Below, in pieces: positions 1-64,000 of a stretch of DNA of 64,000 nt; within the stretch, counting starts at the first letter, position 1; every line of letters begins with the position of its first letter. The position numbers were made by a program, and so were the translations under genes. The DNA lies in assembly GCA_013265495.1 (NCBI GenBank), contig MU058065.1, forward strand, positions 9,527,720 to 9,591,719, read 5' to 3'. The stretch comes from Vicugna vicugna. Lineage: Eukaryota. The notes beneath the pieces were generated by a model. The model was not told the DNA's origin. It ran no database searches and was given only the letters and a program-made list of their open reading frames with translations.

Positions 1-390
1 CAATACAAAATGTGGTATTTCCATACAATGAGATACTCTGCAGTGACAAAAAGTAAAGACGTACCGACACATGCTACGAAGTTGAAGAGCCCCGTAACAG
101 TAACGTTATGCTAAGTGAAAGATGCCAGACACAGAAAACTCCATGTGGGATGATTCCATTTATTTGAGAAGTTTGGGAAAGGCCAATGAATGAGAGACAG
201 AGAGCAGAATGATGGCTGTCTGGGGGCAGGGGACAGGAACAAGGACTGACTACAAATGGACAAAGGATCTTTCTGGGGTGATAGGAAGTTTGCACATTTT
301 GCACAACTGTAAATTTAGTAAAAATCATTAAATGTTATGCTTAAAAATGGGTGAATTTTATGCTGTTAATTATAATTCATTAAAGCTCTT
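1..390 (+). mobile_element. Old L1 3' fragment (L1MB-like)
   Basis: aaaatgtggtat..ccatacaatg..atgctaagtgaaagatgccagacaca..gattccatttat typical of L1M 3' ends. Confidence 0.75.
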
Positions 391-1354
391 ACAAAAACCA
401 ACACAACATAATAGAGGCCTTTGTTAATTCCATTTAACCACTGGTTTTCCTGGCCTGATTACGAATCCCAACATGGCTATGTGGGATGTACGTCACATCT
501 TATTTTATTAGTAGATGAGAAGAGTGACTAAATATGTTGCTGGAGGAGGCACGGAGTAGATCAGGCCCAACAAATCCACAGATGCACTGACAGATTTTTT
601 TTTCGCTATGGGCATACTGGTCACATCGCCTGCAGGGAAGGACATGGCTGATTCATTGAGTAGCCATCCTTCATTCCATGTAGCTGGCCATGGGAGGGAT
701 GAAGTTCTTGTGTGTCATCTGCGTGCTGGGGAAACTGTATTGGATATGGGGTATTACACTATCTTAATCCCAGAAGACAAAAGATACCCCTTGTTAAACT
801 GGAGCTAGTCTTGCCTTAAAGGATGAGATCATTTCTTTGACCACTAATCTTTTTCTTACCAAATGCCCTCTCTTTGGGCCACAACAGAATAGGAAGCCCA
901 TAGGGAACCTTCTGGTTTTAACTTGGGCTCTTGATGTGGCTTTTGAAGAATATCCTGGAACTTGCTCCAGAATAGCCAAATATCAGATGGCAATTCCCAG
1001 AAGGGGACCAGCTAAGAGTGGGGAGAGCAGGAACACTGGCAAGGAGTCTATGATACTGTTCCAGGCCCAGGGGGAAAAAATACACTATTTTTTTGTCCAT
1101 CAAACAGGCAAACTGGAAAATTAGGAAGTATACACGTCTAATTTGGAGTTCTTAGAAAAATAATTGGCCTGAGAGTATAGGCTGGGTGGCTTAATTCACT
1201 TCCAGCAATACCTCAAAGAGGGTTTCACCCTGGTGGTCCAGTTCCACTGCCCTGTGGCCCCAGCTACCTTTTCATTTTCACGTCCTTTGATTCTCTTGTG
1301 TGTAACTGATTTTTTAAGGTGTATTCACCGCCTTTCTAAAATAAAAAAAAATTA

Positions 1355-2076
1355 TTTTTTTATTATGCTGCGAATACTTTACATGAGATCTACCTTTCTG
1401 AAAAGTTTTTAAGCACACAGTACAGTACTATTAACTGTAGGCATGATGTTGTACATAGATCACCAGCACTTTTTCTTTCGGCATGACTGAAACATTGAAC
1501 AGCAACTCCCCATTTCTCCCTCTCCCAGGACCCTGGCAACCACCATTCTATTCTGTTTCTATGAATTTACTAGTTAAGATATTTCATGTAAGTGGAATCA
1601 TCCATCGGTGTCAGGCTTATTTCATTTAGCATAATTTCCTTCTGGTTCATCCATGTCATCACATTACCTTTTTATTTATGGCTGAATAATATACTCCATT
1701 GTATGTATATACCACATATTCTTTATCCATTCATCTGTCCTGGACATTTAAGTTATTTCTGTATCTTGGCTATTAGGAATAATGCTGCAATAAACATGGG
1801 AAGGCAGATACCTCTTTGAGATCCCAATTTCAATTATTTTGGACAAATACCGAGAAGCAAGGTTGCTAGATTGTGTGGCAGTTCTATTTTTAACTTTCTG
1901 AGGAACGTCCATACTGTTTTCTATGGCATTTGCATCATATGACATTCCCACCAACACGGGTTCTCTTTTCTCTACATTCTCACCAGTTGTTATCTTTCGT
2001 TTTCTTGATAATGGCCATCCTAACAGGTGTGAGGCAATATCTTATTGTGGTTTTGATTTGCATTTTCCTGATGATT
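1355..2076 (-). mobile_element. L1 3' fragment (L1MA8/9-like), ORF2 C-terminus plus 3' UTR
   Basis: acatgagatctacc..tacagtactattaactgtaggc; ataatggccatcctaacaggtgtgagg..ttttgatttgcatttt (antisense L1 ORF2 end). Confidence 0.85.
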
Positions 2077-2360
2077 TGTATTTACCCTTCTACTACTAGT
2101 GCCTGGCCAGGCCTGGAGCACAGCAGATGTTCAATAAATGTTTGTTCAATGAGTGAATTAGTTATAAATGAAGTCATTTTCAGTACAAGCACAAACACTC
2201 AATGTGAGAATGGTGGGGAAGGGGGGCAGTTGTGTCTGTGACACAAAACCAAAAAAAGGTCCAGGCTGCTGGGATTCCTTCTGGCTTCATATTATGAGGC
2301 TGCCAAAAATGGCTGGGACCTGGGGACTTGAATAAGTTCACCACAGTGGAATGAGATAAG

Positions 2361-2423
2361 TGTTTTGTAGAAGGAGAAGAATGTAAATGTTTTGTAGAAG
2401 GAGAAGAACGTAAATGTCTTGTA
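2361..2423 (+). repeat. 27-bp tandem repeat, ~2.3 copies
   Basis: TGTTTTGTAGAAGGAGAAGAATGTAAA twice (1 mismatch) plus partial TGTCTTGTA. Confidence 0.85.
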
Positions 2424-5400
2424 AAAAACATGGTCTTAAATATTTGCATATACTGAATGTTTGTGCTCTGGAGCAAAGCCCAGGAATGTTTTTTTTAATC
2501 TCTTCCATCCTTCAAGGCTTGCCTCAGAGCCTCTACCTCCATAGCTGCTTTCCCTGAACCTCCCATTTATTCTAGTACAAATTTCTGTTTCAGCAAATAT
2601 TTGTGTTCCCACCGTCCTCTGAATGCCATGGCTCTTTGCATTCTTCGTGCCCAGTCATCCTATCCACTTTCGTCTCCAGGGACAGCTCTCTGCCTTGTCT
2701 CATCCTCCCTTCTCAACGGCAAGCTCAGTGGCAGCAGCAGCTCTGTGTGTCCCATATGGGAACAGTAAATATTTGTCTGATTGGACCGATTAATCAAATC
2801 ATTTGGTTGGTATCAGATTACTTTCTTAGGCAAGGGAGACGAGTCTGATGAAATGGCTTATAGACCCCCAGTACTGTTTCAAAATAGCTCCTCTTCTAGA
2901 AACTGATGTCCATCTGTAGGTGTTGTGACTCATTTTTTAAATAGAAAAACCAATATTTTTCCCTAAAAAGCATTTATCAACTCGACAGATATAGAGAGAA
3001 TATTTTCAGTTGACCAAGTTTGTCAAAACAGTACCTAATTTCAGAAAGGAAGTTAGAACTAGGGGTGAAATTCCATCTCTATATTTGATCGTTGCTATGA
3101 AAATATGTAAATAATATTTCACGCTAGTGAACAATATTTATAAAGTGTTTTGCCCTGTGTGGATATGCCCCTAATTAATGTTATTTTATATGGACAAGGC
3201 AAGCCATTTAAAAAATCAATTTATACTTTTGTTAGTGTCATAGTCCCTGGTTCTACTGTAAAGCTTTCCTGATAGCTTTCCCACACTCTTACTAGCACGG
3301 GCTTTCTGGAAAGACTACAGTTTCCCTTTCTGTCTCTATGTGGCATGAAGGAAGCAGCCACATCCATTGGGTGACATCTGTGTGAGCTGAATTCTAGCCT
3401 TGACTTTGGCAAAGAATAAATGAGTCATCTGGATTAAGTCACTTGGGATCTCGACTTCCTTATCTGAATATGAATTATGAGGGAAGAGGACATCGGGATT
3501 TGCCATCATCAGCTCATAGGATTTCCTGTCCCCTCCTCACTCGCCAAGGCCCACAGCTGAGGCTCTTCGGCTCACTTCCTTTTCTCTCCCATGCAGCTGC
3601 ACTCAACCACTCTCAAAAGAACCAGAACCTCGGAGCTGATGGCTGGGTAATAACCTGTCCAGGACAGGCAGGCTATGTTGCCACACTTGGAATGGGTGAG
3701 GAGGGATGAGGTGGAGACCTAAACATGAATGGGGACAAAGGATGGAGAAGAAGCTGCAGTAAGAATGGCTCCTGCGTGCCCAGCATCTTAGGGCAGAGGG
3801 GAAGAGAAGACAAGGGGTGAGGACAGAGAGCACCAGATGGGCTGGGAGACCTGTGCTCAGGCTGACTGGGCTCCACATATCACTAGGAAGCCTGGGTCCT
3901 TAACAATATCCCCTCCCTCCCAATCCCCATAAACTCCAGGACAGACTTCTGACAGCCTCATTAAGAACCAATGCTGGCTTAAAACCCCCTTCATGCTACA
4001 GGATAAGTAAATAGTAAAACTATGCGAGGATTAGATCTCTTGGGGAGAAAGGGCATGAGAACACTGTGAGTCTAAAGTGGGAACCGGCCTCCTCTCCATC
4101 TATCGCTCGCCAGGGGAAGTTCTCATGAATACAGGAAGCCCCTGGGATCTTCTTTCTCCTTCCCAGTCAGAGCTCATGCAAGTCCTGCAACGCTCCATTG
4201 GATTCCGGCCCCTTGGAGGTTCACCTCTGCCCCCGGGCGCCGCACTTCCCAGTGCCCTCATCCTTCTTCAGGACTGTATCCTGAACTCAAGGCTAGACCT
4301 CAGGAATGCAGGGCTACATGCTTTCACTCCTTTTTTTAGGCCCATTTGAAACGCTCTTTTAACTGGTAGAGGAAAGAGTCGTCAAGAGGAAGTAAACAAG
4401 AGACACAGCTCACGCACTTTCTGATTTTGCTGGAGATGGGCTGGGCCTCCGACAAGCAGACTTCTTCCCCACAGACTGAAGTCAAAAAGCTGACAAACAG
4501 TGCAGGCACCGTCTGGTGGCATGCAGTGTGTCATGCACTTAAGGGAACACGGCGCTGCTTCATTTCTTCTGAAAACTCATCTGCCTTGACTCTTGCTCTT
4601 CTGCCTTGGCTAATAGCTGGGACTTTTGACCTGTACCTCATGTCTCCTTGTCTTGTCTAGCATTTTTAATGTTATTTTTAAACCTTCCTGACAGGATAGG
4701 TATGCTAATGTTTCCTGAAGCATTCTTTACTCCACCCCTCCCCATAATTAGGCCTTTTTTTCCCTCTTAAAAATTGTTTAGAGTGTTTCTAATATTTCAA
4801 ATGACTCTTAAAGACATCTAACTGCTTTGCCCTCCCTGCCTGTCAATCCAGATCCTACTCCTGCTACTACAGGTATTTAGAGTTAAGAGTGCTGTTGAGA
4901 ATGGTGACCCCTCTATTACTTTATCCTCACTCTGGAAAAGCCGGCAGAAAAATTCCGTTTAGACCTAATTTTCTAAGCAAAAGGAAGCCTTTTGCCTCTC
5001 CTCTTTAACCAGTACATTTTCACAGATAATAATGATTCTTGTAACAATCATGTTTCTTTTTTACTTCGGCACAGCTCAACTCTAGCAACTGTGTAAAACC
5101 CTACAGCAGGTCTCCTGTCTACTAATTCTCGTATCGGGTCTTATCACGACCTGTCTTTGTGTGTGTGTTGGTAAGGGTTGATTTCTCTTAATTTTGGAAA
5201 AAGATTTTTCTCAAATCTGTTTACATTTTAAAATTTTAAAAAATATTTTTATTCTGAGCAAATTTTAGGCTTGCAGAAAAGCTGCAAACATAGAAGAGAG
5301 TTCCTGTGTACCTTTCATCCCCCTCATCTTACTTTTAATTTTGTTGTATTGGATGTATTTGTGAAAGTCACCTAAAATTCTTTTTGGAACAAGGCCCACA

Positions 5401-7821
5401 GGTGCGTCACTAATTTGGCCATCTGAAGTTGTGCACCTCTGATCAAATGAGTTGGAAATGACTGATGCAGACATCCCTGGCAGCTTTGACATGGGAAGGA
5501 TGACTAGCTTAAAAATGAACTGCACCTTCTGATAATTTGCTTAAAAGTGATTTGGCCCAAGCAAATAGGAAATAAAGAATATGATCCAAAGAAAACTGGC
5601 CAGTAGTACAATCTGGTTAAAATTCTGAATCTGTAAAAACCAAATTTTTAAAATATTAATAATCAATATTAACCATAAGGTGGTTTCATAACCTTTTATG
5701 TGGTTTTAAGCATTTGTGTCCACATATCATATTCTCCCTCTCCTATTTAGACTTAAAATAATTCCTAACTAGTTTTTGACCAATAGGATATCAGTTAAAA
5801 TTACCTAGAGGTCTGACAGTTTGTGACCTTATACATAAGTTATATCGGAGATTATGAAATGTAGCATAATCCTGTTTTTAAGGATTAGATCTGTGTGTGT
5901 GTGTGTGTGTCTGTGTCCTGGAAGGAAATAGCTCAAGATTTCAAAGTTTCAACTAGATAGGTTGAATTTATAACTGTTCATAGTGTCCCTTTTTGCATGT
6001 CTGTATTTTCTATTTTTTGTACTGAGTAATGTTGCTTTTATGCCAAGAGAAAATTAACCAAAAAAACTTAAATAATAAAATAAAGCATAAAAGAAAACAT
6101 ATGAAAATTCTGTTTTAATGAATTCCCTATTAATGTATGTTTAAGTTGTTTTAACCCATCTATTTTGTTGGCCATTTAGGTTGTTCCATTGTTGTTGAAT
6201 AATTCTTTTTTTCCAACTTTTCAGTATTGTAAGAAGCAAAGAGCATAAGTAGCTGGCAACAACAACAAAGTAGTCAATTTTAACAATCAGACAAAAATGC
6301 TTAAGATGCACAGAGACACCTCATGGTATACAAACCACAATTACTAAAAGAAGCAGTGGTTGGGGTTACTCAGTTTCATGTAAGTATTATTTTACTAATT
6401 TTCCTATTGACCAAAGTACTTTTAAACTAAATACATACAAACACTTTATATTTGCTCAAAATTCATTTGGTGAAATTTCATTTAGCCAAATTGTCTTCAG
6501 TCAAATTACCTGCTGCAGTTTGTGAAATTTGAAACATCTTGGCTTTTCCCATCAGGACTTGATGTACTGATAATTCACCAGAGTCCTGAAATGTGGAGCA
6601 GAAAGGATGCCTTCTTCAGTCCTGGAGCTAGTCTAGTCTACCTTCTGGAATGTGCCCACCATTCAATAAAATGAGTCATTCTAATTTTTCAGGGATGAGA
6701 AGAGACATGTTCTGCAGTGAGGAATAAATGCTCTCACAGGTTAGTGGCTTTGGTAGTATTTTGGTCAAGCGGAAAGTAGAACAAGAATAAGCTCTCCCCT
6801 CCTGTTGTTCCCTGAGGTGAACAGTTAGCCCATAATGAGCCTTAGGGCTGTAACTGATTGAGGCTTTCTGCCTAGTTCGAGCCCAAGAAAAGAGTGTGCT
6901 ATGATCTTAATAAAATATGAAGTTACACTGGAACTTTAAGGTAAAAAAAATTTTTTTTCTCTCAAGATGTTGAGTTTCCAGGTGATCGTCCCCAAAGCTA
7001 AAATGAATAGGATGGATGCTTCTAGTGGCTGCTGTCCCTATGTTCACTTGCCTTTTGTACAAATTGGGATTGGGGGAGACGGTAAGGGACAAGCTTAGAA
7101 ATCAGTCTCTTAAATGGCTGGTAACCAAAGGTTCCCTGCAGAAGAGAATTACAAGTCTTTGTTTCTCATATAAAGTCTTTTTTGGCAACTCATTGCCATT
7201 CTTAAAACCCTATATATTCCGATGCCGTGACTTCAGGGCTTTTTTTTCTTGCCTCCAGTTTCCCCATACTCTACCTGCTCTAGCATAGTTTTAGAGAATT
7301 TAATTAAAAACAAAAAAAAGCATCTGCATAAACTTAGAAAATTTGTGGATTGGAAAACAACCCTGAAATCTATGGTTCTTTCCCTAACTGTGCAGGTAAC
7401 TTACTGAGAGGGCTGGAACAAATGATTGATGGCTTTGCTCCTTAGTTTCCCCATCCATCTACTCATCCATCCTTCTAATGACAGATAATCATTAAGCACT
7501 ATGATCCTATAGATACAAAAATAAGTAGAACCTGGTTCCTTTGTCAAGATGCTTGGAATTTAGGGGACAAGACAAGCAAAAATCAAAGATTATAATTCAG
7601 TGTGGTAAGTATGATATTGGAAGTATGCAAAGTGTGCTAAAGGAGTAAAGGGAAGGAACCTCAAATCACACGCAGAGATGGAGTGTCAGGGACCACTTCG
7701 ATGAAAAGGTGATGTCTTCTTGGAAACTTGTACTCTAGGAAATGAGAGGGGTCCATGAGTAGATCTAAAAGAACCATCCTACATCTACACTCTTACGTTA
7801 ACTGAAGAAATGCAAACAATT

Positions 7822-9918
7822 GGGTCAGGATGGTGGAGTAGTAGGACCATGAGCTTGCCTCCTCTCATGACTCCAAGAAAACCACAACTAAAGAACCATT
7901 AGGAAAAAAAGACTGGGATCTAGCCAAAATGATCTTCTTCAACTGGAAACATAAAGAGGGAACCGTAGTGATATAATTGGGCCCCATATTCTCCCGGAAT
8001 GGGCGACCCACACGCTGAAGAATAATTAAGTTGAAGAGGCCCTCCCACAGGAGTGAGAGTTCTATGCACCATGTCAGGCTCCCCAGCCCAGGGTGCTGGC
8101 ACTAGGGGGCGGAGATCCTAGCATATTTAGTTTTGAAGGCCAGTGGGGCTTAACTCCAGGAGCCCTATGGGACTGAGGGAAACAGAGATTTCACTCTCTC
8201 AGGAAGCACACAAAGAATCTCACATGTGCCAGGACCAAGGGCAGGGGCAGTGATTTCATAAGAACCTGGGCCAGACCCGCCTGCTGGTTGTGGAAGGTCT
8301 CCTGGCGAGGTAGGGGGTGGCTGTGGCTCTCCCTTGGGACATAAAAGCTGGTGGCAGACATTTGGGGAGTGTTCTTCTACACGAGCTTTCCTGGAGGCTG
8401 ACATCTTGCTTGGGTCATTAGTATGAAGACCAAGCCCCATGCATCAGCGGACTTCCTGAACCCAGAGCCGCCTCTAGACACGCCCTTAGGCACAGCCCTA
8501 CCCACCAGAGGGTCAAGACCAAGCTCCACCCAACAGTGGGCAGGCACTGACTCCTCTTGCCAGGAAACCTGCACAAGCCTCTAGTCCAGCCTCACCCACC
8601 AGGGGGAAGATACCAGAAGTAAGAAAACAACAATCCCAAAGCCTGTAGAAGGAACCTGCAAACGCAGCCCAGACTCTGACCTGGAACCAGCTGGACCCTG
8701 GCCCTTTGGTGACAAGAGAGGAGTGCACTGCTGGGACGTATAGGGCATATCCTACAGAGGGCCACTTCTCCAAGGTCAAGAAAAGTAACTAACCTACATA
8801 AACATACAAATAGAAATTTAGACAATGAGGCAGCAGAATATATTCCAGGCAAAGGCATAAGGTAAAATCCCAGAAGAAGAAATAAATGATGAGGAGGCAG
8901 GCAATTTATCTGAGGAAGGGTTTAGAGTTACGATCATGAAGATGTTCAGAGAACTTGGGAGAATAGATGCACAGAGCGAAGTTTTTAGCAGAGAGTTAGA
9001 AAATATAAAGAACACCCAAACAGAGTTGAGGAATACAGTTACTGAAAAGAATAATACACTAGAAGGAACCAAGGAGAGACTAAGTGAAGCAGAAGAATGG
9101 ATCAGTGAGCCTGAAGACAGATAAGTGGAAATTGCAAAACAGAAAAAAGAAAAAAGAATGAAAAGAAATGAGGATAGTTTAAGAGATCTCTGGGACAACA
9201 TTATCACATTACAGGGATCCCAGAAAGAGAAGAGAGAACCTGAGAAAATTTCTGGAGAGATAATAACCAAAAACTTTCCCAAATTGGGAAAGGAAACAAG
9301 ACCATGTATGACAAATCCACAGCTAACATCATACTTAATGGCGAAAAGCTGAAAGCATTTCCTCTAAGATCAGGAACAAGACAAGACTGTCCATTCCCAC
9401 AACTTTTATTCAACATAATTTTGCAAGTCCTAGCCATAGCAATCACAGAAGAAAAATAAATAAAAGGAATTTAAATTGGAAAAGAAGTAAAACTGTCAGT
9501 TTGCAAATGACAACGCAATCAAAAAATGGACAGAAGACCTAAATAGACATCTCTCCAAAGAAGACAGACAGATGGCCAACAAGCACATGAAAAGATGCTC
9601 AACATCACTAATTGTTAGAGAAATGCAAATCAAAACTACAATGAGATATCACTTCAAACCAGTCAGAATGGCCATCATTAAAAAGTCTACAAACAACAAA
9701 TGCTGGAGAGGGTATGGAGAAAAAGGAAACTTCTATGCTGTTGGTGGGAATAAAAATTGGTGCAGCCACTGTGGAAGACAGTATGGAGATTCCTTAAAAA
9801 ACTAAAAATAGACTTACCATATGATCCAGAAATCCCACTTCTGGGCATATACCTGGAGAAAAATATAATTCAAAAAGACACATGCACCGCAGTGTTCACA
9901 GTAGCACTATTTACAATC
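7822..9918 (+). mobile_element. L1 with 5' UTR, partial ORF1 and two large internal deletions (cetartiodactyl-type)
   Basis: 5' start ggatggtggagtagtaggaccatgagc; ORF1 remnant (ELENIKNTQTELRNTVTEKNNTLEG..KRNEDSLRDLWDNI); RT remnant ([29 protein letters not shown]) from 9301; ORF2 C-terminus ([27 protein letters not shown]) from ~9512. Confidence 0.92.
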
Positions 9919-10199
9919 ATTCAAGTGCTATAATATTCACAGAAAAGCAACCCCCAAGCTTTGTCTCCATTTATGGGTACATATAGCCCCAAAGTTAGTT
10001 TTTCATTAAATTTTCTGGTTACCATTTGATTTTAAAACAATACCTCACTTTTCAAAAAGTGATCTGCTCCATATCCAAACTAATTATAGACGTAGTTGCA
10101 AATCTACACAAATTGCTTAAAAAATCTGAAGCAAATTATTTCAATTTCTAGCACCCACTGTTGGTTCCCTTCCTACTGTTTACTTTTCCTTCTTCTTTT

Positions 10200-10620
10200 T
10201 CCCAAGAGAATTCCAGTTTGGCCCATGGTGGATGCTAATTGGTCCAAATCAATCATGAGAATTCTATCCCCCTAGTCAGTGGTTGGTTTAGGAAAGGGAA
10301 GTCAATTGGAGAAGGGGCAGTTCTGGAAAAGGTTCCTTTCTCCTGAAAAAGACATAGAAGGAGATGTTCTCTTTCCTTCCCTGGAATGGATCAGGATGTG
10401 CCTCTGGAACCACTGCAGCCATATTGCCACCAGAGGATGAAGCCAAGCATGGAAGAAGGCAGAGTTGGCAGAATTACCCAGGAGTAAAACAGGGCCTGAA
10501 GTATCGTGCTCCATCCTCCTTGGGCTCTCTGTTCTGTGAGACAATAAATTGCCTTGCTGTTTAAGCCATGATGAGTCAGGATTTTCAATTAGCTGCAGTC
10601 AAAAACAGCCTAACTAATAG
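10200..10620 (+). mobile_element. Old ERVL-class solo LTR fragment (LTR16/LTR33-like)
   Basis: aattggtccaaatcaatcatga..cagccatattgccaccagagg..gtgagacaataaattgccttgctgtttaagcca motifs. Confidence 0.55.
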
Positions 10621-12139
10621 CCAAGTACGCACTGAAGTTTGTGCACTGTGTTTATAGGATATTATGTCAGGCATTTAATTCTAGGAAACAGGCTTATCTG
10701 ATTTCCCAGCTCATCACAGATTAGAAACAGCACGTTAGAAGCAGAGAAAGGGCTGTCAGAGACAGGAAGCCAGACAGAGAAGGAAGAGACATAAAGGCAG
10801 AAATAAGAACTAAGGATGTAACAGTGGGGGATTATTTAATGTTGGAGCAAACAAATCCTCCCCCCTCCATAGCCCTTGTGGGTATCAGTACATCTCAGTG
10901 ACTAATCCATAATGATGGCCACATGTCATCAACGGAAGTTGGCTTTCTGTTTAAGCGTATTCTGTTTTAGGAGGTTGAGTCTGATTAATATTTAAAAATA
11001 TTTCTTCATAAACAAGGAAAAGGTTAAATGATTAAAAGGATAAGCTTATCTTAAAGGCACACAGAGAATGAACTCCCTTGTGGTGCTCAATAAATGGGTG
11101 CTGTACAAATGTGCAAGCAGAAATCTGTTAGAAGTTGGCTTCGTTGAGAGAAAAGGGAGGAGGGGAAATGAAGAGGTATTTTGATTACTACACAGAGAGA
11201 CTCATTTTAGTTTCTGGTTTCCAAGAGAAGACCCAGCAGAGGAGAAGCAAAGCTGGCAGATGAGGATGTGGTACTGCTCTTCTGCAAGTTACCTTATTTT
11301 GGTTCAATGGCTCAGCAAGCCTGGCTAAGCTGTTTCCTCAAAAGCCTGCCAGTAGGAAGTAAATAAGCTATTGGACTCTCCTCCTAGAGAGGGGTTGAGC
11401 ACTTGTAATTAAAGTGTAAATAATTTGCAGGGCCAACAGCTTGTAGACAAAAATAACTGGAAAGATCATAGACACTGAAACTGCACCACACAAAACAGGT
11501 TCTAAGTCTTTGTCTTCACAAACGCTAAGCCCACCAGTTGATTTAGTCACCTTGGTGAGAAATCACCCAAGCCGAGTCACTTGCAAGCATACACAGGAAA
11601 CCAGCTGGTTGCTATATGCTGCTGATGACGCCAGGGACCTGCTGACGCCAGGGACCAAAACTGAGGCAGGCTTGTTCACCAGGTTCCCAGGCCATGAGCA
11701 ACTCAGAACATAAGCGTTACAATGAACTCAGGACTTGCCTGCAATCAGCTGGTTAATCCATTGTCCCACACACCTCCCACTCCTTGGACTGGAAATGCTG
11801 CTGCAGGCTGCCCAGAGTCAGGCTCCGCCTAGGCCCCCAGGGGCCTGCCCTCGTCCTGCTGAGACTCGGGCTGTCTGTACAGGCTCCCGCTCACCAGGGT
11901 GTCACTTTGGTTTTAACATTCCCCTTCATTTGAGGAGGATCCTAAAACTTAAATAATACGCAAATAAAAGCTAAATAAAATGGGAGCAAACCTAAGACCT
12001 TTTCTGTGTAATTACCAACAAATGTGCACGTGTGTGCCTTATACATAGCAGGTACTCATAATTTTTTAAATGAATAATAAATGATTTATTAATCTGTGTA
12101 TGAGGGAAGTATATAAAGAATTAAGGAATTTCATGAATG

Positions 12140-12262
12140 TGAATATAAAAACAAATATGTATGTGTATGTATGACTGAAACATTATGATGTACACCAGAA
12201 GTTGACACTGTAAACTGACTATACTTCAATTAAAAAAAAGAAAAAAATTAATTAAAAAAAAG
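12140..12262 (+). mobile_element. Short young L1 3' end with A-rich tail
   Basis: gactgaaacattatgatgtacaccagaagttgacactgtaaactgactatacttcaattaaaaaaa; same terminus as the element at 21827-21979. Confidence 0.85.
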
Positions 12263-14899
12263 AATTTTATTAAGAATGAAACTTAAGATTATTTCACTTA
12301 GTGGTTTTCAGTGGCCTTTTTTCCCTTCACACTAGTATGTTACCATCCATACTAAGATTGTTACTGGTAAGTTTTTGTTAATAGTAGCAGCCAACATTTT
12401 GGCATTATCCTAAAGGCTCTACATTCATTATTTCATTCTATTATCAGAACAGCAGGTATACAATACATTTTACACACAGAGAAAATGAAATTTGGAGACG
12501 TAAAGTAACTGCCGGGAACACAGATTGAGGAAATGTTTGGACTATGAGTCAGACAGGCCCACTCCAATGCCAAAGTCATTTCCCTAACCACTACATCGTT
12601 ATTGACAATAGTAGTATTGAAGGTTTCCAAGATTCCTCTAGTTTTTTAAATGAAGGGAACTCAAGAATCTCTCACTTGCACTCCAATATGTTGTTTTGAG
12701 GGAGAGAGGCCAGAATCATGGCTAATATGAGGAAAATGGTGAGAAATTATGTATGCTCATTAAGTCTCTAGTATGTTTGTCACAGTAAGATTGAGACCTG
12801 ATTTAGACTTACTTAATCAGGCAATTCTAATTATTGAAACTGAGTTTAGTCCAACACTACAGTACTCTCCAATTCAAGGTTCTAAATATTTTTCATTCTA
12901 GTTTTTTCATAATCCTGAAATGCTTACTTGATGTTTTAGCTTCATTTTAAAAAAAACTAGTTTAAAGTGTTTTTTTCACTCTACATTCATTCATGTTTTA
13001 GACTTGTTCATTCAAACAGCTACCATTTATTGCCTTCATAATGTCTAAAAAATGCCAAGTCTGTAGAAAAAGCTTATTGCATCAGTGGCTTGTTTTCATA
13101 GTCTTTCCTGGAAGGCCCCAATTTCCTTCTTGATGACCTGGTTTGGGTTCACAAGCTATACTGGGTTTCACTTTGGTGACCTCCAAGTGGGTCTTATTCA
13201 CACTACCTTTGGGATATGTAAGCTAGTTCAGCTACTCATATTTTAGTGTACTGTTTTTCAATGTTAAATTAAATATATATCAATTATTATTTAATTTATT
13301 ATTACCCTCTCTGCCTAAATTCAGAATAAACAGAGGGAGATGCAGAGGCTGGGTAAATGGAGATGAAATAGCTTTATTACTGAGAAGCTGACAGAGCTCA
13401 TGGCTTTGGATTGCTGCCCAAAAGAACTTTCTAACACTCTGCTCCTTAGTTAATCTGATTTACAACCAGTCACTGGCATGGCTGTGATCTTTAGACTTTG
13501 CCCTCCAGTGCAGACTGCCCAAGGTAGGAGGGCAGACTGGAAGGCAGACGATCTGATGAGAGAAAATGAAGGGCACTGGGAAAGCTGAACCGTGCCCACA
13601 TGCCAGATTTTTTCCCCCATTTCCTCAGCTGTGTAACTCCCTCCCAAGCCATGGCTCATGGTTTGGTGACCTGAGTTTCTACTAAATTTTAGCCCCCGCT
13701 TACCCCAACTGCACCAATGTACCTGCAGAGCCAGATCACTCCTCCTAGCCATGGGAAAAATGAATGAGGAGATGGAGGGTGCTGGAGTGCTTCTCATGCT
13801 TGCTCCTTCTGCGAGATTTACAACGGCTTGAACTCCTGGATCCAGCTGGATATAAAGCTACCTGTACTCCTGATTTTCCCAGTTGTGATCAAATATAAAT
13901 TCTCTTTCTTTAAGCCAGTTTGACATAGGTTTTTGTCATTTCCAAACCTGAAGTTCTGACGATACCTTAGCTAATTTTCTTATGTTTAATAAAATCAATT
14001 TCAAGAAACATATTGTGTGGCCATAGGAAAATACCATCTTTTCCAGTACCGAAAATGAGCCTCCTTTGAGTGTACATTAGGTTTCTACTGGATATGGAGA
14101 TGGCGGCCCTTGTGAAATCTTTGTAACACGGTCTTATGGACAGGCTTTCCAAGTTCCCAACACAGCCCCTTTGCCCTCTCCCTTTGGATCTGGGGTGGTA
14201 AGTTTCAGTATTACTGATTCTAGCGAACTACACCACCCCTTGGAGTTCCTCTACCTACCCACACCTTTTGTAAACAGTCCTTTGATTAAACTCCTTGAGT
14301 TACTCTACTTGTTAAAGTATCACATAAAAAAAGGAATGAAGTGTTCTGTTTTGTTGTGTTTTTGCAGGGGAGGGGTAATGTGCTATGGCTTTTGGTGTAC
14401 TAGTCTCAGATGAATGTATTCTTTCTTTCTACATTTCCCCCCTTTTTCTTCTCTTTAACCAAGGAGAAAGAATCTAAAATGTCATTTCTAATCTTCATTT
14501 TTTTCTTATTTCCTATCTACTAACTTTATTTGATATTAAAAGAGTACTATACATAATTTAAATTTCTTCTTGGAGGGGTATTTTAAATGGTGCTGAAGTG
14601 ATGCTGAGGTTCTTTTAGCTACTCAGCATAAACAAATCAATAGCTTTCACCACATTTCAAAATAACTAATGAGAAAACACAATGGAAAAAAGACACATCC
14701 CATGTACAATACTATGAAAGGCCATGAAAAGTTTATGAGTAGCCTTGACAAGAGCTGTGCATGACCTATATGAAGACAATCATATAACTTTATTCAATGT
14801 ATGAAGAAGGTGAGTAATAATATAAGCTAGCATTTCTATATACTCTGTGCTTTCCCTGTGTCATTTCCTTATCTATGAAGCCGAGAAGTACTGCAGTAG

Positions 14900-15250
14900 C
14901 TAGCACACAGCACTTGAGCCTGCCTCAGTTTACCTAACTTCTCTGCACTTCAGTTCCTCCATCTGCAAAACCAGGAGAGGTACAATATGTGTCTCACAGA
15001 ATTGTTATAAGATTTAAATGTCACTACAAATAAAGTGCCTAGAACAGTGCCTGGCAAATAGCAAGCTATTCGTTATTTTCACCACTTGTAACAACCACCT
15101 CATGACACAGGGATCATTATTCTAATCATGTTATAGAGGAAGAAGTTGCTATCAGGGAGACTAGGGGCTTGTCTCATGTCATCCAACAAGTAAATGACTG
15201 GGATTCCTATGCTGGCCTGACCAACTCAAGAGCTAGGACTCTGTATTTAT
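14900..15250. mobile_element. MIR fragments (both orientations)
   Basis: ctctgcacttcagttcctccatctgcaaaa..ttataagatttaaatg..aaagtgcctagaacagtgcctggca core. Confidence 0.7.
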
Positions 15251-15639
15251 TACATTTTTGTTTCTAGATGAAAAGGCAATGGCATTTTGACACTCTGTGG
15301 AGTAATTCTAGAGTTCATCTGGTAGAATTAACAGGTAAAATATTTTAAAAATAGAGAACTAACAGATTAGTTATAGATGATTGCATCAAAATTTAAATAT
15401 TTCTATGCTAAAATAGAAAATAATTAGGGTGATGGAAATGTTCTGTGTCTTTACTGTAGTAGTAGTTACACAACTGTGATTTTAGTGAAAACTCTTAAAA
15501 CTTTACACTTAACAAGGAGTGAATTTTATGTGTGAAAATTATTCTGCAATAAAACTTGGAGAAAAAGAAGATAACTATAAATAAAAAAATAAACAATCAA
15601 GTAGGGGGAAATTTACCCAGATATAACAGAGTTAGTAAG

Positions 15640-16770
15640 TTTTCTATAGCACCAGCCAAAGCTAGTCAATCTAACCTATGACCTAGCAACTCTAGTCCTG
15701 TGTATACACCCAGAAATTAGTGCTTATATCTGCTAAAAGACATGTAAAGAATGTTAAAAGCAGCCTTATCCATAATAGCTCCAAACTGCAAACAACCAAA
15801 TTTCCATCAACAATAGGATGGGTAAATAACTTTTAGTACATTCATACAGTGGAAAATAACACAGCAATGAAAAAGAATGAATGATATATGCAACATGGAT
15901 GAATCTCTCAAACCTAATGTTGAATGAAAGAAGCCTGACACAAGAGTACATACAGTATGTTTCCACTTATAAGTACAATACAGGCTAAATTTATCTATGA
16001 TGGTAGAGATTAGAATAGTGGCTATCTGCGAGTGATGACTGCGGACTGGGAGGAGATACACAGGAGCTTCCAGGTAAAAATGATCTATATCCTTATGCAC
16101 CCCAATGTTCACAGCAGCACTATTTACAATAGCCAAGATATGGAAGCAACCTAAATGTTCATCCACAGATGCATGGATAAAGAGGCTGTGGTATATAGGT
16201 ACATGTATGTATGTATGTATCTATCTATATATAGATGCATACACACACACATACACACAACGAACTTGGTGGGTATTATGCTTAGTGAAATAAGCCAGAC
16301 AGAGAAAGACAGATACTGTATATTATCACTTATTATGTGGAGTCTAAAGAAAAAAAAAGACAAACTAGTGACTATAACAAAAAAGACACAGACTCACAAA
16401 TATAGAAAATAAACGAGTGGTTACCAGTGGGAAGAGGGAAGGGGGGAGAGGCAAGATAGGAGTAGGGGATTAAGAGGTACAAACTACTATGTATAAAATA
16501 AACTACAAAAATATAGACAGCAAACAGGGAATATAGCTAATATTTTATAATAACTATAAATGGAGTATAACCTTTAAAATTTGTGAATCACTGTGTTGTA
16601 CACCTGAAACTTATAGAACATTGTAAATCAACTACACCTCAGTAAAAGATGTTTTGTATTTTGATCTGGGTGGTGGTTATATGGATGTGTACATATGTAA
16701 AAATTCGTTGAACTGTACACTAAGATTTGTTTGCTTTCCTGTATGTAAACTACACCTCAAAAAAAAAAGG
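15640..16770 (+). mobile_element. Old L1ME-like 3' fragment interrupted by a younger L1 3' end (~16093-16648)
   Basis: Old element: gcaacatggatgaatctctcaaacctaatgttgaatgaaagaagcc ... resumes at ttgatctgggtggtggttatatgg. Inner element encodes MFTAALFTIAKIWKQPKCSSTDAWIK (ORF2 end) plus 3' UTR. Confidence 0.85.
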
Positions 16771-17899
16771 ATCTAATATGAATTAATACAATGGGCAAAG
16801 GGCTTGAGAACACAAAAGAAATCAACTGACAACAGTTAGGGACACAAAGATACATACTCTATCTCACTAATCAGACAAATGCAAATAAAGCTATTTTTAA
16901 GTTAAAATACCCACAGCTGAGCAAGATAGGAAGTTGTAAGGAAGATGCCGAGATGACGGTTTGTGTGCAAATGATTATCAAGAAAGTTCTTAAAAGAGGA
17001 ACCAGTGAGGGAGTGGAGGTAGAAGAAAAGAGGAGGGGAACTCTGTAGTGTAAACAACACTGCGTAGTTTATTCTGCCTCAAGGCAAGTGATCTGTGCTT
17101 TCATACTCCTCTACTAGTCAGAGGTGGGCTTCCTGCTGCCCTGGGATGAGAGGATGGAACGTCACTGCTCCCCCCACTCCACCCCATTTCTGGCTCCCAG
17201 TGCATCCTGCTTAAGGGGCTCCTGTAGCCCAAGGGTAATTCCCTGAAGAAGGTTGCCAGGAGTAATGTTAGAGTTAAATGTGCAGAAGCTGGGGGATGGG
17301 CAGATACTATCAAACAATAAAGGGGATCCAGGGAATCTAGTGGAGTGTTGATGGTATCTGCAACAACTGTCTTCATGCCAGGTTAGGAGGTTAGTAGCTT
17401 GAGGTATCATCTTGCATGAGATTGTAATGACCAATTACGACCAGTTAAGCGAGCAGACAAATAAAGTCAGGAATAAATGAGTGGTCCTTCTTCAAACTAC
17501 TCTTTCTAATAAGCTTCCCATACTTTGTACACAAAATAAGGCGCTTTTTTGCCAAGTTTAGCTAAAGGGAGATGGAGGAGATTTACAGGCAAAACGGTGG
17601 AGTTGATTTATTCAGAAAACCTTCAGATCTTATTCAGATCTTAGAATGTGATGAGTCATGTATAGGCTTGTGTTGTGAAACTGTGTGTGTTTGTTCTCTT
17701 GCAGGCCTACCTGGTCAGCCTCCATTCTTGTCCTACTCGTGCAGTCATACGCAGCCCCGCTTCTGCTAGACTACTTTGCAGTTTATCATATTTAATCTTA
17801 ATGACATCCTGTGAGGCAGCAGAGCCAGATGTTTTCCAGATGAGGAAAGGAAGGTTAAATCCTTCCTTTGCAAACCTAGCAGCACACCACAGCCACTTG

Positions 17900-18010
17900 T
17901 GAGAGCTATGTAAACTACAGTTTGGAGTGCCTGGAGGTGGGGACAATCCCTGTTTTTTAAAAAGCTCCCAAAGTGATCCTGGAGTACAGCCAGATTTGGG
18001 AACACAGGGA
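17900..18010. mobile_element. MER5-like hAT-Charlie fragment
   Basis: tgttttttaaaaagctcccaaagtgatcctggagtacagccagatttgggaaca. Confidence 0.6.
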
Positions 18011-18600
18011 TTAAGTTACCTTCCCAGGGTCCTGAGGAAAGTAGGAAAACACACCCAGGCCATTACTGTATTTTTTCGTTCATCCCACCTACCTATTTGT
18101 TGAACATTTACTTTGTGACAAGGATTCTGCTAAATACTGGGACTGCAACAGAGGAAAGACAGTCATAATCCCCTTGGCCTCATAAAAGGTTATGGTCTGG
18201 GGAAGGATTTAGGGTGTAAGTGGGAGGAGCTGGGTATCACACCACACAGGTCCCAGGACAGCATTCAAAAGTTGGGCAGACAAAGCCTGCAGTGAACTTG
18301 GGGATGAGATGCATATTGAACTATTAATTCCAAATATGCTAAGTCTCATTAAAATCAGAGCTTTGGTGTATTTGGGGAATGATAATATCAATCATCTTCA
18401 CATACAGGAGAGTCGCTGGTCACTTGGGGCCACTGGCAGTGTCCTGTGAAGACAATCAGCACTGCTAACTGGTTATATTTATACCAAGTGCTCTCTTTTA
18501 TTAAAACATTACAGAAGCCCATGGGTGGGCTGCCACACGGAGGGGCCCCTGATCTTTTGATCTCAAATTCCACAAACCAGATTAAACTCCCTACCATGGA

Positions 18601-18630
18601 ATTTTTTTTCTTTTCTTTTCTTTTCTTTTC

Positions 18631-18661
<31 letters not shown>
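18601..18661. repeat. (TTTTC)n simple repeat
   Basis: Direct reading of the sequence. Confidence 0.9.
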
Positions 18662-20479
18662 ACAGTTCTCTAAGCCAAAGACAATCCTGCAGAGAACTTG
18701 CCTAGGGTCCAAACAGATATACAGTTTATTGTTTATTTCCCATCTTTTTGTAATGGTTCAGTAGAGGATTAGGGAGGTTTTTTAGATAAGACAGGCAGAC
18801 ATATGGCATTTGGTGAAGTTGAGCACACAGATTTTAAGGTTTTAAGGCCTTTAGACCAGTGTTCCCCCAAAGCAAGTGTGAGCCATTTTGTCTGAGTCCT
18901 GCGGCCTAGCACTTGGTGAGGGCAATGGGATGGGACCTCCCTTACATGAGGATTGTAGAATAAAGGCTTTCCTGCATCAGGGCAGCTCCACGGAGAGTCC
19001 AGGGAAGAGATGTGGGGACTTGATTCCAGCATGCTTTCCTTTACACAGCAGCTGCCAACACACAGACCATGTGCCCCACAAAGTTGGGCTCTCTTGGTGT
19101 TTAAAAATATAATCTATTTCTTCAACGTATCCTTAGCAGATTTTTAGCAAGCCTCAAGATAATTTTAAAGAATGATTTAGTCTTCTTAATACTATTCTTA
19201 TAGATTCTTGCTGTTCTGATTTATTGTCATACTGTCTTGTCATGTTGAATTCATCAAATTCCTCATGACAATCATGTCAATTTCTTTAAATTCTTCTCCT
19301 TTTTGTTCCTCTTTGGTATCATTTATGATCTCATTTGGGGGGGAGTGCTACTGGAGCTGGTTAAGTTTTGGATTTCAAAGTGTCTCCGTGAAGCCAGTAT
19401 AACATCAACAAAGCAAGTAATTAAACTGAGTAGGTGCTGACTGTGGATGAAGCGTATGCCAAGTTGTTAACAGAGAAGTCATTAAGCAAAATGACTACTA
19501 AACTCAATAAAGCAAGATTTGCCCTGGATAAGCTACCCTGGGACCAGACAAGTTGACTATATTTGGCAAATTTTCAACCAGGGAGAAGGTTGAAGACAAA
19601 AGATAACTCAGACCTAAACAACCTTTCAGAGTTTGGGGAACTACAGGCAATCTCAAAAGATCATCGTGTCCAAGCCCTGCTCTTAAAAAACACATGATTA
19701 ACCGATCATTCTGGGCTATATTCCTGTCCACTCTAGTTTTCAAAGTTAATCAGAATAGACATGCAACCAATTTATTAAAACCAGTTCCAGTGTTTAATGC
19801 TTCTAAATGGCTCTTCCTTGTTCCAAATGAATGTTCTCCCACATTTAAGATGCTTTCCTTGGTCAAATTTCTGGCCTCTTGAAAGGAATTGCTCATCATC
19901 TTTTTCATTAAAGGGATTAAACTTACAGGATCTAGACCCAGATTGCCTTGGACCTATGGCTTTTTAACCTCTTTCTTAGTCAGCCTGAGTTTCTTTATTG
20001 ATGAAATGAAAATACTACCAGTTAGCTACCTCGGAGAGTTGCTGTGAGGATGAAATGAGATAACGGTTTTAAAGTTCTTGATTACTACTGGTACATGCTC
20101 AGTGTTCAGTAATGATCATAACAATATTAATAATTGTTATTAAATGCATCTTATATTTGAAGGTGGTAACTGAACCAATCTCTTAGTCTTCTGCTAAGCA
20201 TTAAAAAAAAATCGAATTCCCTTCTGAAAACTTCACAATTGCCCCACTTTTTTCCTGGAACAATCAGTCTGAAGCTCTTTAACATCATGGTTTATATCCT
20301 TACACAGTGTAAAGACTAAGAAATTTACTATATTACACGATGTGTTTTTATAACAATGACCTTGAATCTTTAAAGGAAAGATTGCATCACATTCAGTATA
20401 GTGAAATTCTTCTTAATCTGAGGAAGATGTCTGCCAATATATATGTTACTTTTTCTTTTTTGAATGAACCCTTAAAAGA

Positions 20480-21430
20480 AGAATCAGCAATTCACCAAGT
20501 CCTGAGAATATAGTGATGAAAAGTAATAGACGTGCTCTTTGCTCTTACGGTGCTTACAATCTGGCAGGAGAAGCAGATATTAATAAAATCATAAAAAAGA
20601 AGGGCCTAATTAATAAATGAGATAAGTGCTATAAAGAATGAAGCATGCTTCTGAGTGAACATATTAAATAGAAGCCTGACCTCATCAGGTTTCCCCGAGG
20701 AAGCACCTCTAGAACCGACACTAAGGAATGAGTAGGTGAGAACCCAGGGTCAAGTGAAGGGGGCCGTTAGGTTGTTAGGAGCAGCTGTAGGAGGACGCTG
20801 TTCTGCCTAAAGGGGCCTGTGGTGGGGGGTTGCGGGCGGGTGGAAGAGCATCAGGAAGAAGGGGATCAGAAAGAAACGCAGCATGGCTGGGGAGCTGATG
20901 GCAAGGGCAGGAGTACCACTGGATACGATCAGAGAAGGAGATAGGCCATCCCCTGAAGGCCCTTACTGGCCTTGCCAAGGATGCTGTCCTTATTTAAATA
21001 GTAGTGGGAAATGTCTGAAGATTTTAAGCAGGTCGTATAGAACAAGATCTGACCTACATTTACAAAGGTGACTATGACTAAAGTGTGGGAAATGGACAGG
21101 TAAGGGGGCTGGAATGGTTCAGGGAGATCAGTTAGAAGATAACTACAGAAGTGTGAGCAAGATGTATTGGTAACCTGAACTGGGGTCTTCACAGTAGAGA
21201 CAGAAAGAAATGGACTCATGTCATAAATATTTCTAGACAGGACTCGGTGATGCGTAGATAGCGGGGCTGAGGAGGAGAAAGGTGTTACAGTGACTCCTAC
21301 GTTGTTGACATGAGTAATTAAAAGGATGAACCACTTACTGAAATGGTGAACACTGTAAGAGAACCTAGTTTGGGTGTTAGATTATGAATTTTACCTTGGA
21401 CATGTTGAGTTTTATATAATTAGAAGATTT
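20480..21430 (-). mobile_element. L2 fragment
   Basis: ttttaagcagg..agatctgacctacattttacaaaggtgact..tttaccttggacatgttgagttt, antisense L2 3' region. Confidence 0.7.
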
Positions 21431-21826
21431 CCAGTGGGCATGGAGTGAAAACAAAAAAAGATAAAGCGTCCTGATGGACATTTCATTCAACTATGGTTAT
21501 CACGGTTCGTCAGTGACTGTGTTTGTGTTTGCTAGATTTAGTATCTATCTTTCTAGAACTGTTAGAACAAACCTTGCAAACTTTTCTGTAACATATTGAT
21601 AATGGCTTAGGATCTGGGTCAGTCCAGTTAAAGATGTCAGATTGAACATAAGCATTCAATTCCCTTCCTTCCTTCACCCAGCTAACAATAGAATGATTTT
21701 TAACAAAACATAAATGCACAAGGACAGATGGAATGGGATAAGAGACAACAACAATACAATTTTAGAAACTGGGAAGCAGAAAGACAAGCAGTAACTGAAT
21801 TAGGACATTCCAGAAAGCTGAATCTT

Positions 21827-21979
21827 TCTACCATATAACATGGAGAACTATATTCAATACCTTGTGATGGCCTATAATGAAAAAGAATATGGAAAGGAAT
21901 ATATATGTATATGGATCACTATGCTGCACACCAGAAATTAACACAACGTTGTAAACTGACTATACTTCAATCAAAAAAA
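21827..21979 (+). mobile_element. 5'-truncated young L1 3' end with 13-bp TSD
   Basis: TSD AAAGCTGAATCTT at 21814-21826 and 21980-21992; ends tgtaaactgactatacttcaatc(A)n. Confidence 0.9.
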
Positions 21980-23879
21980 AAAGCTGAATCTTAAACTTGA
22001 TGATAACCAATCCAATTTACAATACAGGGCCCCCAAAACCTGGAGCAACAGGTAGGAAGTAGGAGTGAGGGTGGGGATTACACAGGGGATTTGGTAGAAA
22101 GTCTTTTTAAGAAGGTGGTAGGTCCCTAATTCCCTACTCCTATTCCTTGCAGGCATTCGGCCTCTCCCTCATTCAGTATTAAACTGAAGGCTTATTCTCA
22201 TGCAAGAACTAAGAGAGGGACTCTGGACTGAGATTACAGAGAAAGGAAGAGGGTTACAACATTGAAGACTGGGGATTAAGTGTAAATTTATAAACTGTGT
22301 GTTAAGACTTTCTCAATCTTCTTCCTCCATTTAGTTTCCAGAACACTGTTAGCCAGGCTTATGTTTCCTTGGCAAAAGGCCGGAAGAATTCTCCGGGTAA
22401 TCTAACCAGCCTAAGAGAAAAGATGTTGATGTGGGTCCAGAACGTTCACTGGCCTGTGTCACATCATCCTGTAGCAAACTCAATGAAGAGCCCCCTTCCC
22501 CAAGAAGAGCATACTCTTCTCGGTGCCCCATTCTTAAAATAAAACTAGACAGCCAGTGATCACCAGATATTTAAGGAATGCCTGTTAATGCAAGCTAGAG
22601 ACCAAAACAAACAGAAGAAAGCAAGGAAACAAACTCTGCCAATAGAAAACTTAGAAAAGGAGCTATCTTGTCTTCAGAGAGATAACAGAAGACACGAAAT
22701 AACAAGACTTATCTATAAAGGGAATAATCAGTAAGCTCAGAAGAAACCTAGATATTAAAAATGTGACATCAGAAATGAGAAATTCAATGTAAGGGCTAAA
22801 AGACAAAGTTAAGGCAATCTCCCAAGAAGTAGAATAAAAAGACCAGCATATGTATAGTTTAAAAAAAAGATGAAATTTAGAAGAGCAGTTATAAAAGGTC
22901 CAACATCTAATAATAAGATTACTAAAAGAACTGATGATAGGAAATCGTAACAAGAAAATTAGTGAAAATACCCTACAATCCCAGTTTCCAGAGTTAAGGG
23001 CCCACCAACTGCCCAGAACAATGGGTAGAAATAGATGCCCACCTGAGAATATCATTATAAACTTTCACTGATATAATCCCAGCACCTATAATAGTGCCTG
23101 GCATATAATAAACACAATAAATGTGTATTGAAGAATAAACAAAAAAACTGAAAGGAGGGACAAGGAGATACAAGTACCAACTTCCAGGAAAAAAGAAAAA
23201 ACAAGTTTAATATAATAAATTAATAATCAGAACTTGTCTGTCTTCTCAATAACAACACCTGAGTCCAGAAGGCAATGGAGAAAATGCTTGCAAAATTCAG
23301 AGGAAAACTATATTTCTGTGCCCTGAAAAAGTATTACATTTAGAATGCGATTATTTTCCAATGTGCAAGGTCTCACAAATTTTACTTCCTTTTCACTATT
23401 TCTCAGGAAGCTCCTGAGCCATGGCCTTCACACACAAAAAGGAACAAACCAAGAAAGAGACAGACATAGGAATCAGGAAACAGGATCCAAGACTAGAGAG
23501 AGGTGAAGAGGATCCAGGTAATAAGGATGAAGTGGCCTCAATTTCCTCAATTTTCCAACTAGAGAGAATGCTGCAGGACATGTGACCCAGATTGGAGCAA
23601 GTCTGACTTCCCCAGAAGATGAAATGGTTAGAGTCCTCAATGCGTTTGAACATACTGGGAGGAGATTATACAATTGAGGGAGAGTTTGAATCTGTATTAA
23701 GTACAAAGAAAACTAAGTAAACAATAAAATAATTATGACAATAATTTCAGAGAAAATAGGTTATATAGGAAGGAAAAAGTAGTCACAGTGGTCTACAGGT
23801 ATTAGCTATGAATAGCATTTTCCTATTTATAATAATATGAATACTGCATATTAGATATAATGAAAACCACAGTAAGACT

Positions 23880-24230
23880 CTCTTAGTTTGTTCAAAAATA
23901 CCCAGACTGGGGTGGCTTATAAACAACAGAAATTTATTTCCCACATTTCTGGAGGCTAGGAAGTCCAAGACAGAGGCACTGGAAGCTTTGGTGTCTGGTG
24001 AGAACCTGCTTCCTGGTTCACAGACGATGCTTCTTACTGCAACCTCATAAGGCAGAAGGGGCAAGGGACCTCTTTGGGGTCTCTTTTATAAGGGCACTAA
24101 TGCCAGTCACGAGGGCTCCACCCTCAAGACCTAATCACTTCCGAAAGGTCTCACTTCCAAATATCATCACACTGGGGATTAGGTATCAACATATGAATTT
24201 TTTGGAGGCATAATCATTCAGACCACAGCA
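23880..24230 (-). mobile_element. MaLR solo LTR (MLT1A-like)
   Basis: tcttagtttg..ggtggcttataaacaacagaaatttattt..acctaatcacttcc..cattcagaccacagca. Confidence 0.85.
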
Positions 24231-27200
24231 GACTCTATTGAAAGAGTGGGCAGAGGGGATGAGAGCTCATGATAGGGGTGGGGAATGGGGGAGACAGAGG
24301 GCTAACTTATCGTCTAGAGTGAGATGACAACAGAGAACACCTAAAATGGAAAATCCACAAAGTAACAATTCAAACATGTTATTTAGCAATATAGAGGTAG
24401 ATGCCTTAAAATCAGCTTTTGAGGTGGGGAATGAAAATCGTTGCCTCTAGGTTGTGAGAAATGGGATAAGAAGGTAGGGACTAGGGCTGCTGTTTTCAAA
24501 CAAACCTTGAAGAATTCTTTGATTTTATAAATTATGTGTATGTGTAACTTCAGTAAAATTAAAGTATAATTAGAAAAATCAGGCTCTGGAAGGGTACTTC
24601 CTGGGTACAGATCCAATTCCTAACACTTACTAATTACATGATGTTAGGTAAATTATTTATTTTCTCTGACCATTAGTTTCTGCATGTGAAAAATGGGTAC
24701 CTACTCTACAGGGTAGTTGAGAGGATCAAAGCTTCATAAGCTTTATGTGCCTGGTCTACAGTTTTGCATTTTGGGGCTTCCTTTTGCTCTGCTTCTTGTC
24801 AGTCATTCTTATTTTATTCAGTTTTTCCTCAGATTATCATGTTACCATCACATTTCAGATCAGACTGGCTTCACAGATATTATACCCAATTCATTTTGCT
24901 TGAAATTCTGAATGCTCTCAAATACACTGAAAGGCTAAACCAATACCTTGTTACGTGTCAAAATCATATAAGGCATGATCCTATCCACATGTATATGAGG
25001 AATGCTTCCAGAATCTATCTGGAATGCATTCACCATGAATTATAAGTAATCTGCATTTTTTCTTTAATATCTTTTTTTTAAGTACAATGAACACATGGTA
25101 CTCTAGAAAATCAGGGGAAAATATTTATTTTAAAAACAACTCTTCTGTCATAAATTTACAATTTCATGTGACTTTCTCATCTATTATGTGTGAATTTTAT
25201 TAGTTGACTCTGTAAGATCCAAATTGTTTCCAAGTTCCTAGTGGCACCTCACTCCTACCCAACAAAGCAACATTCACAGCTGTCTGGAGTATAAGTTCCT
25301 CCAGTTTGCCAGAGTAGAAACTGAGGAACACTAGCTTGTCTGAAAACGACCATCAGAAAGGGGCAGAGAGTTAAGACTCGAGTTCGAGTTTTCTCATTCT
25401 AAGCTAAGTGTTCTTTCTACCATATGAACTGAATGCCCATCAATAAGTGACTTAATCTCTCTGGCCTAAAATTCATGACATGAAGGTAAAAAGTAGATGA
25501 CCTTCAAGTTCCTACCAGCCCTAACATTCCATGAATTACTGAGGTACACAAGAGTAAACCTGTATCATTAACAATATTTATTCCTTCCATATAGGGATTA
25601 TAGATTCCACTAAGTGCCTGAAAGTCCATGTGATCATGAAGTCCAGGTTACTTGTGTGCAGTTTTCACTCCCTGTCTTATTCATAAATACCAAGGCTCAA
25701 AACAGCTTTGAGTTTTATTTTCACATTTGCAGTCACTTGGGAATTTCATCAAGGCTGAAGAGATGTGGAAACTCATAATGCGTTTCCCAAGAAGCTGCAA
25801 GGGTTGTGAAATTCACAGGGCTCTAGCTTTCCTGAGAGAACGGGAGCTGACTGGACAAGACAGCCCATTTCCAGTAATGTTCCTGGTAATTCTCTGGAAA
25901 TAATGGCGAGGGCATGGTAATTGCAGCCCAGTTGTGTGCTTTCAGTAAGGACACCCACAGGATTTTCTTCTCCCTCTGCCTCCGACATTCACTCAGCAAG
26001 CTACACTCAGCCAGTCAGGAGAGGTCATCAACAATATAGCCCAGCCCAGCTCCCTGTGCGAACTCAAAAGATACAAAAACCAACATAATGCCAGCGACAG
26101 TTTCAAACCGGATACAGATCAAAGAGATAGCATGAGACTGCCTTTTGTTTAACTGTTGGCTAAACTGTATGTAATTATCTGTGTGACCCACTTTTGCAGG
26201 CATTCCACTCCACTTGCCCCTCCAACCCAGCAATTAGTCAAAGGTCTTCCTCAGCCTGAGTGGCTTTAGGTCTTGAGAAATTATGCCTCTGTGAGAGTTA
26301 ACCTTTTGTCTATGCTTAAAGACCCACAATCAACTCTTCAGAAAATTATTTTGAAAAGCAAATTGTTATGAAACTGTTCTTAAAGGCACAGTCCCAAACA
26401 CCTTTCATAAGTACCAATAAGCAACTTCTGAAGATGGTCTACTGCATTGATTAGAAGTTACTGATCCTTGAGCAAGTCTATTCTTAGTGACCCATTAAAT
26501 AAGGTTAATTATTATAACACTGCAGAGTCAAAAGATCCATCCTGGCCTTTGTTTTCCCACACATTCATAAGGGGGATTTAAAACTGGGAGAGAGGTGATG
26601 GTGGCAATTATATTCCAGAGACTACTCTGAGGCAAAGTAAGCTTTTACTGTGTATCAGTGTCCCCTTGTCAGCACTCTGTCCCCACCCTATAACACATCT
26701 ACAGAGCTCTCTCCCTCTCCCGTCCTGTAAAGAATATGATAAAATCAGGCAAAATGATGTGTAAAACCTGGCTCAGTTTACAGTGTTCCCTCTCGCAGAA
26801 ATGCTTTCACTTTAGTACTCTTAGGAAAAATGAGAGATCCTAGGATCAGGGTTTACTCTGGGGGAGGGAGAAAATGGGGAAGGACTGAGTTTTGTAAATC
26901 CTCGCTTAAACCTGCAATGGACTGAACTCTAAAACACAAATGCATGTGAAGCTCTTAGCACAGTGGTTGGCACATAGTGAACGCTCAGTAAACATTAGCT
27001 AGTATTTTTATTGTACTTTTATCATTATGGAAACTATCATTTAGCTTCTGAGGGCACTGACTGAATATTCATTGATAAGGGGCTGGTATAATCCACATTA
27101 AATGAACTGTTTGGGACTTGCTTAGAGTCTACTGGCTTCTAATTTTGGTAACTTGAAAACAATGGACTTAGCTTTCTTGACCCTTGCTAATAGGATCTGG

Positions 27201-27699
27201 TGAAATATCCAAGAGATGACAATTTTACAAACTCTGACAGGAAAAGTTTTCCAAGTTTTGGACATAAACAAGCTTCCCCAGAAGGGTCATAAACCTAGAG
27301 ATTTTGCTGAGATGCCAACTTGAATGGAAATACTTCTGAAGCCTGTGAGTGAAGTTGCTATGTTGATGAGCAAGGCCAGAAAACTGCCTGGCATGTGTGT
27401 CTCAACTTCCTGGCATTGTTCTCAACTTGTTTCATAGGCAGTCAACAGTGTGATTATTTTGCGTATGTGTGTGTCTCTCAATTGCTAGTTCTGGTAATGC
27501 AAGTGAAGCTCTAAGAAAATGATTGTTCTTAGCCAGGCAATGGAGTTTTGGTGTAAACTAGTATGTGAAATATGTAATGTGGAAGTAGGTTTCAGTCTAT
27601 GACATGAATGAGCCTTTTATATCAAACAAACAAAAGATTAAAATGTTTCAGTGAGTATTCCCAGTGCAAAAACTGTTCATCAAGTGAAAATGAAATTTT

Positions 27700-28195
27700 G
27701 GTGAAAGATGAAAAGGCACTTATTCAATAGATATCTTCCCACATGCGCAAAATGACATATGTCTTGGCTTACACATTGTAACACTGTTTGTAATATCAAA
27801 AGATAGGCTATAACTCAAACGTCCATCAACAGGGGATCAGTCAAATAAATGACAGTACATCCATCAATGGAATATTATGAAGACCTATAAAAGAATAAAC
27901 AAGCTGTGTATCACTGTGGAAAGATCGCTAAGCTGTATTATAAAGGAACAAAAGCAAAGGGCAGAATATTGTAAAAAGAGGTGGAGGGAAAGAATATATA
28001 TACATACTTATCTATACAGGCACAGATTATCTCTGGAATGATGCACAAGATAACGGTAACGGTGGTACAGGGGAATGGAAAACTGGGTGACGGGGGAACA
28101 GAGATAGGAAAAATCTCTCACTAGGAACACTTTACCTTCAAAACTTCTAATCATGTAAATTTGTTATCATCTCAAAAATAAATTAGATTAATTTT
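27700..28195 (+). mobile_element. Old L1ME-like 3' fragment
   Basis: acactgtttgtaatatcaaaagat..gtccatcaacagggg..atggaatattatg motifs. Confidence 0.65.
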
Positions 28196-28586
28196 TTATT
28201 TAAAGGAGAAATAAAGAAAAGGCTGTAATTTGTAGGGTGCCAGTTCATGGACAGGGAATGACATGGCTATCAATAGAATAAGAAGCCAATAAACTATATA
28301 AAATTTTTTCTGTTTTTCTCACTCTTGGAAATTTTGAAAGTTTCTGGAAATACCCTTTAGAAATGTCAAGCAACTATCGTACGATGAACATTTTTGGTCA
28401 TTTATGATCAGTTAAATCTGTGAGTGTCTAATGGGAGAATAACAGTGACAAGCTGTACCATTTAATTAGGATTGAATTTTTTATGCTGTCTTAGTAGACC
28501 ATCATAAAATCATGTTTATTGTAGTGAATATGGCGATTGGTCTGTCAACATCCATTTGACTCCACCTTTAAGATTAGCTGTCATAT

Positions 28587-29231
28587 CCTTCAAGCCATAA
28601 AGCCCATAAGAGAAGATTACAAGGTTCAAGGCTTCACTATCCCTTGTATTTGTTTCTGCGATACTCTTGTTTTCCTAGAGAAAAAAATCTAAAGGCCGGG
28701 GTGGAGTTGTGTACATGACCTTGGATCAAAAACTGCATTGTAATATGGCTGAGTAATATTCCATTGTGTGTATGTACCACATCTTCTTTAAATAGAATGA
28801 AATAATGCCATTTGCAGTAACATGAATGGACCCAAGTATTATCATATTAAGTGAATTAAGTCAGACGGTGAAAGACAAATATATGATATCAATTATGTGT
28901 GGAATCTAAAAATATGATACAAATATTAATTAGAAACCAAAAATAGACTCACAAACATAGAAAACAAGCTATGGTTACCAAAGGGGGAAGGATCGGGGAG
29001 GGATAAATTCTGAGTCTGGCATTAACATATACACATTATTATATACTAAATGTATTAACAAGGACCTACTGTATAGCACAGGGAACTATATTCAATGTCT
29101 TGTAATAACATGTAATGGAAAAGAATCTGAAAACATATGAACTAACTGAATCACTTTGCTGTACACCAGGAACTAACACTGAAAATCAACTACTTCAATA
29201 AAAAAAAACAAAAACAAAAACAACCAAAAAC
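28587..29231 (+). mobile_element. L1 3' insertion with 5' inversion and extra 5' sequence, bounded by 15-bp TSD
   Basis: TSD GATTAGCTGTCATAT at 28572-28586 and 29232-29246; inverted L1 piece 28744-28790; sense L1 from 28791 to an A-rich tail. Confidence 0.88.
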
Positions 29232-29685
29232 GATTAGCTGTCATATTGCTGGGTTGCCAGTGGTGGCCCAGACTAGTTTAAACCAATCACCATAATCCCA
29301 TCTCCTTTACCAAGTTAACTGGTTCAGGGACAGGAAGTCTAAACCAAACTTGAAAAGTCTTGCAGTATGTATTAGTTTTCTATGGTCTATTCTACTAATT
29401 TATAGTTAGGCTATGTTTTTATAGCAACTATATTATTTATGTTGTTCTTTATACACGTTTTCAGTTATTACAGTATTTAGGGAATGGTATTTGTAATGAG
29501 ATCCTTTGATGTATAATAGGTCAGGCCAAGGGGAACTGACTCATGTTATAAAATACTTCCTTCAGGATGGGGCAGAGTTAGCAGATCCCCCAGCACCTTC
29601 CTGGCAGTGTAGCTCTCCAGTATTTACCTGACACTGAACCTGTCCCTGGGATAACACTGGATATTGATTGACAAAGGTTCTGTTC

Positions 29686-29885
29686 CAGAGGTTGCATAGT
29701 TTTTTTGCCAAGGGTCAGACAGAAAATGTTTTGGGTTCTGCAAACCATGTGGTCTTTGTCACAACTACTCAACTCTGCCCTTGCAGCTTGGAAGCAGCCA
29801 TTGGCAACATGAGCATGGCACCATTCTAATACATTTTCATTTACAAAAACAGGTTGGGAACCACAGTTTGCTCACCTCTGTTCTA
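29686..29885. mobile_element. MER58A-like hAT DNA transposon MITE
   Basis: aagggtcagacagaaaatgttttggg..gtcacaactactcaactctgcc..atttacaaaaacagg..agtttgctcacctctg. Confidence 0.8.
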
Positions 29886-29887
29886 GT

Positions 29888-30006
29888 CTTTCTTTCTTTC
29901 TTTCTTTCTCTTCCTTTTTTCCTTTCTTTCTTTCTTTTCTTTCTTTCTCTTTCTCTTTTCTTTCTTTCTTCCTTCCTTCCTTTCTTTCTTCCTTTCTTTC
30001 TTTCTC
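29888..30006. repeat. (TTTC/TTCC)n polypyrimidine simple repeat
   Basis: Direct reading of the sequence. Confidence 0.92.
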
Positions 30007-30104
30007 CTAGCAGATCATTCCATGGGGGGGGGTGATATTTAGGATAGGTTACATTTAATTAGAGCTATTTGTATCTTGAGATGTGACAAACCTGGCCTCC
30101 TATA

Positions 30105-30320
30105 TTGGGCAGTAGAGACACAAACTCTGGAGTCAGAGAAACTTAGGTGGAATTTCAGTTCTGCTCTGCAGTGGCTATGTGGCCTAAAGCCTCTCTCCTA
30201 GCTTCATTTTCCCATCTGTGGAATGTGGGTAAGAGTCTTATGTTAGGGGTGTATTGTAATGATTAAATGAAAGTGTATGTTAACTGCCTGACACAAAGAA
30301 AATGATTAAAAAATATTAGT
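30105..30320 (+). mobile_element. MIR
   Basis: ctctggagtcaga..cttcattttcccatctgtggaatg..gattaaatga. Confidence 0.7.
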
Positions 30321-32269
30321 TTCCTCTCCACTCCCACAAAAACACACAAGAAGTGGGCAAAACCCCGTCTCAACCATCCATATTTGGAAACCCTCTCTTG
30401 GATGGCTAATGTTGGAAATTAAAAATTAATCCTAATTAGCTTTAATTTCAGATGATGCTATTTTTAAAAATCTGCCCTCAGTTTCTGGGAATTTATTTTG
30501 TTTAGCTCTTGCAGTCCTTTGCATGTTAACAACAGCCAACCACGATGCCACCAAACCATTTAAGCAAAGGCCTTAATTATGATAACTCTGATAACCCTCT
30601 AGGAAAGTAAAGGAAAGCTATAAAATATACTATCAGATTTTAAAGGGCTACTACTCAAAAGAGATCTTGTGAAAAGACTAACAATTTAGATTCTATTTGA
30701 TGTTTGCTATGACCATGACAAAGCTTTTCAGAACTGGTTTTACTAAAATTTATTAGGGAATTCACTTTCAGTGCCATAAGCAGTGGATTGTAAAAACAAT
30801 ATTACTTGATATTATTCCCCTTTGATAAGTTTAATTTTAAAAATATGCATGCATATATAAGGCACTAGTGATAGGAAGTACTTTCACAGCAGGAGAGCAA
30901 TTCTGTGTGTTTATTTACTTTTAAAAACATACTCAGATACTACAATACAGAGTATATTGAGCACATGCATTTTTGGTTGGGGAATATTCAAGTCCTCCCA
31001 TAATTAAAAAGTAAAAATAAAAAAAAATTCACTCCCTCCCTAGAGAAATTATTAGAATCAAAGCTAACGTGGCTATTTGACATTTGTAAAGCAATAATAT
31101 CTTCAAAGAAATACGGTAGCGCAAAAGCAATATAATTTTGAAAAATAATAAGCACCCCAATAGACAAGAGATGTTATTGTTTCAAGCATGAGAAGTGACA
31201 ATTGGGTGTCTTGCTCAAGGAGCTTTGTCCTTGACTTCCAGAATCAGAACTCTTCAATACATGACTCAAGGCATTTGTTTCTTGGTTCACTCATTCATTC
31301 ATTTATCAAACACATTTATTAAAGAATTACCATTTGTGAAGCACTGTGCTAGGTACTAAGAACATAAATTATTTTAGAATCAGATGTATAAGTAGTTGAT
31401 TACAGTATGTTTTATAAGTGTTACTACAGAAATATGTACCAACAGCTGAGAGTGCTGTGCAGAGGGAAGACTTCATTTTAAGGATGGCAGACCGAGTGTG
31501 GGGAAAGAAGTGCTCAGAGACACTTCATAAAGAATGCAAACAGCATCTGGGCTAGGTATTTTCTGAGGATGAAAAGACCAGTAATTCTAGACAGAGTGAA
31601 GTGCATGATCAAAATTAAAAAAGCATAAAAGTGCACTTAGCATCTGAGCATAGTTGTGAGTACTTTCATATGACTAGAACATGCCTTCATGGTGGTGGGG
31701 GTGTGGGTTTCACACCATATTACAAATCTGGGTCCTTCAACCAGTTGGTCAGTGATCCCTTGGTCACCATATTTATTTTTCCTATGAAGTCTATGCTCTG
31801 AATGGCTGAAAACCCAGGTATATTATTGAGAAGAGTTCAGCTTGCAAGGAGCACAGACATGCCTCTGATCTTGGGTGATGGGAATTCACTATATGATACG
31901 GAGGAAATTAGGAGGCAAGTATGGGAAATCACTTTAATGGAACAATCAGGCCTCAGAAGAGCATTGTTTATTGGTCTCCAGGGTCATCTAGTAATTCTAA
32001 CACCTCAAAAGGAATATTGGGGTGGTCGACACATAGAAGGGTGTTTGTTCTTTGTGCACAAGGTTCCACTTACGTGATTTGGCTTCTTTTGTTCTCTGCT
32101 TCTTCCTCCAGCTGTTGTTACTGCCCTCTGGCTATTTCTCAGTTTATTTATCTCATGGGTTCTATTTATTTATTGCTTCTACTAACTCATGGAGTCTGCT
32201 TAGTCTCTGTTTAGTTTCCTGGCTCATATATCCTGCTTTGCTTTAAACATCTCTCTTTGGGTGCTTTTA

Positions 32270-32822
32270 TGTAAAAAAAAAAAGAGTTAACCACAGGTCC
32301 AAGACTGCTATTCTTAGAAAGATCTGCTTTCAAGGTTGGCCCTGGACTGAAATCTGCGAATTTAGGTTTCAAGAGGGTTCTAGCCATTAACTAAATGACA
32401 ACTTGGCTCACTGTGCCTAAATTGTTTGCACACACAATATGGTTTATGCTAAACACCTGTTTTCCTTCTCGCAGTCAGAAATTTAGTATGTGCCAGGAAG
32501 AAGGTACCTATGTGACCAATACTCAATAAAAATCTTGGGCATTGAGTCTGCAATGAGCTTCCTGGTAGCGAGCATTTCATACCTGTTGTCACAACCTGTT
32601 GCTGGAGGAATTAAGCACCTCCTGTGTGACTCTACCAGAAGAGGACTCTTGGAAGCTTGCACCCTGTTTCCTCCAGACTTTACCCCATGCACCTTTTTCC
32701 CCTTGCTGATTTTCCCTGTATCCTGTCACTGTCAAAGCCTTAAGTATGACTGTAAGCTGAGTCTTGTGAGTCCTCCCAGCTGACTGTTGAACCTGGGGCT
32801 CATCTTGAGGAACCCTGACACA
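32270..32822 (+). mobile_element. Near full-length ERVL-class solo LTR (MER68/MER21-like)
   Basis: TGT...ACA termini, ~550 bp; tcttgggcattgagtctgcaatgagcttcctggtag and gagtcttgtgagtcctcccagc..gaacctgggg motifs. Confidence 0.75.
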
Positions 32823-32859
32823 ACCTTGTCTTCAGGCTCCTGAAGAAAGAATATCTTAT

Positions 32860-33362
32860 TCACAATCCACTACTTGGCCCTTATTATGATCAGGCCCCTG
32901 GCTATCTCTTCCTCCTCATCTCCCATCACTCCTCCACCCCTTGTTCTAGTTATGCCAGATTCCCTTCTGTTCCTCAAGCATTCCAAGCATGCTCCTGCTT
33001 CAAAGCTTTTGTACTTACTTTGTTTCCTCTGCCTCTGCCTTTTCTTCCAGATATCTACATACATGGCTGTCCTCACTCATGACCCTGCTCACGTGTCACC
33101 CATCTAAAATAACTATCCCCTCCCACTCATATTCCTTAACTGTTTACTCCTTTATCTCGATGAATTATTCAGCGCAGTTATCGATATTTTACATTATATA
33201 CTTTATTTGTTTAGTGTCTATCTTTCCTAACTAGAGTATAACTAAATGAAGGTAGTGACCTTGTCTGTTTTGTTTACTGCTCTATTTTTAGTAGCTAGAA
33301 AGGTGGCTGGCATATAGAAAGGGCTCAATAAATACTGCTTGCAGAAGGAATGAATTAATAAT
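32860..33362 (+). mobile_element. L2 3' fragment
   Basis: ccttgtctgttttgtttactgctcta..ggctcaataaatactgct..gaatgaat L2 terminus. Confidence 0.75.
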
Positions 33363-33444
33363 GTATCTGTTGGGCATATTTCTCATTCCAGGCCACATTA
33401 TATGCCCATGGAGAGTGTACAGATGTCTGCCTTTAGGTTGGGCA

Positions 33445-33932
33445 TGTGGCAGAGACTGCTAATTATCTATCTGCTCTCTCCTTCTGTAGTGACAGAACCC
33501 CTGATTTTTGGCTGGGAATATAGTTACCAGAAATAAAGAGTACATTTCCCAATGCCCTGTGTGGATAAGTGTGGCTGTGTGACTAAATGCAGGCCAATGA
33601 GATGTGAGTGGAAGCTGGATGGACAACACCTAGGAAGCATCCTTATAAGAGTGGATTCTATTTTTCCCTCCCTTTTTCCTTCTTGCTGGGTGAAACTGTA
33701 AAGCTTGGAATTCGGGCAGCCATCTTGGATCACGAGGCAGCCCTGGTACTGGAAGGTACAGTCAATGGAGCAAAACAAGAAAGAGGAGGCCAGATAATGT
33801 GGAGGCCAATACCAATTCCAAAGAACCTACGTTTGGACTTGGACAAGAGTCAGAAATAAACTTCTATCTTCTTTAAACCCAGTCAAGTGCAGTTTTCTCT
33901 CACTTGAAGTTGTCTCTAATCCAAACTAATAC
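33445..33932 (+). mobile_element. MaLR LTR (MLT1J-like)
   Basis: tgtggcagagac..tacatttcccaatgccc..ggctgtgtgactaaatgcaggccaatgagatgtgagtggaag..aaataaacttctatctt. Confidence 0.7.
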
Positions 33933-34109
33933 AAGCACTAATCTCCAGTCTGACTTTTTGAAGTCAGGTGGCAGAGTTACAAAATACAAAGCATGATACC
34001 ATATGAGCTATTCACTTTTCTAAAAGGAGGCTGTGGGCATGATAGGAAGGCCAGCAAGCAGAATGCTATCCTGTGGGAAATGTGGGAAATGTCAGCTGTG
34101 GAAAAGCAT

Positions 34110-34595
34110 TATATAGTAATGCCCCGCCATGACTTTCCTGCCTCCACATACTTGTTTGCAAAGTGATGTTGCTACTCCTTCCATCAAGAGGCAGGGGCTA
34201 TGTCTCCGCCTCCTTGAATCTAGGTTGGTCCATGACTGACTTGGACCAAAAGAATGTGACAAAAGTAACATAATGCCAGTTCCAGGATCTAATCTGTAAA
34301 AGACCCTGTAGCTACCGCTTTCGCCATTTGGAATCCTGAGATCACCAAGCTCTGAAGCCGGGTGTAGATTACCAGAGGATATGAAACCACGTGGAGGGCA
34401 ACAGAAGCACCCCAGCACAGAGCCAGCACCAACCGGCAGGCATGTGAATGAGGCCACATGAGTGACTGCAGGCAGAGCCATCCAAAGTCACTGCCAGATG
34501 GCCAGCCCACACAATCATGAAAGTGAAACAGTTGCTTTTTTAAGCCACTAAATTTTGAAAAGGTTTGTTATGCGGTCATAGGCACCTGGAAACTA
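34110..34595 (+). mobile_element. MaLR LTR (MLT1G/H-like)
   Basis: gctactccttccatcaagagg..ccttgaatctagg..tttaagccactaaattttg. Confidence 0.7.
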
Positions 34596-35099
34596 ATCTA
34601 AGGGAATATCTGTTTCTTGCTGCAGAAAGATCCTATGACAAAGGTAGATGTAAGTGAAAAGCACTTAAGTTTAGTAACTTTTAAAGAGAAATATAAAGTC
34701 TTCAGCTTACCCACTTTAACATTAAAAATAAGGAGCACAAGTCTTTACTTAAAAATGACGACAAATAGAAAAAAGGAGTAGCACAGCATAGTAGAAGGAA
34801 CTTTGGATGAGGAATTGGTAGAACTGGTAGAATTGGTGGGTATGGTTCTCTTTTTGTTAACCAGTTTTATGATCTAGAAAAAGTGGCTCAGCCTCTTAGT
34901 GCCTCATTTCTTTCAGAGGTAAATGAAGCCCACGCCATGCTCACTCACTCATTCATTCAACACTGATTACCCCTGCTGGGAGATACTCTCATGTGGGGTG
35001 AGATGACAGCAGACTTTGACTTTCTACTTACACATTTCTGTATAATTTTTTGATTTAAAAAATAATTAGTTTTATAATCAGCAAGGATCATAAAGATGT

Positions 35100-35520
35100 T
35101 GTTACGGGCTGAATTTTGCCCCCTAACATTCACATGTTGAAACCCTAACCCCCAGGACCTCAGAATGTGACTGATTTTGAAGATAGGGCCTTTAAAGAGG
35201 CAATTAAGTTAAAATAAGGTTGTTAGGGTCCTGACTGGTACATGATATTAATCCAATCTCATCAGTGTCCTTATTAGAAGAGGAAATCTGGATGCACAAG
35301 GAGACACCAGGGATCCATGTGCACAGAGGAAAGGCCATATCAGGGCTTGGTGAGAAGGTGGCCCACCTACAAGCTAAGGAGAGAGGCCTCAGAAGGAACC
35401 AATCCTGCTCACATCTTTACCTTGGGTTTATAGACTCTACAGCAGTGAGAAAATAAACTTCTGTTGTTTAAGCCACCCAGTCTGTAGTATATTGTTAGGG
35501 TAGCCCTAGCAGACTAACAC
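35100..35520 (+). mobile_element. MaLR LTR (MLT1B-like)
   Basis: tgttacgggctgaattttgcccc..cctaacccccaggacctcagaatgtgactg..aaataaacttctgttgtttaagccacccagtctg..ctaacaca. Confidence 0.85.
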
Positions 35521-36229
35521 AGATGTTTTCACCTCGAAAAAGCCCTAGTACCTTCAGGGAGCACATGGTCCTTATTCTTGAGGTGCTCATGTTCAAGTTG
35601 GAGAGTGACAATAACTTTTGATACAATGCCACGTGATAAACAGTGCGGTGGAACCACGCAAAGAACAACACGGGAGTCCAGAGAAGGGGGACCCAACTAG
35701 TGGGAGAGGGAGACAGATGACAGTGGGTCCAGTGGGGAGAGTTTAGGAAACCTATGCTGGGGATGAAATGCCCCTTTCAGTGTTGAAGAAGGAATAGGGA
35801 TAACAACTGTCCCATCTCCTGGCCTTTCTGCTGACCCTCTGTGCTTGGTTGTCATATGCTGCATTGGTCTCAGATCAGGATTTCAAGAATCAGTAGAATC
35901 TCAACAAACACACACACAAAAGTTGGGGACTGGGTATACTGATGCAGCGTTGCCAATGTTCTACTTTACATTTTTTTTTCCCAAAAGGACATTTAAAATG
36001 CTAACCACCACCATCACTGTATCATTAAAGATATTTAAACATTATCTCATAATAAAGGACAATCCCTTATGTTGAACACATTTAGCTTTAAGTTCCTTCC
36101 ATTGTCCTTGGTTTTTGCACTGCACGTGCAGTAGTCGTACGTATTAGACCAGCATTTGATGGCCACTAGAGCTTCAAAGTAACTTTTATTAATCAGGTTA
36201 TGAAAACAATATTTAATTTTTTATATGGC

Positions 36230-36750
36230 AAAAACTAGCTTTTCTCCAAAATCCATACCTCCCTTTCTCCATAGAAATAGAGATTATAGTCGGTAATGGT
36301 TACTCAGCTAGAGTACTACTACATCTCCATTCTCTCTTCACAGTGATATGGGATTGTGTGGCTAAGTTCTGGCTGACAGGATGTAAGCAGAAATAATGTG
36401 TAAATGGAAGTTATATGTCATTTCTGGGTCCTCTCTACCTTAAAAGATAAGAGACTTGCCTTGGAGTTTCTCTCTTTTCCCTTTCCACGGGTTGGACCAC
36501 TGAATGTGCCTGCAACCTAACTCTGACCACGAGGATAAAGACATTACCTTAGGGAACAGTGAAGCAATAAATGAAAGGAATCTGGGTCCTTGGATGACTT
36601 TGTGGAGTCAAAACTCCCTGCCAAGCTGGACTGTTCACCATATTGTAACATGAGAGAAAAAAAGAGCTTTTATGTTATTTAAGCTTCTGCACATAAATGT
36701 ATACTTTTTTGGTGTTTCTTTTTGGGAACAGCTTAGTCTTTACTCTCGTA
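36230..36750 (+). mobile_element. Old MaLR LTR (MLT1I/J/K-like)
   Basis: ggctaagttctggctgacaggatgtaagcagaa..ggaatctgggtccttggatgact. Confidence 0.55.
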
Positions 36751-38859
36751 AGCAAGTCCTGCTTTCTCTTGCTTGATTTGATGGCCACAGTGATATCTGC
36801 CTTCTAACTTCCCCTTCAGAAGTCCCATGCTCCTCCCATGCATTCGACCCACAGGGACAGATATTTACCTAATAGTCCCCTACCTAAGTGTGGAATTTCC
36901 CTGAAGGAGAAGCCAGTCACCTTCTAACTACTGTGCATGGTTTCTCCCACAAGCCTCCGCTTTGTTCCCTTTCATCTACTTACAGACTGTGGTTAAGGGA
37001 ACCATTCCCCTAGTGGTTTGGCTGCTCAGCCAATGGACATGGTTCATCTTCAGGACTTTCCAACCTGCATCTATCACTTCCCTTTTTTACCTTCTGAGCA
37101 CTGCCTCGTTCACTTTCCAGAGAACCAGATAATATACATCTCCTTTCAAATCACGGACACCTTGAACAGTCACTGAACTGGCACTCTGCAAGGTATAACA
37201 TAAAATGATGAAATAGGGAATGTACCTGACTTTTCAGTCCACATGGAAAAAATAGGCAAATAAATAGGCAATTATAAATTAAAGTGCAAAGCTCTATAAT
37301 TGGGGTTAGTACAGTGTGTCATGGGAAGACTCAGAAGAGGCACCCAGCCCAGTGTTTGTACAGGAAGGAGTCTGGTCAACAGTGTTGAGTGCAACAGAGG
37401 GGTGGAAAAGGTCAAGTAAATGCGTATGTTAGCTGCATAAAGCTGTATGCCTGTTAATTAGTAATAAAACACCATTTTAAAACTTCAAATAGAGTATGTA
37501 AAATAAAAAGTGAAAGTTCTTCCTTCCACACATGCTAATCATAATAGCCATAGTGATTTGTTAATGTTTGGCATATGTTCTTCCAGATGTACAGCTATAA
37601 AAATAGATATGCCAATATATATCCATGTAGGGTTTATTTTTCAAAAACCCTATCATAGTATACAAACTGCTAAGCAGACTCCCTTTTTCCACATGGACTT
37701 GTTTCCTTATCATGCATATATATTTACATAACTTAAAAAACAGTTCATAGATTTCCCTACTAATGATACATTAACTTATTTAATAAATCTCTACCTTTTT
37801 GACATTTAGGTTATTTCCCCCTTTTTTTTTTTGCTTCTAACGGTAGTGTTTCAAGGAACATTCTATCCATTGGACTTAGTGACAAGTATTAAGTGAAAAG
37901 GATTACAATCTCAAAATTCTATACCTGCCTGAGATAGATGTATATGAGAAAAAAGTAGACATTTTTGGATATATGAAGTATCAGAAAGTTACTTTCTGGT
38001 TTTCTTTCTGGGGAATTTACTTGAGGAATCACCTAGCAAAACAAAATCAAAACTAAACTATATCTCAGGGAGATTTAAAATGTATAAAAACATGAATGAG
38101 TAATTAATATGGCAAAGTTAAAAGACCAGAATAGAGAATCATGCATGGTTTCTGAATGGGAAACTTAAAATTGTAAAGAAATCGGTATTTCCCACACTAA
38201 TGTTTCAGCTGCTTTCAGTTCCAAACAAACCCTGAAAGGGGCCTGTTTTTGCATGGTGATAAAATTTTCTAGAAAAATAAGTAAGCAAGAATGGCTAAAA
38301 AATGTTTACAAAAAGGGGGCGGGAGGTTGGTATTTGCCTTTTCAGATGCTGAATTATAAACATACAATAGTTAGAGCATGTTAAGTACTGAAAATAGCCA
38401 GATAAATCAGTGACTCAGAAGTGACAACAGAGCTTATAAAATATAAGACGATAATAAGATAATATATTTTAAAGTTACAAAGTGAAGGGTGAGGAATTGT
38501 TTCTTTAATAATTAATGTGGGGAAAAAGGGGTTTTTGATGAATATTTTATTAGTACTTTGTGCCACAGAATATATACAAATAGATTAAAGAGTTAAAAAT
38601 TCAGCCATAAAAAAATTGGAGAAGGTATAGAAGAAAGTTTATACCATCTCTTTATGAGGAAGGATTCCCTCGAGCCAAAAAGCAATGCAAGAAACCATAG
38701 GAAAAGATAATAGACTTGGCAACATAAAAGTATAAAATTTCTGTACTTAAGAAAAAATACAGAAAAAAGGAAAAAAGGAAAACACAAGCCACCAAATGGG
38801 AAAGATTTGTACAACATACGTTCCAAAAACCAGAGTTACTATCACTTGTCAAAACTCTG

Positions 38860-40522
38860 ATACTGGTTAAATCCAATTCTGAGCCTAGTCTGTGCCTAAA
38901 CCTTCACAGATGAATGTGTCCAAAGGGAAATACAAAACCATGTGTTCTGGCCTAACTTCAAATTTACTGTTAATTGCTTTCAAGTGAGACTTTAGCCCTG
39001 TTCTAAAATTGTGATACACTTCCCTAGTTCACTCACTCTCCCATGTTCCCTGATGACTATTTATTACCATCTTCTCACACTCACACTTCAAACTTCCAGC
39101 ACCTCTTCCTCATCCTCACTCAACTAATGATCTTGCTTATAGTAGCGATCAGAAGAGAATGTACACACACTCACACCACCATATCTCACCCAATAGCATC
39201 TCTCCTCCTGTTTCAGAAGAACCATCTATGCTCCCCCCTGAACTATTTAAGGACAAGGATCTGTCTCCAGAAATCCCCTATTTCACCCTCTCTCTACAAA
39301 AACAGTTCCTTCAGGCTACAGTCATGATATTATTTTTCACATCTGAAAAAAAAATCTCTTTTGTCCCTTTTCCCCTCAAATTATGCCATTTCTCACTTTT
39401 GCTTTGCAACAATCCCTCTAGAAGGAGCTGTACACACCTGCCTTAACATTTCCAGTTCCTCAACTTCTGTTCTCTCTTGAACTCAATCCATTGGGCTTTT
39501 ACTCCCACCAACTCTACTGCAGCTGCTCTTGTCAATGTCATCAATGACCTTCACTTTTGCTAAACCCAATGATCAACTCAGTTTTATCTCACGTGATCTA
39601 TCAGCAGCTCTTGACACAAAAATCAGCCCCTTTCCAGAAACATTTGGTTCACCTGGCATCCAGAACGCCACTCTCCTGATTGTGTTCTTCCTGCCTCACT
39701 GTTTTTCATCACTAAAAGGGCCCTCCTGATGGTTCCACAACCTCCAAAAACTGTTCCACCTGTAGTCTTCCCCATTTCAGCAGATGACAACTTCATCTTT
39801 CCAGTCGCTCAGACGGTAAATGTGAAAGCCATATTTAACTCATTTTCTCATACTCTACTTTCAACCAGACTGAACCTGTTGGTTCAGTCTTCAGAACAGA
39901 TCCAGATGCAGATCACACTTTACCATTGTCACTGCTACCACCCTGCTGCAAGGGAATAATACATAACCTCCTGACTGATTTCCCTGCTCCTTTTGTTCTG
40001 CACCAAGTAGCCAGAGTGCTATTTTTCAGTCAGATTAGCATGTAAGGTCTTCACTGAAAACATTCAGACTCCAGTCTGAGGGTAAAAGTCAACGTCCTCA
40101 CATATGGTCCGCCCCCTCCTCGTCCTCATGTCTGCACTCTCTCCTAGTTCACTCACCTTCAGTCATAGCAGCCTGCTTACTATTCCAGGAAAAAGCCAGG
40201 CAGCTTGAGCCTTTTCGATGGCTCCCTCCCCTCCTTTGTATCTTTGGTCAAATATCCCCTTCCTTGCCCACTCTCTGTAGCCACTCCTGCTCAATCCCTT
40301 TCCCTCTTTTGCTTTTTTTTTGCTTCATTTTTCACCTTCTCACTCATCGCCCTCTAATGTGCTATATAATTTTACTGATTTATTTCGTCTATTGCTTGTC
40401 TACTTACGTTAGAATATGAGCTCCACGAAGTCAGAGGTTTTTGTTTGTATCATTTTTCACTGATGCAGTCCCAGTGCTGATACATAGCAGCTGCCCAAAA
40501 AAGATCTGCTGAATAAATAAAT
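38860..40522 (+). mobile_element. Long L2 fragment including a degenerate RT region
   Basis: 39490-39620 is a frameshifted match to the L2 RT segment (STETAL..NDL..DLSAAFDT; here gatctatcagcagctcttgacaca = DLSAALDT); ends gctgaataaataaa. Confidence 0.8.
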
Positions 40523-40581
40523 TAATTATGTTCAAGGAATATACAAAGGGAAAATGGGAGTGTAAATCTCTTCAAACTTTT

Positions 40582-40798
40582 TTTTCAATTGAAGTATAGT
40601 TGATTTACAATGTTGTGTTAGTTTCTGGTCTATAGCATAGTGATTTATTTATATATATATACACATTCTTCTTCATTATAGGTTATTATAAGCTATTGAA
40701 TACAGTTTCCTGTGCTATACAGTAGGAACTTGTTTATTCTGTATATAGAAGTTTGTATCTGCTAATCCCAGACTCCCAATTTATCCCTCCCTACCCCA
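40582..40798 (-). mobile_element. Young L1 3' end with TSD
   Basis: ttttcaattgaagtatagttgatttacaatgttgtgttagtttctgg; TSD CAAACTTTT at 40573-40581 and 40799-40807. Confidence 0.88.
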
Positions 40799-40826
40799 CA
40801 AACTTTTAAAATGTAACTTAACAATA

Positions 40827-41145
40827 CAGTTGTCCCTTGGTATCTGCAGAGGACTGGTGCCAGGACCACCCCCATGGATACCAAAATTTGAGGATACACA
40901 AGTCCCTTATATAAAACGGTGTAGTATTTGTATATAACCTATGCACATCCTCCCATACACTTTAAATCATCTCTAGATTACTTATAATACCTAACACAAT
41001 GTAACCACTATGTAAATAGCTGCCTACGCACAGCAAATTCAAGTTTTGCTTTTTTTGAACTTTCTGAAATTTTTTAAAAAATATTTTCCATCTAAGGTTG
41101 GTTGACTCCCCTGATGCAGAACCTACAGATATGGAAGGCCAAGTG
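40827..41145 (+). mobile_element. MER2 (Tigger-derived MITE)
   Basis: TA-cagttgtcccttggtatctgc..gataccaaaat..caagtcccttatataaaa..gcagaacctacagatatggaaggcc. Confidence 0.88.
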
Positions 41146-41234
41146 TTCATAACAGAAGTCTTAACTACATACTGAGTAATGTCACTTTTAGAAATTTTTC
41201 TTAATGACAAAAAAAAAAGTCTCCTCTAACCTGC

Positions 41235-41392
41235 TGTGGTTCTCAAATGTGACTGCACACTGTAATTACCGTAATTACCTGGGGGAGTGTTCTAAAATAT
41301 ATTGATTCCTGAGCCCCACGTCAGAGATTCTGATTTAACTGGTCTGGTCTGGTGGTCATGATATTAGCACCCTAAGATGATTAGCACTGAGA
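41235..41392. mobile_element. MER5A-like fragment
   Basis: gtggttctcaaatgtgactgcac..gagccccacgtcagagattctgatttaactggtctgg. Confidence 0.75.
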
Positions 41393-41870
41393 TCCATTCA
41401 TTCATTAGAGGGTGTAGGTGGTAATTCTGTTTGTATCTTTGGGCCCGTATTTTTCATATACAAAATGAAGGGGTTAGAGCACATTATCTGTAAGCATCCT
41501 TCCAACTGGGACACTCCATGTTCATATAGGAAATCTCTTATTTAGGGATTTATAGGAAATATTGTTTCTTCCTGGTAATTTATTGGTATATGTGTGTGCA
41601 TGCATGTGTGTGAAAGAAGAGCACATGTATCAGCTTTACAATGCCCTGAAATTTTTAAAAGAGGTACTTATTTTTTATCATAGAGAAACTGAGATAAATC
41701 AAAATTTCACAAAGTTATCAAGCCCTCCATTCCAACAGGTGTCAGGCATGAAGTTAGGAGAAACTGTCACATGCTTCTTGTAGGGCCGACTAGAGCAAGG
41801 AACAGGACTCTGAAACCAGGAGAGCTGTTTTTTTTTTTTTAATTGTCATTTGTTTATTTATTTTCACATA

Positions 41871-42230
41871 TGTCTTAGTTCATTGGGGCTGCTATAACAG
41901 AATACCATAAACTGGTGGCTTATAACAACAGATATTGAGAAAAACATGTATCTCATAATTCTGAGGCTGAGAAGGACAAGATCTGGTATCTGGTGAGAGC
42001 CCACAGCTTGGTTCACAGACATCTGTCTTTTTGCTGTGACCTCACATGGTGAAAGGGGTGAAGAGCTCCTTGGGGTCTCTTTTTTAAGGGCATTAAATCC
42101 ATTTATAAGGGCTCCGTCTTCTACACCTAATCACCTCTCAAAGGTCCCACCTCCAAATACTACCACACTGGGGATTAGATTTTAACATACAAATTTTTGA
42201 GGGGACACAAACATTCAGTCTATAGCAACA
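41871..42230 (-). mobile_element. MaLR solo LTR (MLT1A0-like)
   Basis: tgtcttagttcattggggctgctataacagaataccataaactgg..aacattcagtctatagca. Confidence 0.88.
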
Positions 42231-43251
42231 CAGGACACTGGAAAATATCAGCAAATAGCAAGTGCTCTTGTTGAAGCATGTAGGTATACAGGATAAAAGG
42301 ACTTTTGATCCTACAGAAGCCTTCTTATGCTCACTTTGTATGACTGATTTGCAGCATTTTCTACAATATTCTTTTAAGTACAAGGTGTATGATATATACT
42401 GCAGTTAGACAAATCTTTCACCAATAAAGAAATAATTTTGTATTAGTTTTAAGTTAGGTCAGTTGCCAGTAATGTTTGGTTTTTCAGCTGAACAAACAAT
42501 AAATTCAGGCAGCTATTTACATGTGTGGTACACTTGAAAAGAACTTTTTAGAACAGAGAAGCCGAAGTCATTTACTCTGTCATTAGAAAGATAATGTAGC
42601 TGAGCTGAATTACCCCATTTAGGGGTGCATTTCTTCCCAAGGGAAACTACAAAGTTATTCCTCACAAGCCGACTTCACTGCCCCCACATAATTAGACACT
42701 GGGGATCAGATAAAATGCTGCTGCACTTATCACTGTGAACTACAAACTTTCAAAAAAATCTAATTACTCACTTAGATAACCAAAAAAATGCACTTTTTAG
42801 GGAAAATAACCTGTTTTGGAGAAAAGGTCATTGTATGTAACAGACAGAGGGCTTTATATCCCTGCTTTGTAACTTAGTATAAAATGAGAAAATTCACTTC
42901 ATATGAATTAATTATTAAGAAATACATAAATAAGTATAACATGCTTATAAGTGTAAAATGCCTGGCACATAGCGAGTGCTCAGTGTGTGTTAGCATTTAT
43001 CATTACAGGGATGATTTATGTGGTTGTTGTTGCAAATATTACTAAACATTACTTACGAGGCTGTGGTTAAATCTTTTAAGATTAATGTAAGACCTTTTAT
43101 TTTTAACCTTGCCAATTATGCTACAAAGTGGATTATCTCTGTGTGAACACTGTAGTTCTCGTTAAATTTTTTTTCTTGCTAGTTTCACCACGCAAGACAT
43201 CTAGTGTCAAACAGTACTTGGCCAGGTGTTTTACTGATGTTGTAATAGTTT

Positions 43252-43446
43252 CATTTTATTTTATTTTTAAAGATGCTTTTCTTTTTTTAATGGTTTCACG
43301 CAGGACCTCATGCTAAGCATGTGTTCTACCACTGAGCTATTCCCTGGCCTGCTTCTTTTTCCCCTTAACGGAGACACTGGGGATTGAACCCAGGAACTCA
43401 TGCATCCCAAGCATGTGCTCTACCACTGAGCTATACACCCTACCCC
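43252..43446 (-). mobile_element. Dimeric tRNA-derived camelid SINE (Vic-1-like) with 11-bp TSD
   Basis: Minus strand GGGTGTATAGCTCAGTGGTAGAGCACATGCTTGGGATGCATGAGTTCCTGGGTTCAATCCCCAG (A and B boxes); second degenerate monomer 43290-43350; TSD TGTAATAGTTT at 43241-43251 and 43447-43457. Confidence 0.88.
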
Positions 43447-45059
43447 TGTAATAGTTTTAAATAGATGGATAGTACAAAGAAAGTGAAATGACCATTGGAG
43501 TCCCAGAAACCAGAACCTGGTAGTGAACATGGGTAGTGGGTGGTGGGCAAACTTTACAGGAAAATATTTACCTGTGAGAACCCAGATAACCAGAACCTTA
43601 TGCACAAGATTCTAATGGATGCCTTTCTGCATTGTACTGGATCTCACTAAGCAATATAATATGTTCTTCACACAGTAGTAGTGTTGAGGTTCTGGGCATA
43701 AACCACTTATCACCTCAGAATAAATTTATGTTTGGGCTATGAAAATGACAAAAGGTCCACAGAATAACATCTCAGAAGACCATGAAGTAATCCTGCGAAT
43801 ATAGTAAAGAATCAGCAGTATAATCATTATGACCTAACTGGCTGGGCAGAGTGATTGATCTTTGTTTATTTCACTGAATGCTAATATTAGGAAAGATTAC
43901 CTGGGTGGCAATAGTTGCTCTTCTAGACATCTTTTTTTTTTTTTTTTAATTAACCACCACCCTTGAGGGGTTGGAGGTAGTTGAAACCAACTGACCTGGG
44001 TTGAAGAGTTCCTGCGCTGCCCATGCCATCTTGTTTCTTAAGACTGTCTTTAATTTTGGTGAATGAGAAAGCACTTGCTGCCACTTCCTTTCTTAGAGCT
44101 GCTGAGTTAGTAGGGAAGGAAGTGAGGGATGTTCGGCTGAAGTCTGTCCTGTGGGGGATGGGCAGAGCTAGGCTTTTCCTCTGAGCACCAGCTTCTGCTT
44201 TTGTGGGGTTTGGTTTCCCAAGTATCTGGTTCCTCTTTATAATAGTCAATAAAATTGGTTTGAGCAGCCCTGATTCCTCTTCTGGGAACAATGACCCCAA
44301 GGTGCAGGGAGTGGCTAACTTTCCTCAAACGCTTGGCTACAATTCTGTTAAATGTTCTTAATCGGTTTCCTGTCTATTGATAATATCTTAAAGACTATCA
44401 AATCTTAAAAAAAAAAAAAAGGGAGTCTGATTTAAATATTGCTTCTGAGATGATGCTTTTTTTGTCTGTGTTGAAGAATATAGCTTTGAGAAAAACCTAG
44501 TTGAAGCATCCAGACACATCAGATAATAATGGTAGAATGAGAGCGTCTGATCCAGACTGGGAGTCTTTGGGAGCCCTGAGGTTGGATGTGGCTCTGCCAC
44601 TAACTGACATGTTTCATCATTTGTTTTATTTGATGTTGAAAATCATGCTTATAATATTATTTTACACCGTTTGCCAGCATTACATCAGTGTCTTTGGCAC
44701 TCTGGACCTTATTTGTCCAAGAACTGGAAGCTTCTGCTTCTTTAAGAATGTCTTGACTCTCTTGCTAATTGTGATCATCTTTGAAACTCTTTTCTTGTGC
44801 TGTAATATATCTAGGCTGTTTGTCTGTAGATGTCTGGGAAGTGGTGTGGTTGAGCTAAAAATATTCAGAAAGATTCAATGAAAAATTAAGTCTTCTGCCA
44901 TACAAATTCTCTGATACTCATCTCAACATATCTGTTACCATCTCAAATAGTTAGATGATCCTCTAAAGCCATATAAATATATCTTGCTGCTAATACTTTA
45001 TTGCTTTAGTTTATTTTTGACTCATAATTCCATCACTGTAATTTAAGTCAAAAATCACC

Positions 45060-45470
45060 TTTATGCTGGAGGGCTTTTGGATCAAGGTTGCCTAGATTCA
45101 AAACCCAGTTTGGCCTTCTCTGGCTGTGTGGTTTCTGGTGAGTTTCATCATCTGTAAAATGGGGATAAAAATTACTAGTCATCACACAGGATTGATGAAA
45201 TGAATAAGTAATCACACCTTAAGCCATTATTGTTTTTCTTTTCTTTAATAACAGAAAATAGGCGAAAGGAAAATATTGTCTACTATTTGCTAGGCACTGG
45301 TTGGACAATTTATGAGCCCAAGTAATCCTTCGTGAGGTAGGCATCCTTTTATTTTGGATGATTAAATTATGACTAGAAAGCTCAATCAATTGTCCTAAAG
45401 TTCACACAACTAGCAAACAGTTCAAACCCAGGTTTGTTTCTAAAGCATATGCCTTTTTCACTATACAACA
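45060..45470. mobile_element. Two MIR fragments in opposite orientation
   Basis: catctgtaaaatggggataa (sense) and ttgtcctaaagttcacacaactagc..ttcaaacccagg (antisense). Confidence 0.7.
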
Positions 45471-45644
45471 TAAAGAAAATTTTATTCATCTTTTCACCCC
45501 AGATTATAATGTTTCAGGATTTCCCACTTGTTGTTACATGATTTTTTTGGGTGTATAAAAGCAAGTTTGTAACACTGTAAATCAACTATACTTAAATAAA
45601 AATTAAATTAAATTTAAAAAATAACAAAAAACAAGTGCATGATG

Positions 45645-46128
45645 ACATCTCATGAAAAGACATGGAGGAAACAAATGCATATTACTAAGTGAAAGAAGTC
45701 AACATGAAATGGCTAAATACTGTATGATTTCAACTATAGGACATACTGGAAAATGAAGACAGTAAAATATCAGTGGCTGTCAAGGGTTAAGGGAGAAGGA
45801 ACTATGAATAGGTGACACACAAATTTTTAGGGCAGTGAAACTCTATATGACACTATAATGGTGAATACAAGACATTATACATTTGCCCAAAACCATAAAA
45901 TTTACAACACCAAGAGTGAACTCTATGGTAAACTATGGACTTTGGATGACAATGTGTTAATGTAGGCTCATCAGCTGTAACCAATGTACCTCTCTAGTAG
46001 GGGTGGGATACTGATAATGCGGTAAGGTTACGCATGTGTGGGGGTAGAGAGTATGTGGGAAATCTCTGTACCTTCCTCTCTAAATTTTGCAGTGAATACG
46101 AAACTTCTCTAAAAAATAGTTTATTTAA
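45645..46128 (+). mobile_element. L1MC1-like 3' fragment
   Basis: catgaaaagacatggaggaaac..aatgcatattactaagtgaaagaag..acaacaccaagagtgaactcta..ggaaatctctgtacc. Confidence 0.85.
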
Positions 46129-46599
46129 AAACAAGCACAGGGAAGAAGAGCAAATGGGGAATGGATGTAATATGAGAGAAGGCTAAGGAAAAATAATGTT
46201 TCCAAAGGAATTTAACTACTTGTCTGTCTACCTAGTATTACAGAGTGAAAAGCACCAAGACTAGGTCAGACAACTTGTGCTGACGCGCTGCTTGCTCACA
46301 AGCTGCTGGGTGACCTTCAGCAAACTTACCTCATCTTTCTGGATCTCAATTCAGATATGCTTAAAATGAGGCAGTAGAGTTGATCCCTAAATTGCCCTAG
46401 GGTCCTAAAACTTCAGCCTTGCAGCGAAGGACCCATCCCTACCTTTTTCTTCTTTCAACCCAGACCAACCTGAAACTTGTTCTTAACGCTACTGCATACT
46501 TTCTGACGGACCCACTGGGTCCTAAAACACAACAACCGTTTCCCATGACCGTGAGACTAAAGGGCAAGGGTGGAGGACTGAACTCTGAGGGGAAAAAAA

Positions 46600-47471
46600 A
46601 AGTGCAAGAAAACCCAGAAGTTGGACAGTGACGCGTACTAACCTGCAGAAGAAAGACTAGGCGAGGCAATGCTGACGCTTTGCAGCGACGGCGGAAGCGG
46701 GAGGAGGGTGGGGCCGAGAGCCGATTGGATGGCTGAGGGGGCGGGGCCTGCGCTGACAGTCTTGGGGAGGAGTGAGGAAGGCTGCGCCGGCGTCTCTTGC
46801 CGGTTTCCGTCCTTTGGCTTCCCCTCCCCAGTGCCTGGAGGGCGGGGCATTGGGTGTGCCGACGCCGTGTGACGTCACAAGGGGCGGGGCGGCTGGGAGG
46901 GGTCCAGCCGGCGCGCGGGCGCGTTCCGCAGTCGCTGTTTGGGACGCTGGGTTCGTGGTTGCTGGTTCTGTGCTCCGGGTTTGCTGTCACAGCCTGTTCC
47001 TTCCTGGAGCCCGGGACAGACAGGGCACGCGCCCGAAGTGCAAGAAAACCCAGAAGTTGGACAGTGACGCGTACTAACCTGCAGAAGAAAGACTAGGCGA
47101 GGCAATGCTGACGCTTTGCAGCGACGGCGGAAGCGGGAGGAGGGTGGGGCCGAGAGCCGATTGGATGGCTGAGGGGGCGGGGCCTGCGCTGACAGTCTTG
47201 GGGAGGAGTGAGGAAGGCTGCGCCGGCGTCTCTTGCCGGTTTCCGTCCTTTGGCTTCCCCTCCCCAGTGCCTGGAGGGCGGGGCATTGGGTGTGCCGACG
47301 CCGTGTGACGTCACAAGGGGCGGGGCGGCTGGGAGGGGTCCAGCCGGCGCGCGGGCGCGTTCCGCAGTCGCTGTTTGGGACGCTGGGTTCGTGGTTGCTG
47401 GTTCTGTGCTCCGGGTTTGCTGTCACAGCCTGTTCCTTCCTGGAGCCCGGGACAGACAGGGCACGCGCCCG
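46600..47471 (+). repeat. Direct tandem duplication, 2 x 436 bp (46600-47035 and 47036-47471)
   Basis: Both units run AAGTGCAAGAAAACCCAGAAG...CAGGGCACGCGCCCG. The ORF track shows identical peptides offset by 436 (46638/47074, 46657/47093, 46669/47105). No mismatch found by eye. Confidence 0.97.
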
Positions 47472-47840
47472 TGTGTGTGTCTGTGTGTGAGCGGGACTCA
47501 AGGGCGGAGGCGTCCTCTCGCTGCATTTTTTTTCTTTTAGCCAAAAAAGGGGGCAGTTCTCACGCTTGCCTTCCTGTCGCCCTATTGGGAGTGGGGTTGG
47601 TGTGCGGAGTTGTTCGTCTTTTTTTCTTTTAAACTTGTGAGCGCTCCCCCCCCCTTTTTTTCGGCTCAGTGCTCTCTGGGCTGGTTTCCTCGGTCCCTGA
47701 CTAACCGCTTTCTGCCCCATCTCTCGCCACCCCAGCCCAAGGTCGCCCATCCGCCCTCGCCCCTGGTCCGGGTGGGTGGGAAGCTTTGTCCCGCTCCCTG
47801 CCCACTCGAGTCTCCGCATCGTAGCCGCACCTGCCTCAAT

Positions 47841-54649
<6,809 letters not shown>

Positions 54650-55835
54650 CCTATGCCAAATACTCACATGCGGTCTTTAAACTACGTGCCCTACTTGAAC
54701 ACTTACTGCACTTTTATTTATTGTTAACTGTGAAGACTGTCCTTTATCGGTTTCCTCTTACATTTTTGGTTTGTTAATGAGTGATTTGTTTTTTATAGCA
54801 AAACTATTAAGCTGCTCAAGTCTCCTATTGAAGAACAGGAACACTCTGAAGAATAGGGGCATTTATTTCTAGAGCAAAAAGATCTTTGGATATCCTCTAA
54901 AAAACCTGCACCCATTTCATGGGTGAGTTACTTAAGACATCAGCATTTTAGCCTCTATGAGTCTATCTTCTGTATAAATTTTGTAATATTTGAAATAAGG
55001 CTCAGTGGGACATATTCTTTTGTCTTAAATTCAGATATTGCCAACTAAAGCAATAACCACCAAAAAAACAAAAACTTGGTCAATGCTAACAGCAATTTGA
55101 GTGTTCATGACTCCAGGAATTCTTTATTGAGTGACTGCCATTGAGATTTTCCAAGGACTGAATCATCCTAAACTCTTGTTTTATTATCAAAAAACATGTT
55201 CTTTATTGGAATTATGGAACAGAATGTGATCTGCATTACAGCAAGACATTTTTAGAAGAAAGCTACATTTATTTTAGGGTAGTCTTATTAATATTTATTA
55301 GCTTCGTGCATTACACTGAGTGCAAATTGAAAACTGAGGCCTTGAATGTTTATTTTTTGAAACTACTGTGTTAAATATTGCAGTTTAATTTGAGGGAGTT
55401 ATGAAGTCATAATAAACATTAACCTAATTATTTTTACAAATTATGGTAGATAAATATAGTGAAGGCAGTTCAAATTGAATTCATGTAGAAATATGTAATC
55501 TTGATTTATAGAGTCCTGGGTATTTGCAGAAACTCAGCCTGGAGTGAAAATCCTAGGTATTTACTTTATTTGAAGGGGGTGTGTGTGTGTTTATTGTCAA
55601 AGTTTTTGAACACATTTCACAAAGCCTTATCAGCAAAAATTAAGAAATGGCTCTCTCAAAGAAGTGAATACAGCTTTATGTAGAAATGGAAAGGCAGAAT
55701 GTATTTATGTGTTGTAAGTGGTCTCCAGTTCCACTTTTTACTGTAGGGTGGATAACTGGTAAATTTTTCCTTTGTTAGAATTCAGCTCTTCTTCAACGTT
55801 ATCTCTTGAATAAAACTTGCATTAATGTTAACAGA
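54650..55835 (+). other. NABP1: NABP1 3' UTR (proximal form); may extend further
   Basis: AU-rich, repeat-poor sequence after the stop. AATAAA at 55411-55416 and 55809-55814, the latter followed by a T-rich tract; a further AATAAA at 58519-58524. Confidence 0.6.
55809..55814 (+). terminator. NABP1: Candidate polyadenylation signal AATAAA of NABP1
   Basis: gAATAAAacttgcattaatgttaaca followed by a T-rich downstream element (cttatttttactcttttaat). Confidence 0.55.
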
Positions 55836-56239
55836 CCTATCTTATTTTTACTCTTTTAATGATTTACAGTGGAGAGCCAGTACATTTTACTCTTAATTAT
55901 GATGATGACTTCAGCCTGCTGACTACTTAGCTCTGTGTTTGTCACTTTGTTATTGTTTATAGTACTTCAGTAGCTGAAGATTAAGTTTTATAGAAGTAAG
56001 TTTTTCCTTTATTCATGCACTGATGATTATAGTTAATTTGGCTTGTGACTAGTATTTTCTTAAGATGTTCACAAAATTACAGATGATCGGGGTAAAAAAA
56101 TATTATAAATTAGTACATAATTTAAAAAATCTAATTAGAGGTAGGAGCACTAGCACTGAGTTATTTGTGGGAGATTATAGTGTTAGAGGTGATTTTAAAA
56201 GAAAGAATTTTAGAGTTTTGGAAAATGAAAATGTAAGAT

Positions 56240-56450
56240 GAGTTGCTGAGCTTCCAATCCTTGCCTAATTTTCTCTTCATCTGTGATGTTGGGCAAGTTA
56301 TTCCACTTGAAACCTCTGTAAGCCTTAGGTTCCAAAACTATAAAAACAAGTAAGTAAGTAATATTACCACTCTGTAGAGTTATTTAAGATTTTCCATGTG
56401 AATGATTGGAATGATTTCTGGCACGTAATAAGCAGTTAAATGTTTGTTGT
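56240..56450 (+). mobile_element. MIR downstream of or within an extended NABP1 3' UTR
   Basis: ctgtgatgttgggcaagttattccac..ctctgtaagccttaggtt..tctggcacgtaataagcagttaaatgtt. Confidence 0.7.
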
Positions 56451-59422
56451 CTAATCATACCTCAAGAACAGAAAAAAATGCAGGGTTAGGTGTGGAAGTA
56501 TTGTTACCCTTTAACATGTTGAGATTAACTAGAGAAAGATGTTCTGTTTTACTTTTGTAGTTGACACTTGCCTCAGTAATTTAATCTTGTTGTTCTGTGT
56601 TCTTTATCATTGATTAACAGATTTCTTTTTTCTTAAGGGAAGCCTTCAAAACCAAAGCAAAGTGAGTTACAATCCATAATGAATATTTGCCTTCCAGCCC
56701 GCTTGGACAGTACTCATCAAGAAGTTAAGAGGAAGAAGTTTCCTGCCTTCCTCCTTCCTGGCACTTTCAGCTATCTACTTTTAAACAAGTTTAAACACCT
56801 ACAGAACACATAAGCCATTTAGTATAGAGAAACACACTACTAGGTTTGGGTCCCATTTTATTTCTACAAAACAGTTCTGAAGTGGATTGAAATCTCATCA
56901 GGCAGGGGGCCTGTCTTATCTGGGTAGGTTCTTTGGGGAGTTGCTACAGTACAGAAATGGAAAGATGAAACCCACAGGGCCAGATAATGATGCGTAATAG
57001 TAAAGGCTGCAGTATGCTTTCCTGTGAACATTTAGACACGTTTTCCTATGTTTTACCAGCTCGCTCTTTGCTTTGTTCCTGTAGTTTTCGTATTCTATAT
57101 TTGAGGACAGTTTAACTTGAGGATGCCCTAAATATTTGTATCACTAAGTATTTGTCACTTGGATTTTTATCATTTAACATTTTAAGAGAGTTTTCTGAGT
57201 TGAGTAATAATGCCAAGGGAATGATACTAAAAACACGTAGATGTGATGTTAGCAAAAAAAAACCAAAAAAACAGTCTATGTTATCTAAAGAACATTTAAA
57301 GTATTGGAAGGTGGTTAACTGGCCCTAAAGTTTTCTCAGAAGGTACAAATTGAGAGTATTTTACATCAGTTTTAAGACACAGTGGCAGTTGTTAGATTTT
57401 ATGTGGCTCTAACATTCCAATTCAGTTGCTGACATGACTTCCGTTTTCTTCTACCTCAATAATACCATTAAGTATCATAATGTACCGTAATGGCTGTTTG
57501 CTCCAAGCAGTTTTAGGCTGCTGCGACTCTTAAGAGACATATATTTGAAAGGTTCTAGAGACAACTAACTGGAAAACCATGTGAAAGCAGTATCCACACG
57601 GAGCACTTTCCAAAGTCCGTTCTTACCTCTAGACTTGTTCTTGGGATAACTTGCCCTATGACGGCTTTTTGTTTGTTTAATCTAATTTTCCTTCTCTTGT
57701 TTTACCCCCTATCTGATGAGCGTGAACATTTTTAGTAGGAAAAGAGGGTGACAGTTCTCTGGTATGGGTTTTATGACAGGAGTAAAGCAGATGTACTTAG
57801 CCATAGTGAAGACCAGTGAAGTATGCTTCTGAGGAAATCTAATTGTGACCTGTCATGAGTATGTTAGGATTTGAGGGAGAAGCTAGAAAACACTTTAATT
57901 TCCAAGTATATTCAAGTTTTCCCCCCAGATTCCTTGAGGTTTACTTTATTAGGGATGCCACCAAAATTTGTATTCGAATACCGTGACACATTACTCCAGG
58001 TTTCAGAGCTAAAGAGTACAATGTTGTTTGTTAAAGCACCGATCACAGACTAAGGAACAGACAAGAGAATCAAGTCGAGCATGTTTCCAAAGATGTTACT
58101 AAGAGCCATTTACCACTATGAGAATTTGTATGATGTAAAGAAAATGAACATTTCAACAAGTTTGACAAGTAGACATTTAAGCCTTTTGAAAGGACTTGAT
58201 AGGTAATACACAATTTTATTGCGACTCTCCATAGTTTTAAGAACATGCCTACTGAGAGCTTGGAGACTAGCTGCTGAATTATATGAGAGCCCTGGTCTCT
58301 TAAGACTTGACACCACAGTCCTCATGGGCACATCATGTTTATTGTCTCACACCCTCAACTGAAGGAAGGACTGTTGATGAGTCTTTAAAAACCAGTTCTT
58401 TAACCATTTTCAACCAACAATTTAAGTACATTTTTTCTATTTCTTGTCACCAAAATTTATGCTACTGGAGATAGAAGAGATAGTCCAATTTCTTAGTTCA
58501 CATATTGAAAATATGTTGAATAAAATTCTCAAAGAATAGTTTATAAACCTTGAGATTCTCCCCAGGAACTTGTTAGAGATACACATGACTTTTCTGCTCA
58601 GAAGGATAATTTATAAGTGGGAGAGGTGCAGTTGAAACAAAGGCCTGGAAGATGTTTGTTTTCTGCCTTAATATCTCTCATTAATACAGAAGTAACTTTG
58701 TTTTGAAATATATATACACACATACACATACCAGTTTATCTTTATGGGGCTAGAATATACCAAGGTTCTGGATTATGAAACGTGGAAAAATTACTTAAAA
58801 GCATATAATTCCAGAGGTCAGAATTAATGGGTAAAGCGTAGTTTCAAGCAGAATAGAGTTTTGAGTATGGCCTCTGAATATGAGCACTGTAAGTTTTGAC
58901 TTAGGTTCAAATAGAATATATTAAAATCAGATTATCCATAGTGGAGTTGCCTAGCTTCATCTGGACCTGTGTAGACCGAAGTGAAAATGAGCCTTTTCAC
59001 TGAAGCTTTCTGTTTAAAAAATTAAAATAGATTTTATTACTGCTCATTTCAGCAAATGTTTGCAGCATCTTACACCTTCCTCATATCTCCCAGAGCATTC
59101 GTCAGTTCCCTACTTTGTTATGTGGAGAGATGCTGGCCAAATTGAAAAATGGGGCTGGAGGCAGGATAAACATTCCTGAGAATGCCTATAGAACCTGCCA
59201 CTTACAGATCTCAATCCTGTTCTGTACAGAGGGGCAGATATCATTAAAATTTTCCAAATATAAGTAACATTACAAGACATGAAGTTGACTGCCACATGGG
59301 GCCTAGTCTTTTGTTTCAAATGTGTATAACCCCAGTCGGAAGCTGAGTAAGACCTCTGACCTAAGTCTGGACTGCTTAAGGATAGACTGAACCCAATGAA
59401 AACGAAGTCGTCAGCACGACTA

Positions 59423-59436
59423 GTGCCATCTACTGG
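59423..59436 (-). promoter_or_regulatory. Candidate CTCF binding site
   Basis: Minus strand reads CCAGTAGATGGCAC, matching the CTCF core CCASYAGRKGGCRS. Confidence 0.55.
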
Positions 59437-60629
59437 GTGATTACTATATTGTTTCAGTAGTTTAGGAATCTGGCTTAATGTGGGGAAAAGCTTCCATTAC
59501 TCAACTGGATAAAATGTTTTGATGGGTTAAGCATGATATAGAAGATCATTAAGGAGAAGTTGGGCTGTCTGTTTAGTTCTAGTTTATGAACAGGCAACAC
59601 TGATGTCAAAAGTAAATTCCCCTTAGTTAAGCAGGTTTATTAAACAACTGCCCCTAAAGTTACAGAAAATACGGGAATTGTTGCCAGGTTTTGTATTCTT
59701 GTTAGAGTTGTCAATAATACTGATGGGAAGTGTATAAACTGTTAAAAATACCTTTGGGTGGGTGGTGGTTGGGTAAGAACCGTTGAAGTAGAACACGAAA
59801 AAGCCCTTAGAAATTGTATTCCTTTACTAAGTGGTATTTTGTCAAATCCTGGCCAGGTGACTGCTGCTGTTCTTGGAGTTATGTTAGCTTTGCAGATCAT
59901 AACCTATTTGAAATGCCAGATACAATGTGCATTGCTGGAAAGAATATCATTTTGACCTGAAGGGATCTTGGTTTCAGTCCTAGATCTAATATTTACTGGC
60001 TCTATGACCTTGAGCTTTGTTATAAAATGAGGATATTGGGGCTATATACTGGCAGGGCTCTGAGAACTATCTGAGTCAATGTATGCAAAACATCTGTTCC
60101 ATATCTAGGGCTCAGCAAATGCTATGCTCTTTCCCCATGAGCAATGGAAATGAGGCAAATACTGGTCGTTTCTCCATGCCATTATTGGGAGACAATCTTT
60201 TCCGTAATTAAAAATCTGAAATATAAGCAATTTAAATAATTGCAATTAGGTTTTGTTTTTTAAAAACAAGCTTTTGCAGTCTTTTCTGGGTGCAGAAAAG
60301 TACATATGCTGACAATTTACCACAATTACGAAGACCGCATGTGTGGTTGAGTCTTCATCGAAAAGATTGCCCAGTAGCTGAGGACCCTGTGCTGTTTTTC
60401 CATTCACCTTTGCCCAGAGGGTGAGGACATGATTATGAAAGTGCAGGGGAAAAGGGAGGACATGTGGGCCAGGTTTATGTCAGGGAGGAGGTCAGTGGCC
60501 AAGAGGAAAGCAGAGGACACTGGAAGGAATTCTATATTCGCAGAGACAGCCCTCAGGACTGCTGTGTATCCAGAATTTGCTTGTTTGCTTTTGATAAAGT
60601 ATTGGGTAATTTTCCCCAAGGTTTTTTTA

Positions 60630-61030
60630 TGAAAAAAAAATTAAAACATGCAGTGATGTTGAAAGAACTGTAGTGTAAACACCTGTGTCCTCACCAGCTA
60701 GATTTTACTGTTACCATCGGACGATACTTGTTTTTATTACATCCGTCCATTCATCCTATTCTATCCATTAATCTATTTTCAGTACATTTCAAGTAAACTG
60801 CAGACATCAGTACACTAAATATTTCTCTGTTCCAGGATGCATGTTCACTAGAGTTTACTGTTTTGCAGTTTTTAGTGTAAAATTTACTAAGAAATGCACA
60901 AATCTCAGGTGTACATTCATGAGTTTTAATGAGTAACTCCAACCCCTATCAAGATACAGAACAGTATCATCACTCTAGAAACTTCCTTAATGCACCTTCC
61001 CAAGTCAATCCCCTTCCCCAAGTCCCCAGT
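60630..61030 (-). mobile_element. Old L1MC/ME 3' fragments
   Basis: catttcaagtaaactgcagacatcagtacac and caagatacagaacagtatcatcactctagaaa motifs. Confidence 0.6.
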
Positions 61031-61999
61031 AAAACTAAAGATAACGGTTTCACACGTCAGCTTGAGATTGCCTTACTGAGTTACACAACTCCAGTTTCGA
61101 TCATGCCAGAGCAGGGCCAAAGCCAGCCTCGTCATACATCTCACAAGTATAATTCCAAGACCTTGGTATTTTTTATTCTGTCTCCTTGTTTCAATTTAGG
61201 TCCAGTTTTGCTCTTACTAATAAATTTTTTTTCCTCCCTCAAAATTTACATCTGACATACTAGATTCTTGGGGCAGAAACTGCTAGAATGAAGAACAGCT
61301 GAGCAGGAGGACTTGCAGTCCTAGGACTGTGGCTAGAAGGAGCTGGCTATCCAGGACATACCACTTTGCTCTAAGCAGCTCTGGGTCAGGGGTTGGAGGG
61401 GGAGCCTCTGGCAGGACATGTGAAGTCCCCTGGGATGGAGTACCAAAAGTAGAAGAGGTACACTGAAATGTCAGCGTTTGTAGGTCAGGTGCTCAGCTAT
61501 TCAGCAGATTTTGATTCTAAAACGCTGATTTGCTTAAGGTATGAGCTGACCAGAAGTGTCTTCTGCTCCTTAGGGTTTTGCCTTTTCTTGCCATAGGCAG
61601 GGATTAAGAGTTGACATACTCAAGAGTGTAAAAGTTCTTTGCCAAAGAAAGAGCCCACCACTCTCAGTCTACAGGGGAACACCCCTGAATGAAACACATG
61701 AAAGGAAACACAGCTGTGTGTTCTTTCCCAGTCTGTGCACACAGGTAAGCACACACACAGTAATCACTGCCAACAAAGTCATTTCTGCCTTAAGCTCCAC
61801 ACTTCCTGGTCTTAGATATTTTCCTTTTTTCATTACTTGGTCTTTCCACTTCTTTAATAGGCTTAAGTAACTTATTGAGCACTAACTATGTGCCAGAACT
61901 ATACTAGTGAGTTCCCTGCATTATCTCACTGATTCGATTAAATGACCCTGTGAGGGAGGTTTTGTTGTTCTCACAGATTTCAGATAAAAAACCTTGTAC

Positions 62000-62335
62000 A
62001 CTGGGGCTTGTCCTCTCTTGATGTGCCTGGAACCCTGAGAGAGACCCAAGAACGCAGGATGAGGGCTGGCTGCCTCACTGGAGCGTGAGAGGCCGCTCAG
62101 GCACCTTGGGTGGCAGCTGACCGACCTCTCTAGAAGTGAACGAGCCTACTTGGACTATCCAGTTCCAACTGACTTGACAGCTGACTTCAGTCACATGAAT
62201 GCGAACAGTAGAAGGAAGGACAGGGCTGAGCCCTGCGCAAACTGCTGACCGTCAGAATCTTGAGCTGATAAGTGACGTTGTTGCTTTATGCCACTGAGTT
62301 TTGAGGTAATGTGCTATAGATAGCAAAAGCTAACG
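62000..62335 (+). mobile_element. Old MaLR LTR fragment
   Basis: ccctgcgcaaactgctgaccgtcagaatcttgagc..ttgttgctttatgccactgagttttgagg. Confidence 0.6.
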
Positions 62336-62775
62336 GACGCAGTACTGAAGATACACTGGCCAAAAGATGAAGGCATGTTTACGGAAGCACTGCCTATAGC
62401 AGCAAAAGACTGGAGGCAATTCAGAGGTCCACCAATTTGGGAATGGCTGAATATAACACAGGGCATTCCCTCGGTGGAATACAAAGCAAATGCAATAGAA
62501 ATTTCTGTACACACTTTTATGAAGTGATTTTTAGGATATATTAAGTGGAAAAAAGCAAAGCACAGAATCAGACGTACAGTGTGCTACTTTTAAAGAAGGG
62601 GAGATATGAGTATTTTTGCTTTTATTTTTAAAAATGGAAGAATTGATAAATTAATGAAAAATAATCTCTTAAAGGAAAAAGAGAGAGGCACGGATGGAAG
62701 CTAGACTTCACTAAATGTTCCTTATTTTGTAGACATAACTTTAGAATCATGGCAATGTTTTACATATAGATGTGT

Positions 62776-62800
62776 ACACACACACACACACACACACACA
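62776..62800. repeat. (CA)n microsatellite
   Basis: Direct reading of the sequence. Confidence 0.92.
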
Positions 62801-64000
62801 TAAAATCATGAGAAGACACCAGCTGAGCACCTGTGAGACTCACTGGAAGCCTGGCTGAGATGCCAGCGGAGCTCACCGAGAAGCCATCCATTTGGGTGCT
62901 GATGAAACTCGCTGGGAAGTGAGCGCCCCTGTGCAGCTCATAAGCTGTGGCCGCTTTCAACTACAAGAACAAGCAGGGGAGAGTACGGTGGAACCTGTGA
63001 GAAATGCCCCTTCCTCTTCCAGTGTCCCTCTGGTAACGACAAAGCTCAACATCTTGCCAGTTGGCGAGAGAGAAGCGTTTATAGGGTCCAGCTCCAGTAT
63101 CACACAGCGGAACAAAGAAGGGTGAATTTGGAGCTGAAGAGTATTAAAGTGCTAACTGGCACACATACTGAGATGTTTGTAGATGAAATAAGAGGACATC
63201 TGCAATTTGCTTCAAAATAATCCTGTGGGTGGGGGTAGGGATGGAACAGAATTATTCCCATGTTAGTAACTGTTGAAGATGGGACTGGTATGTAAGGGTT
63301 CATTAAACTCTTCTCTTCTCTCTTCTCTTCTTGTTACATGTATTCTTCTCATATATAGGATATGTGCATTTATATGTTTATCTCATATATATATGAGAAA
63401 ACACATGTCTATACAAAGACAAATATAGGAGACATTTGTTTTCTTATACGTCTCATATGTATCTCATGTATGAGATAAGCATGTAAATGCACATGCATGT
63501 ATATATGTATATATAAAATTCCCTCCTCATTTTCATTATAAAAGATGTTTTAAAATGTGAATTGACTCATTATCTGCTCCTAGAAAGCCCATACTGTATG
63601 TTATAACCTAGCAATCCAGGACTGCTCAGAATCTGGGTGGAGCCGGGCATCGGCCTTGTGCGATCCGGGGATGGCCTGACTGAACTGTCACTCTGGCTGG
63701 TGATGGGAGAGAAAGGGAGTTCCCTCCTATTGGGAAGTTTGGGGTGGGGCCAGGAGGCCAATACCAGTAGGAATATGTTTCTGACATTGAAAGTAATTGC
63801 CTTAAGTGAGTTAGTGTGTGTCAAGCACTTAAAACAGTGCCTAGAATGTTCTAAGCTCTATGTGAGTGTTTGTTGTTGTTAGTATTTCATGTTCATGATT
63901 TCCCCAACCTGCAATACGCCCTCTGCTGATGAGGCCCCCACTTCCTTCCTGAGGTAGTATCATCAAGACTTCCTATAACCCAGGAATTCAGACCTTGAAC

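Follow-up and report, generated by a model that had tools for sequence, protein, structure and literature searches.

An exact 436-bp tandem doubling at the NABP1 promoter in a Vicugna vicugna assembly, probably a false duplication from overlapping contig ends

Introduction

Does this Vicugna vicugna genome carry two successive copies of the NABP1 promoter, or has the assembly written a single promoter twice? The question is raised by one window (the whole stretch of 64,000 nucleotides analyzed here), in which the sequence preceding the NABP1 coding region runs twice, head to tail. An earlier note made from the letters alone had offered a recent duplication and an assembly artefact as the explanations, and these are the right alternatives; both readings belong to known classes, assembly error or simple tandem duplication.

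One error class described in a report on genome assembly consists of overlaps duplicated where contigs meet, with a length of about one read (PMC8081667), and parts of another report describe false duplications of which some were joined gap-free through wrong gap filling (PMC9516828). A gap between the copies is the usual, not the universal, mark of a false duplication in the excerpted text of both reports (PMC9516828; PMC8081667). Sequence missing from older assemblies is, moreover, skewed to GC-rich promoters (PMC9516821).

Results

Two Identical Units Meet at a Blunt Junction

The doubled region comprises the following features:

46600 to 47035, + strand: copy 1 of the 436-bp unit (GC 0.66, 39 CpG), which holds the upstream motifs of the promoter, the probable start site and the initial 105 nt or so of the 5′ leader
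47036 to 47471, + strand: copy 2, the same as copy 1, running on into the remainder of exon 1
47035 to 47036, no strand: blunt junction, with no microhomology, insert or N
46593 to 46601, + strand: A9 run at the left breakpoint
47471 to 47489, + strand: right breakpoint, at a (GT)n tract that is short and interrupted

In a pairwise comparison the two units, which follow each other head to tail, did not differ at any of their 436 bases, and the TRF row for 46600–47471 reports a period of 436, 2.0 copies, 100% matches and 0 indels; the identity and the coordinates given by the earlier note are thus exact. Such identity is far beyond chance. The pair is the sole exact direct repeat of at least 30 nt within the 64-kb window, and at lags of 430 to 442 other than 436 no identity run exceeded 7 nt. 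Identity extends over precisely one unit, and the junction at 47035/47036 is therefore blunt, with 0 bp of microhomology on both sides and 0 inserted bases, as had been written. The whole window contains no N, so none lies at the join. Only the 30 31-mers that cross 47035/47036 are private to the doubled form.

The unit had also been said to begin in an A-run and to end at a (GT)n tract. Its left end does touch the A9 run, but merely the last 2 A of that run lie inside it; the tract does sit at the right end, but it is short, interrupted and absent from the 14 rows of the TRF output (score 50). Low-complexity ends, cited as typical of an artefact, are a weak sign. A hairpin-forming motif closes each unit (47023–47034 and 47459–47470; 4-bp GC stem and 4-nt loop in the RNA fold); it could act as a polymerase or sequencing stop, which fits the artefact and the real reading alike.

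Two further origins were considered and rejected. A VNTR or repeat family is ruled out by the copy number, there being only two copies and no third within the 64-kb window, and unequal crossover between repeats is ruled out by breakpoints that have no flanking repeat or homology.

The other repeats of the window are old interspersed copies or simple repeats with identities of 74–91%. A survey of the window for adjacent, non-simple, two-copy repeats found just three besides the 436-bp pair, all imperfect, with units of 14, 17, and 27 bp and identities of 86–96%: 2361–2414 (27 bp, 96%), 11622–11655 (17 bp, 94%), and 37878–37905 (14 bp, 86%). These are ordinary older events and contrast with the perfect 436-bp copy. 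Dispersed repeat copies of 76–82% identity (23983–24202 with 41978–42198; 21828–21988, 28996–29138, and 40571–40791) are presumably old interspersed elements. On the − strand, ARAGORN called a tRNA-Pro with anticodon GGG at 43369–43440, with a similar partial copy at about 43300–43345; two tRNA-like heads thus follow in succession beside a T-rich tail (about 43300–43440), and we take the call to be a candidate tRNA-derived SINE, which it resembles more than a gene. Strong negative GC skew at 39001–41000 (−0.44, −0.23), set against a mostly positive background, probably reflects a C-rich tract or a repeat on the reverse strand.

The Adjoining Gene Is NABP1

The coding sequence downstream of the doubled unit was modeled as six exons:

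47841 to 47931, + strand: NABP1 coding exon 1, start codon at 47841 (E 2e-6 to SOSS-B1)
48229 to 48367, + strand: exon 2, OB fold (E 2e-22 to SOSS-B1)
50977 to 51048, + strand: exon 3 (E 5.7e-9 to SOSS-B1)
52703 to 52778, + strand: exon 4
53383 to 53449, + strand: exon 5, chosen from splice sites and phase
54480 to 54649, + strand: exon 6, coding part to the TGA stop

The model has canonical AG/GT splice sites and 204 codons, with 0 internal stops. Exons 1–3, with the OB fold, match SOSS complex subunit B1, the paralog, in PDB. The predicted protein has cysteines at 45, 85, 103, and 161; the first three follow the numbering given for hSSB2 (C45, C85, C103) and not that for hSSB1 (C41, C81, C99) in the part of PMC10955726 that treats these residues, which identifies the gene, by its predicted product, as NABP1 (SOSS-B2/hSSB2) rather than NABP2, in agreement with the earlier assignment. 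Its coding part is ordinary, and the doubling in this assembly is confined to the promoter. The gene has reportedly been linked, in one study, to the UV-damage response.

The Unit Covers the 5′ Part of a CpG Island

Three features describe the promoter region:

46551 to 48050, no strand: sole CpG-island-like stretch of the window (1.5 kb doubled, about 1.06 kb without the doubling)
46692 to 46892, + strand: cluster of putative promoter motifs in copy 1 (ETS-like site, two inverted CCAAT, four GC boxes, CRE palindrome), recurring 436 bp downstream
46927 to 46932, + strand: Inr-like BBCABW match with its A at 46930, a candidate start site (47366 in copy 2) about 55 nt past the CRE

The 436-bp unit forms the 5′ part of this island, upstream of the NABP1 coding sequence; in single-copy form the island makes up 1.7% of the window. 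Within copy 1, CGGAAG lies at 46692, inverted CCAAT at 46724 and 46849, and GGGCGG at 46739, 46840, 46882, and 46887, and a CRE core at 46870 sits within a 12-bp palindrome (46868–46879). These matches to CGGAAG, CCAAT, GGGCGG, and CRE we take to be promoter motifs, that is, putative sites. The earlier inventory was right about CGGAAG and the CRE palindrome and short on the others, having counted one inverted CCAAT instead of two and three GC boxes instead of four. It also went too far in placing the whole promoter cassette within the unit, since the island spans 46551–48050 and two GC boxes (47502, 47751) and a CCAAT (47584) lie beyond the unit on its downstream side.

That the unit holds the likely transcription start region is a reasonable suggestion of the earlier note, in that an Inr-like match does occur at 46930, but this is one of seven matches in the unit to the consensus used (BBCABW, which we take as the Inr consensus), and a start near 46930, or 47366 in copy 2, is a candidate.

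Transcripts Expected from a Doubled Allele

If the doubling were real, the two copies would not yield equivalent transcripts. From the candidate start site, a start in copy 2 would leave the leader normal, at about 475 nt and free of upstream ATGs, and one in copy 1 would give a leader of about 910 nt containing the following feature:

47105 to 47308, + strand: upstream ATGs at 47105 and 47165, opening frames of 67 and 47 codons that end at a common stop and are not in frame with the main ATG; in the leader only for copy-1 starts of a doubled allele

The added leader showed no special structure, folding no better than shuffles (z = 0.34). With two out-of-frame upstream ATGs and no special fold, RNA from the extra start site would therefore likely be poorly translated. 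Any gain in output would then come from the factor sites added upstream of copy 2. The earlier statement that the arrangement doubles transcription-factor sites and start sites is too simple for the same reason: because transcripts of the upstream copy would carry the two upstream ATGs, doubling the promoter would not simply double output.

Searches of Reads, Metagenomes, and Literature

At least 14 of the 24 public sequencing runs listed contain 0.92–0.94 of 273 words sampled from the region, a share that is blind to the junction, which contributes 30 of 2,665 distinct 31-mers, or about three sampled words, equal to the effect of one SNP. When 46150–47080, which takes in the left flank, copy 1, and the junction, was compared with contigs of four of these 14 runs, from four studies, 0 contigs were placed in all four; a filter can drop contigs, so that absence is not implied and the outcome weighs on neither side. 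A short motif from each unit end had 0 exact matches in the one metagenome collection scanned. Among the literature matches listed, camelid structural variation included, titles and abstract openings held no report of a NABP1 promoter duplication, and passages of PMC3439969, PMC5368935, and PMC5689209 gave no usable rate. A bacterial promoter/terminator scan returned 0 sites and is inapplicable to a mammal.

Discussion

Identity Does Not Discriminate between the Readings

The earlier note took zero divergence as a mark of artefact, a view that does not hold. Two haplotypes of one animal would be identical over 436 bp in 17–80% of cases (assumed diversity of 0.4–0.05%), so that identity is expected in that share of two-haplotype overlaps, and a recent real event is equally allowed: 0 differences bound divergence at 0.69%, or about 0.7–3.4 million years at assumed rates. 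Zero differences are compatible with both readings and are therefore set aside as a discriminator.

A False Duplication Is the Favored Reading

The doubling is probably a false tandem (“homotype”) duplication made from untrimmed overlapping contig ends. Coverage would have thinned in the GC-rich promoter island of NABP1 and led to a contig break; one contig piece would end at 47035, and the next would start 436 bp earlier at that locus; the two would then have been butted together during scaffolding, gap closing, or patching, with the overlap untrimmed and no N between them. The animal itself would have a single promoter copy. What has been observed is that the copy is exact, the join blunt, the gene intact, and the setting a CpG island; the contig break and the untrimmed join are proposed. 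The earlier note had rated an artefact at least as likely as a duplication, and an artefact is indeed favored, but on grounds that differ in part: the blunt junction and the CpG-island site bear the weight.

As to the junction, random joins drawn in the region (20,000 draws) had 0 bp of microhomology in 57% and 0–1 bp in 84%. Blunt breakpoints make up 9.2% of 30,449 unclassified human deletions (PMC12350158) and 11–35% of human and fly CNVs in Table 1 of PMC4056370. The blunt junction thus favors an artefact by a likelihood ratio of roughly 2–6, a soft figure because the source rates come chiefly from deletions. The location points the same way by analogy with other assemblies, in which breaks cluster at such sites: of the located gaps of the dog assembly CanFam3.1, 2,151 of 12,806 (16.8%) overlap a start site, as given in an excerpt of PMC7980453. 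In an odds table built for a short-read or gap-filled assembly at assumed rates, the probability of an artefact ranged from 0.28 to 1.0 and exceeded 0.5 in 16 of 18 settings; all inputs but the dog figure are assumed, and the table gives the direction of the odds rather than a measurement. If the assembly had been built from accurate long reads, a real duplication would instead be the likelier reading.

Several observations count against an artefact. The copies are joined with no N gap, a sign that the earlier note had left out of its weighing; local base quality is good, as judged from the six NABP1 exons, which read as one intact 204-codon frame; 436 bp far exceeds a k-mer overlap; and real tandem duplications are abundant.

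A Possible Real Duplication

The first two of these observations, continuous sequence and an intact NABP1 coding frame, speak for a real recent duplication, which, all its forms taken together, is possible and somewhat doubtful. A private or low-frequency tandem duplication with little or no effect is unlikely as an account of the locus. On this unlikely account it would have arisen in the open promoter, when either a staggered break was filled in and closed by blunt non-homologous end joining or re-replication was followed by end joining. Among insertions, tandem duplications form a major class, with 15,295 sites in 1,019 humans (PMC12350158), and near-blunt ones made by end joining, with overhangs of about 50 nt, are described in part of PMC8355091; end joining of this kind is, however, known at about a tenth of the 436 bp required here. 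Blunt breakpoints are also a minority among natural ones, the site offers no flanking repeat or homology for unequal crossover, and a duplication would land in the promoter island with a chance of about 1–2% by position alone (a figure that is partly assumption). The divergence bound leaves room for such an event. Its transcripts from the upstream copy, with the leader of about 910 nt and the ATGs at 47105 and 47165, would add little protein.

An allele that alters NABP1 output is improbable. The upstream copy would supply the downstream start with a further set of CRE, GC-box, CCAAT, and ETS sites and, with equally slight probability, would add a second start site that produces a long-leader, uORF-damped isoform. 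In favor of such an allele, the unit contains every main motif as well as the candidate start site. A 133-bp promoter tandem duplication accompanies raised expression of GhLMI1-D1b in cotton (10.1101/062612), but that duplication lies about 800 bp upstream and leaves the start site uncopied. An effect on output would first require a real junction, and transcription begun in the upstream copy would pass through the downstream promoter, perhaps interfering with it instead of adding to it. Equally improbable is that a real allele in the lineage has the NABP1 core promoter and start site doubled, so that two clusters of start sites would be separated by 436 bp; the downstream cluster would have twice the factor sites, and the upstream one would give long-leader transcripts damped by two uORFs.

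Comparison with Known Systems

Under the favored reading, a false duplication from contig ends, the locus appears to work like the false homotype duplications of which excerpts of Rhie et al. (2021; PMC8081667) and Ko et al. (2022; PMC9516828) give accounts: one locus stands twice in tandem with 0 haplotype-specific differences in 436 bases, and 436 bp could be the size of a read or library fragment. Unlike those cases, the NABP1 copies have no N gap between them, and the class is defined in practice by halved or very low read depth and by pair discordance; the locus is likened to the class and not filed as a member of it, since the usual gap is absent.

Polymorphic simple tandem duplications, as treated in sections of Schloissnig et al. 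(2025; PMC12350158), are alike in being two-copy, forward at their own site, in unique sequence, and within the size range of structural variants. The NABP1 junction differs in being known from the assembly alone and in being blunt, and the unit includes a probable start site within a CpG island. The extra copy does lie forward at its own insertion point, as in germline tandem duplications; of the junction microhomology, insert, or flanking homology that are common though optional among these, the locus has none.

The GhLMI1-D1b duplication of okra-leaf cotton, the closest worked case among the reports cited, is likewise a head-to-tail promoter copy judged recent in the available text of the report (10.1101/062612). 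It was genotyped across lines and tied to expression and phenotype, unlike the NABP1 unit, known here from the assembly alone; it is a third of that unit's size and sits some 800 bp upstream of the start site.

What the Doubling Would Mean

As an artefact, the doubling would matter only for the error it puts into the reference: sequencing reads, along with CAGE, ATAC, and methylation data, would have ambiguous placements over the start of NABP1, and each resequenced animal would seem to have a 436-bp deletion at the NABP1 promoter. If it is real, it would be one more case of a very common, ordinary variant class, and its interest would rise only if it segregates and changes NABP1 levels. If it is both real and functional, the copied start site would permit a direct test of whether tandem promoters are additive or interfering, and a true doubling would let the effect of a doubled start site in a CpG-island promoter be studied as a natural experiment.
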